64,000 nt of DNA from Candidatus Enterousia sp. (GCA_045114635.1 JBGUKY010000007.1:4628-68627), one strand, 5' to 3'; counted from the stretch's first letter, positions 1-64,000 are shown. Made by a program: numbers and translations. Notes: generated from the letters alone by a model not told the origin.

Positions 1-2621
1 GAACTTTCGATAACATCATAGAAAGAAGTTCTTATTGTTCCACGTCCATTCATAACTGTTGATGCGCGCGCTGAAGAAGTTGTAGATGTTGCATTTCTCC
101 AAAAAGCATTACCAGAAGAAGATACTATATTCCCTTTGGAATAATAATATACTGCAAAACCAGGTGTAATTGCACGTTCAAGATTAATCAAACCATATCC
201 GTAAACATCTTTAAATGCATTAAGGTATTCTTCAGATTCTTCCAATGTCCAATTTTCAAAAGATGTTGCGATTGGTAAATCATACATACTATCCAAATAC
301 TTTGCCAAACTCTGTGTTGATAAAGTTTCGCCCTTTGTTGTAGTTTTCAAAAATGGGCCATCAGCAGTCAACGCCAACAAAGTAAACACTTGATCATTTG
401 TCATGTAAGAAAATGCGGACTTAACAGATGCAACAGCCCCGGCGGCAGAAGCCGTAGCCATTTCTGCTGTTGGACCAGCGGCAGCAAAACACCATGGATC
501 GACACCGCTGCCACCGACACCAGTCAAACCACATTTACGTGACATATAATAATTTCCTGTGGAATCTTGCCATACAGACAGTTTTATTTTTCCTGTACTT
601 GTTCCGTCACCATAACCAGCAACACTAGTTGCACTGGATGTTCCGCCAGAATTATTCACAGCAACAACTGTCATAAAATTATGATTTAATGTCCCAGAAT
701 AAATCAAAGGCGCATAATTTTCAAAAGTCGCGGAAAAAGGATCGTTTATTCCAATAGAGGCAGTTGATGCTTGCGCCAAGAAATCACCCGCAGGCATCAC
801 TATCATCGGAGTGCTTGCTGTTGAAGTGGCTTGATTCATTCCTGAAAAAGCAAGATTTGCTGATGAACCTTGGACAGACTTTGCATTACCATAATCATAG
901 TAATTATTTATTGCCGCTTGATACACCTGAGCTGCAGAACCGCTACTATTTTTGACAGAAATTCCAAAATTTTCAACTGTTGGGTAATACACATCGTAAG
1001 AGCTTTGCAAAACATTTGTCATTGCAACCACATCAAGTGCAGGAATGACATTGGAATTAACAGCTAAATTCAATGCTTGGAAATTAGTGAATGCAGATGA
1101 AGATTGCGTCTTTTTGATATAAATATTTTTATTTTCATCAACCGCGTATACAGTGTCAATATCATAACCACCAGTTGAATTTACATACCAATATCCGTCT
1201 GTACCAACATAAATTGCTATATTAGAACCAGAGGCACATCCAGACGAGACACATTTTGCTACAAACATTTTCGAATTTGACGCCAGTTTATAAGTTTTTC
1301 CATTAACGGTAACGGTTGGGGTTACAGTGGCTGGATCCAAAGCATTATATATTTTATATTCATAATCGGTATCGTTAAAAGTTATAACATCGCCAACAGA
1401 TAAAGTCGTATCATCACTATCTAATGTAGCGACATTTGTTTGTGTTGTAGTTTCTTTCCATACTTTACCATTTCCTGTTCTTAATATAGCCAATTGAGCA
1501 TTTGGAACAAAACCGTACAAATCACCATAAGAACGTTCATCAGATTCCCATCCAGCAACTATCTTTGCCAGCGCAGAATCATTAACATTTGCGAATGGAT
1601 TAAATGCCGAACCAGAACCAGACAAATCGAAAGCTGTCTTTGTTTCTACGATATTACCTTCACCATCGTGTGTATTATTGAAATATTTATCAACAAGCAC
1701 GCTTTGCGTATCATCTTGACCAACCACATAACGAATACCTCTTGCAGAATCTGCAGAACCTGCCGGATTAATTCCATTTCCAGTAATCAATGCGATACGC
1801 GCAGGTTGCCCTTGCAATGGAATATCATTAACTTTCAAAGTTGCTGTTACCGGGGCATATGAAGAGTTTCTAAGTGTATCTTGCCCCAAATAGCCACTAA
1901 CAATCGGATGATAACCATGCATGATCAACAAATAATTTTGAAAATCTTTATTCAATCCATCACTGATAAAGTTATTCGCAGTTCCTAATCTTAAATAATT
2001 GAAGTCCGCAGTTTCTGCATCTATAAAATCAACCAATGCAGTATCAATATTAAAATTCGGATTCAAATACGCAGGCCCATAAGGCGTTGCACCAATATCC
2101 CATTGTGTTCCAGAACCGCCACTGCTGCCACCGCCACCACCGCCAGAATGCGATCCACCAGACTGTGATGCTTCATTATTGTTTTTTGCCTTGAACGCAT
2201 CTGTTAATAAAGCAACACCACCAATTACTGCAGCAACGCCAACCGCAGATAACAATATGACGTGTGAAGAAGAAAGTCCGCTAAAGAAACCATATTCTTC
2301 ACCATTAGCCGCAACACGTTTTTTCTGTTGATAGTTTTTTATTTGACGATCGCAATTTGATGCGTCAGCACCATACATTTGCAAAACCTGAATTGCGCGT
2401 CGATCGTTATTCATAACCGCAGTACATACCAACGACATTCCAGTAGAATCAACATAGTTCACATCAACACCACGATTGATTAAAACCTGGACAGTTTGGG
2501 TATCACCACGACGTGCTGCAGACAATAATTGTGATGCATTTTGAAAATCAGATGAAGTTGCCGCGAACGACACACATGGAAACAAAAGCCATAAAACGCC
2601 CAAAAATCTAATAAACTTCAT
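1..2621 (-). CDS. Large exported protein (C-terminus lies beyond position 1): signal peptide, ankyrin repeats, hydrophobic segment, Gly/Ser linker, degenerate subtilase(S8)-like region
   Basis: Own translation of the minus strand from ATG 2621..2619 gives MKFIRFLGVLWLLFPCVSFAATSS. It continues SAARRGDTQTVQVLINRGVDVNYVDSTGMSLVCTAVMNNDRRAIQVLQMYGADAS (ankyrin-type), LSSSHVILLSAVGVAAVIGGVALL and SGGSHSGGGGGGSSGGSG. The frame appears open to position 1 and is absent from the ORF track because there is no stop in the window. Around 430-500, AAAGPTAEMATASAAGAVASV resembles the S8 serine motif GTSMAAPHVAG but has no Ser. Confidence 0.7.
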   Translation of the reverse strand, partial: MKFIRFLGVLWLLFPCVSFAATSSDFQNASQLLSAARRGDTQTVQVLINRGVDVNYVDSTGMSLVCTAVMNNDRRAIQVLQMYGADASNCDRQIKNYQQKKRVAANGEEYGFFSGLSSSHVILLSAVGVAAVIGGVALLTDAFKAKNNNEASQSGGSHSGGGGGGSSGGSGTQWDIGATPYGPAYLNPNFNIDTALVDFIDAETADFNYLRLGTANNFISDGLNKDFQNYLLIMHGYHPIVSGYLGQDTLRNSSYAPVTATLKVNDIPLQGQPARIALITGNGINPAGSADSARGIRYVVGQDDTQSVLVDKYFNNTHDGEGNIVETKTAFDLSGSGSAFNPFANVNDSALAKIVAGWESDERSYGDLYGFVPNAQLAILRTGNGKVWKETTTQTNVATLDSDDTTLSVGDVITFNDTDYEYKIYNALDPATVTPTVTVNGKTYKLASNSKMFVAKCVSSGCASGSNIAIYVGTDGYWYVNSTGGYDIDTVYAVDENKNIYIKKTQSSSAFTNFQALNLAVNSNVIPALDVVAMTNVLQSSYDVYYPTVENFGISVKNSSGSAAQVYQAAINNYYDYGNAKSVQGSSANLAFSGMNQATSTASTPMIVMPAGDFLAQASTASIGINDPFSATFENYAPLIYSGTLNHNFMTVVAVNNSGGTSSATSVAGYGDGTSTGKIKLSVWQDSTGNYYMSRKCGLTGVGGSGVDPWCFAAAGPTAEMATASAAGAVASVKSAFSYMTNDQVFTLLALTADGPFLKTTTKGETLSTQSLAKYLDSMYDLPIATSFENWTLEESEEYLNAFKDVYGYGLINLERAITPGFAVYYYSKGNIVSSSGNAFWRNATSTTSSARASTVMNGRGTIRTSFYDVIES

Positions 2622-2753
2622 AGACCTATTCTCTCTTTTCGAAAAGTCTATCATAAAACGACGCATCGTGTCCAGAGTTTTTACTTATATATAATGGTAT
2701 TTTTTCTTTGATTTGATTCTCGATTTTTGATATAGTTATTCCCAAGAGAGAAA

Positions 2754-3617
2754 ATGAAAATTCGCGATTTGATTTTTTTCAATTTAGTGTTGTTATGCCC
2801 TACTTTTGTCTATGGGGCCTGTTCCGTTGCTAATTTGACACGTTGTCTTGATTCAGTTTGTGCAATAAACATTGGCGCAAATCCAGCGGCGCGCTGCCAA
2901 TATTGCGGATCCGCATCTGCGGGCGAACCAATTAAATCAACAGCAATGAAAAGCGTATCTGCTGGATCATCTGCTAAATACGTAATTTCTGACAAGGAAT
3001 TGAAAAAGGCTCCATCTGATCCTGGTGAAAGATATGTTTGGGGAACAAAACTTTGTTTGGAAAAAGTTTCTGGATGTACACCTGATGACGTTACTGACAA
3101 TTACGACAAATTGATTGAACAATCTTGTACTGCGGCCGGTATCGCAACAGATATGGCAAATTTGGTAAAGAAAGCCAATACCCAGAAAACACAAAATGAA
3201 TGTTCGACAGAAATCACAACATGTGTGATTGATGCGAAACGTTGCACCGCTGATTACAGAAATTGCGAATCGGATGCAGACTTTGATAAATACTTTGCAG
3301 AATGCAGTGTGTTATCAACTGGATGTGAAAATTTCTTGACCGCTATCCGCACAAATACAGATTTATCACGTAAAACAGCAATTGCAAATGCGGACAAATT
3401 ACTACAAAACATTGTTACATCTTATAAAACAACACGTGAACAGAAATTGGCATCGGCCCAGACATCTTGTAAAAATAACAAGGCAAGATTGGAATGCGTG
3501 GCTCGTGTTTGTGCAAGCAATATGCGCAATAAATGCGAAATTGGTTTTGATTATGAAAAAACAGTCGCTGAACAATTATGTAAGTTCTATGACACAGCAT
3601 GTGAAAGGTTGAAATAA
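2754..3617 (+). CDS. Secreted cysteine-rich protein (gene 1 of a 4-gene operon)
   Basis: 287 aa with signal peptide MKIRDLIFFNLVLLCPTFVYG/A. About 20 Cys follow the signal peptide, with an N-terminal C-x7-C-x4-C-x11-C-x2-C motif. The stop is 2 nt before the next start. Confidence 0.75.
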   Translation: MKIRDLIFFNLVLLCPTFVYGACSVANLTRCLDSVCAINIGANPAARCQYCGSASAGEPIKSTAMKSVSAGSSAKYVISDKELKKAPSDPGERYVWGTKLCLEKVSGCTPDDVTDNYDKLIEQSCTAAGIATDMANLVKKANTQKTQNECSTEITTCVIDAKRCTADYRNCESDADFDKYFAECSVLSTGCENFLTAIRTNTDLSRKTAIANADKLLQNIVTSYKTTREQKLASAQTSCKNNKARLECVARVCASNMRNKCEIGFDYEKTVAEQLCKFYDTACERLK

Positions 3618-3619
3618 AA

Positions 3620-4900
3620 ATGATAAAGAATAAAAATATTTTTGTCGCAACTTTATCCATGATAATGGCAATGTGTTTAGTGTCTGTTGAAAATGCAAAC
3701 GCTGCGGCACGTACGACAGCAGGACGTAGCACACCTGTGGCAGCGGCTGGACATAAATCCGTGGGTGCAACAACACAACGTGTCGAACCAGTTACAGAAA
3801 CTGTTGCAGAAACTGTCGCCGAAGAACCAGTTGAACCAATAGTTATAAATAAATCATCTGAATTTGAATTATCTGTGTCGTCTGTTTGGGAATCTGCCGT
3901 AGAAAATAACTCTTTTGCAGAACAAATTCGCAAACAACGCGCCGCTATCGCTGCAGCAGAGGCATCAAGTGCCGCAGCAACCGCACAAAAAGAAGCAATA
4001 TCAAATAACAGCAATGTTTGCGATCGTGACTTGCGTAAATGTATGCAGACAAAATGTGGAAATGATTTCACAAAATGCGCATTAGATGGTGACACAATAT
4101 TCGGTGACAAATTAAATGCATGTCGCAATGGTACAACCTGCACTGCTGAAGAGTTTAATTTGTTTGTTCCAGAAATTCGTGCTGATCGTGATATGAATGT
4201 TCGTTTGGCATCTTATAATCGTGTTATAAATTGTGGTAATCAATATAACGCATGTATCGTGAACGAATGTGGCACAACATATAATAAATGTTTAGGCAAA
4301 CCATACGCCGATGCCGCAATACAAAAATGCGCAACCATCGCCAAAGATTGTACCGAGGCTGATTCAGGTTTGGCAAATCGTTTTGGTACCGCGATTGGTA
4401 AATTACGTGAAAACGCAGAAAAGGAAGTTAAACGTGATGAAGAACGTATGTACACATTACGCGATTCAATGCGGTCTGCATGTAAAAGTTTGGGTGCAAC
4501 GTTTGATGAACGTACATTTGATTGTGTTTATACTGTGAATTTCTTTGCGGGTGAAGATCAAACCACACCAACTGCATCACGTAAACGCTATGCCGGTGAT
4601 TCATTTATATGTATGCAGGAATGGTTTGGTATAAACGCAACAACATTCAAAGAAAACGCATATCGCGAAACACGTGCACAAACGGCGGCTTCATCCGCAA
4701 TGTTGGGATCTGGCGTTGGATCCGCGGTTGGTATGATAACATCCGGCGCAATTGACCGCGCAATCGAAACCCAAAAGGTAAAGAAAGAATATAAGAAAGA
4801 AGAAAAAGCACAAAAGAAAGCAGAACGTCAAGAAAAAATGGGTGCAATTGCAGATGCACTTGCTGAATTCTTTGCAGGAGCACAAGAAGGTGGTAACTAA
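3620..4900 (+). CDS. Secreted Cys-rich protein with C-terminal glycine-zipper hydrophobic segment and Lys/Glu tail (operon gene 2)
   Basis: 426 aa with a signal peptide ending SVENANA/A and a VAETVAETVAEEPVEP linker. The Cys-rich domain starts CDRDLRKCMQTKCGNDFTKC. GSGVGSAVGMITSGAI is followed by KKEYKKEEKAQKKAERQEK. Confidence 0.75.
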   Translation: MIKNKNIFVATLSMIMAMCLVSVENANAAARTTAGRSTPVAAAGHKSVGATTQRVEPVTETVAETVAEEPVEPIVINKSSEFELSVSSVWESAVENNSFAEQIRKQRAAIAAAEASSAAATAQKEAISNNSNVCDRDLRKCMQTKCGNDFTKCALDGDTIFGDKLNACRNGTTCTAEEFNLFVPEIRADRDMNVRLASYNRVINCGNQYNACIVNECGTTYNKCLGKPYADAAIQKCATIAKDCTEADSGLANRFGTAIGKLRENAEKEVKRDEERMYTLRDSMRSACKSLGATFDERTFDCVYTVNFFAGEDQTTPTASRKRYAGDSFICMQEWFGINATTFKENAYRETRAQTAASSAMLGSGVGSAVGMITSGAIDRAIETQKVKKEYKKEEKAQKKAERQEKMGAIADALAEFFAGAQEGGN

Positions 4901-4904
4901 AAGA

Positions 4905-6200
4905 ATGAAAACGAATATGAAAATCTTTACAGTTTTAATGTTGGCATTGACCACAATGCCCTGCTTTGATGCATTTGCATTACGCGGAAGCACAGATTGC
5001 AAAGGAGATGTAGAACAAAAAGCTTTCTTGGTCTGGGGCGGAGATAAAATGGAATCAGGATTCGAAAGTTTTTATTCTGATTTTGAAAAACAAGTTTACA
5101 AAGATACGGCATCCCTTCAAAAATTTCAAAAGAAATGGACAGATGCGATAAAAGATGAATCGTTATTGGGTGATTGGGAATATACAAAACCTTTGTCTTG
5201 TGATAAAGAAAAAGGGTGTTTTTTTAGATGTAATGGATACGAAGCCACCTGTCAAAACGGTCAAAAATTAAAAGACTGTAATAAAAATGTTTATAATTGT
5301 AAGGTTGGACAAAAAATAGAAGAAGAATATAAATCTTACATGGTAAGTAAAATATGTTCCACTTCCTACACCACAGCTACACTTAGTAAATCTTCCTCAT
5401 CTGTTACAACATCTAGTTCTTCTGCCAAGAAAAAATGCGAAGGCGATTTGGTTTGGGTGGAAAGCATGCAAGCATGTCAGACACCCGAAACAGCAACAGC
5501 CAACATGGAATTTGATAAAAAATTAAAAGAATGTGAAGCTGGTGGTGCAACAGGTTATTCACAAAGCAAAGGTTGTTTGTGTCCAAATGAAACAACACAA
5601 AAATGGGATGGAACAAAATGTATCACTGTCGCAACCGCACAAGAAAATGAATTAACAACCGTCACTAATCCCGCACCTGTTGTCGCAGAAGAAGAACATG
5701 AAACACAAACAAAATCTAAAAAAGATTTGTGTGCCGAAAAAAATGGTAAATGGGATGGTGTAAGTATTTGCTATTGTAATGGAAAGGCGATAAAATCTTT
5801 AGATGAAAACACCACATCTTGCCAAGAACAAAAGAAACCGGAAAAAGCAGTCGCACAAACAACAACAGACCCAAAGAACAACGCATTAAAAAAGAAAGGT
5901 ATGGTTTGCACTGATGCAAAACAACACCATCTTTTGGCTACTTATAATGAAAACCAAGAATGTATTGTCCAATCTTGTGTCGCAGGATATAAAGTAAATG
6001 GAAATGCTTGCGAAAAAGAAGAGAAAGCTAAAAGCAAGGAAGCAGATGAAGCTTATTCTAAAACAATTGATAGCCTTATAAAAGAATACAAACAACTGGT
6101 AGATAAAATTGTGGCAGATTGTAAAAACAAAGGTGGTATATTACGTGATGATGGATGTGAACCAAAACCGCAGAAGGAACAAAAAAACGGGGATAAATAA
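4905..6200 (+). CDS. Secreted Cys-rich protein with EGF-like Cys spacing (operon gene 3)
   Basis: The track ORF starts at 4842, inside the upstream gene. ATG 4905 gives signal peptide MKTNMKIFTVLMLALTTMPCFDAFA/L, 4 nt after the upstream stop. About 24 Cys. Repeated units are CEGDLVWVESMQAC, CPNETTQKWDGTKC and CAEKNGKWDGVSIC, and CIVQSCVAGYKVNGNAC is EGF-like. Confidence 0.7.
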   Translation: MKTNMKIFTVLMLALTTMPCFDAFALRGSTDCKGDVEQKAFLVWGGDKMESGFESFYSDFEKQVYKDTASLQKFQKKWTDAIKDESLLGDWEYTKPLSCDKEKGCFFRCNGYEATCQNGQKLKDCNKNVYNCKVGQKIEEEYKSYMVSKICSTSYTTATLSKSSSSVTTSSSSAKKKCEGDLVWVESMQACQTPETATANMEFDKKLKECEAGGATGYSQSKGCLCPNETTQKWDGTKCITVATAQENELTTVTNPAPVVAEEEHETQTKSKKDLCAEKNGKWDGVSICYCNGKAIKSLDENTTSCQEQKKPEKAVAQTTTDPKNNALKKKGMVCTDAKQHHLLATYNENQECIVQSCVAGYKVNGNACEKEEKAKSKEADEAYSKTIDSLIKEYKQLVDKIVADCKNKGGILRDDGCEPKPQKEQKNGDK

Positions 6201-6201
6201 T

Positions 6202-7356
6202 ATGTTAATGAAACGCGAATTTTTGTTTGCAATATTATTATGTGCACCATGTATAATGATGCCGGTATTGCCATCTGTTGCAGAAGAAGCCACTCCAACA
6301 ACATCATTAAGCGGTAACACGATAGAAGAAGCGCGCGCTTCATTAAAAGATGCATACACAGAAGCAAAACAAGAACACCCGGAAGTATCAGAAGAAGCAA
6401 TTACAAATAATGATAAAAAATTAGAAGGCGCCATAACAGAATCAATGGAAGAAGAAGATTTTGAATTTGAAGACGAAGACAAAGAACAGATTTTGGCCGA
6501 CAAAAAACAAAAATACGAAGATGCCAAAAAAAAGGAACAATCGTTGGCAAATCGAACATTGACCGCCGCTTCAATTGCGGCAACTGGTATTGGTGGTATG
6601 GAATTGGCACGCGGTCTTTCTGAACAAAAGGCAGATAAAGATGCCGCAAATGATATGGCTGCATATATTGCGACTATGCGTTGTACATACGCGGAAGGTA
6701 AACAAGTAAAGGCCGGCCCAGAAGAAATCGAATTGCCAGGTGGTAATGATCAAACACTTATGAACTTGCGTAATGAATATTTCGCATTGGCCAAAGATTT
6801 GAAAGAACGCAAAAATGCTTTGGGCTTGAAACCAGGTATCGAAAGCGAAGAAATTTTGGATAAATCTGCAACAGGACTTTATGACGACGAAAGTTTGGCT
6901 ATAGACAAAAGTGCATATGCTTCGTTATATCGAGCACAAATGCTTGGTTCCGAAGAAGATCAGAAAAAAATTGACGAAGAACAATCTGCATCCAAGAAAC
7001 GTGTTCTTGGTGGTGCTATCGCCGCCGGTGCCGGTGTAGTTGTTGGTGTTGTCGGCAATTCACTTATTAATGGAAAATTGGGTGAAAAAATCAAAGCTTT
7101 GAAAGATAAAAAAGAATCGACAAAAGAAAATGATGAAATTATTCAATCTTGGAAACAAGGCCTTAATAAAACTGGTATGAAAAACGTCAACAAATTGGAT
7201 CTTTCCGGATTTGATATGACAGACACAAAAGAAATTTTAGACGGAATTAAATTTGAAGATTTTAATCTGAGCAACAAAGATGCAACACAAGATATAGATA
7301 TAAATAACGGTTCAGAAGGTTTGAGTAAATCACTTACTAATTTGTTTAATGAATAA
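6202..7356 (+). CDS. Exported acidic protein with two Gly/Ala-rich hydrophobic (glycine-zipper-like) segments (operon gene 4)
   Basis: The track ORF begins with TTG 6109, inside the upstream gene. ATG 6202 gives MLMKREFLFAILLCAPCIMMPVLPSVA/EE, 1 nt after the upstream stop. Other elements are EEEDFEFEDEDKE, AASIAATGIGGMELA and GGAIAAGAGVVVGVVGNS. Confidence 0.7.
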   Translation: MLMKREFLFAILLCAPCIMMPVLPSVAEEATPTTSLSGNTIEEARASLKDAYTEAKQEHPEVSEEAITNNDKKLEGAITESMEEEDFEFEDEDKEQILADKKQKYEDAKKKEQSLANRTLTAASIAATGIGGMELARGLSEQKADKDAANDMAAYIATMRCTYAEGKQVKAGPEEIELPGGNDQTLMNLRNEYFALAKDLKERKNALGLKPGIESEEILDKSATGLYDDESLAIDKSAYASLYRAQMLGSEEDQKKIDEEQSASKKRVLGGAIAAGAGVVVGVVGNSLINGKLGEKIKALKDKKESTKENDEIIQSWKQGLNKTGMKNVNKLDLSGFDMTDTKEILDGIKFEDFNLSNKDATQDIDINNGSEGLSKSLTNLFNE

Positions 7357-7380
7357 CAAACAAAATGAACGTTTATTAAT

Positions 7381-7415
7381 AAAAAACACCCGCGATTGCG
7401 GGTGTTTTATTTTTT
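7381..7415. terminator. Bidirectional intrinsic terminator between operon gene 4 and rplI
   Basis: aaaaaACACCCGCgattGCGGGTGTtttatttttt: a GC stem flanked by A and T runs. Confidence 0.8.
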
Positions 7416-7429
7416 AATAACAGAAATAA

Positions 7430-8017
7430 TTATTCTGCTTTTGCTTCTTCGGCAACTGGTGCAGTTTCTTCAGCAGTTTTTTCTTCTGCTTTTTCTTCTG
7501 CTACTTCTTCTTCAACTTTCTTTGTTCCGAAAGTCAAAGTTTTACCAGCAACCAAAGCATCGATTTCGTCTTGAGTTTGTGCAACGTAAATCTTTACATC
7601 AACAATAACGTCTGGATGTAATGCGATTTTTGTATCAAATGCACCAACAGACTTAATTGGGGAACCCAACATAACCTGGGCACTTTCAACATTAACGCCA
7701 GCGATTTCTTTCAATGCGCGTGCGATGTCGCGTGAAGATACAGAACCGTATAATTGACCTGTATCACCTGCTTGACGGATCATATGCAATTTTGCGTTTT
7801 TAACTGCATCAACTTTTGATTCAGCTTCTTTCTTTGCATTTTCGTGTCTTGCAACCAATTCTGCTTTTTTCGCTTCGAACAAAGCAACGTTTTCTTTTGT
7901 GTAACGCAATGCTTTGTTGTTTGGTAATAAATAGTTACGAGCATAACCAGTTTTAACTTCGACTGCATCGCCGATGTTGCCCAATTTTGTAATTTTTTCT
8001 GTTAAAATAACTTTCAT
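7430..8017 (-). CDS. rplI: 50S ribosomal protein L9 with acidic C-terminal extension
   Basis: MKVILTEKITKLGNIGDAVEVKTGYARNYLLP is a canonical L9 N-terminus. The gene is downstream of rpsR. The tail is KKVEEEVAEEKAEEKTAEETAPVAEEAKAE. Confidence 0.95.
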   Translation of the reverse strand: MKVILTEKITKLGNIGDAVEVKTGYARNYLLPNNKALRYTKENVALFEAKKAELVARHENAKKEAESKVDAVKNAKLHMIRQAGDTGQLYGSVSSRDIARALKEIAGVNVESAQVMLGSPIKSVGAFDTKIALHPDVIVDVKIYVAQTQDEIDALVAGKTLTFGTKKVEEEVAEEKAEEKTAEETAPVAEEAKAE

Positions 8018-8049
8018 TTTATCTGTCCTTTATTTAATAAAGTTAGAGA

Positions 8050-8277
8050 TTAGCCCAAGTTATTGCGAACGAAAGGCAATAATCCCAAATGACGTGCACG
8101 TTTAATAGCTGTTGCCAATGCACGTTGATCTTTTTGTGAAACCCCAGATATACGAGATGGAACGATTTTTCCACGTTCTGTGATATAATGGGACAATAAT
8201 TTCACATCTTTATAGTCAATCACTTTCCCTTTTAATGGGTTAGATTTTTTACGATAAATTGCTGCACGTACTGCCAT
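8050..8277 (-). CDS. rpsR: 30S ribosomal protein S18
   Basis: 75 aa with [37 protein letters not shown]. The gene lies between rpsF and rplI. Confidence 0.95.
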
Positions 8278-8618
8278 TATGCCACCTCTTCTTCTGTAGA
8301 TTTTTTCATCATGATAGATGGTGTTTTTGCCAATTCTTCAACGCGAACGTTCAAGAAACGAATAACATCTTCATCAATGCGGGAACGACGTTCCAATTCT
8401 GTGATTTGATTGCCCGGCAATTCAATGTTCATCATAACATAGTGAGCCTTGCGGTTTTTACGAATGATGTATGCCAAATTCTTCAAACCCCAAAATTCAG
8501 TGGATTTAACATCGCCACCTAATTCTTTGATAATTTGTGCAAATTTGTCCGCTTTTTCTTTTACCTGCGGTTCGGTCAAGTCCTGACGAAATACCAGGAC
8601 GCTTTCATAATAAGCCAT
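8277..8618 (-). CDS. rpsF: 30S ribosomal protein S6
   Basis: 113 aa starting [19 protein letters not shown]. It is first in the conserved rpsF-rpsR-rplI order and overlaps rpsR by 1 nt. Confidence 0.9.
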
Positions 8619-8789
8619 TTTATTTCCTTTGGTTTATACAGCCGACAAGCCCATCTTGCCAGCAGGAACATCCCCCATTATGAAGATTTTTTCGAAAAAA
8701 GCAAGTGTTTTTATACTTATCTATATATATACTGTTGACACGCGCATTAAAATTTTACTAAGATTTGTGTAACGAGAGATAACAAATAC

Positions 8790-9938
8790 ATGAAACGATT
8801 TCACAGAAATCTTAATATAATGTCTGTGTTCACCGCAGTTTTGCTGGTGTTGGGCCTGCTTTTTTGGCGCACTGTTTTTAACATAGCGATTACAAATGTG
8901 GTGCTTAACGGGATCATTATTGGGACAACTTTGTTCGGTATCGGGCTCTGTTTTGTGAATATGTTCAAATTGGTGCCGGAATATAAATGGCTTCATGCGT
9001 ATTTCGAAGGTCGTGCCGATTATGGCTATACGCCAAGTTTGTTGCGCCCTATTTCCATGGCTTTACATAATCGCCATATTCATATCACCACAAACACAAT
9101 GTCTGATTTGCTTGATATGGTGGCCAATCGTATTGAAGACAAACGCGATTCAGTTCGCTATATCACAAATACCTTGATATTCTTAGGTTTACTTGGCACG
9201 TTTTGGGGCTTGATTTTAACGGTTGGTGGATTCGCAGAATTATTGATTGGTATTGATTTCGAAGATCCAGAGGTTTTACAAATAATGCAAATTGGTATGG
9301 CGGGCCCATTGTCTGGAATGGCTACTGCGTTCACAAGTTCGCTGCTTGGTTTGGCTGGAAGTTTGGCTGTCGGATTCCTTGGGCTTCAATTACAATTCGC
9401 ACAAAATACAATTTACGAAGAATTGTCTGATTTCATGTCGCAATATGTTTTACAAAATCCTGCGACAAGTTCTGGCATTACAAAGATTGCTGAAAAGGCA
9501 CCAGTAAGCGCAAATACATTTACTAAAATCGCAGAAATACATGATGCGTTTGTGGATGCAGATTATGTGGTTCATGATTTAATAAGAATTGATGGAAAAT
9601 ATCCTGCACTTGTCGCGATTGGTACAGATGAGAAATTATTCATCGCCACCCTGAATAATGATGTAGATGTTTTACGAAACGCAATCAAACGCATACAACT
9701 TTGTTTTGCAGATACATTAGAAGGTGTCAACATAGATGCACGTGTATTTTGTATATCCGGGAAAAATATAGATATGGGTAATCACATTGTTCGTTTCGCG
9801 TCAACTGATGCTTTGCGCAAGTATCTGATGGCACACAAGAATCAAAAACCAACAACAAAACAAGATCGCGATACTTTCGATGCATACGCAAAATACATTG
9901 GAACCGCGGTTGACTATTTGTTCAAATCTAATTCATAA
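8790..9938 (+). CDS. MotA/TolQ/ExbB-family proton-channel protein with an extra ~150-aa C-terminal soluble domain
   Basis: 382 aa. N-terminal TM helices, then LGLLGTFWGLILTVGG and MATAFTSSLLGLAGSLAVGF, which match the MotA/ExbB channel signature. The C-terminal part (from about nt 9490) is non-membrane and unrecognised. Confidence 0.75.
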   Translation: MKRFHRNLNIMSVFTAVLLVLGLLFWRTVFNIAITNVVLNGIIIGTTLFGIGLCFVNMFKLVPEYKWLHAYFEGRADYGYTPSLLRPISMALHNRHIHITTNTMSDLLDMVANRIEDKRDSVRYITNTLIFLGLLGTFWGLILTVGGFAELLIGIDFEDPEVLQIMQIGMAGPLSGMATAFTSSLLGLAGSLAVGFLGLQLQFAQNTIYEELSDFMSQYVLQNPATSSGITKIAEKAPVSANTFTKIAEIHDAFVDADYVVHDLIRIDGKYPALVAIGTDEKLFIATLNNDVDVLRNAIKRIQLCFADTLEGVNIDARVFCISGKNIDMGNHIVRFASTDALRKYLMAHKNQKPTTKQDRDTFDAYAKYIGTAVDYLFKSNS

Positions 9939-9964
9939 AAAATAAAGAGAGAGGGAGAAAAATC

Positions 9965-11065
9965 ATGTTAAACTTAAGATATCGCGAAAAGACAAATGCA
10001 TGGCCTGGATTCGTAGATTTATTTTCTAACCTGGTTATCATTTTGATATTCTTGCTTATCGTGTTTGTATTCTTGTGGACAACAACAAGTGTCTTCAACA
10101 AAAATACTGGGGCAAAGAAAGTTGCTGAATTGGAACAAGCAAAACAAGCCCAGGCAGAACAAATTGAAAAAATGACTGCCGATCAACAGGAAGCAGAACA
10201 ATTACTGCTTGCGGCACGTGATGCCCTTGAAAACCAAGAAGGTCAAATCGCAAATCAAATGAATTTGGCAAATGCTTACGAAGATCAAATTTCAAATTTG
10301 AATGCACAACAAGAATTGTTGGCAGAACAAATTGCTGCATTGACTGAACAATTACAATTGGAAAAAACAGCAAAAGAAGAAATGGCACGTATGGAATCCG
10401 AACGCCATGAAATGCAAGATGAAATGTCAAAGAAACAATCTGAATTAAATGCACGTATCGCAGATTTAGAAGCACAATTGGATGCAGCAGAAAAACGTGC
10501 CCAAGAACAGGAAGCCGAATATACACAAATGTCAAATCGTTTAAACAAAGCATTGGCTGAAAAAATTGCTGAATTGAACGAAAAGGTTGCAGAACTAGAT
10601 TCTTTGTCGCAGTATCAATCAGAATTTTATAAACAAGTCAAAAACGCATTGGGCGACCGCACAACAATCAAACAAGACGGCGACAGATTTATCGTGTCTT
10701 CTGATATTTTATTCGACAGCGGTTCTTATAAAATATCTGCAAAAGGTAAATCTCAATTAAAAATTTTGGCGAAAATAATTAAAGATTTTGAAAACAAAAT
10801 ACCATCTGATATTGATTGGATTATCCGTGTTGACGGACATACAGATAACAAACCTGTATTGGCCGGCACAGCAGGATATTCAAACAATATGCAACTGTCC
10901 CTGCTTCGTGCCACAGCAGTTGTTAATGAATTGGTCAAAGACGGTGTTTCAAAACGCAGATTGGTTCCATCTGGATTCGGTGAATTACACCCAACAGAAT
11001 TGGGCCGCGACAAAGCATCACTGCAAAAGAATCGCCGCATAGAATTACAATTAACAAACAAATAA
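9965..11065 (+). CDS. MotB-like protein: TM helix with conserved Asp, ~170-aa coiled coil, OmpA/MotB peptidoglycan-binding domain
   Basis: AWPGFVDLFSNLVIILIFLLIVFVFLW is a MotB-type plug/TM with Asp. A Q/E/A/L-rich heptad region spans about residues 45-215. VDGHTDNKPV...SNNMQLSLLRATAV...NRRIELQL is an OmpA-like motif. RBS gggag lies before ATG 9965. Confidence 0.8.
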   Translation: MLNLRYREKTNAWPGFVDLFSNLVIILIFLLIVFVFLWTTTSVFNKNTGAKKVAELEQAKQAQAEQIEKMTADQQEAEQLLLAARDALENQEGQIANQMNLANAYEDQISNLNAQQELLAEQIAALTEQLQLEKTAKEEMARMESERHEMQDEMSKKQSELNARIADLEAQLDAAEKRAQEQEAEYTQMSNRLNKALAEKIAELNEKVAELDSLSQYQSEFYKQVKNALGDRTTIKQDGDRFIVSSDILFDSGSYKISAKGKSQLKILAKIIKDFENKIPSDIDWIIRVDGHTDNKPVLAGTAGYSNNMQLSLLRATAVVNELVKDGVSKRRLVPSGFGELHPTELGRDKASLQKNRRIELQLTNK

Positions 11066-11094
11066 AAAAACGCCCATTTGGGCGTTCTTTTTTA
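11064..11094. terminator. Bidirectional intrinsic terminator
   Basis: aaaaaAACGCCCAttTGGGCGTTctttttt between convergent genes. Confidence 0.8.
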
Positions 11095-11925
11095 TCTTGT
11101 AAGTGTTTTGAAATCGGCAACTTTCAAATTCAAATCTTTGATTAATTGTCGTGCTTCATCAAAATGACGACCAATATTTTTTGTTTCGTGTGCATCGTCG
11201 CTTATCAATACCGGAACATTATTTTTTTGCGCCATTTCCAGAATACGAATCGAAGGATATGGTTCATAACAAAATGATCTGTAAAACGAAGTATTAATTT
11301 CAATCGCTGTACCAGATTTAGCGGCAGCTTCAACCGCCCTGCTTTCCCATGTGACCCATTTTTCTTCACTACCAAGACCGACTTTCTTTGGCAAATCAAG
11401 ATGCGCCATCCACGTGAACAAACCAGATGCAGCAGCATTCGCGACATTTGTCCAATATTTTTGAAGCAACACGTCCCTTGTTTCTTCATCCGCATTTTTC
11501 CAATCATGCGTATTTAAAAGTGTCCCATTATGAGAAACAAGATGCGCAGACCCAATTATATAATCTGGTTTCAAAATCTTGATTGTATTTTCAAAACCAT
11601 TGCGCCATTCGGCATCATCAAAAAAGTCTGCCTCCATCCCGCGTAAGATTTTCATATCAGGATTTTGTTCCCTTAAAGTTTCTATTTCGTGATAATTTGG
11701 AACGAAACGCAACAATGCTTCTTCGAACGAAGAAGAATAAATATTACTGTATCCGCCATGAACACTGTACGGATACATTTTTGTATCTTTGATTATTGGA
11801 TTAACAATAAAATGATTAGATATTCCGATAGTATTAAAGCCTAAATCACGCGCGCGGTTCACCATTGCTTGAACAGAATCACGACCGTCAAAGCCAATAG
11901 TATGTGTGTGCAACGTATATTTCAT
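11092..11925 (-). CDS. PHP-domain phosphoesterase (histidinol-phosphatase HisJ-like)
   Basis: ATG 11925 gives MKYTLHTHTIGFDGRDS (HxH metal motif). GSAHLV, MAHLD and DDAHE are further PHP-type His/Asp motifs. The upstream extension in the track ORF is probably spurious. Confidence 0.6.
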   Translation of the reverse strand: MKYTLHTHTIGFDGRDSVQAMVNRARDLGFNTIGISNHFIVNPIIKDTKMYPYSVHGGYSNIYSSSFEEALLRFVPNYHEIETLREQNPDMKILRGMEADFFDDAEWRNGFENTIKILKPDYIIGSAHLVSHNGTLLNTHDWKNADEETRDVLLQKYWTNVANAAASGLFTWMAHLDLPKKVGLGSEEKWVTWESRAVEAAAKSGTAIEINTSFYRSFCYEPYPSIRILEMAQKNNVPVLISDDAHETKNIGRHFDEARQLIKDLNLKVADFKTLTR

Positions 11926-12025
11926 ATTTTTAATAACCCCACTATTATATATGGCGGAAATTATTAAACAGATTTTGAAAGCGCGCAACGAAAAATACAG
12001 TATTTATAAAAAAGCAAAAATAGTA

Positions 12026-12054
12026 TTTGCATTTTATAAAAATAAATATATAAT
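12026..12054 (+). promoter_or_regulatory. Sigma-70-type promoter for tRNA-Pro
   Basis: TTTGCA-17 nt-TATAAT ending about 12 nt before the tRNA 5' end. Confidence 0.5.
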
Positions 12055-12066
12055 AACTTTTGCTTT

Positions 12067-12143
12067 CGGGGTGTAGCTCAGTCTGGTAGAGTACTTGGTT
12101 TGGGACCAAGGTGTCGAAGGTTCGAATCCTTTCGCCCCGACCA
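12067..12143 (+). tRNA. tRNA-Pro (anticodon UGG), CCA encoded
   Basis: Hand-folded cloverleaf. Acceptor CGGGGTG/CGCCCCG, D stem GCTC/GAGT, anticodon stem CTTGG/CCAAG with loop TTTGGGA, T arm GAAGG-TTCGAAT-CCTTT, then discriminator A and CCA. Confidence 0.9.
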
Positions 12144-12260
12144 GAGAGTTCAAACCGCTCATTAAGAGCGGTTTTTATTTTGTTTTTCAATACTTACACC
12201 GAGTTCGAACTAATCAATTTTGAAAAGTGCTATTTTTAGCCTATTTTCGAACTTTCTAAG
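12144..12260 (+). repeat. Junction repeat copy 1 (core hairpin + right arm only)
   Basis: gagagTTCAAACCGCTCattaAGAGCGGTTTTT...aaTACTTACACCGAGTTCGAAc...GTGCTATTTTTAGCCTATTTTCGAACTTT aligns with 13337-13447 and 14436-14545. Confidence 0.8.
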
Positions 12261-12319
12261 AAAAAAGGTTCGAAACCATATCCAAAATCTATAAAATTTT
12301 TGATTTTTCAAACTTTTTA

Positions 12320-12328
12320 TGCTACAAT
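12320..12328 (+). promoter_or_regulatory. Extended -10 promoter element (TGcTACAAT) ahead of cassette gene 1
   Basis: actttttaTGCTACAAT is homologous to actttttaTGATATAAT at 14541-14557, ahead of cassette gene 3. Confidence 0.45.
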
Positions 12329-12359
12329 TTCCGCATATAATAATAAAAAGGATTGTAAA

Positions 12360-13223
12360 ATGACTATGATAGCACATGGTATTTTGGCTTTGAATAAATA
12401 TTTAAAAGACAAAGAAGTAAAAGAATTGGAGAACAAATCAACAGCTGAATTGTCTGAAAAAGAAAGACAAGCCCTTGCAGACAAATTAGAAAAAGCATGG
12501 AAAAGTCAGGACGAAGCCAACCGTAAAATGCATAAATTAGAACGTGCCGAACGAAAAATAGATATATTCGCTGATGTTTTATCGCTACGAAAAAGCGGAG
12601 GTCCATTGGCTCTTACTAGAACCGTCACAGGTGTGGTTGTTGCCATACCATTTGTTGTTGGTGCATTTGCATATACTGGTGTAGAAGAAGCCGCAAAAAA
12701 GATAAAAGAAGTAAAAACAAAAAAGGAAGAACAAAAACAAGCAGCGGCTCTTAAAGCACAAGAAGAAGCGAAGCGTCTTGAAGAAGAAACAAAGCGTATC
12801 GCACAAGAAAACGCCGAAAAAGCAGCAGAATCTGCTGAAATGACAGAAATAGATTTGTTAAAAAGAGTTATTTCTAATGCAGATATAGTAAGAACGCGCA
12901 GTGTTGATATACCAACAGATAAAAATGCTATTGTTGCTGGACTTGTTGACGAACGTGGTCAAATTGCGGAATTTGCTTCAGAACACGGAAGAATGGTTTT
13001 CTTTTTTGATAATAACCCAGAAGCAAAAATTGTTAACGCATTTTTTGTAAATCCAGAAACTGGAAATTTCGAAGAAATAGCAACAGTCAAATCTGTGCGC
13101 GGTAGAAAGCAGATAGTGACATTGATAAATAACCAACTTGCTATCGACAGACAAAAAAAGAAAGAACATGAAGAAGCACAAATGAGAAACGCACAAATTA
13201 TGGGTGCAATTAAACAAAAGTAA
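12360..13223 (+). CDS. Hypothetical coiled-coil membrane protein (cassette 1 cargo)
   Basis: ATG 12360 is preceded by aaaaagga. It encodes a Lys/Glu coiled coil, one TM segment (VTGVVVAIPFVVGAFAYTGV), a second coiled coil and an unrecognised C-terminal domain. Confidence 0.65.
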   Translation: MTMIAHGILALNKYLKDKEVKELENKSTAELSEKERQALADKLEKAWKSQDEANRKMHKLERAERKIDIFADVLSLRKSGGPLALTRTVTGVVVAIPFVVGAFAYTGVEEAAKKIKEVKTKKEEQKQAAALKAQEEAKRLEEETKRIAQENAEKAAESAEMTEIDLLKRVISNADIVRTRSVDIPTDKNAIVAGLVDERGQIAEFASEHGRMVFFFDNNPEAKIVNAFFVNPETGNFEEIATVKSVRGRKQIVTLINNQLAIDRQKKKEHEEAQMRNAQIMGAIKQK

Positions 13224-13230
13224 TATCATA

Positions 13231-13257
13231 AAACCGTCTAAACAGACGGTTTTTTTA
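13231..13257 (+). terminator. Intrinsic terminator of cassette gene 1
   Basis: aaACCGTCTaaacAGACGGTttttttt. Confidence 0.75.
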
Positions 13258-13264
13258 TATATTT

Positions 13265-13450
13265 TTTCACATCTTCAATCTTTCGCCCTATCTTAATAAT
13301 ATCGGCTCGAGAATTGTTCACTAAGCACGACCACGAAATTCAAACCGCTCGTTAAGAGCGGTTTTTTATTTATTTTCTAATACTTACACTGAGTTCGAGA
13401 GTTGTGTTTTTGAAAAATGCTATTTTTGGCCTACTTTTGAACTTTTTTAA
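13265..13450 (+). repeat. Junction repeat copy 2 (left arm + core hairpin + right arm)
   Basis: Left arm: ttcacatCTTCAATCtttCGCcCtATCTtAAtAATATCGGcTCGAGAATTG..TAAGCACGACCACGAAATTCAAACCGCTCgttaAGAGCGGTTTTTT. Right arm: TACTTACACTGAGTTCGAGAGTTGTGTTTTTGAAAAATGCTATTTTTGGCCTACTTTTGAACTTTT. Confidence 0.85.
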
Positions 13451-13471
13451 TTATTTTTATTGTATTTATAA

Positions 13472-14287
13472 TTAATCTTTTTGTTTTTGGGCTGCTAAAA
13501 TATTAGTAATATATTCTTGATCCAAAGTTTCTCGTGAACTGTTTGTCAGATTATATTCGCTAATACTCATACGAATTTTCTTTAAGTCAAGCCCTTTACC
13601 ATATTTTGATTCTAACGCTTTTGATACAACCACCAATAAGTCGTAGACACCGTCTACTATCTTATTAGATTTTCCATAATAATGATATTCGTATTCTTTG
13701 GTTTTACCGTCAAAATTATTCAACAAATCTTCAAGAGCCCAATAATAGGAAGTATTTGTACCTTTATTGTGTATAATTTCTGCAAAATCACTACAACACA
13801 CCCCCATGCTTAACACAAGTTCAAGAAACTTTGCTGGATTTTCATTAATATTCTCTAAGGCATTATCAAAATCTTTACCAAAAAATTTATGTATTTTTTC
13901 CGCAAAATCACACGCTAGTTTTCCATATGCAGCTTTTTCTAATACCTGCTGATACATTTTAAATGCTTCTTGTACATCCTTATCTGGTAGTTCTATTTTA
14001 GAAGTATTCTGTAGAGTGCTTTTTTTTACAAAATTTTCGGCTATTTGATTTTTATGCAAATCAAGTGCAAAACTATGTAAAACTAAATATCTTGCTAATC
14101 TTTTATTATTTTTATCAGAATTATCTCCATTATTAACAGTTTGTAATGTCTTAATTTGTCCCTGCAATAACCGGTTTTGTGCTTCTAATCTTTGTTTTTC
14201 AATTTGCCACTGTTTTCTTTCTTCTTCCATACGACGTCTTTCTTCAGCCAGCTCTTTAGATGAATTAAACATGTCTTTTAATCCCAT
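13472..14287 (-). CDS. Hypothetical protein, N-terminal coiled coil (cassette 2 cargo, inverted relative to the flanking repeats)
   Basis: ATG 14287 is preceded by taggag. Its own TTGATA-17-TAAAAT promoter lies upstream on the minus strand. EERRRMEEERKQWQIEKQRLEAQNRLLQ is the coiled coil, followed by an unrecognised helical domain. Confidence 0.65.
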   Translation of the reverse strand: MGLKDMFNSSKELAEERRRMEEERKQWQIEKQRLEAQNRLLQGQIKTLQTVNNGDNSDKNNKRLARYLVLHSFALDLHKNQIAENFVKKSTLQNTSKIELPDKDVQEAFKMYQQVLEKAAYGKLACDFAEKIHKFFGKDFDNALENINENPAKFLELVLSMGVCCSDFAEIIHNKGTNTSYYWALEDLLNNFDGKTKEYEYHYYGKSNKIVDGVYDLLVVVSKALESKYGKGLDLKKIRMSISEYNLTNSSRETLDQEYITNILAAQKQKD

Positions 14288-14360
14288 AACACTACTCCTA
14301 TGAATTAAAGTACATTTGTATTTTATCACAAAACAGATCTATTATCAATAACAGCCAAAA

Positions 14361-14548
14361 TTATCTTCACCTCTTCAATCTCTCGCTCAATCTCAACAAT
14401 ATCGGTTCGAGAATTGCTAATTAAGCACGACCAGAAAATTCAAAACCGCCACTAAGGGCGGTTTTTCTTTTGTTTTCCGATACTTACGCCGAGTTCGAGA
14501 GTTGTGTTTTTAGAAAACGCTATTTTTATACCTGTTTCGAACTTTTTA
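14361..14548 (+). repeat. Junction repeat copy 3 (left arm + core hairpin + right arm)
   Basis: ttcacctCTTCAATCtctCGCtCaATCTcAAcAATATCGGtTCGAGAATTG..TAAGCACGACCAGAAAATTCAAAACCGCCactaAGGGCGGTTTTT..TACTTACGCCGAGTTCGAGAGTTGTGTTTTTAGAAAACGCTATTTTTATACCTGTTTCGAACTTTT. Confidence 0.85.
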
Positions 14549-14557
14549 TGATATAAT
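14549..14557 (+). promoter_or_regulatory. Extended -10 promoter element (TGaTATAAT) ahead of the helicase gene
   Basis: It lies at the end of the right arm, 10 nt before ATG 14568. Confidence 0.45.
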
Positions 14558-14567
14558 AATCAACGAT

Positions 14568-16958
14568 ATGGATACAACAGATATAAAATTTTTACGGGCT
14601 GGTATTGCCAGACAGATAAAACAACCTGAAATGCTGCAAATGTTGCGCGGGAAACAAACAGAAGCGTTTCATGCATTAGTATCTGACAGCTTTACAGACG
14701 AACAATTATCACACAGTTATTTTAAACTGCCTACTGGATTTGGTAAGACGGTTATGTTTGCAACAATGGCACGTGCATATTTTGACGCGATTAAAGCATC
14801 TGGTATAAAACACCGACCAAAAATTATTATTATTGTCCCAAGACTATCATTGATAAATCAAACCAAAGAGAAATTGGATAAATTCGCTGACCTGGTTGCT
14901 ACCGAATACAGTGGTCGTAAAAAAGACAACAAAAGCGATATTATTATTACAACTTATAATTCTTTGGATAAATTATTTGGTATTATAGATTTTAATGATG
15001 TTGGTTTAATCTTTGCTGATGAAGCCCATCATATACTTGGTGAAAAGATTTCAAAACGATTGGCTTTTTATAATGAATATGTCCCTGTCATTGGTTTTAC
15101 AGCAACACCTGAATATGAAGCAAATCGTGCTGTTGCTGATATGTTGACCACAGAAATATTCGCAATGAATATTCCAGAAAGCATAGAAGCAAATATATTA
15201 AGCCCTGTGAAAAATGTTCTGTATCGTTCAAGCATAGTTTGTGATTTGTCTGAAGTGTCTGCATCAACAAATGGCGAATTTAATTACGACGAAATTACAA
15301 CTAAAATCAGTCCTGATACTTTGGCAACAGAAATTGCGCGTATTTATGCCGAAGGTGTTGATGAAGATACCGGTATCGAATTTAAGTCTTTGAAAGCAAT
15401 AATAAATTGTCCAAATGCCAAAATTGCTGATATTCAAGCAGCAAAAATAAACGAATTTATGGGACACGACGTTGCAATTTCATTACACAAAGTTGGAATT
15501 ACAGATAAAGAATTTAATCGTTTGCAACAAGACTTTATTGATGGGAAATATACTGTTGCTTGTCAGGTTGGAACCATGACCGAAGGTTTTGACGATGTGA
15601 CTGTTTCTATGTGTATAAATTACCCAACACGATCAAGGGTAAAGGCTGAACAAACCGCCGGTCGTGCAATACGTATTGATGATAATAACCCAAGCAAAAT
15701 TGCTTTTGTAGTAGATACAATATTCCAAAGCAAACCAAACGAAGATGCAAAAGACATTTTATATACTGCCCATAATGCACAACAAGTGTTATTCAAAGAT
15801 ATTGTTGGCAGGATGGTTTTGTTTCCAAAAGATTTTCAGAAACAAAAAATGCAATCCAAAACTCCAAGAACAAGCAACGAAAAAAATGTTGAATTTATAG
15901 ATTTTGACCTGATAACAGATAATACGACTTTAATTGAATTAAACAATATTGCAAAAGAACGTATTGCAAACGAAACAATTGAAGAAAAAACGGACGAATG
16001 GCAATCTGCTTTGGATTTAATAAATGACAAAACATTTTCTATGGGCGATCGTCGAATGATATCACAAAAATTACAAATATTGCAGTATGAAATGCCAAAT
16101 TTTATTCAAATGAAAAAATCACAAACACAAGTAAGTTTATGTTTACATCGTGATGGTCGCGAAATGTTTCTGGAAAAATGTGGTTTTAAAGATTATCCAC
16201 CAAAAACGGAAGAATGGCTTTCTGCAAATGATTTGGTTGCAGATGAAACATTTCCGATGTTTAATAAGAACATAATATTAAGAAAAATGGAAGAATTTCA
16301 ATCACAAATGCCAGAATTTATACAAATACGGAGATCTCTAACAAAAAACGCTTTGTGTTTACATCGTGATGGTCGCAAAATGTTTCTGGAAAAATATGGT
16401 TTTAAAGATTATCCACCAAAGACCGAAGAATGGCTTTCTGTGCAAGAACTGGTAATGGACAAAAGTTTTCCTATGGCTTTTTCAAAAAAAATTTTAAAGG
16501 CATTAGAAGATTTGCAATCACAAATGCCGGAATTTATACAAATACGGAGATCTCTAACAAAAAACGCTTTGTGTTTACATCGTGATGGTCGCAAAATGTT
16601 TCTGGGAAAATATGGTTTTAAAGATTATCCGCCAAAGACAGAAGACTGGTTTTCCTCTGGTGAGTTAAGAGACGATAAAACTTTTCCTATTGGAAAAGTG
16701 CAAACTATAAAGAACTTTTTAATTGAATTACAACCGGAAATGCCAGAACTTATACAAATACGAAAACCTAAAATGGGACCAGCCGGTATATGTTTACATC
16801 GTGATGGACGCGAAGAATTTTTAAGACGTGTACAAGAAAGCAAAACAAAATCTATAAGAAAAGCAGCAAAAGTTGTTTCTGCTGGTGATGAGATGGCCCA
16901 AACTACTAAAACCATAAAATCTACCGCGCCAAAGAACATTTCTATAAAAAGTTTATAA
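14568..16958 (+). CDS. SF2 (DEAH, ResIII-type) helicase with four C-terminal 72-aa tandem repeats (cassette 3 cargo)
   Basis: 796 aa. Motif I is LPTGFGKT, motif II FADEAHH, motif III GFTATP, motif V TMTEGFD and motif VI QTAGRAIR. The C-terminal half is four copies of EEW.S...L..D..FP...........Q..MPEFIQIR......LCLHRDGR.MFL.KYGFKDYPPKT. Confidence 0.85.
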   Translation: MDTTDIKFLRAGIARQIKQPEMLQMLRGKQTEAFHALVSDSFTDEQLSHSYFKLPTGFGKTVMFATMARAYFDAIKASGIKHRPKIIIIVPRLSLINQTKEKLDKFADLVATEYSGRKKDNKSDIIITTYNSLDKLFGIIDFNDVGLIFADEAHHILGEKISKRLAFYNEYVPVIGFTATPEYEANRAVADMLTTEIFAMNIPESIEANILSPVKNVLYRSSIVCDLSEVSASTNGEFNYDEITTKISPDTLATEIARIYAEGVDEDTGIEFKSLKAIINCPNAKIADIQAAKINEFMGHDVAISLHKVGITDKEFNRLQQDFIDGKYTVACQVGTMTEGFDDVTVSMCINYPTRSRVKAEQTAGRAIRIDDNNPSKIAFVVDTIFQSKPNEDAKDILYTAHNAQQVLFKDIVGRMVLFPKDFQKQKMQSKTPRTSNEKNVEFIDFDLITDNTTLIELNNIAKERIANETIEEKTDEWQSALDLINDKTFSMGDRRMISQKLQILQYEMPNFIQMKKSQTQVSLCLHRDGREMFLEKCGFKDYPPKTEEWLSANDLVADETFPMFNKNIILRKMEEFQSQMPEFIQIRRSLTKNALCLHRDGRKMFLEKYGFKDYPPKTEEWLSVQELVMDKSFPMAFSKKILKALEDLQSQMPEFIQIRRSLTKNALCLHRDGRKMFLGKYGFKDYPPKTEDWFSSGELRDDKTFPIGKVQTIKNFLIELQPEMPELIQIRKPKMGPAGICLHRDGREEFLRRVQESKTKSIRKAAKVVSAGDEMAQTTKTIKSTAPKNISIKSL
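15993..16835 (+). repeat. In-frame 216-bp tandem repeat x4 inside the helicase gene
   Basis: The Trp codon of the EEW motif recurs at 15999, 16215, 16431 and 16647, an exact 216-nt period. Copies 2 and 3 (16299-16440 vs 16515-16656) differ at only a handful of positions. Confidence 0.9.
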
Positions 16959-16966
16959 AACTTTAA

Positions 16967-17078
16967 TTTTATCTTTCACTTCTTCAATTTCGCACCCTAT
17001 TTTAAGAATCTCAGTTCGCAAATTGCCATCCCAGCACGACCACGAAATTCAAAACCGCCATTAAAGGCGGTTTTTCTT
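16967..17078 (+). repeat. Junction repeat copy 4 (left arm + core hairpin only; array end)
   Basis: tttcacttCTTCAATttCGCaCCctATtTtAAgAATcTCaGTTCGcaAATTG..CAGCACGACCACGAAATTCAAAACCGCCattaAAGGCGGTTTTT. No right arm follows. Confidence 0.8.
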
Positions 17079-17260
17079 TTGTCATATTATATTCTCCTAC
17101 ATTTATGCCACAATTATATCACGCTTATAATCATTAACAAAACAATTTATAAAAATAATCGCACAAAAATTGTTCATTCTGATAATTATTTGGCCCTTGT
17201 TTTTTTGTGTTTTTCTGAAATAATATATGGCAGGTATTTTTTCATAACTCAGGAGAACAC

Positions 17261-17809
17261 ATGTCATCATTTATACAATTTATTAAACACCTTGTATCTG
17301 GAAACACACCACAAGGAATTAAATGCAGAACTATTGCTTCTATCATTATAACCATTGCTGTTCTTGTCATAGAAATTGTTGTGTATTACACACATTGGGA
17401 TTCTATTCCAGATATGATTCAATATGATTACGATTTGTCCGGCATAGCCAATAACATTTGTGAAAAAAAGTGGATAATATATAACCTTGGTTTGCAAATG
17501 TTCATTTGTGCTTTTGTGTTTATAGCAAGGCATTTTTCATACAAAATAAAACGCATTCATAACATTGTTTATGATAAACACAACAAACTAATTCCGATTA
17601 TCAACAAACGTTTTTCTATGTTTGCCTGGGAAACAGCGATGCTTTTTGTGACAACAGAACAAGGTTATGTTTTCGCCCTTATAGATATTATCAAGGATCG
17701 CACGGCTGATAATATTGTAACGATATTATTCCTGTTCTGGTTTATAATGCTTGTATTTGAATTTCGTCGTGATTTAAAATTATTAAAAGCCGGAATCAAA
17801 AAAGATTAA
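17261..17809 (+). CDS. Integral membrane protein, unknown function
   Basis: 182 aa with RBS aggaga before the ATG and about four hydrophobic helices. The YTHWDSIPDMIQYDYDLSG loop is reminiscent of DUF1648-type proteins (weak). Confidence 0.6.
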   Translation: MSSFIQFIKHLVSGNTPQGIKCRTIASIIITIAVLVIEIVVYYTHWDSIPDMIQYDYDLSGIANNICEKKWIIYNLGLQMFICAFVFIARHFSYKIKRIHNIVYDKHNKLIPIINKRFSMFAWETAMLFVTTEQGYVFALIDIIKDRTADNIVTILFLFWFIMLVFEFRRDLKLLKAGIKKD

Positions 17810-17821
17810 ATCATAATATAC

Positions 17822-17846
17822 AAAAACCGCCCAAACGGGCGGTTTT
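17822..17846. terminator. Bidirectional intrinsic terminator
   Basis: aaaaaCCGCCCaaacGGGCGGtttt between convergent genes. Confidence 0.8.
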
Positions 17847-17867
17847 GTATAAACAGTTTACATTCAA

Positions 17868-18146
17868 TTATCTGGTTTTTTGGTTTTTGTACAACAATGC
17901 ACTGGCACCAGCCAAAGCAGCTAAACCTATCCAAGTCATAGCTTTTGTTGTTTTTGGTGAAGCAATATCGTCAGTAGAATACAATTCATATCCAACACGT
18001 TCATTTTCATATTCTGCCTCATCACGATAATCGTCTGTCCCTGCAGCACTAAGCGCCAACAACGAACCAACACCGAATAAAATACCTGCCGCAACATTTC
18101 TTGCTTTGTGTGCTTGTTGTTTTTTCATAATTTCTTGTTGTGTCAT
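17868..18146 (-). CDS. Small two-TM membrane protein
   Basis: The track ORF starts at 18194, inside a TTGACA..TATTAT promoter. ATG 18146 (MTQQEIMKKQ) follows a strong RBS aaggggg. The hydrophobic segments are AAGILFGVGSLLALSAAG and WIGLAALAGASALLY. Confidence 0.55.
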   Translation of the reverse strand: MTQQEIMKKQQAHKARNVAAGILFGVGSLLALSAAGTDDYRDEAEYENERVGYELYSTDDIASPKTTKAMTWIGLAALAGASALLYKNQKTR

Positions 18147-18317
18147 TTGTGCCCCCTTTTGTTTTTTATTTTTCATACTAAAAATATAATACAAAAAAAT
18201 ATATTGTCAAGTATTTTGTGCTTTATTACAAAATTATAAGAACACTGTAAAAAATCGCTTTCTTTTGTAGAAACCGTGTACTACACTACCCTTTGTCAAT
18301 AACAAAGGTCGTACAAA

Positions 18318-18890
18318 ATGAATGTTATTAAAACTGAAATTGATGGGGTTTATATTATTGAACCAGCAGTCTTCAAAGATGCCCGTGGGTATTTTATGGA
18401 AAGTTTTAACTTTCAACAACTTGTTGATAGTGGTGTTATCAAAACTGATTGTCGCTTTGTACAAGATAATGAATCTGAATCTTCTTATGGTGTGATACGC
18501 GGTTTACATATGCAATTACCACCATATAATCAGGCTAAATTGGTTCGTGTTGTACAAGGCAAAGTGATAGACGTGGCTGTTGATGCGCGCCCTTGGTCAA
18601 AAACATTTGGAAAATATGTTGCTGTTGAATTGTCAGACAAAAACAAAAGGCAACTGTTTGTACCACACCTTTTCTTACACGGGTTCGCAGTGGTAAGCAA
18701 AAAAGCAAGATTCCTTTACAAGGTCGATGATGTTTACAATAAGCAATCTGAATTCGGTATCAGATATGATGATCCCCAGGTAAATATAGATTGGCAAAAA
18801 TTGACTGGTATTCCTGCTGATAAAATCATTACTTCTGAAAAAGACAGATTGGCAAATACATTGAAAGATTTAGCGCAAAGGTTAAGATAA
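18318..18890 (+). CDS. rfbC: dTDP-4-dehydrorhamnose 3,5-epimerase
   Basis: 190 aa: IDGVYIIEPAVFKDARGYFMESFN...GLHMQ...KLVRVVQGKVIDVAVD...LHGF, the typical RmlC cupin pattern. Confidence 0.85.
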   Translation: MNVIKTEIDGVYIIEPAVFKDARGYFMESFNFQQLVDSGVIKTDCRFVQDNESESSYGVIRGLHMQLPPYNQAKLVRVVQGKVIDVAVDARPWSKTFGKYVAVELSDKNKRQLFVPHLFLHGFAVVSKKARFLYKVDDVYNKQSEFGIRYDDPQVNIDWQKLTGIPADKIITSEKDRLANTLKDLAQRLR

Positions 18891-19313
18891 ATGGCAGAAG
18901 GAAAAATCGTTCGTGTTGGTGTTGGCTGTTGGATATTTAATCCAAAAGGTCAAGTTTTGCTTGGCAAAAGATTGTCTAAACATGGGACTGGGACTTGGGC
19001 GCCTCCGGGTGGACATTTGGAATTTGGCGAAACACCACAACAGTGTGCTGCACGTGAAGTGTTTGAAGAAACAGGCCTTGAAATACCAACAGATAAAATC
19101 ACGCCTTTTGCTATCACTAATGATGTTTTTGAAACCGAAGACAAACATTATGTAACTATCCATTGTCATACACACTATAATAATGGTGTTGCTCATTTCA
19201 TAGAGGTCAAAGAAAAAGACAAATGCGAAACTTGGAAATGGTTTTATTTGAACAATCTTCCGTCGCCTTTGTTCTTGTCTGCAAAAAATCTTTTGAAACA
19301 AAAATCTTTGTAA
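18891..19313 (+). CDS. NUDIX hydrolase
   Basis: A perfect Nudix box, [23 protein letters not shown] (GX5EX7REUXEEXGU). The start codon abuts the rfbC stop. Confidence 0.85.
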
Positions 19314-19348
19314 AAATATACTTGTGTGATAAAGCAAAAAAAATTACA

Positions 19349-20254
19349 ATGTACAGTATGAAGAAAAGGATTCTTGTTTTCATTGCATGTATGTTGTCTG
19401 TCTCGGGCGCGATGGCCGTGAATAACTATGTTCCAAAAAAGTTTAATACTGTCACTTCACATGGCGATGTTTACCCATACGTTTTGAATAATACAAAGAC
19501 CAGCACAAACGCCAAAGATATATCTGCAACAACATCATCAAGACGTGCTGTTGTTCCACGTTCTAATGCCGCACGTGCAACAACTATTACAACATCTCAA
19601 CCTCGTCGTGTTATTCAACGTTCTAACACAAGTGCACGCGCAGCAACAAGCACTACACCTGTACGTACAAATCGTAATGTGAACGCACGATCTGCAAACT
19701 CACAAAGTTTGAACACGGCTGTGGTTCGTGCCGCAAACGCAACCTCTATTGCCACTACAGAAAGACCATCTTCACAACGTTGTATGTCAGATTATAAAGA
19801 ATGCATGGAAGGATACTGCAAACGTGAAGATACAGCATATAATCGTTGCTATTGCAGCGCTAAACTCGCACAAATCGATGCGAAATACCAAAATAAAATA
19901 GATGAATTGATTCAACAAATTATCCGTTTACAATACAGTTCGACCACAACAAGCGAAGAAATAAAAGAATATTGGGATCAAACTGTGGGGGCTTATACTG
20001 GTGATAATCCATGGACAAATATAGATAACGCATTAAACATAGATTGGGCTGATACACAAAGTCGTATCCGCGGTCAAAATGCTTTCAATACTGGACATCA
20101 ATATTGTACCCAACATTTACGCGCCTGTTATTATATGGCATCAAATTTACGTGATGCGTACAAATCTGAAATCGCACGTGATTGCGAAACTTATGAAAAG
20201 AGTCTGCAAAAAATTCAAGATGCAGCAGAAAGTGTTATAGAGAGTTATAAATGA
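19349..20254 (+). CDS. Secreted protein: basic Arg/Ser/Asn/Ala/Thr repeats plus a C-terminal Cys-motif domain related to operon genes 1-2
   Basis: ATG 19349 gives the signal peptide MYSMKKRILVFIACMLSVSGAMA/V. Three basic repeats are RRAVVPRSNAARATT, RRVIQRSNTSARAAT and RTNRNVNARSANS. Next comes CMSDYKECMEGYCKREDTAYNRCYC. Confidence 0.7.
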   Translation: MYSMKKRILVFIACMLSVSGAMAVNNYVPKKFNTVTSHGDVYPYVLNNTKTSTNAKDISATTSSRRAVVPRSNAARATTITTSQPRRVIQRSNTSARAATSTTPVRTNRNVNARSANSQSLNTAVVRAANATSIATTERPSSQRCMSDYKECMEGYCKREDTAYNRCYCSAKLAQIDAKYQNKIDELIQQIIRLQYSSTTTSEEIKEYWDQTVGAYTGDNPWTNIDNALNIDWADTQSRIRGQNAFNTGHQYCTQHLRACYYMASNLRDAYKSEIARDCETYEKSLQKIQDAAESVIESYK

Positions 20255-21093
20255 TAAAGTTCCTTGGGGTTGAATACAGTCGTGGTGCAACGGCTAAGAT
20301 AATGGATGGGGGGCCAGCTTTGGCTCCGCGCACAGTTCAAAAAATGTTTCCTGCTGATGACTGGAAAATTATAACATCTGGTAAAATCAGCACAGAAGAA
20401 TGTGCCAAAGATAGATTCCTTGATGCTTTTAATGTGCACAAAAAAATATATAAAAACACACCACACGAAAAACATATTTTTATTGGTGGCGACCATAGTG
20501 TAAACTTTTCACATTTTGCAGCGATTGCGGATCAATATCCAGACGAAGATATATGTTTAATTTATTTTGATGCACATTTCGATATTCACACACCAGAAAG
20601 TTCTAAACGCGAAGCCACAGGATCGCCACATGGAACTAATGTGCGACATCTTCTTGGCGAAGGCGATGAACGTTGGTTATCTTTACAAAAAAAAGTACCT
20701 TCATTAAAACCTGAAAATCTATTTTTTATTGGGTCACGTTCTTTTGAACCTTCGGAACTTCAATTTGTAAAAGACAGTAATATTTTTTACCGCACATCGG
20801 CACAATTAAGAACACCATCAGATTGGAAACATGCTTTCGACGCTATTCGAGCACGAATCGGCAACAAGAAATTTGTTGTATCTTTTGATTTTGATGGAAT
20901 TGATCCAAAAATATTCAAAGATGTTTGGGTGCCAGAACACGATGGATTATCACTTGATTGTGCACGTAATTTCGTAAACGAGTTTCGTGATGCACTTAAT
21001 TTTGAATTTGTTGAATATGCTGTTTCTGGCGACACGCAAAGCGAAAATATCGTTCGCGAATTGATCGGTATAATCGCAAAAACATTTGACTAA
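20251..21093 (+). CDS. Arginase/agmatinase/formiminoglutamase-family ureohydrolase
   Basis: GGDHSV, DAHFDIHTP, GSPHGTN and SFDFDGIDP are the family Mn-binding motifs. An ATGA overlap joins it to the upstream gene. Confidence 0.75.
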   Translation: MIKFLGVEYSRGATAKIMDGGPALAPRTVQKMFPADDWKIITSGKISTEECAKDRFLDAFNVHKKIYKNTPHEKHIFIGGDHSVNFSHFAAIADQYPDEDICLIYFDAHFDIHTPESSKREATGSPHGTNVRHLLGEGDERWLSLQKKVPSLKPENLFFIGSRSFEPSELQFVKDSNIFYRTSAQLRTPSDWKHAFDAIRARIGNKKFVVSFDFDGIDPKIFKDVWVPEHDGLSLDCARNFVNEFRDALNFEFVEYAVSGDTQSENIVRELIGIIAKTFD

Positions 21094-21272
21094 TTTTCGC
21101 ATTTCAAATTATGTTTATATATATTGCGGGCTAAATCATCACTTATATTTTCCCAATCTGATGTGTGACCATAAATAATTTCACAATTACAAAGCGCCCT
21201 AGTCTGCGATTGTGTATTTATCGCGCAAGATGCGACGAATATCAGCCACCCCAGTTTTATAAACCGTATCAT
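21090..21272 (-). CDS. Small lipoprotein (60 aa)
   Basis: MIRFIKLGWLIFVASC has a lipobox-like VASC. The mature part is about 45 aa with 4 Cys. It overlaps the upstream small gene by 74 nt in another frame. Confidence 0.45.
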   Translation of the reverse strand: MIRFIKLGWLIFVASCAINTQSQTRALCNCEIIYGHTSDWENISDDLARNIYKHNLKCEN

Positions 21273-21426
21273 TTACAATCCTTTCGTTTGTTTTATTTTG
21301 GTTGTTGGTATTTATTTGATTTTGAAAATGCCCTATTTCACATTTTGAATTACCAACGCTTAACCCATAAAAATATGCACCAACAGTTATGGCGCACATC
21401 AACATTATTAAATATATTTTTGTCAT
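21199..21426 (-). CDS. Small N-terminally anchored membrane protein (75 aa)
   Basis: ATG 21426 gives MTKIYLIMLMCAITVGAYFYG (TM) followed by a polar Asn/Gln-rich tail ending VADIRRILRDKYTIAD. Confidence 0.45.
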   Translation of the reverse strand: MTKIYLIMLMCAITVGAYFYGLSVGNSKCEIGHFQNQINTNNQNKTNERIVNDTVYKTGVADIRRILRDKYTIAD

Positions 21427-21438
21427 TATATTTCCCAC

Positions 21439-21466
21439 TAAAAAACCGCCATGATGGCGGTTTTAT
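21439..21466 (-). terminator. Intrinsic terminator after rho
   Basis: Minus strand reads aaataaaaCCGCCatcatGGCGGtttttt immediately after the rho stop. Confidence 0.8.
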
Positions 21467-22735
21467 TTATTGATTCATCGAATTAAAGAAATCTTCATTC
21501 GTTTTGGTCAATCTTAATTTATCCAACAAGAACTCCATTGCTTCCAATGTGCCCATAGGATTTATAATACGACGCAAAACATACATTTTTGATAAAGTAT
21601 CTTTTGAAACCAACAAATCTTCTTTACGTGTACCAGACTTTGTAATATCTATTGCAGGATACACACGTTTATCAGATAATTTGCGATCCAAAATAATTTC
21701 ACTGTTACCTGTTCCTTTGAATTCTTCGAAAACAACCTCGTCCATCTTGGAACCTGTATCAATCAAAGCTGTTGCGATAATAGTCAAAGACCCACCACCT
21801 TCGATGTTACGTGCAGCACCAAAGAAACGCTTTGGTCTTTGCAACGCATAAGCATCAACACCACCTGTTAACACCTTACCACTTGATGGAACAACTGTAT
21901 TATACGCACGTCCCAAACGGGTAATAGAGTCAAGCAATATAACAACATCTTGACCTGCTTCGACCAAACGTTTTGCTTTTTCAATAACCATTTCAGCAAC
22001 CTGGATATGACGTGTTGCAGGTTCATCGAAAGTCGAAGAAATAACTTCACCACGAACACTGCGTTGCATATCAGTAACTTCTTCTGGACGTTCGTCAATC
22101 AAAAGCACAATCAATTTCACATCTGGATAATTTGTTGCGATTGAATGAGCAATGTTCTGTAACATGACTGTTTTACCAGTTCTTGGTGGCGCAACAATCA
22201 AAGAACGTTGTCCCTTTCCGGTTGGTGAAATCAAGTCAATTACACGTGCAGACAAATTGCGTCCCTTGTCTGTATCGTTAACGACTTCCATTTGTAATTT
22301 TTCATCTGGATATAATGGGGTCATATCATCAAAAGAAATACGATGACGCAATTTTTCAGGGTCTTCACCATTAACACGTTCAATCGTTTCCAATGCAAAA
22401 TAACGTTCAGATTCATTTTGTGGTGCCTGGATTTGACCTTCGACATAATCACCTGTCTTTAATCCGTACTTTTTAATTAAATTAGGTGAAACATACAAAT
22501 CATCTGGTCCTGCCAAATAATTGCTTTCCGGGGCGCGCAAGAAACCAAAGCCATCCGGCATACGTTCCAAAACACCGTCACCAATCAAAACAATAGATTT
22601 ATCAGCAGCGTAAACACGCATAACCGCGAAACGCAACTGTTGAACGTTTAATTGAGAAGGATTTTCAATCCCCATATCTTCAGCCATCTTCAACAACTGT
22701 TGAGGAGACTTTGTCTTTAATTCATTTACATGCAT
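21467..22735 (-). CDS. rho: Transcription termination factor Rho
   Basis: 422 aa. N-terminal [26 protein letters not shown]-binding GFGFLR, Walker A PPRTGKT and the C-terminal ATPase pattern. Confidence 0.95.
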
Positions 22736-22791
22736 AAAAAAACCTTTTTGTGGAAATCGCGAACGAAGAATTCCGTCGCTTTGATAACATA

Positions 22792-22820
22792 ATTATAGAG
22801 AAAAACAGAGAAAAAGTCAA
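22792..22820 (-). promoter_or_regulatory. Sigma-70-type promoter proximal to rho
   Basis: Minus strand TTGACT-17 nt-TATAAT, about 55 nt upstream of the rho ATG. Confidence 0.6.
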
Positions 22821-22826
22821 GGAGAA

Positions 22827-22854
22827 CAAAAAGCGGCCCGAACAAACAGACCGC
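22827..22854 (-). terminator. Intrinsic terminator of the small upstream gene
   Basis: Minus strand GCGGUCuguuuguucgGGCCGCuuuuug, 16 nt after the small-ORF stop. Confidence 0.6.
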
Positions 22855-22869
22855 AAAAACACATGAATA

Positions 22870-23004
22870 TTAGGAATATTGTTGATCTTTTGGAGCAACA
22901 ATAGTATTACCACCAAGCTTTTTTATACTGGCATTCAATTTTTCCATAATATCCACCCTTTTCTGGGCTTTTTTTATTCCTTTACTAAAATCTTTATCTG
23001 CCAT
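22870..23004 (-). CDS. Candidate small protein (44 aa), below the ORF-track cutoff
   Basis: Own translation: MADKDFSKGIKKAQKRVDIMEKLNASIKKLGGNTIVAPKDQQYS. RBS aaaagg sits 8 nt upstream. It has its own promoter (23048-23076) and terminator (22827-22854). Confidence 0.45.
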   Translation of the reverse strand: MADKDFSKGIKKAQKRVDIMEKLNASIKKLGGNTIVAPKDQQYS

Positions 23005-23047
23005 TTTTAATACCTTTTACGCTTTTATCTCTCTATCAATTAACCCT

Positions 23048-23076
23048 ATAATATACCAAACAAATATTTTTGTCAA
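23048..23076 (-). promoter_or_regulatory. Sigma-70-type promoter for the small ORF
   Basis: Minus strand TTGACA-17 nt-TATTAT. Confidence 0.55.
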
Positions 23077-23134
23077 GTATATTTGTCAATATTTTTTAAA
23101 ACTCTATTTCCTTGTTTATTTTCATATCTGTCCC

Positions 23135-24529
23135 CTATTTGTTGCACTCTTCGCATTCGTCTGTTTCAGAATATTCTTCCACGACGATTGGCGCAGGTTG
23201 CACAGGTTCTGTATACTGAACTTCTTTTACAACACGAACTCGACGGTTTTCAGCATTTGGTGTATTGTTTGGTGTTGGAATCTTCAAATCTTCTTCACCG
23301 GCAGACACAGCAATAATCTGTGAAGAAGGTATACCATATTCAATCAACATCTTTTGAACGGCCTCTGCCCTGCGACCACCCAATGCATAGTTATAAGAAC
23401 TTGATCCAGCAGTATCGGTATGCCCAACCACAGAAACCTTTACATTTTTATTTGCCTGGGTTGTTGCGGCCAACTTTCTGATAATATCTTCGTATTCTGG
23501 TTTGATTGCTGATTTATCAAAATCAAATCTTACTTCAAAGATTTCTTCCATAACACGTTGTTTCGGTTCTAATGGAATCTGTTGAACCTTGATAACAGTT
23601 TTATTATCAATAGTTTGTGGTTTATCACCCATACCATCCAAACGGGCATTTATCGCAGCCAATTCAGCGCGCATTGCCATCATCATATCAACAAATTCAT
23701 CCCTTGATACAAAATCACCCTTCGGACTTTCGGATTCTGTAGCATTGATAACATCATCGCCTGATGTTGAATTTTCATCACCGCCATAAATATTTTGATT
23801 GAACACCATTGGTTGAACAGGAACAGGTTGAACCAGATTAGCTGGTATATTTACATTGTTAACTATCACGACACCTTCACGAGAACGAGAAACACCAGCC
23901 ATCGCATTCAAACGACGTGTTTCAGGATAATATTTTTCTTCTGCTACTTTTGGTGTAAGATTTTCAGATTTTACACGTGTTGGTGCAACTACTTTCCCCA
24001 TTGCACATTCTTTCAATGTTCTCAAAGAATGTTGGAAACGAGCCTTGCACTCCTTTGCTGTTGCATTTTGATCACTTGACGCAGCAGCTATCCAACAATC
24101 AAATTTAGCCTGGGCTTCAGCGGCAAGTTGAGGTTGTATAATAGAAGCATCGTCTTTTAATTCTTCAATTAAATCGTTATAAGCCGCATAGATTTCATAT
24201 TTTTCGCTTTCATTGTCAATTTGCCAATTATCCAATGATTCAGGAAAAGGTGTTTCACCAGAAAACGCCCCAATAGATTTTTGTGCAAACAATTCAGCAA
24301 TATCTGGGTAACCACTTGTTCTTGCATTATAAATTGCAAACGAACGGTAATTCATTGCCAATTGATTCAAAAAGGAATCTTGATGAGGAGCATCATTAAC
24401 ATTAAGGTTTTCCACATATTCAACCGCAGGCATTTCATATTCTGTGTATTCATTTTCGGTTCCAACACAGCCCGCAACAGCGATACATGCAACCAAAGAT
24501 AAAGTTGATACATAGTATTTGTTTCTCAT
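23135..24529 (-). CDS. OmpA-family peptidoglycan-binding lipoprotein
   Basis: MRNKYYVSTLSLVACIAVAGC is the lipobox. The C-terminal OmpA domain is VRFDFDKSAIKPEY...VGHTDTAGSSSYNYALGGRRAEAV...NRRVRVV. Confidence 0.85.
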   Translation of the reverse strand: MRNKYYVSTLSLVACIAVAGCVGTENEYTEYEMPAVEYVENLNVNDAPHQDSFLNQLAMNYRSFAIYNARTSGYPDIAELFAQKSIGAFSGETPFPESLDNWQIDNESEKYEIYAAYNDLIEELKDDASIIQPQLAAEAQAKFDCWIAAASSDQNATAKECKARFQHSLRTLKECAMGKVVAPTRVKSENLTPKVAEEKYYPETRRLNAMAGVSRSREGVVIVNNVNIPANLVQPVPVQPMVFNQNIYGGDENSTSGDDVINATESESPKGDFVSRDEFVDMMMAMRAELAAINARLDGMGDKPQTIDNKTVIKVQQIPLEPKQRVMEEIFEVRFDFDKSAIKPEYEDIIRKLAATTQANKNVKVSVVGHTDTAGSSSYNYALGGRRAEAVQKMLIEYGIPSSQIIAVSAGEEDLKIPTPNNTPNAENRRVRVVKEVQYTEPVQPAPIVVEEYSETDECEECNK

Positions 24530-24594
24530 AATAATTCCCTTTCCTTGTTTTATATCATACTAATTATACATTTTTTTCAAAATCTAGTAAAGCG

Positions 24595-24620
24595 AAAAAG
24601 CACACGATTGTGTGCTTTTT
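24595..24620 (-). terminator. Intrinsic terminator
   Basis: aaaaaGCACACgattGTGTGCttttt downstream of the 24639 gene. Confidence 0.75.
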
Positions 24621-24638
24621 AACAAAAAATTTCAGATA

Positions 24639-25424
24639 TTATTTATCTAACATTTGGGTTGCCATACTACCAAGTGAAGGCAACATAGATTTAAAATCAC
24701 CGCTGCCACCCATCGAAGATACAGTTTCCAATACAGATGCAGTTCCTGCGGCACCGCTTGATTGTCCAACACTGCCAAGTGTTTGCGTCAAGAAACCGCC
24801 ATATAATTCACGCTTTGCTGCTTTAAGTTTGGAATCAGAGCAACGCAAAGCCTTTTCTTTTATCTTTGCGACTTTCTTGGCTTCTGATTTTGTATAGTCT
24901 TCATCAGAAAATGGTATTTTACCAAAAATATCGTAAATATTGGAAACAGTTGTGCATTTTTTACTGTTGCCATCTTCGCACTTTTGTGCGGAACTTACTT
25001 TCGGAAAATCTTGCCATATAGTTTCTATGTCTGCAGAACTGTGGAAAGTATCGTAACAACCTTTGCCTTCGTCATCATCGCGTATACATTCACTATATCC
25101 ATCTTTTTGAAGTTTTCCCAAACCGCTTGCGGCGGATTCAGCAGTTGTTTCACCTAATTTCGCCCATTCTTTAACCAAATCATTGACTGTACTTATTTCA
25201 TCAGATGTTGGTGCACAATCAGCACTTAATTGTTGTTGTTGCGCATTCAATGTCTGAACGCTGCTAACAAGGCCAAGAACCGTAGGCACCAAACTGGTTG
25301 CAGATTCAACCTTGTCCACCTTTTTAGTTGCAACAGGCGCAGCCTTTTTGACATTGACAGCAGCCTGTGATACAGACATCACAGCAAACGTGGCAATTGC
25401 AAAGATAGATAAAATCTTCTTCAT
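24639..25424 (-). CDS. Secreted hypothetical protein
   Basis: 261 aa with signal peptide MKKILSIFAIATFAVMSVSQA/A, six Cys and a Gly/Ser-rich C-terminal part. No recognisable domain. Confidence 0.6.
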   Translation of the reverse strand: MKKILSIFAIATFAVMSVSQAAVNVKKAAPVATKKVDKVESATSLVPTVLGLVSSVQTLNAQQQQLSADCAPTSDEISTVNDLVKEWAKLGETTAESAASGLGKLQKDGYSECIRDDDEGKGCYDTFHSSADIETIWQDFPKVSSAQKCEDGNSKKCTTVSNIYDIFGKIPFSDEDYTKSEAKKVAKIKEKALRCSDSKLKAAKRELYGGFLTQTLGSVGQSSGAAGTASVLETVSSMGGSGDFKSMLPSLGSMATQMLDK

Positions 25425-25509
25425 CTCTCTCTAATGTATTATATCACAAAAAAAAGATTATATAAATATAAAAATTGCATTTTTATTTATAAATGGCTAC
25501 ACTGTCATT

Positions 25510-25989
25510 ATGCAACAAAATCAACGCAATTTTATAATTATATCAAAACACAAACGGCTTACCCGCCTTTGGCAATTTTTCTTTACTGGCTGGGGCTTGG
25601 TCATGGTTGTTGTATTGGTGGCCGCGTCACTTTTAACAAAACAAATATTATGGACACCGATAAGTGCGATCAATATGCACGACATCGTTACAAACCAATT
25701 CAAAATGACAAATGCATATTTTGTTGGCACAGACAAAGACAGCAACCCTTTCAAGATTTACGCACAAACAGGCCGTAAAGAATATAACAAACCTGATATA
25801 ATCTTTCTTGAAAAACCATCTGGAAATATTGTGCGCGTAACAGATAATAAAAAAATAACCGATAAAATCTCTGCAACAACTGGACAATTTAACCTTAAAA
25901 GTAAACTATTAAAGTTAAAGGGCAAGGTTCGTGTTGATTCGAGCACTGGCGATAAAATTTTAACAGACGAAATGGTGATACAATTATGA
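25510..25989 (+). CDS. lptC: LptC-like LPS export protein (membrane-anchored)
   Basis: 159 aa with one N-terminal TM (WQFFFTGWGLVMVVVLVAASLL) and a beta-rich periplasmic part. An ATGA overlap joins it to lptB. The call rests mainly on position. Confidence 0.5.
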   Translation: MQQNQRNFIIISKHKRLTRLWQFFFTGWGLVMVVVLVAASLLTKQILWTPISAINMHDIVTNQFKMTNAYFVGTDKDSNPFKIYAQTGRKEYNKPDIIFLEKPSGNIVRVTDNKKITDKISATTGQFNLKSKLLKLKGKVRVDSSTGDKILTDEMVIQL

Positions 25990-26717
25990 TAAAAAAATCT
26001 GTATTAAAAGTAGAACATTTATCAAAAAATTATGGAAAACGTGTCGTATTACGCGATATATCCATGATTGCAAATCAGGGCGAATCCGTTGGATTACTTG
26101 GTCCAAACGGCGCCGGCAAGACAACCGCGTTCTATTGTATTACTGGACAACTTGCTGCATCCAGCGGTCAAATATTTTTGAATTCCCAAGATATTACACA
26201 CCTGCCCTTTTATCAACGTTCACGCCTTCACATTGGATATTTACCCCAGGAAAACAGTGTGTTTCGTGGTCTTTCTGTCGAAGATAATATTATGGCTGTT
26301 CTTGAAATAGTCGAACCGAATCGTCAAAAACGCGAAGAAAAATTGAACGCATTGCTTAACGAATTTTCAATTGAATTCTTACGCAAAAGTCCTGCGACTG
26401 CATTATCTGGTGGCGAACGTCGTCGTGTTGAAATTGCACGTGCCTTGGCTAACGATCCTAAATTTATTTTATTAGACGAACCTTTCGCAGGAATTGATCC
26501 TATTGCTGTAAATGAAATTCGTGAACTGGTGTCTCAATTAAAACATCGTGGACTTGGCGTTATTATTACCGACCACAATGTTCGTGAAACACTTGGAATT
26601 ACAGATCGCAGTTATGTGTTACATGATGGAATGATTTTAAAACACGGAACAACTGACGAAATCGTGAAAGACGAAATGGTTAAAAAAGTTTATTTGGGCG
26701 AAAACTTCACTATGTAA
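25986..26717 (+). CDS. lptB: LPS export ABC transporter ATP-binding protein LptB
   Basis: Walker [10 protein letters not shown], signature [15 protein letters not shown] and Walker [13 protein letters not shown]. About 243 aa, as for LptB. Confidence 0.85.
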
Positions 26718-26740
26718 TTTTAATAAAAGGACGGATAGAT

Positions 26741-28003
26741 ATGTTTAGCATTGAAAAGATTTATGCGCGTCAAATTATGGATTCCCGTGGGAACCCAACT
26801 GTTGAATGTGATATTTGGTTAAAAAATGGTTCATTTGGTCGTGCATCTGTTCCATCTGGTGCATCCACAGGATCTTTCGAAGCACTGGAATTAAGAGATG
26901 GTGACGATAAATATATGGGCAAATCTGTTTTCAAGGCCGTTCAAAATGTAAACGAAATTATTGCTCCCGCTTTGATTGGTATGAACGCATTAAATCAATC
27001 TGAAATTGATAATAAAATGTTGGAAATTGATGGCACACCAAACAAAGAAAAACTAGGTGCCAATGCGATTTTATCTGTATCGTTGGCGGTTGCACATGCA
27101 GCAGCAAACGCACAACACATACCACTTTACAAGCATATTGCAAACATATTTGACAATCCAAATCCATGTGTATTACCACGTCCAATGATGAACATTGTTA
27201 ACGGTGGCGCACATGCTGATAATGGTTTGGATGCACAAGAGTTTATGATTATTCCAAACGGTGCCAAAGATGAAGTTATGGCGATTCGCATGGGATCTGA
27301 AATCTTTCATAATTTGAAATCTATTTTGAAAAAATCACATCATTCAACAAATGTTGGTGACGAAGGTGGCTTTGCTCCAAACTTTAATACTTGTGCCGAA
27401 GCATTGGATACCATTGTCGAAGCAATCAAAGTTGCAGGCTATGTTCCAGGTCGCGATGTGTCTATTGGTTTAGATGTCGCTTCTTCTGAATTTTACAGTG
27501 ATGGTGTTTATCATTTCGAAGGCGCGACAAAAACAGCATCTGAAATGATTGAATTTTATAAAGATCTAATTTCAAAGTATCCAATAATTTCTATCGAAGA
27601 TGCATTGGCCGAAGAAGATTGGGACGCATGGAAAGAATTAACAGCAACCATTGGTGATAAATGCCAATTGGTTGGCGACGACTTGTTCGTAACAAATCCG
27701 ATTCGTTTAAAAAAAGGTATTGAAAGTAAATGTGCAAATGCAATACTTATCAAAGTGAATCAGATTGGTTCGTTGACCGAAACATTGACCGCAATCAAAA
27801 TGGCCAAGGATGCAAACTATGGTGTTATCGTTTCACACCGCAGTGGCGAAACAGAAGATACAACAATTGCTGATTTGGCTGTGGCAACAAATGCTGGTCA
27901 AATTAAAACAGGTTCTATGTCACGCACAGACCGCATGGCAAAATACAACCAATTGATCCGAATCGAAGAAGAATTAGGAACAAGTGCAAAATACGGAATA
28001 TAA
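26741..28003 (+). CDS. eno: Enolase
   Basis: [25 protein letters not shown]...[18 protein letters not shown]. Canonical. Confidence 0.97.
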
Positions 28004-28004
28004 A

Positions 28005-28211
28005 ATGGTATCGTGGAATGAAATTTTATTTATTCTGAAATATATTGTGGTCGCAATTATTTTTGTAGCCATAATATTGACCCCTGCATATTTAGCCGCC
28101 GCAAACGACCGTTCAAAATACGACAGAATGCGTACACGTATGGGTTCATGGATGTTTGGATGGACATTTTTTGGCTGGCTGTTCGCATTATTTGTAAGCG
28201 CAAAAAAATAA
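28005..28211 (+). CDS. Small membrane protein, superinfection-immunity (Imm)-like family
   Basis: ATG 28005 is 1 nt after the eno stop. Two TM segments, and GWTFFGWLFALFVSA resembles the GWT..GW..AL motif of the Imm_superinfect family. Confidence 0.5.
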   Translation: MVSWNEILFILKYIVVAIIFVAIILTPAYLAAANDRSKYDRMRTRMGSWMFGWTFFGWLFALFVSAKK

Positions 28212-28215
28212 AAAT

Positions 28216-28240
28216 AAAAACCGCCGTTGTGGCGGTTTTT
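28216..28240. terminator. Bidirectional intrinsic terminator
   Basis: aaaaaCCGCCgttgtGGCGGttttt. Confidence 0.8.
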
Positions 28241-28241
28241 A

Positions 28242-28631
28242 TTATTTGCAACCAATCACCGCATAAAATTCTTTTGTTTCAACGTTAATTGGTTTAATCA
28301 CTGTTCTGTAATGAAAGTTTTCCTTGCAACCTTTGCCATATTTGCCATATACAACTTCCACTAATGTATGTTCTGTATCCGCATTTGCGACATTCCACCA
28401 ATCACCTTTTAAACCCTTGCCATTTTGGAATAAAGCATTTGGTTCAACACCTTCTTTTTTCAAATTAACAATCCATTCTTGGTCAGATGGACATTTATAA
28501 ACCAGATGTGTCGCACTTGTTGCAATTCTTTCACAACCTGCAAAATCTGCATCTTGTTTTGCGATATCTTCTTGAGAAATACCACATGCGGCTAAAGCCA
28601 ATACAGAAGTTAAAGCGAGCAGTTTTTTCAT
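28242..28631 (-). CDS. Lipoprotein, unknown function
   Basis: MKKLLALTSVLALAAC lipobox. 129 aa. A 4-nt overlap joins it to the upstream M23 peptidase gene. Confidence 0.65.
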   Translation of the reverse strand: MKKLLALTSVLALAACGISQEDIAKQDADFAGCERIATSATHLVYKCPSDQEWIVNLKKEGVEPNALFQNGKGLKGDWWNVANADTEHTLVEVVYGKYGKGCKENFHYRTVIKPINVETKEFYAVIGCK

Positions 28632-29956
28632 TTTTTATCCTTTTGGTTTTCATCGTCTGTTAAACGAACAATCTGAGATGGGTCTTCTTTCAAAGATTTA
28701 ATTGTAGAATCTATCAATGCTTTTCTTTCCATAAACAACTTTTTATTCGCAGCATCCAAATTATCTATCGCTGGCAATTTAACAGTCATTGGATTTACAT
28801 GAACGCCATTTTTGATAACTTCATAGTGCAAGTGTGGACCTGTGGACATTCCGGTTGACCCAGCGTATCCGATAATTTGTCCCTGGCGCACAACTGTTCC
28901 AACATTTACACCCTTTGCAAATTTAGACATATGCGCATACAAAGTTTCAAATGTTCCATTATGTCTTATCTTTACAAAGTTACCATGTCCGCGATTAAAA
29001 CTGCGTGCGATAACACGACCAGAGCCGGCGGCTGGAATTGGTGTTCCGGTTGGAGCGCGGAAATCAACGCCCTTGTGTGCGCGGGTAAAACCTAATACCG
29101 GATGTTTGCGTGCACCAGAAAACTTTGATGTGATTTTTGCGTTGTTGATTGGTGTTCTTTTTAAAGATTTAATCGCACCATTACCGTTTTCATCATAGTA
29201 TCCAGATTTACCATCTGGTTTTACATAGCGATACATCTGAACATTGCCACGCAAAGCATCAAATGACACAGCTAAAACATGTCCGTTTTCAACCTTTTTA
29301 TCCGACGCAAAGTTTTCTTCGTATAAAACATAGAACTTTTGCCCTGCGCGAATATCACGTTCAAAATCCATTTCAAAAGCCAACAAATCATAGACATCCA
29401 ATATGATGCCTTCTGGGATACCTGCTTCCATTGCAGAAAGATAGAAGCTGCTGCCCTGGGCTATTTCGCCTTCTTTGTACGCAATGCGGGTATCGCGTTC
29501 TATTTCTATTTTTTGGCATTGCCATGTATCAGGTGTGCCACAATCAATTTCAATTCTGTTCCAAGGGCCATTTTCAATTATGATTTTTGATATTGGTGCA
29601 TCTTCGTTTGCGCGCACAAAATCAATCTTGTCGCGGCCAGCACGCAATGTTGTAAAGTCAGCATCCTTTTTCAAATTCTTTGATATAACATCAATATCAC
29701 GCATTGAAAAACCATTACTTCCCAATATCTTGGAAAGTGTGTCACCGGACTTTACCGTAACAACAGTGTGCGATTCATGCGAAAAGACCACATCGCGCGC
29801 CGGCTTGTAAAAACAAACAACACCGATAGCGGCCACAATCATAAATATTGCAACATATAAAACAACACGAGACAACACATGAATATTGCCCAACTTTTTA
29901 CAAGATTTCGCCAATCCGGCATACATCTTTTTGATAATAATTTTTGCTTTTTCCAT
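28628..29956 (-). CDS. M23 family murein DD-endopeptidase (MepM-like) with N-terminal TM and LysM/OapA-like segment
   Basis: HKGVDFRAPTGTPI and GSTGMSTGPHLHYEV are the LytM catalytic motifs. VTVKSGDTLSKIL is LysM-like. The start is uncertain: 29956, 29926 or TTG 29992. Confidence 0.85.
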   Translation of the reverse strand: MEKAKIIIKKMYAGLAKSCKKLGNIHVLSRVVLYVAIFMIVAAIGVVCFYKPARDVVFSHESHTVVTVKSGDTLSKILGSNGFSMRDIDVISKNLKKDADFTTLRAGRDKIDFVRANEDAPISKIIIENGPWNRIEIDCGTPDTWQCQKIEIERDTRIAYKEGEIAQGSSFYLSAMEAGIPEGIILDVYDLLAFEMDFERDIRAGQKFYVLYEENFASDKKVENGHVLAVSFDALRGNVQMYRYVKPDGKSGYYDENGNGAIKSLKRTPINNAKITSKFSGARKHPVLGFTRAHKGVDFRAPTGTPIPAAGSGRVIARSFNRGHGNFVKIRHNGTFETLYAHMSKFAKGVNVGTVVRQGQIIGYAGSTGMSTGPHLHYEVIKNGVHVNPMTVKLPAIDNLDAANKKLFMERKALIDSTIKSLKEDPSQIVRLTDDENQKDKK

Positions 29957-29977
29957 AGGGGGCATTATAATAAAAAT

Positions 29978-30745
29978 ATGAATATAAATCAAGCGTTCGC
30001 AATTTTAGAAAAATCTGGTGACGTTCGTGCCGCCCGAATTATCACAACTAAATATCCAAAAATATCTTGGATGCGGACTGTTTATTATGCGCATTTATTA
30101 AAACGCGGTATGCCTGTGGCAAAGATAATTCATTCAAAATGGTTTTATGGTATTGAATTTTATACAAACAAACATACACTTGACCCACGTCCAGATACAG
30201 AAACACTTGTCGAAGCAGTCATCAAAGATTGCGATACAAATGAAAACCGCTCTATTCTTGATCTTGGTACAGGCACAGGATGTATAATTTGCGCACTTTG
30301 TAAAAACATACCAAACACATCAGGTGTCGCGATTGACAAATCCAAGGCGGCATTGCGTGTTGCGAAAAGAAACATAAAAAAATTAAACCTTGGTAATCAA
30401 ATAAAAACAAAACATGCCAATTTTGCGAATTTTAAATCTGACGACAAATTTGACATTATTGTTTCAAACCCACCATATATAAAATATGGGGACAAACGTG
30501 TTGATATTGGTGCAACCTTTGATCCACGAATCGCTTTATACGCAAAAAACAATGGACTTTATGCATATGAGCAAATCGCGAAAAACGCAAAAAAATTGCT
30601 GAAAGCGTATGGTAAAATATATCTTGAAATCGGTGTCGGACAATCAAATCAAATTATAAAAATATTTAATTTTTATGGCTGGAAATTTGAACGCGTTGAA
30701 ACGGATCTGGCCGGAATAAATCGCGTATTGGTATTTACGCTTTGA
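29978..30745 (+). CDS. prmC: Release-factor glutamine N5-methyltransferase (PrmC/HemK)
   Basis: ATG 29978. The SAM motif is ILDLGTGTGCI and the catalytic motif is VSNPPYI. Confidence 0.75.
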   Translation: MNINQAFAILEKSGDVRAARIITTKYPKISWMRTVYYAHLLKRGMPVAKIIHSKWFYGIEFYTNKHTLDPRPDTETLVEAVIKDCDTNENRSILDLGTGTGCIICALCKNIPNTSGVAIDKSKAALRVAKRNIKKLNLGNQIKTKHANFANFKSDDKFDIIVSNPPYIKYGDKRVDIGATFDPRIALYAKNNGLYAYEQIAKNAKKLLKAYGKIYLEIGVGQSNQIIKIFNFYGWKFERVETDLAGINRVLVFTL

Positions 30746-31382
30746 AAAAAGGGTTGTGTTTTTTTAACCATTCAATTGTTGTATCCATACCATGTCCATG
30801 AACGACATAAGTTTCGTCGTCCAAATCCATGTCATATAAATTATGAATAGATTGATGTAGTGCTTCGTGATCACCACCTGGGAAATCGAAACGACCATGA
30901 CTGTCCGCAAAAAGCGTATCACCTGTTAACAGAATCTTGTATTTTGGAAAATAGAACATTAAACCACCAGGTGTATGTCCAGGGCTTTCCATAATTTCCA
31001 TTTGAATATCTGGTAATATTTCGATAGATCCAGCAGATATATTTATTGGCTTTTTATAATTATCATGAATATGTGGAATATCGAACATATCCAATATTTC
31101 ATTCCCCCAACCAATTAAATAATTATCATTTGCATTTAAAAACCAATCAACATTAAAAGCGCGAGCCAAACTTGGCGCCGCAGATATATGATCAGGATGT
31201 CCATGTGTTGAATATATAGCACGCAATTTTAATCCACGTTCAAGCAACACTTTTTCCCAATCTTTTGCTTTACCCCAAGCATCAAAAATAACAGCATCTG
31301 TTCCGACACTTACCAATAACGAATTTGTGTTCGTTGGTGGCAAATGAAGAACTTCAAATTTTACTTCATTATTTTTTTGCAT
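30735..31382 (-). CDS. Metallo-beta-lactamase-fold hydrolase (glyoxalase II-like)
   Basis: ATG 31382 gives MQKNNEVKFEVLHL. HGHPDHI (HxHxDH) plus downstream His/Asp ligands. The N-terminal extension in the track ORF overlaps ftsH and is probably spurious. Confidence 0.75.
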   Translation of the reverse strand: MQKNNEVKFEVLHLPPTNTNSLLVSVGTDAVIFDAWGKAKDWEKVLLERGLKLRAIYSTHGHPDHISAAPSLARAFNVDWFLNANDNYLIGWGNEILDMFDIPHIHDNYKKPINISAGSIEILPDIQMEIMESPGHTPGGLMFYFPKYKILLTGDTLFADSHGRFDFPGGDHEALHQSIHNLYDMDLDDETYVVHGHGMDTTIEWLKKHNPFFKA

Positions 31383-33252
31383 GTGATTTTTTGGCTGTCT
31401 TGGTTGATTTCTTTTTCGCGACAACTTTCTTACCAGAAACAATTTCACGAATTTCTTCGCCAGATAATGTTTCTTTATCCAACAATGCCTTTGCGATTTT
31501 TTCAACTGTAGCTTTATTTTTCGAAACCAAAGTTTTGGCATCTTTATACGCAGAATCTATCCACGCACGAATTTCTGCATCAACAGCTTCGGCTGTTTTT
31601 TCAGATGCATTTTCCAGCGCAATTCTTTGACCAAAAGTATTTGCCTGGTTAATCGCAACCATACCAATCTTTTCTGAAAGTCCAGCCATTGTGACAGAAC
31701 GACGTGCAAGACGTGTCGCCATTTCAATATCAGATGCAGCACCTGTGGTAATTTTATTTTTACCAAAGAATATTTCTTCGGCAGCACGACCTGCTAAATC
31801 AATAGCAAGGTTCGCACGAACTTCTTCCAATGTCATTGATACCTTATCATCAACAGGTAAATGTTGCACCATTCCCAATGCTTGACCACGTGGGATAATA
31901 GTCGCCTTGTGTATTGGATCTGTGATATCACTGTAATGTATGCTAAGGAACGCATGCCCTGCTTCATGATACGCCGTAAGTTTGGTATCTTCTGGACGGA
32001 TTTTACGGTTCTTTTTTGGTCCCATCAAAATCTTGTCGCGTGCTTCTTCGATATCATTTTGTTCAACAACTTTATGCCCTATACGTACTGCATGAAGTGC
32101 CGCTTCATTCAAAAGATTTTCCAAATCAGCACCACTGAACCCAGTTGTGCCGCGTGCAACATCCATCATTGATACATGTTCACCGATTTTGAATTTTTTA
32201 GCATGTAAATTCAAGATGTCATGACGCCCTTCCAAATTTGGCAAATCAATGTTGATTTGTCTGTCGAAACGACCAGGACGCAACAAAGCCTTGTCCAACA
32301 TATCAGGACGATTTGTCGCGGCGATAACTATGATCCCTGTATCATTTGAAAAGCCGTCCATTTCAATCAGTAACTGATTAAGTGTTTGTTCGCGATCATT
32401 GTCATTAAGCGAATGTTTACTGCGGCTTTGTCCAATAGCATCAATTTCATCAATAAACAAAATACATGGTGCATTACGTTTTGCCAATTCAAATATTTCT
32501 TTGATTTTCGCAACGCCAAGACCAACGATAATACCGGAAAAATCACTTCCTGATGTAGCAAAGAAAGGGACATTTGCTTCACCTGCAACTGCACGCGCCA
32601 ACAAAGTTTTACCAGTACCTGGTTCGCCTGATAATAAAATACCACGTGGAATACGCGCACCAAGTGCTTTGAATTTTTCTTTGTTTTTCAAAAATTCAAC
32701 AACTTCCATCAATTCTTGTTTTTCCGCGTCAATACCAGCAACATCTTTGAAAGTTGTTTTTGTTTTACCTGTTGTAATTTTTGTTGGGTTTTGACCAATC
32801 AAACTGCGTGTGATACCACCACCACTATTTCCACCACGCATAATACGTAATAACCAGATAAGGAATAATGCACTTACCAAAATTGGTAACCATTTTGCAA
32901 CACCGTCCCACATTGAATCACGATTGTTGATGGAAACAACAGCGCCATTTTTAGATATCTTTTCTAACAATTCTGGATTGTAAGTAATTGTTGCGTGATA
33001 TGGTGTCCCATCTTTCAATACCCCTGTTGCGACGCTGTCTTTGTTAATATCCATTGTTTTAATATCGTTCGCACGACGTAATACATCAGAAAAAGATAAT
33101 TCTATTGGCGCCTTGATTTGGGTATCAGTTTTTATTGGTGAATTACCACCAACAAATAATATGCGCGCAAACAAAGCAACGAACAATACAATGAATGCGA
33201 TTAAATAAAATCTTGAACCATCTTTCTTTTTAAATATGTTTTCTTTTATCAT
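31369..33252 (-). CDS. ftsH: ATP-dependent zinc metalloprotease FtsH
   Basis: Walker A GEPGTGKT, second region of homology and zinc motif HEAGHA. ATG 33252 is preceded by aggaaaag, whereas the track start 33291 is TTG. Confidence 0.95.
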   Translation of the reverse strand: MIKENIFKKKDGSRFYLIAFIVLFVALFARILFVGGNSPIKTDTQIKAPIELSFSDVLRRANDIKTMDINKDSVATGVLKDGTPYHATITYNPELLEKISKNGAVVSINNRDSMWDGVAKWLPILVSALFLIWLLRIMRGGNSGGGITRSLIGQNPTKITTGKTKTTFKDVAGIDAEKQELMEVVEFLKNKEKFKALGARIPRGILLSGEPGTGKTLLARAVAGEANVPFFATSGSDFSGIIVGLGVAKIKEIFELAKRNAPCILFIDEIDAIGQSRSKHSLNDNDREQTLNQLLIEMDGFSNDTGIIVIAATNRPDMLDKALLRPGRFDRQINIDLPNLEGRHDILNLHAKKFKIGEHVSMMDVARGTTGFSGADLENLLNEAALHAVRIGHKVVEQNDIEEARDKILMGPKKNRKIRPEDTKLTAYHEAGHAFLSIHYSDITDPIHKATIIPRGQALGMVQHLPVDDKVSMTLEEVRANLAIDLAGRAAEEIFFGKNKITTGAASDIEMATRLARRSVTMAGLSEKIGMVAINQANTFGQRIALENASEKTAEAVDAEIRAWIDSAYKDAKTLVSKNKATVEKIAKALLDKETLSGEEIREIVSGKKVVAKKKSTKTAKKSHAKK

Positions 33253-34204
33253 GTCTTTTCCTAAAACTTGTTCTTTTTCCTTCTGGAACAATCAAGATTC
33301 TGTCATTCAATCTTCGAATCGTGCAATGTCCCAATGTAAACTTACAATCAGCACCCAATTTAGATAGTGCCGTTTGTAAAGAATTCAAGCGTACCGGATA
33401 AATATCCCCACCAATTTTTTGAATCAAAGTTCCCAAAAACTTTAATCTAATTTCTTCTGCTTCGTCAAATAAAAAAGAAGAAGCAAACAACGCACCCCAC
33501 GAACGAACAACCATTTCAACACGAGATTCTATATACTTGTCCATCCATTCACGTGTTCGTGAAAGATTTTGAATTGCCAATAAAATTCGCGCATCGGTTA
33601 TTCCCAGGTCATCGTTCAAAAGATGTCTGTTTTTTCTGATTTTCACACGGGTATAATGTTCGTCACTGTTCATGGAATCGACAAAATATTTAATGCCATT
33701 ATCATCACAATATTTTTTTATTTCGGCGCGCGGTACATTTAAAAGCGGACGTAAAATCTTAATATCATCCCTTTCAGATTCTTGCATCATAGCAGCCAAA
33801 CCATACAAACCACTTCCCCGAGAAAGGTTCATTAAAAATGTTTCAATTTGATCATCGCTTTGATGGGCAGTCAAAAGATATTCAATATTATTTTCATGAC
33901 AGAAATCCGTCATCATTTTATATCTGACTTCCCTGGCGGCAGCTTCCAAACCATTAGCGGGTTTATCATCATCCCAATAAAATACTTCACATGGAATATT
34001 TAATTTCTTACAAGTATCCACAACATATTCTGTTTCAATATCTGCCTCTGGGCGCAATTTATGGTTAACATGTAAACAAATGATGTTCGCACCAACTTCA
34101 TATAGCCAATAAAGCAAACACATAGAATCTACGCCGCCACTAACCGCGACAGCCATTTTAGATTCTTTGTATTTATCAATAAAATCCGCAAACTTTTGAT
34201 TCAT
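33230..34204 (-). CDS. tilS: tRNA(Ile)-lysidine synthase
   Basis: PP-loop motif VAVSGGVDS. The conserved tilS-ftsH arrangement is present. Confidence 0.85.
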   Translation of the reverse strand: MNQKFADFIDKYKESKMAVAVSGGVDSMCLLYWLYEVGANIICLHVNHKLRPEADIETEYVVDTCKKLNIPCEVFYWDDDKPANGLEAAAREVRYKMMTDFCHENNIEYLLTAHQSDDQIETFLMNLSRGSGLYGLAAMMQESERDDIKILRPLLNVPRAEIKKYCDDNGIKYFVDSMNSDEHYTRVKIRKNRHLLNDDLGITDARILLAIQNLSRTREWMDKYIESRVEMVVRSWGALFASSFLFDEAEEIRLKFLGTLIQKIGGDIYPVRLNSLQTALSKLGADCKFTLGHCTIRRLNDRILIVPEGKRTSFRKRHDKRKHI

Positions 34205-34254
34205 AACAAACTTATTTTATGGTATAATTTCGAAAAATAAAGGGAAAAAGGCAA

Positions 34255-34827
34255 ATGAATAAAAAAATTAAATCTGTGGCAGTTTATTGTGGACATCAAT
34301 TGGGCAACAACCCAGAATTTGCACGGGACGCTCGTAAAATTGGGGAATTATTGGCAAGAAACAAGATCACCCTTGTGTTTGGTGGTGGAAATGTCGGTTT
34401 AATGGGAACAGTTGCCAGCGCAGCTATTGAAAACGGCGGTGAAGTTATCGGGATATCGACAACACACGTTGTGTCACTTCAAGAACCAGCTCACAAAGAC
34501 ATAAATGTGAAAATTGTTGATGGTTTGTCCGCACGCAAAGAAGAGATGTTTGATCTGTCTGATGCTTTTGTTATTTTACCGGGTGGAATTGGGACACTTG
34601 ATGAAATGACAGATATTATGACCAAACAACAGGTTGGCGAATCTTGTAAACCGATATATATGATGAATACAGCAAAATACTGGGAAATATTCGGTCAAGT
34701 TATGACACATATGCAAAGTGAAGGGTTTATGCCAAATGCTGATTCTTACAATTTACATGTGGTGAACGCCCCTGAAGATCTTATTAAAAGATTAATCAAC
34801 GGTGACGATCTTGTTGCGGCCAGTTAA
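34255..34827 (+). CDS. LOG family (TIGR00730) nucleotide 5'-monophosphate nucleosidase
   Basis: GGGNVGLMG and PGGIGTLDE motifs. 190 aa. Confidence 0.8.
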   Translation: MNKKIKSVAVYCGHQLGNNPEFARDARKIGELLARNKITLVFGGGNVGLMGTVASAAIENGGEVIGISTTHVVSLQEPAHKDINVKIVDGLSARKEEMFDLSDAFVILPGGIGTLDEMTDIMTKQQVGESCKPIYMMNTAKYWEIFGQVMTHMQSEGFMPNADSYNLHVVNAPEDLIKRLINGDDLVAAS

Positions 34828-35022
34828 ACCCTTTAAGATTTTAATTCTGGATTTCGGTACATCCAAATAATCAGATAATAATTCAATAACAGCACTGTTT
34901 GCGCGCCCATTTTCGGGCGCAACAGTTGTATAAACACGCAAAACACCGTCGCTTTCAATGACTTTGTTTTGTTTCGCATGCGGTGTTACGCGTATATTAA
35001 AAGTCTTCGACAAATCTTTCAT
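34792..35022 (-). CDS. DUF167 (YggU) family protein
   Basis: 76 aa: VTPHAKQNKV...APENGRANSAVIELLSDYLDVPKSRIKILKGLTGRNK. Confidence 0.75.
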   Translation of the reverse strand: MKDLSKTFNIRVTPHAKQNKVIESDGVLRVYTTVAPENGRANSAVIELLSDYLDVPKSRIKILKGLTGRNKIVTVD

Positions 35023-35344
35023 CGCTCATTATATGTATATGGAAATGCATCACAGATTGACCTGCCCCACGACCGGTGTTAGCAACAGTTCTGAAATTGT
35101 CACGCAGGCCTAGTTTTTCAACAGTGTTACGAACGCCACACCAAAAAGCAGTTTGTAATTCAGCCGGGGCGTTTTGTGTAAAATCAAAGATATCGGTATA
35201 TTCACCGCGCGGAATTACCAAAACATGCACCTTGGCACGTGGTGCAACATCGTAAAAAGCCAGCACATAATCATCACTGTAAACAGTTTTATTTGGGATT
35301 TCCCCACGTAAAATCTTTGCAAAAACATTATCTTTGTTATACAC
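34997..35344 (-). CDS. HIT family nucleotide hydrolase (HinT-like)
   Basis: Histidine triad HFHIHIM and N-terminal FAKILRGEIP. The start codon is GTG. Confidence 0.85.
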   Translation of the reverse strand: MYNKDNVFAKILRGEIPNKTVYSDDYVLAFYDVAPRAKVHVLVIPRGEYTDIFDFTQNAPAELQTAFWCGVRNTVEKLGLRDNFRTVANTGRGAGQSVMHFHIHIMSDERFVEDF

Positions 35345-35405
35345 CGTTTTCCCCTTTGGTTTACATATAGATAAATATACACTCTAAATATATATAAAAT
35401 CAAGG

Positions 35406-35434
35406 CTTGAAATACTGTTTTTTTGAACTATATT
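35406..35434 (+). promoter_or_regulatory. Sigma-32 (RpoH)-type heat-shock promoter for groES-groEL
   Basis: CTTGAA-16 nt-CTATATTT, about 27 nt upstream of the groES ATG. No CIRCE inverted repeat (TTAGCACTC-N9-GAGTGCTAA) is visible. Confidence 0.5.
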
Positions 35435-35460
35435 TCAGGCATAGCAAAGGAGCGTTTATA

Positions 35461-35745
35461 ATGTTTAAACCATTGCATAACTATATTTTACTAGAAAGAA
35501 TCGAAGAAGAAAATAAAACAGCCGGTGGAATTATTATACCGGATAACGCAAAAGAAAAACCATCCCGCGGACGCGTGATTGCGACTGGCGATGGTATTTA
35601 TGAAAATGGACAAAAGATTCCTGTAACCGTCAAAAAAGATGATGTTGTATTATTTGCTAAATGGGCAGCATCTGCGAATGAAGTAAAAATTGACGGAAAA
35701 GATTACGTTTTAATCAAAGAATCAGACATACTTGGGATTTTATAA
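35461..35745 (+). CDS. groES: Co-chaperonin GroES
   Basis: ATG 35461 follows aaaggag. [34 protein letters not shown]. Confidence 0.95.
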
Positions 35746-35757
35746 AAGGAATAAACA

Positions 35758-37374
35758 ATGGCAAAAGATATTGTTTTTAATACTGATAAATTGGCAGCGG
35801 GTGTTGATAAATTGGCAAACGCTGTAAAAATCACAATGGGACCAAAGGGCCGCACAGTTGTGATTGAACGCGCATATGGTGCACCGGTGGCAACAAAAGA
35901 CGGTGTTACAGTCGCAAAAGAAGTTTCATTAAAAGATAATGCTGAAAATATCGGCGCAAAAATGATTCAAGAAGTTGCAAAACGCGCTGGTGACAGTGCT
36001 GGTGACGGAACAACAACAGCAACTGTTTTAGCACAAAACCTTTTCAAAGAGGGGCGTCGTGTTATTGCTGCTGGTATGAATCCAATGGATGTGAAACGCG
36101 GTATTGATATCGCGGTCGAAGCAGTTGTGGCGGACATTGAAAAACATGCACGCCCTGTCAAAGATTCATCTGAAATCGCACAGGTCGCGACAATTTCTGC
36201 GAACAGCGATTCCGATATCGGTCAAAAAATTGCTGATGCTATGGAAAAAGTTGGCAAAGAAGGTGTTATCACCGTCCAAGAAGCCAAAGGTTTGGATACA
36301 GAAATCGATGTAGTCGAAGGTATGCAATTCGATCAGGGCTTTATGTCACCCTATTTCGTAACAAACAGCGAAAAAATGTTGGCAGAATTGGAAAATGCAG
36401 CAATCTTGGTTTCTGAAAAGAAAATCACCGGCTTGCAAGCATTGCTTCCTATATTGGAACCAATCGCACAATCGGGGCGTCCATTGTTGATTATTGCCGA
36501 AGACGTTGAATCCGAAGCATTGGCAACATTGGTTTTGAACCGTTTGCGTGGTGGTTTGAAAGTTTGTGCTGTCAAAGCCCCTGGTTTTGGTGATCGCCGC
36601 AAAGAAATGTTAAAAGATATTGCAATTGTCACAGGTGCCACAGTTATATCTGATGATATGGGTATGACATTTGAAAACATCAATCAATCAGTTTTGGGTT
36701 CTGCAAAACGTGTTGTCGTTTCTAAAGATAAAACTTTATTGGTCAACGGTGATGGCGACAGCGATGCAATCAAAGCACGCGCTGACGAAATCCGTAAATC
36801 TTTATCTGAAACAACAAGCGATTATGACCGTGAAAAATTGGCTGAACGTTTGGCGAAATTGGTCGGCGGTGTCGCAGTTATCCATGTTGGTGGCATGACC
36901 GAAGTTGAAGTCAAAGAAAAGAAAGATCGCGTTGACGACGCATTGGCTGCTACACGTGCCGCTGTGGCCGAAGGTATTGTTGCTGGTGGTGGTGTCGCAT
37001 TGGTTCGCGCGACAGAATCATTAAAAGGTTTAACCGGCGCAAACCAAGATCAAAATGTTGGTATTGATATAGTCCGCCGCGCAATCATTTCACCTTGTAT
37101 GCAAATTGCAGAAAATGCTGGTGTAAGTGGCGAGATTGTTGTTGGCAAAATTATGGAAAACACCGATTACAATTTCGGATACAACGCACAAACCGGTGAA
37201 TATGTCGATATGATGAAATCTGGAATTATCGATCCGGCGAAGGTGGTAAAGACAGCCATCCAAGCGGCTGCATCAACCGCAGGTGTTCTTTTGACTACTG
37301 GCGCAGTGATGTCTGAAATCCCAGAAGAAAAATCAAACAATCAAACACCAGGCGCTATGCCAGGAATGATGTAA
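35758..37374 (+). CDS. groEL: Chaperonin GroEL
   Basis: 538 aa: [12 protein letters not shown] and a C-terminal GAMPGMM tail. Confidence 0.98.
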
Positions 37375-37387
37375 GATAAAACATTGT

Positions 37388-37418
37388 AAAAAACACCGCC
37401 CATTTGGGCGGTTTTTTT
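37388..37418. terminator. Bidirectional intrinsic terminator
   Basis: aaaaaacaCCGCCCatttGGGCGGttttttt. Confidence 0.8.
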
Positions 37419-38139
37419 ATTTCACTTTTGACATTGCCATTAATAATAGTTTTTTATAAAACTCTGCCATACCGCGTTTGTTCTGATTAGTCCAAACATG
37501 TACGTCTTTGGCCGGGGTACGAACAGTAACAGCATCTATTTCACCAGTATATGTCACATAAACGAACATTGGTTGGTTTTTACATTGTTTTACAACTTCC
37601 TTGTCATAATCAACTTTGAGTTTTGCATTTAACCCACGTAATGATTTGAATACAGGAACAACACCAACCATATGTTTTGGTAATATTTTCAACATATTAC
37701 GATTATCATCATTGTGATAACCACGTTCTTCGTAAAAAGTCGTTACAGTTTCCGTTAGTGCAATCGTACTCATTTTTGAAGCAACAAGACTTGATGCACA
37801 TTCGGCTTGCTTTAACAATTCAGAACCTATACCAATACCATGATATTGTGGATTAACATATAAATTCCAAAGATACATTTCTTTTTCGGCATTCATGTGC
37901 CCACTGGCAAAGCCCACCATTATATTTTCGTCATACGCAGCAAAGGCAAAACAATTTTTTTTGCTTTCCCAAACTTTTTTATGACTGTTTATCTTATCTG
38001 CCATACCTGTTTTTTCTATAGATAAACCATGCACAACAGTGTCACATAATAATTCAAGGCGCGCAAAATCGTGCCAGATTTTTGGGCTGGCCATTTGGTT
38101 AAAAACAGGAACTATTCTTATATTTTGTTTAGTTTGCAT
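37417..38139 (-). CDS. GNAT family N-acetyltransferase with extra C-terminal domain
   Basis: ATG 38139 follows aaggggg and a TTGACA-16-TATATT promoter. LYVNPQYHGIGIGSELL is the acetyl-CoA-binding Q/RxxGxG/A motif. Confidence 0.7.
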   Translation of the reverse strand: MQTKQNIRIVPVFNQMASPKIWHDFARLELLCDTVVHGLSIEKTGMADKINSHKKVWESKKNCFAFAAYDENIMVGFASGHMNAEKEMYLWNLYVNPQYHGIGIGSELLKQAECASSLVASKMSTIALTETVTTFYEERGYHNDDNRNMLKILPKHMVGVVPVFKSLRGLNAKLKVDYDKEVVKQCKNQPMFVYVTYTGEIDAVTVRTPAKDVHVWTNQNKRGMAEFYKKLLLMAMSKVK

Positions 38140-38164
38140 CTTACGTGCCCCCTTACACACTGTA

Positions 38165-38192
38165 AATATAGTATAAAAACTATTTTTGTCAA
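38165..38192 (-). promoter_or_regulatory. Sigma-70-type promoter for the GNAT gene
   Basis: Minus strand TTGACA-16 nt-TATATT. Confidence 0.55.
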
Positions 38193-38214
38193 GACGAGCG
38201 TTAAGATTTGCAAA

Positions 38215-39006
38215 ATGGCTTTTTTGTTGATAAAATTAAAGATTATGTATCAAACTTTAAGAAAACTTTGGAAAGCTTTTTGGACCCCAATTTTGGGCAA
38301 TTCTATTTTGCAATGGCTTATCGTATCAATTTTAGCGGCACTTACTTGGTTTATATTCCTTACATCGCGGCACAAGTTCACAAACACGAAATCATTAAGA
38401 AACTATCGTAAAAAGCCTGTGGTTTTTGTGTTCTTTCACGGACGTTGTGCGATGTTATCACCGGTTATCAAATCTGCGCGTGTAAAAGCATATTGTGTCG
38501 CATCTCGCCACAAAGACGGACGCATTATGGCACGTCTTCAAAGATTGTTTGGTATGCGTGCGATTTACGGATCAACATCAGACGGTGCTGTCGCGGTTTT
38601 ACGTGAAGGCGTCAAAGTTATGAAAGATGAAAATGTATCAATGTGCGTTCCTGTTGACGGACCATCTGGCCCTTCCCTTCGCTTACAAGATGGTGCGTTG
38701 TATTTTGCACGTATGACTGGCGCACCAATTGTACCTTGTTGTTTTTCTTGTTCACGTCCAATATATATGGACAGATGGGACAAGTTTATGGTTCCAAAAT
38801 TATTTGGTACAATATCTTGCCGTATTAGTGAACCTATATACATTGATCCGAAATTACGTGGTGAAGATTTTGAAAAGAAACGCATTGAAATCGAAAAGAT
38901 AATGGTTAAACAAATGCGTGAAATGGATGCCGAATTTAATTTACAACAGATAGAAGCCGGCCTTAATTCTACAGATTACAGAAGACAGGCCCGCGAAAGA
39001 AAATAA
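38215..39006 (+). CDS. DUF374 / lysophospholipid acyltransferase-like protein
   Basis: N-terminal TM, then FFHGRCAML...ASRHKDGRIMARL...GSTSDGAVAVLRE...VDGPSGP, typical of DUF374. The start is ambiguous (38215 or 38245). Confidence 0.6.
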   Translation: MAFLLIKLKIMYQTLRKLWKAFWTPILGNSILQWLIVSILAALTWFIFLTSRHKFTNTKSLRNYRKKPVVFVFFHGRCAMLSPVIKSARVKAYCVASRHKDGRIMARLQRLFGMRAIYGSTSDGAVAVLREGVKVMKDENVSMCVPVDGPSGPSLRLQDGALYFARMTGAPIVPCCFSCSRPIYMDRWDKFMVPKLFGTISCRISEPIYIDPKLRGEDFEKKRIEIEKIMVKQMREMDAEFNLQQIEAGLNSTDYRRQARERK

Positions 39007-39038
39007 AAAACGGTCGCGATTGCGACCGTTTTAATTTT
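39005..39038. terminator. Bidirectional intrinsic terminator
   Basis: aaaaaaCGGTCGCgattGCGACCGttttaatttt. Confidence 0.8.
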
Positions 39039-39049
39039 ATGTATTCAGA

Positions 39050-42000
39050 TTAGAAATTGCTTCTGAATTTCAACATACCAGTTTGAGAAGTATAACTTTC
39101 ACGAACATCAATATCATAAACTGCAGATACTTCCAAGTTATGATATTGCATACCCAAACCAATACCAAATTCACCACCCATGCGGCTTAAACGTTTGCCT
39201 TCTAGTGTGTAAGAATCTACACCTGGCATTGTGACTGTTGCAAGGTTTTTATCAGACAACAAATCATATTTAACACCGGCATTTAATTGCGGCATAAATA
39301 CCGTATGTTTGGTTGCAGCAACTTTGAATATATATTTACCACCCAAAACGCCAGTCAAATAATTAGAATCATTCATATGTGTCTTCACGCCATATGAATT
39401 AGCATAATCACTTGCCATTACGTGCATATAACGCAAACCAAGTTCTGGGGTTATACCATTCTTGAAATCATACCCTGTTGCCAATGCACCACCGAACGAA
39501 TTCACGCTATAGTCACCGAATATTGTTCTATTGTCGATGACAGTTCCTTTTTCTGAATAATCAGACCAGGTATAATTTGCAATTGCATTCAAATACCAAG
39601 CGGCCGGTTTATATTGACCATACAAGAACGCAGTATTCGAAGTGATTTTTGTATCACGTGCTGTGCCGGTAATATCAGAATTAGATGTTGAATACCCTGC
39701 ACCTATTGTCCAACGTTTATTCAAAGTTCCGTCCAATCCCAATGCGATTCCACGGGTATTTCCAGTGAACGCATCGTTTTGTTTAGATTTGTTAAACAAA
39801 CCTTGGAACCAGAAACCACCGCTTGTCAATTTAACATCACCACCATTACGTCCCATTCTTGGTGTGGCCATACGACTTGATGCCAAATTCACAACTGTGT
39901 TTTGAACAGAAGATGCAATAGATTGAGCAACAGCTTCTTTTTCAGGATGTATAGCTTTTGTTGCATGTTCAACTTCTGCTTTGGCATCAGGATTTGTTGC
40001 TGCTTCTGCTAATTTTTCTTGCAACTTCAGAGATAATTCTCTCATTTGTTTTGAAGCACTTTCGACTGCAGCTGCATCTGCAATATGAGAAAGTGTTGAA
40101 GCACTTTCAGTTTCCAAACCTGTATCTTCTACAATCTGTTCAACAGTTTTCTTTGTTGCGATTACAGAACCATCAATGCTGTCCCAATCTAAATCATAAA
40201 CAGAACTTGTAACTTGTTCTTGTGCTTTATCGAAAGCGGCATTGCTGAACAAATTATATGTTCCTTCTCTTTCAATCGACAAACTTAATTTACCTTTGTT
40301 TCCAAGATTGGTAAATGTCGTTGCATTGAAGATAGGATCTGCACCACCAACCAATTCAGCAATCAATGTTCCGCCTAAATTGATTGTTCCTTGTGTGATA
40401 GTTGCTTTGCCGATGTTTAATGTTGCACCATTAGCAATAGTCAAAGTTCCATCACCAGTAATACCACCATCAAGTGTTGTTGTTCCAGATACAATACTCA
40501 AAGTTCCAGTATTATGAATATCATTTGCAACACCGTTTGCTTTGTTACCAGCGAATCTATTAGCGCCAACAAGTTCTAAATTACCAGCATTATATATAGC
40601 ACCACCATTTGTTGTTGCTATATTGTTTGTAAATGTAGCACCAGTTAACCGCATTGAAGCCATATTTCCTACTTTATCTAATTCGCTATGATTATATATG
40701 GCACCACCGTTTTGTGCTTGGTTTGTCTTAAACAAAGCACCTACGATTGATACATACCCTTCGCCGTCTGCATCATTATAAAGTGTATTGTCAATAGCAC
40801 CACCGTTTGTAGCAGCAGTATTTTCTATGAACGAACCACCTATGATGTTTAATTTTGCAACCGAATTATCATTACCAGACGATTTACGTGTTGCTATGGC
40901 GCCACCAGAAGCACCTGATTCATTACCTTCAAATTTAACATTACTTAATCTTGTTAAAGATTCTGAACCAAGGAACAATGCACCTGCCCCATCAGAATTG
41001 GCAGCCGTAGATGTTGCACGATTGTCTTTGAATGTAGTATCAGATATATTGGCAGAACGAATAACGGCAACAGCCCCTACTTCATCTGCATGGTTATTTT
41101 TGAATTCTGTATTGCTTATAAGCAAATCAGAAGTCGCTGTTTTATTTCTTGTATAAATTGCACCACCATAAACAGCGCTGTTTCCATCAAACACACTGTT
41201 TGTTATTTTTGCTGTTCCAGAAAACACGTACAATGCACCAGCCAACGAGTCTGATCCAGTAGCGACGTTGTTTTTGAATGTTGTGTTTTTAATATCAGCA
41301 TATGCATTCAAACCATTTATTGTGATAGCGCCACCACCTTTGAAATCAATAGCATCTGTTTTTACATAGTTTCCAGTAGCCTCATTAGATTCAAAAGTTG
41401 CACCATCAATAGTGATTTTACCACTGCTATAAATAGCACCACCGTTTTCCGCTGTATTGCCAGTAAATGTATATGTACCATTATTCAAATAGAGTCCTGC
41501 TATTTTACCAGCATCAGCAAAATTGTAAATCGCACCACCATTCATAGTCGCAGTGTTTTCATTAAATGTTGTTGTTCCATTGATAGTCAAATATGCATTA
41601 CCATCAGTATCAACAGCACGATTCATAACAGCACCACCATTCATAGATGAAGAGTTGTTTTCAAACAAATTTGTACTGCTGCCGTTTTCTTTACCGATGA
41701 TCATTGTGGCATCAATAGGATTTCCTTTTGTTGTCGACAATGCCGAAGCCCATGATGATTCAACTTCATAAGATTGGTTCGCAACTGCACCTCCACCACG
41801 TTTATGTGACTTTGAAACATCTGTTCCGGTTACACTGTTTCCTGTGAATGTATTAGTTGTACCCAATATAGACATATTGCCACCACTACTGAATACAGCA
41901 CCACCACTAACCGAACTGTAATCAGATGTGTTATTGCTGAATGTTATATTATTCGCAATAAGTCTTGCTGCGTTATTACCTGCCGTCTGATCTTTGAAAT

Positions 42001-42979
42001 ACAAAGCAGCACCATGTGATGAAGAAGTGTTATTGTCAAATACCAACGAATCACCACCAAGCAATATCGAACCGTTTCCGTTAGCCGTCAAAGCACCATA
42101 CGCAGAAGAAACATTTTTAATTGTTGTTGCACCATCAGGTGTTTCATTATTGATTACTAATTTTGCCTCAGGTTTTACCTCTAAAGTCGAACCATCAATA
42201 TTGATTGTTTTTGCATTTAATATTGTTAAACCATCTGAAATAATATCATCCGCAACAGTATAAAATTTATTTGCAGTATTTAACAATTTAGTGTCTTTTT
42301 TGGCAAATACCAATTTCGAATTATTTGTCACTGAAATTTTATCAGCAGTAATTGTTGAACCGTCAACCACGGCATCAACATTATCAAGAGCAAGAAGACC
42401 ATCATTAGAAGCATCTGTATCTTTGCGTGACATCACATAAACAGCACCTGCTGCACCGTTAACACCATCTGTCACCATTCCCGTCAAGGCATCACCTTCA
42501 TAACCTAAATCAGAAAAAACTTTTGTCATAGCTGTAGCTAATTTTTGACTAATAAGCTGAAAGTCTGCCAGATTATCTTTTTCGCCCCAACCGATATTTG
42601 CAGCCTCTGCAATATCCATATCGGCGTTAACATCCCCATCTGGCGCTTGCCAATTAAATGCAAACTTATCAGTTTCATCCAAAGTATCTAATGTTAAAGT
42701 GATCGGTCCAAAATAAGCATCACTGTTGGACAATGCAAATGATTGGCCAACCATATTATACTTTGGAAAGACATTATGATATTTACCAGCAACAGTGCTG
42801 TCGGCCAAACGACGACCACCAAATGCTGCCTGGCTGGCTGCAACATGTTGACCAGTAAACTCAACATCACCAAAAACCCAAGCATCACCGGTTGATGGAG
42901 TACCAGCCATTGCAGGCATAATCAGCAATGCTGGCAATACCGAAACCCCAAGAATCAAATTATGAAAACGTTTATTCAT
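39050..42979 (-). CDS. Autotransporter with polymorphic-membrane-protein (Pmp) type GGA[IV]/FxxN repeats
   Basis: ATG 42979 follows aaaggagag. The signal peptide is MNKRFHNLILGVSVLPALLIMPAMA. More than 12 GGAIY/GGAV motifs alternate with FTGN/FSNN/FENN/FKNN. The C-terminal ~280 aa is a beta-barrel ending KFRSNF. Confidence 0.85.
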   Translation of the reverse strand: MNKRFHNLILGVSVLPALLIMPAMAGTPSTGDAWVFGDVEFTGQHVAASQAAFGGRRLADSTVAGKYHNVFPKYNMVGQSFALSNSDAYFGPITLTLDTLDETDKFAFNWQAPDGDVNADMDIAEAANIGWGEKDNLADFQLISQKLATAMTKVFSDLGYEGDALTGMVTDGVNGAAGAVYVMSRKDTDASNDGLLALDNVDAVVDGSTITADKISVTNNSKLVFAKKDTKLLNTANKFYTVADDIISDGLTILNAKTINIDGSTLEVKPEAKLVINNETPDGATTIKNVSSAYGALTANGNGSILLGGDSLVFDNNTSSSHGAALYFKDQTAGNNAARLIANNITFSNNTSDYSSVSGGAVFSSGGNMSILGTTNTFTGNSVTGTDVSKSHKRGGGAVANQSYEVESSWASALSTTKGNPIDATMIIGKENGSSTNLFENNSSSMNGGAVMNRAVDTDGNAYLTINGTTTFNENTATMNGGAIYNFADAGKIAGLYLNNGTYTFTGNTAENGGAIYSSGKITIDGATFESNEATGNYVKTDAIDFKGGGAITINGLNAYADIKNTTFKNNVATGSDSLAGALYVFSGTAKITNSVFDGNSAVYGGAIYTRNKTATSDLLISNTEFKNNHADEVGAVAVIRSANISDTTFKDNRATSTAANSDGAGALFLGSESLTRLSNVKFEGNESGASGGAIATRKSSGNDNSVAKLNIIGGSFIENTAATNGGAIDNTLYNDADGEGYVSIVGALFKTNQAQNGGAIYNHSELDKVGNMASMRLTGATFTNNIATTNGGAIYNAGNLELVGANRFAGNKANGVANDIHNTGTLSIVSGTTTLDGGITGDGTLTIANGATLNIGKATITQGTINLGGTLIAELVGGADPIFNATTFTNLGNKGKLSLSIEREGTYNLFSNAAFDKAQEQVTSSVYDLDWDSIDGSVIATKKTVEQIVEDTGLETESASTLSHIADAAAVESASKQMRELSLKLQEKLAEAATNPDAKAEVEHATKAIHPEKEAVAQSIASSVQNTVVNLASSRMATPRMGRNGGDVKLTSGGFWFQGLFNKSKQNDAFTGNTRGIALGLDGTLNKRWTIGAGYSTSNSDITGTARDTKITSNTAFLYGQYKPAAWYLNAIANYTWSDYSEKGTVIDNRTIFGDYSVNSFGGALATGYDFKNGITPELGLRYMHVMASDYANSYGVKTHMNDSNYLTGVLGGKYIFKVAATKHTVFMPQLNAGVKYDLLSDKNLATVTMPGVDSYTLEGKRLSRMGGEFGIGLGMQYHNLEVSAVYDIDVRESYTSQTGMLKFRSNF

Positions 42980-43137
42980 TAGATACTCTCCTTTCTTCAC
43001 TTATCCAACATACTAGAACATTATTATTATAAGGTCAAGCCATCTTATATATTAGAAACTATGATAAAAATCCCATTTCGCATTACAAAAATATTTGATT
43101 GAAAAAAATAATTATCAATATATAATAAAAGTCGCCT

Positions 43138-43211
43138 TGGGGCATAGTTTAATGGTAGAACATCGGACTCTGACTCCGCTAGTGTTGGTTCGAATCCAGC
43201 TGCCCCAACCA
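43138..43211 (+). tRNA. tRNA-Gln (anticodon CUG), CCA encoded
   Basis: Hand fold. Acceptor TGGGGCA/TGCCCCA (U1-A72 as in bacterial tRNA-Gln), anticodon loop CTCTGAC, T arm GTTGG-TTCGAAT-CCAGC, then A and CCA. Confidence 0.85.
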
Positions 43212-43220
43212 AAAATTCAG

Positions 43221-43247
43221 CCACCCATTTTGGGTGGTTTAATTTTT
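43221..43247 (+). terminator. Intrinsic terminator after tRNA-Gln
   Basis: CCACCCattttGGGTGGtttaattttt. Confidence 0.7.
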
Positions 43248-43360
43248 GCTTTGCGAGCGATGGTTGAAACATGCAACAAAGTTGCGTGGTTCGACTATGA
43301 GTAAGCGAGAACGAACATAGTGAAGTTCGAGCGCTAACGAATGCGGCGCAGACACGAAGT

Positions 43361-43423
43361 GTCGAGCCAATCCAGCTGCCTTTTATTATTGTGTATCGAG
43401 GACTCAGCTGCCCCAATAAAAAT
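43361..43423 (+). repeat. Two decayed copies of the tRNA-Gln 3' end (T-arm/acceptor)
   Basis: gtcgagCCAATCCAGCTGCC and gtatcgaggaCTCAGCTGCCCCAAtAAAAATT, compared with the tRNA ggTTCGAATCCAGCTGCCCCAACCAAAAATT at 43188-43218. Confidence 0.7.
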
Positions 43424-43508
43424 TGTCCAAATTGCTTGACCGCAGTCATATTTTATAGTAAAAATAGACTTAAAATCGCCTTCGAAAACACAGCAAACGG
43501 AGACATGT

Positions 43509-44435
43509 ATGAAAAAAATATTTATAGATGGGAGCAAAGGCACAACAGGACTGCGTCTTTTTGACCGACTTTCTGCGCGCGCTGACATTAAAATTATCAC
43601 CCTTCCAGAAGAAGTCAGAAAATCTCCGGTTGCACGCAAGGAAGCACTTAATGAATCTGATATTGCTTTTCTTTGTCTGCCTGATGCAGAAAGCATTGAA
43701 GCAGTCAAAATGGTTGAAAACCCAAATACTGTTATCATAGATACCTCGACCGCACACAGAACAAATGATAATTGGGCATACGGTTTTCCAGAATTGCCAA
43801 ACCAAGAAGAAAAAATAAGAAATTCAAAAAGAATTGCGAACCCTGGCTGTCACGCAAGCGGCTTTATCGCACTTGTCGCCCCATTGGTTCAACAAGGAAT
43901 CATTTCCGCAAACACTATATTGTATTCTTATTCGTTAACTGGATATTCTGGGGGCGGTAAAAAGATGATTGCAGAATATGAATCAAAAGACAGACCTGCC
44001 CTTTTTGAAGCACCAAGAATATATGGTCTTTCACAAAACCACAAACACATTCCAGAAATGAAAAAAATTTGTGGTTTGAAAAAGGAACCTTTGTTTTCAC
44101 CAATTGTTGCACCATATCTAGAAGGTATGGCAACTGTCGTATTTTTACCTGCGACAAAAATCAAAGGTGGTATTGAAGACATAAAATATGTCTATAAATC
44201 ATTGTATACAAATGGACTTGTTCATTTCGCAGAAAACAATGATGAAAATGGATTTTTATCAGCTGCGGCTTTTTCTGACCGCGACGATATGGAAGTTTCT
44301 GTCTTTGGAAACAACGACAGAATTACATTAGTTTCAAGATTTGACAATCTTGGCAAGGGGGCCTCGGGTTCCGCAATAGAAAATATGAATATTGTTATGG
44401 GCTTGGCAAAAAATGCCGGGTTGAAAACAAGATAA
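43509..44435 (+). CDS. argC: N-acetyl-gamma-glutamyl-phosphate reductase (short form)
   Basis: 308 aa. The active-site region is IANPGCHASG. It is the first gene of an argC-J-B-D string. Confidence 0.85.
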   Translation: MKKIFIDGSKGTTGLRLFDRLSARADIKIITLPEEVRKSPVARKEALNESDIAFLCLPDAESIEAVKMVENPNTVIIDTSTAHRTNDNWAYGFPELPNQEEKIRNSKRIANPGCHASGFIALVAPLVQQGIISANTILYSYSLTGYSGGGKKMIAEYESKDRPALFEAPRIYGLSQNHKHIPEMKKICGLKKEPLFSPIVAPYLEGMATVVFLPATKIKGGIEDIKYVYKSLYTNGLVHFAENNDENGFLSAAAFSDRDDMEVSVFGNNDRITLVSRFDNLGKGASGSAIENMNIVMGLAKNAGLKTR

Positions 44436-44449
44436 CCAAGGAAAGAGAA

Positions 44450-45664
44450 ATGAAAAAAATAGAAGGTGGCGTATGTGCCCCACAAGGATTCAAAGCAACA
44501 GGAATTCACTGTGGTATAAGACAAAACAAAACTAAAAAAGATTTAGCTTTGATTTTAAGCGCAGTGCCTGCAAGTGCAGCTGCTGTTTATACAACCAACT
44601 TGGTCAAAGGTGCACCACTAGTTGTTACAAAAGACAATCTTAAAGATGGAAAGGCACAAGTTGTAATCTGTAACAGTGGTAACGCAAATACTTGTAATGC
44701 GAACGGTATCGAAATCGCAGAACAAATGTGCGAACTTATCGCAAACGAACTTAATATCAACAAACGTGATGTTATCGTTGGTTCAACTGGTGTAATTGGT
44801 CAACCATTAAGTATTGATCCAATCAAGGCTGGTATTCCTGAACTTGTCGCAAACCTTTCAGATGATGGCAGCCAGATTGCAGCCGAAGGTATCATGACCA
44901 CAGATACAAAATTGAAAGAAATCGCTCTTGAATTTGAAATCGATGGCGAAACTTGCAAAATTGGTGCTATTGCCAAAGGCAGCGGTATGATTCATCCAAA
45001 TATGGCAACAATGCTTGTGTTCATTACATCTGATGTGAACATTGATTCTGCACTGCTTCAAAAAGCATTAAGCGATGTCGTCAAAGATACATTTAATATG
45101 ATTTCCGTAGACGGTGATACTTCAACTAATGACACTGTTGCAATTATGGCGAACGGTTTGGCTGGCAACAAAAAAATCGAAACAGAAAACGAAGATTATC
45201 ATATGTTCGTAAAAGCGTTGAATACAGTGATGGTTGACCTTAGTAGAAAAATCGCAAAAGACGGTGAAGGCGCAACAAAACTTCTTGAATGCAAAGTTGA
45301 TGGTGCTGAATCAAAAGACATTGCCAGAACAGTTGCGAAAAGTGTAATTTGTTCATCACTTACAAAAGCAGCTATGTTTGGTGCCGATGCAAACTGGGGA
45401 AGAATACTTTGTGCTATTGGATACAGCGGCGCAAAAGTTGATGTAACAAAAGTTGATGTTTCTTTCAAAAGTGCAGCTGGCACTATCGAAGTATGCAAAG
45501 ACGGTTCGGGTGTAGATTTTTCAGAAGAAAAAGCAAAAGAAATTTTATTAGAAGATGAAATTGAAATCTTGGTATCTTTACATTCTGGAAACGCATCAGC
45601 AACTGCATATGGTTGCGACTTGACATATGATTATGTGAAAATTAATGGGGATTACAGAACATGA
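44450..45664 (+). CDS. argJ: Bifunctional ornithine acetyltransferase / N-acetylglutamate synthase
   Basis: Autoprocessing site HPNMATMLVFITSD. 404 aa. Confidence 0.92.
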   Translation: MKKIEGGVCAPQGFKATGIHCGIRQNKTKKDLALILSAVPASAAAVYTTNLVKGAPLVVTKDNLKDGKAQVVICNSGNANTCNANGIEIAEQMCELIANELNINKRDVIVGSTGVIGQPLSIDPIKAGIPELVANLSDDGSQIAAEGIMTTDTKLKEIALEFEIDGETCKIGAIAKGSGMIHPNMATMLVFITSDVNIDSALLQKALSDVVKDTFNMISVDGDTSTNDTVAIMANGLAGNKKIETENEDYHMFVKALNTVMVDLSRKIAKDGEGATKLLECKVDGAESKDIARTVAKSVICSSLTKAAMFGADANWGRILCAIGYSGAKVDVTKVDVSFKSAAGTIEVCKDGSGVDFSEEKAKEILLEDEIEILVSLHSGNASATAYGCDLTYDYVKINGDYRT

Positions 45665-46551
45665 CAAATTTTACAAACGCAGATCGCGCAAAAGTTTTAA
45701 CCCAAGCATTGCCATATATCAGACGCTATAATGGAAAAGTTATAGTTGTAAAATATGGCGGACATGCCATGACTGATGAAAACCTTAAACAACAAGTTAT
45801 GGAAGACATTGCTCTGCTTTGGCTTATCGGTGTCAAGGTTGTTCTTGTTCATGGTGGCGGTCCAGAAATAAATCTTCTTATGGAAAGATTAGGACACGTT
45901 CCACAATTTATTAATGGATGCCGCGTTACAGATAAAGAAACTGTTGAAATCGTTCAAATGGTTCTTGCCGGCAAAGTAAATAAAACTTTGGTTAACCTTT
46001 TGAACAAGAAAGGCGTCAAAGCTATCGGTTTGTCTGGAATGGACGGCAAACTTTTGATGTGTAAAAAGAAAGATCCTCAACTCGGTTTCGTAGGTGATAT
46101 AGTAAAAGTCAATCCAAAAGTCATTCGTGATGTAATTGAAAAAAATTATATTCCCGTGATTTCTACTGTTGGTGCTGACACCAAAGGAAACCTTTACAAC
46201 ATCAATGGTGATACTGCTGCGGCTTGTGTCGCGGGCGCTTTGAAAGCAGAAAGATTGATAATGATGACAGACATCGCTGGTATATTACGCGACAAAGATG
46301 ACCCGTCAACCCTTATACCAGAAATGACAGTTGAACAGACTGACGAATTGTATAAATCTGGCATAATTTCTGGTGGCATGATACCAAAGGTTGAATGCGC
46401 CACTGAAGCAATCAAAAAAGGCGTGAATAACGTAATTATTATGGATGGAAGGGTTCCTCACTCTATTCTTATGGAATTATTAACCAACGAAGGTGCAGGA
46501 ACAATGATTATTAACCAAGGATTAAAAAATGCACATTCAAGAACTAGATAA
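45661..46551 (+). CDS. argB: Acetylglutamate kinase
   Basis: VVKYGGHAM, VLVHGGGP and INGDTAA motifs. An ATGA overlap joins it to argJ. Confidence 0.92.
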   Translation: MTNFTNADRAKVLTQALPYIRRYNGKVIVVKYGGHAMTDENLKQQVMEDIALLWLIGVKVVLVHGGGPEINLLMERLGHVPQFINGCRVTDKETVEIVQMVLAGKVNKTLVNLLNKKGVKAIGLSGMDGKLLMCKKKDPQLGFVGDIVKVNPKVIRDVIEKNYIPVISTVGADTKGNLYNINGDTAAACVAGALKAERLIMMTDIAGILRDKDDPSTLIPEMTVEQTDELYKSGIISGGMIPKVECATEAIKKGVNNVIIMDGRVPHSILMELLTNEGAGTMIINQGLKNAHSRTR

Positions 46552-47707
46552 AAAATATATCGCATCAACATATAACAGATTTCCTGTGACAATTGTTTCA
46601 GGCAAAGGTTCAATAGCAGTTGATGAAAACGGAAAAAAATACATTGATATGGGTTCCGGTATTGGTGTGACAAGTTTTGGTTATTGTGATGATATTTGGA
46701 AACAGGCTATCACAGAACAAATCAATCTTGTTCAACACACATCCAATTTGTATTACACAAAACCATGCGCAGAATTGGCTTCACTTTTGATAGGAAAAAC
46801 AGGAATGTCAAAAGTGTTCTTTTCTAATTCTGGCGCCGAAGCGAATGAATGCGCTATCAAGGCCGCAAGAAAATATGCATCAGAAAAAAAAGGTGCTGGT
46901 TGTTATAATATTGTAACTCTTTATGATGGTTTTCATGGACGCACACTCACAACATTAGCGGCCACTGGTCAAGAACATTACCATGAACTTTTCCAACCAT
47001 TAACACCTGGATTCACACACGTTCATATTGGTGATACCAAAGAATTAAAAACTGTCGCAGAACCAAAAACCACTGCAGCAATTATGATTGAATGCATCCA
47101 AGGTGAAGGTGGCGTAAATGTCGTACCACAAGAATATGTAAAGGCAATTGCACAATATTGTAAAGAAAATGATATCTTGCTTATTGTGGACGAAGTTCAA
47201 ACAGGCAACGGAAGAACTGGTGAATTTTATTCATATATGAATTATGGTATCAAACCAGACATCGTAAGCACTGCGAAAGGCCTTGCTGGCGGTCTTCCTA
47301 TGGGCGCAACAATTCTTGGGGACAAGGTAAAAGACGTTTTCGGTTTTGGCGATCACGGTTCTACATTCGGTGGCAACCCTGTAGCAGCGGCTGCAGCGAT
47401 TTCTATTGTTAAAAGAATTGATTCCAAATTGCTTGATGATGTTAAACACAAAGGTAAGTTTATAAAAGACTTTTTCAAAGATGATCCAAACGTTGAAAAA
47501 CTGTCGGGGCTTGGTTTGATGGTCGGAATTAAACCATCACAAAAAACAGCAAAAGAAGTAGTAAATCAATGTATGGAAAATGGTGTACTCTGCCTTACTG
47601 CAAAAGACAAGGTAAGATTGCTCCCTGCTCTTAATATTCCTTTTGATACATTAACGGAAGCACTTAAGGTAATAAAAACATCTTTGATAAATACAAAACA
47701 AAGATAA
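46529..47707 (+). CDS. argD: Acetylornithine aminotransferase
   Basis: Class-III aminotransferase: SNSGAEANE, DEVQTG.GRTG and STAKGLAGG (PLP Lys). Confidence 0.9.
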   Translation: MHIQELDKKYIASTYNRFPVTIVSGKGSIAVDENGKKYIDMGSGIGVTSFGYCDDIWKQAITEQINLVQHTSNLYYTKPCAELASLLIGKTGMSKVFFSNSGAEANECAIKAARKYASEKKGAGCYNIVTLYDGFHGRTLTTLAATGQEHYHELFQPLTPGFTHVHIGDTKELKTVAEPKTTAAIMIECIQGEGGVNVVPQEYVKAIAQYCKENDILLIVDEVQTGNGRTGEFYSYMNYGIKPDIVSTAKGLAGGLPMGATILGDKVKDVFGFGDHGSTFGGNPVAAAAAISIVKRIDSKLLDDVKHKGKFIKDFFKDDPNVEKLSGLGLMVGIKPSQKTAKEVVNQCMENGVLCLTAKDKVRLLPALNIPFDTLTEALKVIKTSLINTKQR

Positions 47708-47712
47708 AAAAT

Positions 47713-47737
47713 AAAAACACCAAACGGTGTTTTTATT
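47713..47737. terminator. Bidirectional intrinsic terminator
   Basis: aaaaACACCaaacGGTGTtttt. Confidence 0.75.
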
Positions 47738-48463
47738 TTATTCAAATATCTTTATATCACTAAAATCATCATGTGTTGCATGCGGAATTATTTTTATATT
47801 TGATTCTGGCGCCCAAGTTTTCGCTAATTCATATGGCACTATCTTATCCTGCTCACCGACAAAATGTGTTTGTGAAATATTCGGTAATTTTTTCATATTA
47901 AGTGATTCGGTTAAACTTTCATCGCCAAAATATTTGGTCCATTTTTCATGATCAAGAACGCCAGCAATCGTAACCCATTTTTCAAATCTTAGTTTTGGAT
48001 TTTGGGTTATCACTAATCCAGATACCATCGCCCCACCAGAATACCCTATGATTGTTATTTTTTTATTTTGTGCAATTTCTCTTATCGCTCTACTTTGTGC
48101 ATCTATAATCTTTTGAGAAAAACGTCCATTGGTCCAATCTGATTCTGAACAAGAATCTGTCATTATAAATTGGCATGGTCGTGCCATATATACAACGTTT
48201 TCAAAATTATCACGTGCCGCCAAATCACGAACAAAAGTTCCGCGCGGTGTTGGATCAGACGTTGGTTGTCCATACGCATTAAAAGCCCACCCATCGCCTT
48301 CTATGTATATATGAATACTATTATTGGATGGACTCTTTATCTTTTGCCATGTTGCGATTTCATATTCGCCAGATTTTATCGGGACATACGAAAAATCTTT
48401 TTCGGCGTTCCAATTTGTCCCAGCGCAACCACACAATAAAAACAATAATAAAATCTTTTTCAT
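47738..48463 (-). CDS. Alpha/beta-hydrolase-like lipoprotein
   Basis: ATG 48463 gives MKKILLLFLLCGC (lipobox). The nucleophile elbow is GYSGG, and a late HATHDDF could supply the His. Confidence 0.6.
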   Translation of the reverse strand: MKKILLLFLLCGCAGTNWNAEKDFSYVPIKSGEYEIATWQKIKSPSNNSIHIYIEGDGWAFNAYGQPTSDPTPRGTFVRDLAARDNFENVVYMARPCQFIMTDSCSESDWTNGRFSQKIIDAQSRAIREIAQNKKITIIGYSGGAMVSGLVITQNPKLRFEKWVTIAGVLDHEKWTKYFGDESLTESLNMKKLPNISQTHFVGEQDKIVPYELAKTWAPESNIKIIPHATHDDFSDIKIFE

Positions 48464-48566
48464 ATATTTATATTTACATTTTTCTAAACTTTGGTCAACA
48501 CATCTGGAAAAGAAAATTTTTTGTGTTATAATCATTGCCGTTTGAAGAAATAAAAAAGGAAATATT

Positions 48567-49805
48567 ATGAAAATTAAACCATTTGCTGGTGTACGTCCAC
48601 CAAAAGAACTGGCAACCGAAGTTGCTTCACGCCCTTATGATGTATTGAATTCTGTGGAAGCAAAAAACGAAGCCGGCGAAAAATCACTTTTACATATTAT
48701 TAAACCGGAAATAGATTTTGACCCTATTGCTGATGAACACGAACAAAAAACTTATGACAAAGCCGTAGAAAACTTTAAGAAATGGCAAGACAATGGTTGG
48801 CTGGTTCAAGATGAAAAAGAAATGTATTACATCTATGCACAAACCATGGACGGACGCACACAATATGGTTTAGTTGCCGCAGCAAACGTTGATGATTATA
48901 TGACAGGTAAAATTAAAAAACATGAATTGACTCGTAAAGATAAAGAAGACGATCGTATGATTCATGTGCGTATTCAAAATGCTAATTTGGAACCTGTATT
49001 TTTCGCATATCCAGATATCGAAGAAATGAATAAGTTAGTTTCAGACTGGATTTCAAATCATGCGCCAGAATATGACTTTGTTGCACCTGATGGTTTCGGA
49101 CATACTTTCTGGAAAATCGATGATGATGTGGTTAACGCACACATTACTGAAATATTTGCAAATGTTCCTGCATTTTATGTTGCAGACGGACATCACAGAA
49201 CCGCTGCCGCCGCCAGAGTTGGCGCAGAAAAACGCGAACAAAACCCAAATCATACTGGAAACGAAGAATACAATTATTTCCTTGCTGTGATATTCCCAGA
49301 ATCACAATTAAAAGTTATTGATTATAACCGTGTTGTCAAAGATTTGAACGGGTTATCCGAATCTGATTTCTTGGCAAAGCTCGCTGAATCTTTTGATGTT
49401 GTTGAAATGGGTTCTGAAATATATCATCCAAACAAATTACATAATTTTGCAATGTATCTTGGTGGGAAATGGTATTCATTGACTGCAAAAGCAGGAACTT
49501 ACAACGACAACGATCCAATTGGTATTTTAGATGTAACAGTATTATCAAACTTGGTGTTTGATAAAATATTAAATCTTGGTGATTTGCGCACATCTAAACG
49601 TATCGACTTTGTTGGCGGTATTCGCGGACTTGGTGAATTACAGAAACGTGTAGACAGTGGTGAAATGGTTGCAGCTTTCGCACTGTTCCCTGTTACAATG
49701 CGTCAAATTATCGATATTGCTGACACCGGCAACATCATGCCACCAAAGACAACTTGGTTTGAACCAAAATTACGCAGTGGTTTGGTAATTCATAAATTAT
49801 CATAA
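48567..49805 (+). CDS. DUF1015 family protein
   Basis: 412 aa: MKIKPFAGVRP..., PYDV and YVADGHHR, characteristic of DUF1015. Confidence 0.75.
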   Translation: MKIKPFAGVRPPKELATEVASRPYDVLNSVEAKNEAGEKSLLHIIKPEIDFDPIADEHEQKTYDKAVENFKKWQDNGWLVQDEKEMYYIYAQTMDGRTQYGLVAAANVDDYMTGKIKKHELTRKDKEDDRMIHVRIQNANLEPVFFAYPDIEEMNKLVSDWISNHAPEYDFVAPDGFGHTFWKIDDDVVNAHITEIFANVPAFYVADGHHRTAAAARVGAEKREQNPNHTGNEEYNYFLAVIFPESQLKVIDYNRVVKDLNGLSESDFLAKLAESFDVVEMGSEIYHPNKLHNFAMYLGGKWYSLTAKAGTYNDNDPIGILDVTVLSNLVFDKILNLGDLRTSKRIDFVGGIRGLGELQKRVDSGEMVAAFALFPVTMRQIIDIADTGNIMPPKTTWFEPKLRSGLVIHKLS

Positions 49806-49813
49806 CAAATAAT

Positions 49814-49838
49814 AAACCGCCGTAACGGCGGTTTTTTT
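49814..49838. terminator. Bidirectional intrinsic terminator
   Basis: aaaCCGCCGtaaCGGCGGttttttt. Confidence 0.8.
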
Positions 49839-49853
49839 GTATTAATTATACAA

Positions 49854-50300
49854 TTAAAATGGAATATCGTCTGCAATATCTTCGATATTAACTTCTTCAC
49901 GTGGCGCAGATGCAGCAGGTGCAGATTCAGAAACACCATCCACAGCTTTTGCCCCAGACAAAATAACCATTTGACCAGAATATGGATTCAAAACAACTTC
50001 GGTTGTGAAAGTATCAACACCTTGTTGGTTTTGCCATTTGCGTGTACGAAGTGCGCCTTCCAAATACAATTTGGTTCCTTTTTGCAACATACGTTCCGCA
50101 ACATCTACAAGCGATGGATTAAAGATAACAACACGATGCCATTCTGTTTGTTCTTTTTGTTCACCTGTTTGTCTATCGCGCCATCTATCAGATGTTGCCA
50201 GAGAAAAAGTGACCACTTTTTGTCCGGATTGCATTGTACGAACCTGAGGTTCTTGACCTATATTACCAACTAATATTACTTTGTTTATACTTCCTGCCAT
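49854..50300 (-). CDS. ssb: Single-stranded DNA-binding protein
   Basis: MAGSINKVILVGNIGQEPQVR is the OB fold, and the C-terminal acidic tip is DIADDIPF. Confidence 0.95.
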   Translation of the reverse strand: MAGSINKVILVGNIGQEPQVRTMQSGQKVVTFSLATSDRWRDRQTGEQKEQTEWHRVVIFNPSLVDVAERMLQKGTKLYLEGALRTRKWQNQQGVDTFTTEVVLNPYSGQMVILSGAKAVDGVSESAPAASAPREEVNIEDIADDIPF

Positions 50301-50361
50301 AATCGTTTCCTTTGTTTAATCTGTAATTTAATGATTGCGAAAAAAAATCATAAATACAAGC

Positions 50362-50390
50362 GAAAAAACGCGCCATTCAACAATGGCGCG
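50362..50390 (-). terminator. Intrinsic terminator after carD
   Basis: Minus strand GCGCCATTgttgAATGGCGCgttttttcg. Confidence 0.7.
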
Positions 50391-50395
50391 CAAAA

Positions 50396-50962
50396 TCATT
50401 CTTCATCCGATTCGTCCGACTCGATTTCATCTTCTTCGTCAACAGCATTCAAGTCGATTTCTTTTGGAACCCCCAAAATATCTTCGATTTTATCAGATGC
50501 AGCTTCTAAATCCATTTTGTGTAAAACAGCAAATTCTTGTGCCATACGTTCCAATGCGCGCAAATATAACTGACGTGCCGAGAAAGTCATCGTATCACTT
50601 GCGCTTCTGCGTTGTAAATCACGAACAACTTCGGCCAATTTCATTGGGTCACCAGAATTGATATTTTCTTCATATTGTGCGGCACGACGCGCCCAAATCA
50701 TACGTTTTGCACCAGCTTTGCCTTTTGCAGAAGCGATTGCCTCGTCCATCTTTTTAGCGCTGCTTAACGAACGCAAACCAGACAATTCAGCACGATCAAC
50801 AGGTACGCGTAATGTCATATGATTTCTTTCGAAATCAATAACCATCATTTTAATTTTCTGATCGCCGATTGTTTGTTCTTCGATACGCAATAGTTTTCCG
50901 ACACCCTGGGTTGGGTAAACAACATATTGCCCCGATTTAAAATCTAACTTTTTAGTTGGCAT
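50396..50962 (-). CDS. carD: CarD/CdnL family transcriptional regulator with acidic tail
   Basis: FKSGQYVVYPTQGVGKLLRIEEQ is the CarD_TRCF RID domain. The C-terminal tail is DEEDEIESDESDEE. Confidence 0.85.
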   Translation of the reverse strand: MPTKKLDFKSGQYVVYPTQGVGKLLRIEEQTIGDQKIKMMVIDFERNHMTLRVPVDRAELSGLRSLSSAKKMDEAIASAKGKAGAKRMIWARRAAQYEENINSGDPMKLAEVVRDLQRRSASDTMTFSARQLYLRALERMAQEFAVLHKMDLEAASDKIEDILGVPKEIDLNAVDEEDEIESDESDEE

Positions 50963-51049
50963 TTTTTACACACCTTTTGCGTTTGCCATTCCCTCTGATA
51001 AGGCTATTATAACATAAAATTGTGAAAAAACAATTATTTGGACAAAAAA

Positions 51050-51478
51050 TTATTGCCCAAGGCCAGCTGGTGAGAAACGTCCTATATTGTTAAACATCTC
51101 TTCCAGTGCATTCAATTCAATTGCAGCCGGTATCTCTGTTTCACCCTTTGCCAATCTGATGTCTTTTAAATCATCATCATGTAAAACTTTGGTTTTTATA
51201 ACACGACCATTTTTGACCCATGCCAAAAGGACGGTTTTGTTGTCATATGTTTGAGGAAAAGGTCCGCGCATATTTTCATCAGCGCTGTAATAAACCCAAA
51301 CTTCGCCACCATAGATGGTACGGGTTTGTGGGTCACCAATTTCATCTTGTAATTGGGCTGTTGTTTTTATATTAGCAACTTTAGTCTCTAAATCTTCTGG
51401 AAATACATAACCATGATGTCTTGTTTGAAATGTACACGCTGTCAGCGCCAATACCAAGATAATAAATAATTTTCTCAT
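51050..51478 (-). CDS. bamE: Outer membrane assembly lipoprotein BamE (SmpA/OmlA)
   Basis: ATG 51478 gives MRKLFIILVLALTAC (lipobox), followed by HGYVFPEDL...QLQDEIGDPQ...GEVWVYY. Confidence 0.7.
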   Translation of the reverse strand: MRKLFIILVLALTACTFQTRHHGYVFPEDLETKVANIKTTAQLQDEIGDPQTRTIYGGEVWVYYSADENMRGPFPQTYDNKTVLLAWVKNGRVIKTKVLHDDDLKDIRLAKGETEIPAAIELNALEEMFNNIGRFSPAGLGQ

Positions 51479-51482
51479 ACCA

Positions 51483-52346
51483 TCAGCCCTTAATTTCTTT
51501 TTCAATTTGCTTCAACATTTTAATTTGATATTCAGTTGAATTCAATAACTTTTCCGCGTCCATACCAACTATATCCGCTAATTCTGCAACAAACCATTGT
51601 TTAGAATATTTTGTAAAAGCACACATTTCAAGAAATTTCTGTACCGCCTGTTTCCGAGATAATCTATATTTCACACGAATATGATCTACCACAGCCCGAA
51701 CCCAAAGGTATGCCGACATATAAGAGGGTTGAAATGAACAAATCTTTCCAACAACTTTATCACGAAAATCAACAGATTCTATCAATTCGTTCGCTGTATA
51801 TATTTTATTCTGTGATTTCATCGTAGCAAAATGTTCTGGAACACATTTTTCGTATTCCAGCGCATACCAAGGAATCAATTCGGCAAAACCCTCGCCCAAC
51901 ATTTGACCACCGAAACAAAACATATGCTGCATCAAATGCGCATATTCATGTATATTGTTTACATGTTTGGTAATGTTTGGTTTTACATTATCCAACAATA
52001 AGTTTTGGCTTGTTCCATAAGCACTGTTAAAGCCATCTAAATCATACGAAGCAACCGGTTTACCACCGCCTTTTCTGTCTTTATATGGGTAATTCAACAA
52101 TTCAATAAAATCATCATCTGGAACGATATACATATAAAATTTTGGTTTCGCGTTTGCAGGATATTTTATATGTAACGATTTTAGTTCGCGAATACACTTT
52201 TTATGTTCAACCAACACAACATCATACAAACCATTATCAAAACTTTTTGCTAATTTTTTTGACATGCGCGCACAAAAATCATTGCTGATGATTCGCAATT
52301 CAGATTTATCGATATATTCACGCAATGCATCGTGTGGACGTTTCAT
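51483..52346 (-). CDS. Hypothetical HExxH-motif protein (putative metallopeptidase)
   Basis: ATG 52346 is 4 nt after the PFOR stop. NIHEYAHLMQHMF carries HEYAH, with a downstream EGFAE as a possible third ligand. No signal peptide. Confidence 0.5.
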   Translation of the reverse strand: MKRPHDALREYIDKSELRIISNDFCARMSKKLAKSFDNGLYDVVLVEHKKCIRELKSLHIKYPANAKPKFYMYIVPDDDFIELLNYPYKDRKGGGKPVASYDLDGFNSAYGTSQNLLLDNVKPNITKHVNNIHEYAHLMQHMFCFGGQMLGEGFAELIPWYALEYEKCVPEHFATMKSQNKIYTANELIESVDFRDKVVGKICSFQPSYMSAYLWVRAVVDHIRVKYRLSRKQAVQKFLEMCAFTKYSKQWFVAELADIVGMDAEKLLNSTEYQIKMLKQIEKEIKG

Positions 52347-52350
52347 AAAC

Positions 52351-55300
52351 TTACCCTTCCCCATTGTCTTTGTTTTTATTCACAGTAAAATTAGCAATGT
52401 GTTGTTTTAATTCTGTCTTGTACAAATTGTTTGCCTTGGCTTCTTCAACCAACTTATCGAAATTAGGATTAACAGATCGCGCCAACGCAAAACGTGTTTC
52501 GCTTTTCATAAATTCTTCCAACGGGAATGGCACAGATACATTAGAATCCATAGTTAATGGATTTTGACCGTTTTCGATATTCATTGGATTAAATCTGTAA
52601 AGTGGCCATGCGCCAGTATTCACCAAATTGATTTGGTGTTCAACACCGTTTTGCAGTGCGAACCCATGCGCGATACAAGGTGCGTACGCTAAAATAATTG
52701 ATGGGCCATTAAAGGCTTCTGCTTCACGGAAAGCGCGAACAGCCTGTGCCTGATTTGCACCCAATGCAATCTGTGCAACATAAGCACCGGACATCATCGC
52801 AATCAATCCCAAATCTTTTTTAGCGTGTTCTTTACCGCCAATTGCAAATTTCATAGATGCGCCGAAAGGTGTAGATTTAGATTGTTGACCACCTGTATTT
52901 GAATAACCTTCAGTATCCAAAACAAGTATGTTAACATTTTCACCACTGTGTAAAATATGATCGACACCGCCATATCCAATATCGTATGCCCAACCATCAC
53001 CACCAACAATCCATACAGATTTATCAACTATAGCATCTAACAAACTTTCTGCATAACGTGCACGTGGATTATTTATACCAGACAATTGAACACGCAAACT
53101 GTTTTGTATTTCCCTTTGGTTTTCAGTGCCAATTGTGTTCATCATTTGTTCGACATTTTCAAAACCGAGTTCAAACAATACACTGCGTAATGCATTCTTT
53201 CTTTGATTCAAAGCAATACGCATTCCAAGTCCATATTCAGCGTTATCTTCAAACAACGAATTAGACCATGCTGGACCACGCCCATTTGAATCACAAGTCC
53301 ACGGTGTTGTTGGTAAATTACCACCATAAATTGAAGAACAGCCCGTAGCATTAGCAACAACCATTTTGTCACCAAACAAATGTGCCATTAAACGAACATA
53401 TGGTGTTTCACCACATCCAGCGCATGCACCTGGGAATTCAAAATAATGAGGTAATAATTCAACATGCTTTGGAATATTAAGATTCAACTTTTGTTTGTCG
53501 ATATCAGGTATATTTAATGCAGCATCAAAAGTTTTTTGGTTTTTAATTCCATCTTTCATTGGTATCAAAGACAATGCGGATACAGGACAATTTTTCATAC
53601 ACAAACCACAGCCAGTACAATCTGCCGGAGAAATATTTAATGTATAAAATAATCCAGCACCTAATTCTGGTGTTTTCATTGGAACAACTGTTATGCCATT
53701 GGCACGCGCCGCTTCAATTTCATTTTGTCCCATAACCTTGATACGAATTGCACCATGTGGGCAAAGCATTGAACATTTTCCACATTGAATACATTTATCC
53801 AAATCGCATACGGCTACACGTGTTGAAATAGCGCGCTTTTCATATTTAGATGTTCCGATTGGGTATTGACCACCACCAAAAGTTCCATCTATTTTGAAAC
53901 GGGACACAGGTATATCATCACCACGACCAGCGGCCATTTCACCCAAAGTTCCCGCAATCTCTGATGGTGTTGATAATGTCATTGCTGGTATAAAATCTGG
54001 TGCCAATTCAGAAACGCTTGATGGTAAATTACATTTACGCAAATAAGATTCCGCCTTGTCCACAGCTGTCCAATTCGCTTGAACAACATCCATACCCTTC
54101 TTTTTATAAGTTTTTTCAATCGCAACTTTTGCGGCATCTTTTGCAACATCAGGACTGATGACACGTGTCAAATTAAAGAAATTCAACATGATAAAAGTAT
54201 TGATACGATTTCCCAATCCTAATTCATTAGCAGCAGCATTCGCATCCAAAAAATATACATTGGCGCGCATACGAATTAAATGTTCTTGGGCATCTTTTGG
54301 TAAGTTTATAAACGCTTCATCTGGTGCAAGCGAAGTGTTTATCATAACTGTTCCACCAGCACGCAATGATGAAAACACATCAAATCTTTGTGCAATCATA
54401 AAATTAGATACACAGATAAAATCTGCGCTTTCTACCAAATATTCACTTTTAATTGGATTTGGTGAAAAACGGATATGTGATTGTGTTATACCGCCAGACT
54501 TTTTAGAATCATAAACAGCATACGATTGTGGATAAAGTTCAGAGTTTTCACCAACAATCTTTACAATATTTTTTACAGCCCCAACCGTTCCATCACTTCC
54601 AATTCCATAAAGAATTGCAGTTTGAACATCTTTGTTTTCAATTGTGAAAGTCTTGTCTGTTGAAAGTGATAAATGTGTTAAATCATCATCAATACCAACA
54701 GTGAAATTATGATGTAATGTGCCCTGCATCATGTATTCAACGATGGCTTTTACATCACGTGGTTTAAATTCTTTTGATCCCAAACCATAACGTCCACCAA
54801 ATACTTTGATTTTCGAATCGACAATACTGCGCACATTTTGATAAAGAGGTTCACCAATTGCACCTGCTTCTTTTGTTCTGTCCAACACAGCAATTTGTTC
54901 AACTGTTGATGGCAACACTTTCAAAAATGCATCAACAGGGAACGGATTAAATAAATGAACACGAACAAGACCAACCCCATGTGGTAAATAATCCAAAGTT
55001 TCTTCGATTGTTTCTGTGGCAGACCCCATCGCAACAATCACATATTTAGCGTCTTTGTCACCAACATAATCAATAACACCATATTTACGTCCAGTAAGAC
55101 GTGCAAACTTATCCATTTCATCAGCAACAATTTGTGGTAACGCATCATATAATGGATTTGCCGCTTCACGTCCTTGGAAATAAACATCTGGATTCTGTGC
55201 GGTTCCACGAATCGTTGGATTATCTGGTGACATACCACGTTTACGATTCGCCATGACTAAATCATCAGGTAACATTTCGTGTAATACATCATCATCAATT

Positions 55301-55848
55301 CGTAACAACGCAGATTCTTCGTGACTTGTTCTGAACCCATCAAAGAAATGTAAAAATGGAACGCGACTTTTAAGCGTAGCAGCATGTGCAATTGCTGCCA
55401 TATCGTGTGCCGCCTGAACATTATGCGATGACAACAATGCGAAACCAGTGTTACGCACAGCCATCACATCACCATGATCACCAAAAATGGACAAGGCATG
55501 TGTTGCCAAAGCACGCGCAGCAACATGCATAACAAAAGGTGTTTGTTCACCGGCTATCTTGTACATATTAGGGATCATCAACAAAAGTCCCTGGGATGCA
55601 GTAAATGTTGTTGCCAGCGCACCCATTTGTAAAGCGCCATGTAATGCACCAGCCGCCCCTGCTTCTGATTGCATTTCAATTATTTCTGGGACAACACCCC
55701 ATATGTTTTTCTTGTGCTGAAAAGCCCATTCGTCAGACAATTCGCCCATTGTACTACTTGGGGTAATAGGATAAATCGCAGCACAATCAACACACCTGTA
55801 CGCAACATCCGCAGCAGCCCAATTTCCATCAACAATAAACTTTGACAT
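52351..55848 (-). CDS. nifJ: Pyruvate:ferredoxin (flavodoxin) oxidoreductase, single-chain
   Basis: About 1165 aa. N-terminal DGNWAAADVAYRC, two 4Fe-4S motifs CIQCGKCSMLCPHG and CTGCGLCMKNCP, and the TPP domain GGDGWAYDIGYGG. ATG 55848 follows ggggga. Confidence 0.95.
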   Translation of the reverse strand: MSKFIVDGNWAAADVAYRCVDCAAIYPITPSSTMGELSDEWAFQHKKNIWGVVPEIIEMQSEAGAAGALHGALQMGALATTFTASQGLLLMIPNMYKIAGEQTPFVMHVAARALATHALSIFGDHGDVMAVRNTGFALLSSHNVQAAHDMAAIAHAATLKSRVPFLHFFDGFRTSHEESALLRIDDDVLHEMLPDDLVMANRKRGMSPDNPTIRGTAQNPDVYFQGREAANPLYDALPQIVADEMDKFARLTGRKYGVIDYVGDKDAKYVIVAMGSATETIEETLDYLPHGVGLVRVHLFNPFPVDAFLKVLPSTVEQIAVLDRTKEAGAIGEPLYQNVRSIVDSKIKVFGGRYGLGSKEFKPRDVKAIVEYMMQGTLHHNFTVGIDDDLTHLSLSTDKTFTIENKDVQTAILYGIGSDGTVGAVKNIVKIVGENSELYPQSYAVYDSKKSGGITQSHIRFSPNPIKSEYLVESADFICVSNFMIAQRFDVFSSLRAGGTVMINTSLAPDEAFINLPKDAQEHLIRMRANVYFLDANAAANELGLGNRINTFIMLNFFNLTRVISPDVAKDAAKVAIEKTYKKKGMDVVQANWTAVDKAESYLRKCNLPSSVSELAPDFIPAMTLSTPSEIAGTLGEMAAGRGDDIPVSRFKIDGTFGGGQYPIGTSKYEKRAISTRVAVCDLDKCIQCGKCSMLCPHGAIRIKVMGQNEIEAARANGITVVPMKTPELGAGLFYTLNISPADCTGCGLCMKNCPVSALSLIPMKDGIKNQKTFDAALNIPDIDKQKLNLNIPKHVELLPHYFEFPGACAGCGETPYVRLMAHLFGDKMVVANATGCSSIYGGNLPTTPWTCDSNGRGPAWSNSLFEDNAEYGLGMRIALNQRKNALRSVLFELGFENVEQMMNTIGTENQREIQNSLRVQLSGINNPRARYAESLLDAIVDKSVWIVGGDGWAYDIGYGGVDHILHSGENVNILVLDTEGYSNTGGQQSKSTPFGASMKFAIGGKEHAKKDLGLIAMMSGAYVAQIALGANQAQAVRAFREAEAFNGPSIILAYAPCIAHGFALQNGVEHQINLVNTGAWPLYRFNPMNIENGQNPLTMDSNVSVPFPLEEFMKSETRFALARSVNPNFDKLVEEAKANNLYKTELKQHIANFTVNKNKDNGEG

Positions 55849-56003
55849 CTTTTCCCCCAAATTAAATATATACCGTTATTTCCTTTGTATAGAAATCTTA
55901 GTGCTTTTGCACAATTAAGGCAAGATGATATTTTATAAAAAACATTGACAAATTATAGATTTTGTATTAAATATATACACATAATATAATAAGAGGATGA
56001 AAA

Positions 56004-56495
56004 ATGTCTAGAACGAATACCGATAGTTTTGGTGATTTTTTGTTGGTAATGATAGTGGTAGTAATACCTCTTTTATATGTTAGCATATCCCCTATCGTCG
56101 ATAGCAAAAAATACGCCAGGAAGCAAACTGAAATCGCATCGAATTTTGCACACTATAACGCGGTAAATTCTGTTGATACAATAAATTTTGATGGCACACC
56201 AATTGATGTAAAGGCCGCACATAAAGATTCTGCAACAGCCATTAAACAAATGCGCAAAGCCACACGTCGTTTTCATAAAGATGACTGTTTCGACTATTTT
56301 AATGATTCTCCTAAACTCATTGTCTCATATGACTCGACAGATACAGCAAAAACAAATCCACATTACAGCTGGACAAAATGGCGTTTAAATATAGATAAGG
56401 CGATGGAAGATTCGACTTTTGCTGCATCTTACAACAAATATTACAAATCAATACAGCAACTTGAAATCGCACGTCGCCAGGGCAAGTTAAAATAA
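56004..56495 (+). CDS. Membrane-anchored hypothetical protein (paralog 1)
   Basis: 163 aa with N-terminal TM FLLVMIVVVIPLLYVSI. It shares SVDTINFDG..ID.K.A.KDSA...KQM and DS.FAA.Y......I.QLEIARRQ with the next gene. Confidence 0.65.
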   Translation: MSRTNTDSFGDFLLVMIVVVIPLLYVSISPIVDSKKYARKQTEIASNFAHYNAVNSVDTINFDGTPIDVKAAHKDSATAIKQMRKATRRFHKDDCFDYFNDSPKLIVSYDSTDTAKTNPHYSWTKWRLNIDKAMEDSTFAASYNKYYKSIQQLEIARRQGKLK

Positions 56496-56721
56496 AAAGG
56501 CACAAAAAAAGAGAAGCATTTTTGATTATTATACAAATCTTGATAGCGAAGAAAATTTGGAACAATTATGTTATTGATTTTTGTGGTGACAATTATTTCC
56601 AGCAAAGTAATTGATGAAAACAACCAAGAAAAATACATTATCAATCGACATTCAAACAAATGTTGACAATTATAAATTTTTGTATTACATTTTAAACACA
56701 ATAAAATAAAAGGATAAAATC

Positions 56722-57273
56722 ATGAGTTATTCAAGAGATGACGAATCGGGTGAAACATTGGGTTGTTTAGTATTTGCTGCAATCATAGTTATTCCTACGT
56801 CGATATGGGCTTTAATAGGTGATGGCGAAAAACAGATTAAACGTGACGCGCAAACAAAACCAGTATTAATGAAAGCACACGAACAAGCAGTTGCTTCTGT
56901 TGACACAATAAATTACAACGATGTTATAATTGATACAAAAAATGCGCGCAAAGATTCTGCACGCACAACAAAACAAATGTATAAAATTATGGATATCATA
57001 TATGAAAACAGAACAAAACGCTTTTTTGATTATGTCCAAGATTCTATTCCTATAAAATCAAATTATAGCAGAACAATAAGTACATACGTTGATTCTGTTA
57101 GCCATGATACAGTTCGTGTTGTGTGGTCTCGTCACAAAACAATAAGCGGAGCATACCCACAATTTAATTTGAATAAAGCACTAAAAGATTCAGCATTTGC
57201 TGCAACATATTCTCAATACTGCGAAGCGATTAAACAATTGGAAATTGCACGTCGTCAACAAAATGTAAAATAA
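56722..57273 (+). CDS. Membrane-anchored hypothetical protein (paralog 2)
   Basis: 183 aa with TM CLVFAAIIVIPTSIWALI and the same conserved blocks as 56004-56495. Confidence 0.65.
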   Translation: MSYSRDDESGETLGCLVFAAIIVIPTSIWALIGDGEKQIKRDAQTKPVLMKAHEQAVASVDTINYNDVIIDTKNARKDSARTTKQMYKIMDIIYENRTKRFFDYVQDSIPIKSNYSRTISTYVDSVSHDTVRVVWSRHKTISGAYPQFNLNKALKDSAFAATYSQYCEAIKQLEIARRQQNVK

Positions 57274-57300
57274 AAAAACTGGGTAAAAACCCAGTTTTTA
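57272..57300. terminator. Bidirectional intrinsic terminator
   Basis: aaaaaaACTGGGTaaaaACCCAGTtttta. Confidence 0.8.
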
Positions 57301-58761
57301 TTTTTTTGATTTTTTATCAGAATCTTTTTTCTCTGATTTTTCAGATTTGACTTCTTCTTTGGTTTCGACTTCTTCTTCGACTTTTTCGATGTTCTTTTTA
57401 CCAATTTTTGACAGTGCACGCACCATATCCATTGCACGTTGTAATTGATAATCACGTTCATCTTTTTCTTCATCAGACAAACTTAAATAATCTTCTTCTT
57501 CGTCATCATCAGATTTGCTAGATTTCTTAGAATCTTTCTTTTTCGATTTATTATCCTTTTTGTTGGATGCATCGTTTTTCAAAGAATTATTGAAAGTTGC
57601 TTCTGTGAACAAGGCTTCTTTCTTTTCTAATGTTTCAACTTTACTTTGTAAAACTTCTATATCCGGCGTAATACCTTCGTTTTGAATTGAACGACCACTT
57701 GGAGTATAATAACGTGCAATAGTTATATGTATTGCGGAACCATCACCCAAAGGTTTTTGTTGTTGTACAGAACCTTTGCCGAAACTTTGTGACCCCATTA
57801 CAATCGCACGACCATTATCTTGTAATGCACCAGCAACAATTTCAGATGCAGATGCAGACCCATGATTTATCAAAACAACTATTGGTTTTCCATTTATTAA
57901 ATCACCAGATTTTGCGAACATTCTTTCTATATCGGCTTTTTCTTTGCCACGCGTCGAAACAATTTCACCACCATCCAAAAACGCATCCGACATTTCAACC
58001 GCTGCTGTCAAATATCCGCCAGGGTTGTTACGCAAATCAAGAACATATCCGGCAACATTTTTCTTTTCCAAATCTTTCAATGCATCTTTTAATTCTTTGG
58101 TCGTAGTTGCACCAAAATCAGAAACGCGCAAATAACCTATCTTTGGTAATTTTTCATCATCCTTTGCAGCCGCATCAGATTTTTCACTGAACTTGATAGA
58201 TTTTACTTTGATAATAGCACGTTTAAGTGTCATTACTTTTGGTTCGTTGCCATCATGAACCACTGTTAATTTAACAGTTGTTCCTGGTTTACCCTTCATC
58301 TTTTTAACAGCTTGATTCAAGTTCATATCAAAAACTTGTTCACCGTCAATATGTGTTATGTAATCACCCGCTTCTATACCCGCCTTGGCCGCAGGAGTAT
58401 CATCAATCGGTGAAATAACACGGATAGCACCCTTGTCACTGGTTATCTGGATACCAAGGCCACCAAATTCGCCATGAGATTTGTCATTGAATTCTTTAAA
58501 ATCGTCCGCAGACAAATAAGAAGAATGTGGATCTAGTGCCCCCAACATACCATTCATCGCACCTTCTAACATTTTGCGTTCGTCTGCTTCTTCGACAAAT
58601 TTGTCGCGTGCTGTTTCAAAAACCAGCGCCAATTTCTTCAATTCACTGTATATTTCTTCATCAGTCAAATGAACGATTGGTTCTTCTTTTTTCTGCTTCT
58701 TCGGTGCAGCATCACAAACAAACGGTGTTATCAAAGCAATCAACAACAATATCTTTTTCAT
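57298..58761 (-). CDS. ctpA: C-terminal processing peptidase (S41) with long Lys/Glu/Asp/Ser-rich C-terminal extension
   Basis: ATG 58761 gives the signal peptide MKKILLLIALITPFVCDA. PDZ domain GLGIQI...PAAKAGIEAGD, catalytic region NHGSASASEI and YYTPSGRSIQNEGITPD. The tail runs from NDASNKKDNKSKKKD to the end. Confidence 0.88.
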   Translation of the reverse strand: MKKILLLIALITPFVCDAAPKKQKKEEPIVHLTDEEIYSELKKLALVFETARDKFVEEADERKMLEGAMNGMLGALDPHSSYLSADDFKEFNDKSHGEFGGLGIQITSDKGAIRVISPIDDTPAAKAGIEAGDYITHIDGEQVFDMNLNQAVKKMKGKPGTTVKLTVVHDGNEPKVMTLKRAIIKVKSIKFSEKSDAAAKDDEKLPKIGYLRVSDFGATTTKELKDALKDLEKKNVAGYVLDLRNNPGGYLTAAVEMSDAFLDGGEIVSTRGKEKADIERMFAKSGDLINGKPIVVLINHGSASASEIVAGALQDNGRAIVMGSQSFGKGSVQQQKPLGDGSAIHITIARYYTPSGRSIQNEGITPDIEVLQSKVETLEKKEALFTEATFNNSLKNDASNKKDNKSKKKDSKKSSKSDDDEEEDYLSLSDEEKDERDYQLQRAMDMVRALSKIGKKNIEKVEEEVETKEEVKSEKSEKKDSDKKSKK

Positions 58762-58850
58762 TAAAAAATCCCTTTCCTTTTTGGACAAGCATAATAAAAA
58801 ATGAAAGTTTGTGCAACACGATTTTTCTTTATTATTTCCATTTAAAAATA

Positions 58851-58879
58851 TTGACAAATATATATTTTTGTATTATATA
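58851..58879 (+). promoter_or_regulatory. Sigma-70-type promoter for the Fic-fold gene
   Basis: TTGACA-17 nt-TATATA, about 25 nt before ATG 58904. Confidence 0.5.
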
Positions 58880-58903
58880 TTGTATTAAAAACAAGGAAAA
58901 AAC

Positions 58904-59662
58904 ATGACAAAACACAAAAGAACACCTGAAACAACTTACACACCAAAGGCTTTATCTGTCCAAGAAGCCGTTGAATTAAACAAAAAAGTTATTTCAAGCA
59001 AGTTATCTGGTTCAAACATCAAAAGATTAAACAATCTTAATTGGTTGCGTCATGAAATATCATGGACAGAACCACATATATTGTTTTATTTGCCCCAAAA
59101 TCAACAAGATCCATTTTTCGACTACAGTTGCACAAAAGGACTTGGTTCTGCATATGATTACATTACAAATAAAGATAACAAAGAAATAACATCCGCATCA
59201 ATCCGCGATATACATTTTTTAATCGCAAGTGAAACTAATATACGCGCAGGAACATATCGCGAAAATCCAAAAATCTTGGAAATAACCGTCAACGGATCTC
59301 GTGTACATGCACCTGATTATACAATGGTTTCTCAACTTGTTGAAAATGCAATTTTTGAATGGAAACACAGCACCAAACCAGCACCTTTGCGCGCTTTTGA
59401 TTTACATTACAATCTTATCATTATACAACCTTTTGAAGACTATAACAAAAGACTTTCAAGAATGGTTATGAATTGGGCATTGGTTCAATGTGGTTATCGT
59501 CCTATTGTATTTAACAGAAAAAGTGATAAAGAAAATTATAGAAAAGCGATCACAAGCATGGCCAAAGGCGATGCAAAATCTTATTACAGATATATGTATA
59601 ATACGATGAGAGCATCCCAAGAACAAATTATAACCCAATTAAAAAGTTCCAACATAAAATAA
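58904..59662 (+). CDS. Fic/DOC-fold protein with degenerate active-site motif
   Basis: IRDIHFLI...AGTYRE and AFDLHYNLIIIQPFEDYNKRLSRMVMNW align with the Fic core, but HPFx[DE]GNGRxxR is replaced by QPFEDYNKRLSR. Confidence 0.7.
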   Translation: MTKHKRTPETTYTPKALSVQEAVELNKKVISSKLSGSNIKRLNNLNWLRHEISWTEPHILFYLPQNQQDPFFDYSCTKGLGSAYDYITNKDNKEITSASIRDIHFLIASETNIRAGTYRENPKILEITVNGSRVHAPDYTMVSQLVENAIFEWKHSTKPAPLRAFDLHYNLIIIQPFEDYNKRLSRMVMNWALVQCGYRPIVFNRKSDKENYRKAITSMAKGDAKSYYRYMYNTMRASQEQIITQLKSSNIK

Positions 59663-59690
59663 AAAATGCCGTTTTGGCATTTTTTATTTT
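59661..59690. terminator. Bidirectional intrinsic terminator
   Basis: aaaaaATGCCgttttGGCATtttttatttt. Confidence 0.75.
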
Positions 59691-60604
59691 ATCAATTGTT
59701 TTTCTATGTACTTTATTCTTGCTATTAACTCTTTCATAAATGCAATCTTTTCAATATTATTATTTTTTGTCTTTTCAGATTGCGGATTTAATCTTAAATC
59801 GTCCCCGGCCTTTGTGAAACGTTTTAACAAAACAGTTATCTTGCGATACTTCATAATATTTTGTAATTCTGGACTGTTTGGAGCATAAATAAGATATTTG
59901 TCTTCATCATGCAATTTGAAATATTCTTCATATATTGGTTCACAAATATCCAAATCGACAGCCAAAGGCGAAAAAATATCGCGAAAGATAAAGTTATAAT
60001 TTGCTTCAGCAAAATCGATCAAATATAACTTGCTTGCTTCTGCATCATATAAAACATTACCAGAATTCAAATCACAGTGAGACCAAGCTTTTCTTGTCTC
60101 ATATTCGAAATCTTGAACACGTTCTATGACTTTTGATATATACTTTACACTGCTCAAATCGAACCATTTTGGCATTTTGTTACCGATAATATTCTGCAAT
60201 TTTTGCATTTTTAATTCGGTGGACATCCTGTGTAAAGTTTCTTCTTTGACAGGTTTTAATTCATTCATATCAACCAAGAAATGCGCAAGGCTTGTAACAA
60301 TTTCATAACGTTGACGGCCAGTTAAAGTCTGATACAATTCTGAAGTCAAAGGAACCCCAGGCGCACGTTCTTCCAATAATTGATATTCATCATCTTTAAT
60401 ATGCAACATATAAGGGATATTATATACAGGGTTATTGACTGCATTAATTTCATCAATAACATCTTTGGTTCTGTGCTGTTTAGCCAACCATTTATCCTTT
60501 TCAGCCTGTGAAAATTCTGGCAAAGGACGCTTCATAACAAGCCCCTCGCCAAAATCGGCGATATAGGTTTCACGTCCATGAGGTAACTTTATTTCTGTTT
60601 TCAT
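59684..60604 (-). CDS. Protein-kinase-like fold phosphotransferase (APH/choline-kinase type)
   Basis: The catalytic loop is SHCDLNSGNVLYD (HxDxxxxN), followed by LIDFAEANY (DFx). ATG 60604 gives MKTEIKLPHG. Confidence 0.7.
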   Translation of the reverse strand: MKTEIKLPHGRETYIADFGEGLVMKRPLPEFSQAEKDKWLAKQHRTKDVIDEINAVNNPVYNIPYMLHIKDDEYQLLEERAPGVPLTSELYQTLTGRQRYEIVTSLAHFLVDMNELKPVKEETLHRMSTELKMQKLQNIIGNKMPKWFDLSSVKYISKVIERVQDFEYETRKAWSHCDLNSGNVLYDAEASKLYLIDFAEANYNFIFRDIFSPLAVDLDICEPIYEEYFKLHDEDKYLIYAPNSPELQNIMKYRKITVLLKRFTKAGDDLRLNPQSEKTKNNNIEKIAFMKELIARIKYIEKQLIK

Positions 60605-60611
60605 GCTATAT

Positions 60612-60639
60612 ATTATAGACATATTTTTTATTTTGTCAA
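60612..60639 (-). promoter_or_regulatory. Sigma-70-type promoter placed for a near-leaderless kinase-like mRNA
   Basis: Minus strand TTGACA-16 nt-TATAAT. Only 7 nt separate the -10 element from ATG 60604. Confidence 0.45.
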
Positions 60640-60697
60640 CCATTTTATAAAAAATCCAAGATTTACATTTTTCTATTGTTTTGGTAAAATAAACACA

Positions 60698-61780
60698 ATG
60701 ATAAAAAATAAAGTTATTTTGTGTGGTTTTTGCTTATGGCTTGGCACCCTGCCCGTATTTAGCGCCAATACTGAATTGGCCAAGATTCAAAACCAAATAA
60801 AACAGACAGAACTTCAAAACAAAAAAATTGAACAGCAATTACAAACATCCAACAAAGACGTAGAAAAAACAAAAAAACAACTGGTAAAAACAGCGGATCG
60901 TGTAAGTTCTTTGGAAGAACAACGTGGCGCACTGATTAAACGCATTACAGAATTGGATAAACAACGCGATAAAATAAATATGGAACTTGCCCAAAGTTAT
61001 AACGGCATAACCGATGCAACTGCCAGTATGTTATTTATTGCTGCAAATCCTAATTTCGATGCACAGACTATGCATGATTATGTTTTAACCTCGGTTATGT
61101 TATCTGCAATGTCTGAAAAATTTGATGATCAGATAATGGATGCAACACAAAAATTAAAAGAATTGGACAAGATTCACGATCAACGCATAGTTGAAAAAGA
61201 AAAATTAGATCGCAGTGCAAAAAAATATACAAATGAAAAAAACGAATTGAACAAATTATTAAAAACGCGTTCTGCACAAAATGAAAAATTAAAAAGTCAA
61301 CAAATTGAATTACAAGACAAATTAAAACAATTGTCAGCACGCGCTAAAAACATTTCTGAATTATCTGCTGGCGTGGGATCTTCAAAAATGTCGGGCGACG
61401 CACGTTTTTCAAAACGGAAATTAAATGTTCCAGTGCGTGGAAAACTTGTTGTGCGCTATGGTGAAAAGACGGCACTTGGACTAAAATCAGACGGATGGCG
61501 CATACGCACACGCGGTGACGCTTTGGTTATGGCGCCTGCCGATGGCACAGTAAAATTTGCTGACAGTTTTCGCGGTTTTGGCAAGGTTGTCATTATGTCA
61601 CATAAAAATGGTTATAACACTGTTATGACAAATATGGGGTCCATTGATGCAATTGTTGGCCAAGAGGTTTTAGCAGGCGAACCTATCGGTCGAATGAATG
61701 AAAACCGTCCAGAAATGTATTTGGAAGTTAGACGCGGTGATAAATCTATCGATCCTGCAAGTTTGTTTAATGAACCATAA
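60698..61780 (+). CDS. envC: EnvC-like murein hydrolase activator (coiled coil + degenerate LytM domain)
   Basis: Signal peptide, then a long Q/K/E coiled coil. The C-terminal LytM fold (GTVKFADSFRGFGKVVIMSH, GEPIGRM) lacks the HxxxD/HxH metal ligands. Confidence 0.6.
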   Translation: MIKNKVILCGFCLWLGTLPVFSANTELAKIQNQIKQTELQNKKIEQQLQTSNKDVEKTKKQLVKTADRVSSLEEQRGALIKRITELDKQRDKINMELAQSYNGITDATASMLFIAANPNFDAQTMHDYVLTSVMLSAMSEKFDDQIMDATQKLKELDKIHDQRIVEKEKLDRSAKKYTNEKNELNKLLKTRSAQNEKLKSQQIELQDKLKQLSARAKNISELSAGVGSSKMSGDARFSKRKLNVPVRGKLVVRYGEKTALGLKSDGWRIRTRGDALVMAPADGTVKFADSFRGFGKVVIMSHKNGYNTVMTNMGSIDAIVGQEVLAGEPIGRMNENRPEMYLEVRRGDKSIDPASLFNEP

Positions 61781-61789
61781 AATAATCAA

Positions 61790-62764
61790 TTAAAATTCAA
61801 AACGCAAACCAACAAACACATTGGTGTATAACATATTTTCTGCACTGAACCAGTTTCTATGTTGTGAACCATCGCTGTTTGCTATTGCCCAAGTTGTTTT
61901 TGGAACATACATTAAACGCGCACCAAAATCAACAAATGTATATTCATTTATACCGTATGCAGCCCCCAATGTTCCAAGCAACGCAACATTATTTGATGCA
62001 GGGTATTTATCAGAATCTGTAGGGTTATCAAAGATCAAAACACCTTCGCTTTCCCTTGTTCCATAATTATTTAAATCATTATCATAAGTCAAATCACCAA
62101 ATATATCTGTCAAATTTAATGTTGTTTTAGACATCGCATACCCTGCCCCAAGGCCAAAATATGGGATAAAAGTGTTTACTGTTTTTTTATTTCCTTCAAA
62201 GAAATCGTATATAGCCATCACTGATATAACATCTGTGGTGAGTGTTGATTTGACACCGCTACTGTACACATGCGCATTTACACCAGATGTTAAACTGATA
62301 TCACCTTCAAATAATGGTATTCTGTCATAATTTATTTCAGATATATGATCAAATCCCGCCTGAAGTCGCCATTGTGGATGATATGGAATTGTAAAGCCAA
62401 CATAGCCACCACCAGCAAAAGCTGTTTTCGACAGATTTTGTGCAGCAGGTAATTCAGATACGTCACCAATTCCAATAAATGCATATTCCGCTTGTTCGGT
62501 AGAATTTAACATAGAATATGCTGTATCAGATATAACCAGCCCATTAGACATGTTCGCATAATATGGCGATTGCAAACTGCCCATTTCATTTTTAATTTTA
62601 GCATTGGCGAAACTTACACCACCGTATCCACCGATTATAAATCTGGAACCATCATCTTTGTAATACCCGTCTTTAATATAATATCCATCATACTGCCAAC
62701 CAGCAAATGCGGGACACGCAGAGATAATCGAAGCAATAAAAAATAAAAATTTATGTAATTTCAT
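61790..62764 (-). CDS. Outer-membrane beta-barrel protein
   Basis: Signal peptide MKLHKFLFFIASIISACPAFA/G, alternating amphipathic strands, Tyr/Gly-rich, and a C-terminal GLRFEF with terminal Phe. Confidence 0.6.
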   Translation of the reverse strand: MKLHKFLFFIASIISACPAFAGWQYDGYYIKDGYYKDDGSRFIIGGYGGVSFANAKIKNEMGSLQSPYYANMSNGLVISDTAYSMLNSTEQAEYAFIGIGDVSELPAAQNLSKTAFAGGGYVGFTIPYHPQWRLQAGFDHISEINYDRIPLFEGDISLTSGVNAHVYSSGVKSTLTTDVISVMAIYDFFEGNKKTVNTFIPYFGLGAGYAMSKTTLNLTDIFGDLTYDNDLNNYGTRESEGVLIFDNPTDSDKYPASNNVALLGTLGAAYGINEYTFVDFGARLMYVPKTTWAIANSDGSQHRNWFSAENMLYTNVFVGLRFEF

Positions 62765-62814
62765 TATGATTGTAATTATATCACAAAAACCACATCAAAA
62801 AAAGAACAAAGCAA

Positions 62815-62841
62815 TAAAAAATGCCCATGCGGGCATTTTTT
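62815..62841 (-). terminator. Intrinsic terminator after the ygiW-like gene
   Basis: aaaaaaATGCCCatgcGGGCATttttt. Confidence 0.75.
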
Positions 62842-63193
62842 ATTTTACAATAGATTCAACATCAACTTCTGTGTAATTAGTTCCTTTGTCTACATTACCG
62901 TAAACAGTCACAATATCATCGACACGAACAGTATTTCCGTTCCAATCTGCTTCATCTATTTCCAACATAATTGTCCCAGAAGCATCTTCGAAAACAAAAA
63001 TATTATTTCCCATATTCTTTGTAATACGCCCACGCATTACCACAGGTGTATCGTCTGGCAAAGACACAACTTCGGTCACGGTCCAAACAGCTGGTTGATT
63101 GTTCATATTATTGTTCATATTTTTACCGGAACCCGCAAAAGCACTACAAATTGGCATTATCGCAACTAACGCCAAAACAGATATTTTTTTCAT
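62840..63193 (-). CDS. YgiW/YdeI (BOF) family periplasmic OB-fold stress protein
   Basis: 117 aa with a signal peptide. VVSLPDDTPVVMRGRITKNMGNNIFVFEDASGTIMLEIDEADWNG..V...D.V.V.G.VDK. Confidence 0.65.
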   Translation of the reverse strand: MKKISVLALVAIMPICSAFAGSGKNMNNNMNNQPAVWTVTEVVSLPDDTPVVMRGRITKNMGNNIFVFEDASGTIMLEIDEADWNGNTVRVDDIVTVYGNVDKGTNYTEVDVESIVK

Positions 63194-63280
63194 GATTTTT
63201 CTCCATTTGTTATTTTGTTTTCCATGCTTTAATTATAACAAATGGACAGATAAAAATATCTAGGAACGATTTACCAAATT

Positions 63281-63304
63281 AAAAACCGCCCGTTTGGGCG
63301 GTTT
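63281..63304 (-). terminator. Intrinsic terminator
   Basis: aaaaCCGCCCgtttGGGCGGtttt just downstream of stop 63308. Confidence 0.75.
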
Positions 63305-63307
63305 TGA

Positions 63308-64000
63308 TTACATCTGTACATCTACACAGACTTCTTCTGCATCGTTAACCTTACAGTCTCTATCGTTTCTGTTCCAATGGTACGTTCCGCCTTTTTTACA
63401 TGACTTGGTTGTCCGGATTGTGCAAAGATGACATGTTCTGTTCTTTTTATCAAAAGTTGCAGACTTAGTTGTTTTTACACCGCTGACATCCATTGATAAA
63501 TCCCAATCTGATCCTCTATCTGAACCAGTTGATTTCATAGATGCCAAAGTATTCAAGTCCAAACCAGCACCAACATCATAGTATATTGCAAAAGGCGTAC
63601 TCAAAGGTGTTTGTTCTATAATACCTTTTTCACTTGAAGAACCTGTTCCTATATCAGCCATCTTCTTACACAAATATTCTGCTACTTCAGCCGAAGAATC
63701 ATTCGCTGCTTTTTCTATAGTTTCAGAAAGCTTTTTATTATAATTATCTTGCGCCTTGCGTAAAGCAGACATTGCAATCACAGTACGATATTGATTCAAC
63801 AAATTCGGGAAACGAGCTGTCGTTTTATTATCTCTACTGTCTTTACCATTGATTTGTGACAAATCACGACCATTAATACAATATTGTATTTGTTGATCAG
63901 ATTCAATCAAAGATATAGCTCTGTTGATTGTTCCAGAAATATTCTTTAATTCTTCTTCAATTGCAGATATAATAGATTTTGCATCTGGAACATCACTATT
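63308..64000 (-). CDS. Hypothetical helical protein with Cys-rich C-terminus (N-terminus beyond window end)
   Basis: The track M at 63910 is a TTG. My translation of 63911-64000 (NSDVPDAKSIISAIEEELKNISGTINRAIS) has no stop, so the frame is open to the edge. The C-terminus is CHLCTIRTTKSCKKGG...DCKVNDAEEVCVDVQM. Confidence 0.55.
   Translation of the reverse strand, partial: NSDVPDAKSIISAIEEELKNISGTINRAISLIESDQQIQYCINGRDLSQINGKDSRDNKTTARFPNLLNQYRTVIAMSALRKAQDNYNKKLSETIEKAANDSSAEVAEYLCKKMADIGTGSSSEKGIIEQTPLSTPFAIYYDVGAGLDLNTLASMKSTGSDRGSDWDLSMDVSGVKTTKSATFDKKNRTCHLCTIRTTKSCKKGGTYHWNRNDRDCKVNDAEEVCVDVQM

Follow-up and report, generated by a model that had tools for sequence, protein, structure and literature searches.

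The locus downstream of tRNA-Pro

The stretch of Candidatus Enterousia sp. DNA analysed here, 64 kb long and referred to as the window, contains three single-gene units that lie 3' of a tRNA-Pro gene and are bounded by four copies of a bipartite joint. An earlier note on this DNA had described a repeated unit behind the tRNA, with one gene per interval and a layout of the form B-O-P' / P-O-P' / P-O-P' / P-O-B', and this description was borne out when repeat search, MAFFT alignment and nhmmer all recovered the four copies. The features are as follows.

12067-12143, + strand: tRNA-Pro(TGG), the array anchor (ARAGORN; Rfam tRNA model, 65 bits)
12144-12175, + strand: joint 1, post-tRNA core GAGAGTTCAAA and terminator hairpin at 12152-12174 (alignment, terminator scoring)
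12177-12261, + strand: RIGHT arm copy 1 (nhmmer E 1e-21)
12262-12330, + strand: extension of RIGHT arm copy 1, with TTGATT-17-TGcTACAAT at 12300-12328 (promoter scan)
12360-13223, + strand: cassette 1 gene, 287-aa coiled-coil protein
13257-13333, + strand: LEFT arm copy 2, its 3' end being the core GCACGACCA at 13325-13333 (nhmmer match 13257-13344, E 3e-25)
13334-13364, + strand: joint 2, core CGAAATTCAAA and hairpin at 13342-13364
13368-13449, + strand: RIGHT arm copy 2 (nhmmer E 5e-21)
13472-14287, - strand: cassette 2 gene, 271-aa orphan, inverted
14358-14433, + strand: LEFT arm copy 3, core at 14425-14433 (nhmmer match 14358-14444)
14434-14465, + strand: joint 3, core and hairpin at 14442-14465
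14467-14557, + strand: RIGHT arm copy 3, with TGATATAAT at 14549-14557 (nhmmer match 14467-14551)
14568-16958, + strand: cassette 3 gene, 796-aa SF2 helicase
16966-17042, + strand: LEFT arm copy 4, core at 17034-17042 (nhmmer match 16966-17053)
17043-17086, + strand: joint 4, core, hairpin at 17051-17074 and the first ~12 nt of a RIGHT-type T-run

The core at joint 1 also follows tRNA-Pro in relatives, and likeness to the other joints stops after the ~12-nt T-run of joint 4, which marks the distal edge of the array. The nhmmer profiles detect three LEFT arms (E 3e-25 to 3e-23) and three RIGHT arms (E 5e-21 to 8e-23) here, with no further copy of either elsewhere in the 64 kb. The core pattern GCACGACCA-NN-AAATTCAAA occurs three times against 0.23 expected by chance, and the GTTCGA motif, whose recurrence as GTTCGAG in both arms had been noted before, is indeed enriched about 30-fold in the joints (8 of the 24 copies in the window fall within 712 nt). 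Over 12-18 kb the G+C content drops from ~0.375 to 0.33, below that of the flanks.

The cassette 1 protein combines a coiled coil with one membrane-spanning segment, matches no Pfam family and gave only a weak LeoBC match with PADLOC. The helicase of cassette 3 (ResIII/DEAD/Helicase_C, phrog_16) ends in four C-terminal repeats of 72 aa and has no integrase or primase alongside it; none of the three genes encodes a recombinase.

All four joint hairpins score as intrinsic terminators, in a region with 15 terminator-like sites against 3.4 expected. The joint contains one palindrome only, a G+C-rich stem of 9 bp with a T-run behind it; the stem varies in sequence with compensation, and the T-run correlates with the sequence that follows it, not with the one that precedes it. 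An alignment of 23 RIGHT arms shows that copy 1 holds the inverted 9-mers GAGTTCGAA...TTCGAACTT, and in four species the gene-proximal half of copy 3 goes only with the helicase cassette. The RIGHT arm had been credited with supplying a shared promoter: the -10-type motifs TGCTACAAT (12320-12328) and TGATATAAT are present, but no promoter is common to the cassettes, each of which has a gene-proximal one of its own. For the inverted cassette 2 this is a reverse-strand promoter-like site, TTGATA-17-TGnTAAAAT, at 14348-14320. Cassette 1 also has its own terminator at 13230-13253.

The LEFT arm and the tRNA

The reverse strand of the LEFT arm shows codon-periodic conservation, and one variant carries an in-frame insertion of 21 nt. 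On this pattern, we conclude that the LEFT arm carries a putative reverse-strand micro-ORF under protein-level constraint, with segments in the window that, from peptide frame analysis, run from 13339 to 13241, from 14439 to 14329 and from 17048 to 16956.

A resemblance of the LEFT-arm end to the 3' half of the tRNA, also claimed previously, does not extend beyond 6 nt: only the last 6 nt of the tRNA, CGACCA (12138-12143), are repeated at every joint, and the arm and the tRNA have in common only this terminal CGACCA, the post-tRNA core and the GTTCGA motif. One could still regard the array as a tandem duplication of the tRNA-Pro gene, including its terminator and the promoter downstream, whose copies have decayed, the LEFT arm being a pseudo-tRNA, since the repeat search pairs tRNA and LEFT arm in register, at 62% identity across 182 nt, and a T-loop-like GGTTCGAG lies within the arm. 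That identity, however, is due to the hairpin and the RIGHT arm, which both places have in common; over the 70 nt preceding the tail, similarity to the tRNA does not exceed that of shuffled sequence, and the Rfam tRNA model finds no match in the LEFT arms at E<=1. The duplication account, which the codon periodicity and the in-frame insertion contradict as well, is thus very improbable, and the shuffle-level alignment together with the protein-coding-like reverse strand rules out the LEFT arm as a decayed tRNA.

Distribution and variation among relatives

Altogether 19 other species-level genomes, all MAGs from Candidatus Enterousia and related Alphaproteobacteria of gut and rumen, share this set of LEFT arm, core, hairpin and RIGHT arm, and joint units were detected in metagenomes too; the unit is not confined to the window. 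In contigs from one genome per species the core pattern matched at 29 loci, 21 of which have true arms and come from 19 Enterousia-like MAGs. The arm profiles comprise 32 LEFT and 23 full-length RIGHT copies, those of the window included, all of them on the tRNA strand, and tRNA-Pro lies upstream of the arms in 14 loci. No arm or core copies were found on viral contigs or plasmids. With its three units, the locus appears, from these sequence comparisons, to belong to a clade-wide family of tRNA-tail-anchored cassette arrays in Enterousia-like gut Alphaproteobacteria (order Rs-D84, genomes <1 Mb).

Both content and order differ between relatives. In L006, L019 and L029 the helicase leads the protein cassettes, whereas it is third in the window, so that a simple local segmental duplication cannot account for the array; the 271-aa orphan, second in the window, is the sole cassette of L016; an ADP-ribosylglycohydrolase is cargo in L003, L010 and L021, and an OMP beta-barrel protein is the second cassette in L003 and L019. 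At least 25 cargo families are spread over ~20 arrays, most of them met once.

These patterns bear on the possibility that the joints serve as regulatory insulators, composed of terminator, operator, promoter and small peptide gene, and form one ancestral structure that spread by duplication, with species differences arising through loss and rearrangement only and without ongoing capture. In the only other assembly of the window's strain the array is identical, which gives no sign of current mobility and is as expected of a fixed structure, and the conserved inverted repeats of the RIGHT arm, lying beside promoters, resemble operator sites. The helicase cassette has diverged from that of L019 about as much as the core genes have (79% against 78%); old vertical inheritance fits this equality as well as transfer does. 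An ancient, static array does not, however, lead one to expect so many cargo families, mostly singletons, nor a G+C content below that of the flanks, nor a 271-aa cassette that is 80% identical (aa) to its L016 homologue when a flanking core gene is only 50% identical. With the evidence from different tRNAs given below, we consider this explanation improbable.

Tail copies and empty sites

Similar arrays lie at tRNA-Gln, including a small one inside the window. Relatives carry non-coding units of 150-230 nt that end in an exact copy, 11-19 nt long, of the 3' tail of the anchoring tRNA, and these tails match the local tRNA: AATCCTTTCGCCCCGACCA after tRNA-Pro, AATCCGTGTACCCCAACCA after the tRNA-Gln of L064 and AATCCAGCTGCC after the tRNA-Gln of the window. 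LEFT-type units match the tRNA over just 6 nt. The LEFT core reads GCACGACCA at tRNA-Pro and GCACAACCA or GCACAAC in arrays of the tRNA-Gln flavour (for L036 and L037, where no anchoring tRNA was seen, the flavour is taken from the core).

Empty and occupied sites can be compared at tRNA-Gln, the comparison being one between species. L071 is empty, with tRNA-Gln, a hairpin and a DUF1015 gene, and in L061 and L064 the same DUF1015 gene is preceded by tRNA-Gln, a non-coding unit and RIGHT-cassette-LEFT. When joint 3 of the window, which follows a LEFT arm, is set against L019, where the corresponding sequence follows the tRNA, homology starts exactly at CGACCA and continues at ~90% identity into the helicase gene. 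Arrays at different tRNAs with matching tails, and empty and occupied sites with the same flank, again speak against a fixed ancestral structure.

A possible recombinase and the origin of the arrays

In line with the earlier note, which saw no recombinase gene in the 64 kb, phmmer searches with lambda Int, P4 Int, XerC and PinE found no tyrosine or serine homologue there. The same queries found none in L001-L037, except for a resolvase abutting the end of the L026 array, and Pfam assigned no tyrosine recombinase among 33 array-adjacent proteins from relatives' loci. Apart from this small resolvase-type enzyme, no linked tyrosine or serine recombinase was detected beside the ~20 arrays, and no autonomous element with a cognate integrase was found in ~270 kb of array loci. 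In L061 and L064 a relative of the L026 resolvase lies 144 nt from a tRNA-Gln array, several further loci have one in the vicinity of arrays, and the enzyme recurs loosely near arrays in metagenomes; it is missing from the window and adjoins array elements in only ~7 of ~50 long loci, and a LEFT-peptide match is present in no more than 5 of 80 loci. With the same joints around different genes in different orders in relatives, and no linked recombinase, the arrays look like a little-known means by which accessory genes are collected.

The account that we favour, and to which we give about an even chance, is that a trans-acting recombinase adds miniature att-flanked cassettes one after another at the tRNA tail, with homologous exchange between joints besides. 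A unit runs from the terminator hairpin that ends the tRNA or the preceding unit through a RIGHT arm, the cargo and a LEFT arm to CGACCA and the short core. The RIGHT arm is non-coding, with two inverted GAGTTCGA/TTCGAACT sites, and leads into a cassette-specific promoter, and the cargo is a single gene in either orientation or, in relatives, also a structured non-coding unit of 150-230 nt. Units may arrive as small circles, in which the LEFT-core-hairpin-RIGHT joint would be an attP-like site, and recombine at the tRNA tail, shifting older units distally, a process that may continue today. The recombinase would be encoded elsewhere in the genome, the small resolvase-type serine recombinase being the sole candidate, and arm halves would be reshuffled, and units may be deleted or reordered, when the ~190-bp joints undergo homologous recombination or gene conversion.

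That homologous recombination also acts on the arms is indicated by their mosaicism: gene-proximal halves move with the gene and core-proximal halves are shuffled, as in LEFT copy 4, where a helicase-type gene-proximal half is joined to a core-proximal half of another subtype. Homologous recombination predicts such halves, and a single sharp crossover does not. One may therefore ask whether it suffices by itself, the ~190-bp joints being portable terminator-promoter modules that need no site-specific enzyme; their 75-90% similarity would let RecA-type recombination delete, duplicate, circularise and re-insert units, and incoming DNA (transformation, gene-transfer agents) would swap units by double crossover. 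Breakpoints within both LEFT and RIGHT arms, the lack of a linked recombinase at ~20 arrays and a cassette divergence close to that of core genes all agree with this alternative, and homologous exchange would keep orientation fixed as well. It does not account for the origin of the first joints, for unit ends that copy the tail of the resident tRNA (19-nt exact copies at tRNA-Gln and tRNA-Pro included), for the one-base change of the LEFT core in step with the anchoring tRNA, for cross-context homology that starts exactly at CGACCA, or for arrays at several different tRNAs. Recombination by itself is a possibility that we rate as rather unlikely, and the earlier interpretation of the locus as a cassette array is supported in part.

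Comparison with known systems

Tandem genomic islands in tRNA and tmRNA genes, including recombinase-less CIMEs, are known, for example at ssrA in Dehalococcoides (PMC3146451), and have been reviewed (PMC5704250, PMC4383910). They resemble the Enterousia-type arrays in having an intact tDNA at one end whose 3' end recurs in direct repeats between units, several tandem units of strain- or species-specific content, and some units with no integration module, for which dependence on a helper is presumed. As in a CIME, the intact tRNA-Pro gene is followed by direct repeats of its 3' end, with CGACCA and the post-tRNA core at all four joints, and the three single-gene units are att-flanked without recombination or transfer genes. 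Known islands, however, measure 5-100 kb and share their arrays with autonomous members that have an integrase beside attL, whereas Enterousia-type units measure 0.15-2.6 kb, usually hold one gene and form ~20 arrays without an integrase; the tRNA-derived repeat of their protein cassettes is only 6 nt, and between the units lies a conserved bipartite joint of ~190 bp that includes a micro-ORF and a promoter.

The tycheposons of Prochlorococcus, ~10-20 kb in size, encode a recombinase of the tyrosine or large serine type and, as a rule, a replication module (bioRxiv 10.1101/2020.12.28.424599). They too occur in streamlined genomes without classical transfer systems, with cargo beside tRNA genes and partial tRNA copies between successive insertions and remnants (10.1101/2020.12.28.424599). 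They are not known to have a conserved arm-hairpin-arm joint or a micro-ORF, and the window units are only 1.1-2.6 kb long with one gene each.

Xer-dependent modules, such as the pdif modules of Acinetobacter and IMEX elements, are bounded by 28-bp XerC/XerD pdif sites in alternating orientation and reside on plasmids. The Enterousia-type units share with them (for context, see PMC9771954) the small size of one or a few genes, short bounding sites and, on the account favoured above, movement by an unlinked recombinase. The Enterousia-type joints differ in being direct, ~190 bp long and tRNA-anchored, and inspection of the core by eye revealed no dif-like dyad.

In integrons, the tyrosine recombinase IntI is encoded next to attI, and CALINs consist of attC sites alone; attC sites are imperfect inverted repeats (R''-L''...L'-R') that fold single-stranded, and the cassettes are promoterless, co-oriented and expressed from Pc. 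Common to both systems are varied, mostly single-gene cassettes between recurring recombination-site-like elements, the same cassette at differing positions across hosts, and arrays that can lack a neighbouring integrase. The Enterousia-type arrays, in contrast, have neither IntI nor attI and are anchored at a tRNA tail; their joints lack the imperfect palindromy of attC sites, the LEFT arm is not the RIGHT arm in inverted form, cassette 2 is inverted, and every unit comes with a promoter-like site and a terminator of its own. The features that define an integron are lacking, and the integron-like logic suggested for the locus holds only as a functional analogy.

The tRNA-Pro array

A composite unit of about 190 bp recurs four times downstream of tRNA-Pro in the window, and these copies (joints 1 to 4) bound three cassettes. 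The complete unit consists of a LEFT arm of ~77 nt with the 3' end GCACGACCA, a core, NN-AAATTCAAA, a hairpin with a 9-bp G+C-rich stem and a T-run, and a RIGHT arm of ~85 nt. Joint 1 is formed by tRNA, core, hairpin and RIGHT arm, joints 2 and 3 by LEFT arm, core, hairpin and RIGHT arm, and joint 4 by LEFT arm, core and hairpin, with likeness to the other joints lost ~12 nt beyond this last hairpin. An earlier note, made by reading the DNA without searches, had proposed this layout, with one gene per interval and a recurring GTTCGAG motif in the arms. The repeat copies and the arm profile positions bear out the layout, gene calls return a coiled-coil membrane protein, an inverted orphan and a repeat-bearing helicase as the three genes, and GTTCGA is ~30-fold enriched within the joints.

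Features of the tRNA-Pro array (window positions)
12067-12143, tRNA-Pro(TGG), anchor of the array
12177-12261, 13368-13449, 14467-14551, RIGHT arms (profile search, E 1e-21 to 8e-23)
12360-13223, + strand, 287-aa coiled-coil membrane protein gene, sole gene of interval 1
13257-13344, 14358-14444, 16966-17053, LEFT arms (profile search, E 3e-25 to 3e-23)
13241-13339, 14329-14439, 16956-17048, reverse strand, micro-ORF segments, WSC..NSR[AT]DI.KIGREIEEVK..
13472-14287, - strand (inverted), 271-aa orphan gene, sole gene of interval 2
14568-16958, + strand, 796-aa ResIII/DEAD helicase gene with four 72-aa C-terminal repeats, sole gene of interval 3

The profile searches found no additional LEFT or RIGHT copies in the whole 64 kb, and the core pattern occurs three times in the window against 0.23 expected. 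Over the array region the G+C content goes from ~0.375 to 0.33. All four hairpins in the window score as terminators, and the stems vary between copies with full compensation (CCGCTC/GAGCGG, CCACCAC/GTGGTGG, CCGTCGC/GCGGCGG, CCGACC/GGTCGG, TCGGC/GCCGA), indicating that structure and not sequence is conserved, the pattern that a terminator should show. The T-run after the hairpin is TTTTTCTTTTGTTTTC before RIGHT arms and TTTTAATTTT before non-coding units, and as it predicts the unit that follows, the hairpin belongs to the unit on its 3' side, with the boundary at the tail, that is, the tRNA 3' end.

A promoter-like site lies ahead of each cassette gene, on the reverse strand for the inverted one, and the RIGHT arm holds an inverted pair, GAGTTCGA...TTCGAACT, ~45 nt apart and adjoining the cassette promoter. 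RIGHT arm DNA is conserved block-wise; a coding function was ruled out by stops in all frames and the absence of 3-nt periodicity. Some RIGHT arms (window 12262-12300, and among relatives e.g. L022, L023 and L006) carry an extra conserved block, AAGAAAAAAGGTT(C/A)GAAA..., with another GTTCGAA-like site ahead of the promoter.

Distribution and variable content in relatives

To place the unit in other genomes, we scanned one-genome-per-species contigs for the exact pattern AGCACGACCANNAAATTCAAA, which returned 29 loci. Of these, 21 are genuine LEFT arms, carried by 19 rumen and gut MAGs whose labels read Candidatus Enterousia or uncultured (alpha)proteobacteria; the other matches are chance occurrences within unrelated genes. 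The unit is thus not local. Enterousia belongs to the order Rs-D84, with genomes below 1 Mb (PMC12306168). In 14 of the loci the same strand carries a tRNA-Pro(TGG) at a distance of 0.5-4.4 kb upstream, and arm profiles reveal a common grammar in relatives, in which the tRNA is followed by one to four repetitions of RIGHT-cargo-LEFT with every arm in the orientation of the tRNA. Cargo comparison bore out the expectation that cassette content and order vary among the tRNA-Pro loci of relatives.

Recurrent cassettes (L-numbers are loci on contigs of relatives or metagenomes)
Helicase: slot 3 in the window; first protein cassette in L006, L019 and L029
271-aa orphan: slot 2 in the window; sole cassette of L016
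ADP-ribosylglycohydrolase: L003, L010 and L021
OMP beta-barrel protein: slot 2 in L003 and L019

Further cargo in relatives includes P-loop kinases, an AAA_5/DUF7192 pair, a xylose-isomerase-like TIM barrel, an isochorismatase and many orphans, and on a more distant contig NADAR, AP_endonuc_2, AAA_28, acyltransferase, peptidase S51 and RhuM genes surround such a joint. Array flanks consist of housekeeping genes, which are not the same between species. That the array is a fixed ancestral chromosomal structure seems to us quite improbable. This strain has just one further assembly, and across 6.35 kb the two are 100% identical, a comparison that gave no sign of present-day mobility; in other species the cargo differs as described. 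As for strain-level polymorphism, exact look-ups of three flanking-gene proteins gave only contigs of SRR25030098, the same sample, and that of the helicase protein gave no match.

Non-coding units and other tRNA anchors

Relatives also carry units without ORFs (X1-X5; in L012, L028, L018, L022, L023 and others, e.g. L028:1302-1812), which are 150-230 nt long, lie between hairpins and each start ~10 nt past one. Several open with the tRNA-Pro 3' end in inverted form, GGGGCGAAAGGAT, and most close with an exact direct copy, (AATCCTT)TCGCCCCGACCA, after which core and hairpin come again; X1 closes with a shorter copy, ...CCTTTCGCCC. X2 and X4 are strongly structured, folding far better than shuffled sequence (z -6.0 for X2 and z -3.7 for X4). 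Rfam has no family for X1-X5, and searches of the LEFT arm and the non-coding units against it (gathering and E<=1) returned tRNAs only. Neither ARAGORN nor Rfam supported the idea that the array-adjacent units are two-piece tmRNA.

Units that follow tRNA-Gln finish in the tRNA-Gln tail of their own genome (AATCCGTGTACCCCAACCA in the metagenome loci L061 and L064), and the window itself contains such a locus:

43138-43420, tRNA-Gln(CTG) locus: tRNA, then a hairpin (43222-43240), then an X1-like non-coding unit of ~130 nt

Tail copies AATCCAGCTGCC and CAGCTGCCCCAA lie within 43250-43416; the X1-like unit ends in AATCCAGCTGCC, the 3' end of the adjoining tRNA-Gln, and an X2-like tail and CAGCTGCCCCAA come next. 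This locus is a second tRNA-tail array, without genes, besides that at tRNA-Pro. In arrays whose core is of the tRNA-Gln flavour, LEFT arms finish with GCACAACCA or GCACAAC and are followed by AGATAGACAA-like cores; their LEFT end is one base apart from GCACGACCA, and this is the base that separates the two tRNA tails. On related metagenome contigs, exact 12-nt tail copies also occur downstream of tRNA-Thr, -Glu, -Val and -Pro(GGG). An empty tRNA-Gln site is found at L071:19240-19330, where tRNA, hairpin and a DUF1015 gene follow one another, and in L061 and L064 (L064:926-1960) the space between tRNA-Gln and the same DUF1015 gene is taken up by a RIGHT-cassette-LEFT unit preceded by a non-coding one, the empty (L071) and occupied (L064) sites being from different species.

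Unit boundaries and exchange between joints

The helicase unit is preceded by a LEFT arm in the window and by the tRNA in L019, and similarity between the two begins exactly at CGACCA, the last 6 nt of tRNA-Pro, continuing at ~90% identity from the core through hairpin, RIGHT arm and gene. When arm halves were clustered at 85% identity, the gene-proximal halves were found to go with the cargo, with one LEFT-distal type in all four helicase units and the same RIGHT-distal type in both OMP units. The core-proximal halves are shuffled and the LEFT arm of the window helicase is a hybrid, which indicates that the joints clearly undergo homologous exchange or gene conversion with one another. Cassettes and core genes give a mixed picture over two comparisons of amino-acid identity: against L019 the helicase cassette shows 79% and the core gene RfbC 78%, and against L016 the 271-aa orphan shows 80% and a flanking gene 50%.

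Homologous recombination between joints acting by itself, with no site-specific enzyme, would account for the shuffled halves and the hybrid arm, but it leaves unexplained the tail copies that match the local tRNA, the arrays at several tRNAs and the sharp upstream limit at CGACCA; we hold it to be a possible but doubtful explanation. That miniature att-flanked cassettes accrete in tandem at a tRNA tail through an unlinked recombinase, with homologous reshuffling in addition, is in our judgement the most likely explanation, with about an even chance of being right.

A conserved reading frame in the LEFT arm

The end of the LEFT arm had been read in the earlier note as resembling the 3' half of the tRNA, a view that fails: the 70 nt before the tail are no closer to tRNA than shuffles are, and Rfam finds no tRNA there, so a decayed tRNA was rejected. 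Instead, a reverse-strand frame whose register is set by TGG TCG TGC, complementary to GCACGACCA, is open across 25 codons in 26/31 copies, and four of the five other frames nearly always contain stops. Column entropy is 15.8, 11.4 and 20.9 at codon positions 1, 2 and 3, and codon differences of a single base are synonymous in half of the cases. The peptide, WSC[LW]..N[SL]R[TA][DE]I[IVL][KQ]IGREIEEVK, shows codon-periodic conservation in more than 30 copies and also in diverged lineages. An in-frame 7-codon insertion, RTI[DN]Y[NA]DLI, is present in four copies, three of them Enterousia-like and one distant, and the insertion variants L013 and L037 keep the C-terminus KDKLGL.NL and the stop position too. 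A plus-strand frame that shares third codon positions has equally high synonymy, but by inspection it is broken by stops in these 21-nt insertion variants, in which the reverse frame is open and conserved; hence the reverse strand is preferred. From these patterns of conservation we regard the LEFT arm as coding-like on the reverse strand and the micro-ORF as real.

When 5.8 billion proteins were searched by word index, all matches were ORF calls of 35-108 aa at such joints, and so were those of exhaustive HMMER against 1.84 billion representatives, bar one 1345-aa protein (P0017) with eleven short matches; with this exception, a piece of a larger protein was therefore rejected. The matches include a diverged WLC.C.SR[AT]EL[LV]EIG[QR]EI group. 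In Enterousia a TGA lies ahead of the frame and a conserved ATG is absent, with GTG, TTG or ATT often a few codons in.

Candidate recombinases and origin

We compared lambda Int, P4 Int, XerC and PinE by phmmer with stop-to-stop ORFs of at least 60 aa from the window and L001-L037. The 64 kb contain no recombinase of tyrosine or serine type by these four queries, as the earlier note had stated, and no tyrosine recombinase was found in L001-L037 either. The only serine recombinase in this set is a 208-aa protein of resolvase/invertase type (PF00239 and HTH_7; L026:884-1510), whose gene abuts the distal end of a tRNA-Pro array; with this exception, Pfam on 33 neighbouring proteins and phmmer gave no linked integrase. 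A metagenome scan with this resolvase yielded 80 loci from rumen and gut (L043-L122). In L061 and L064, 144 nt separate its end from tRNA-Gln and the array downstream, and in L048, L051, L063 and L085 array elements or tail copies are no more than 2 kb away; the remaining loci are at greater distance from arrays or unlinked, and LEFT-peptide matches occur in only 5/80. Subsets of the loci have conserved upstream neighbours, and the downstream ones are highly variable. The small resolvase is a candidate recombinase for the arrays and should be taken as no more than that. It (~200 aa) is sometimes duplicated head to head (L052, L053), and a ~195-aa ORF with weak similarity to XerC occurs near it in L044, L069 and L103, directly downstream in the first two.

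A phage or plasmid origin of the array was rejected: IMG/VR holds no arm or core pattern (three matches are chance, inside unrelated genes), in PLSDB the tRNA was the only match, and phage relatives of the helicase are only ~27% identical.

Comparison with known systems

The earlier interpretation, a tRNA-anchored cassette capture without an integrase, is partly supported, its four-joint layout and missing recombinase standing and its tRNA-like LEFT arm falling. A bolder and tentative proposal, which we think rather unlikely as it stands, is that the arrays represent a distinct cassette-capture system, not described before, in gut Alphaproteobacteria with reduced genomes. The tRNA 3' tail (Pro, Gln, perhaps others) would then take the role of attI and the ~190-bp joint that of attC, and an unlinked host recombinase, possibly a small resolvase-type enzyme, would insert and excise circles consisting of single genes or of non-coding, RNA-like units ending in the tRNA tail. 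The micro-ORF might be a functional part of the unit, serving directionality, regulation or retention.

Among described systems, those nearest to the arrays are tandem islands in tRNA or tmRNA genes, some of whose members lack a recombinase and are CIME-like (att-flanked elements without their own integrase). Such islands have been reviewed (PMC5704250, PMC4383910) and include the ssrA islands of Dehalococcoides, with serine recombinases and 15 islands lacking an integration module (PMC3146451); the tycheposon islands of Prochlorococcus are the other close case (10.1101/2020.12.28.424599). In contrast to these cases, the present arrays are smaller, being built of single genes and sub-gene non-coding units, have a conserved bipartite joint with a micro-ORF, share just 6 nt with the tRNA in their protein cassettes and are consistently without a linked integrase. 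They are like integrons in the outline of their working, but every defining integron feature failed.

To our knowledge, Enterousia and the other Rs-D84 bacteria, with their genomes below 1 Mb, have no obvious means of gene exchange. If the proposed system is real, compact, recombinase-less stacking of accessory genes at tRNA tails would explain how streamlined gut symbionts maintain a flexible gene pool, and the integron idea would extend to another site and possibly another enzyme class. The joints are a ready marker with which to mine Rs-D84 accessory genes in metagenomes, and the micro-ORF and the non-coding units ending in tRNA tails are conserved elements open to direct testing.

Additional features of the window

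A second stretch of low G+C content (0.337), at 56000-60700, carries two orphans, an S41 (CtpA-like) peptidase, a Fic-domain protein and an APH-like kinase; it holds no arm or core copies and was rejected as part of the array, to which it is unrelated. The tandem repeats encoding the C-terminus of the helicase, at 15986-16850, have a 216-nt period and 66-93% nucleotide identity, and no Pfam family matches the four 72-aa units. The helicase homologues in L006 and L029 are ~75 aa longer, and the number of repeats may differ.
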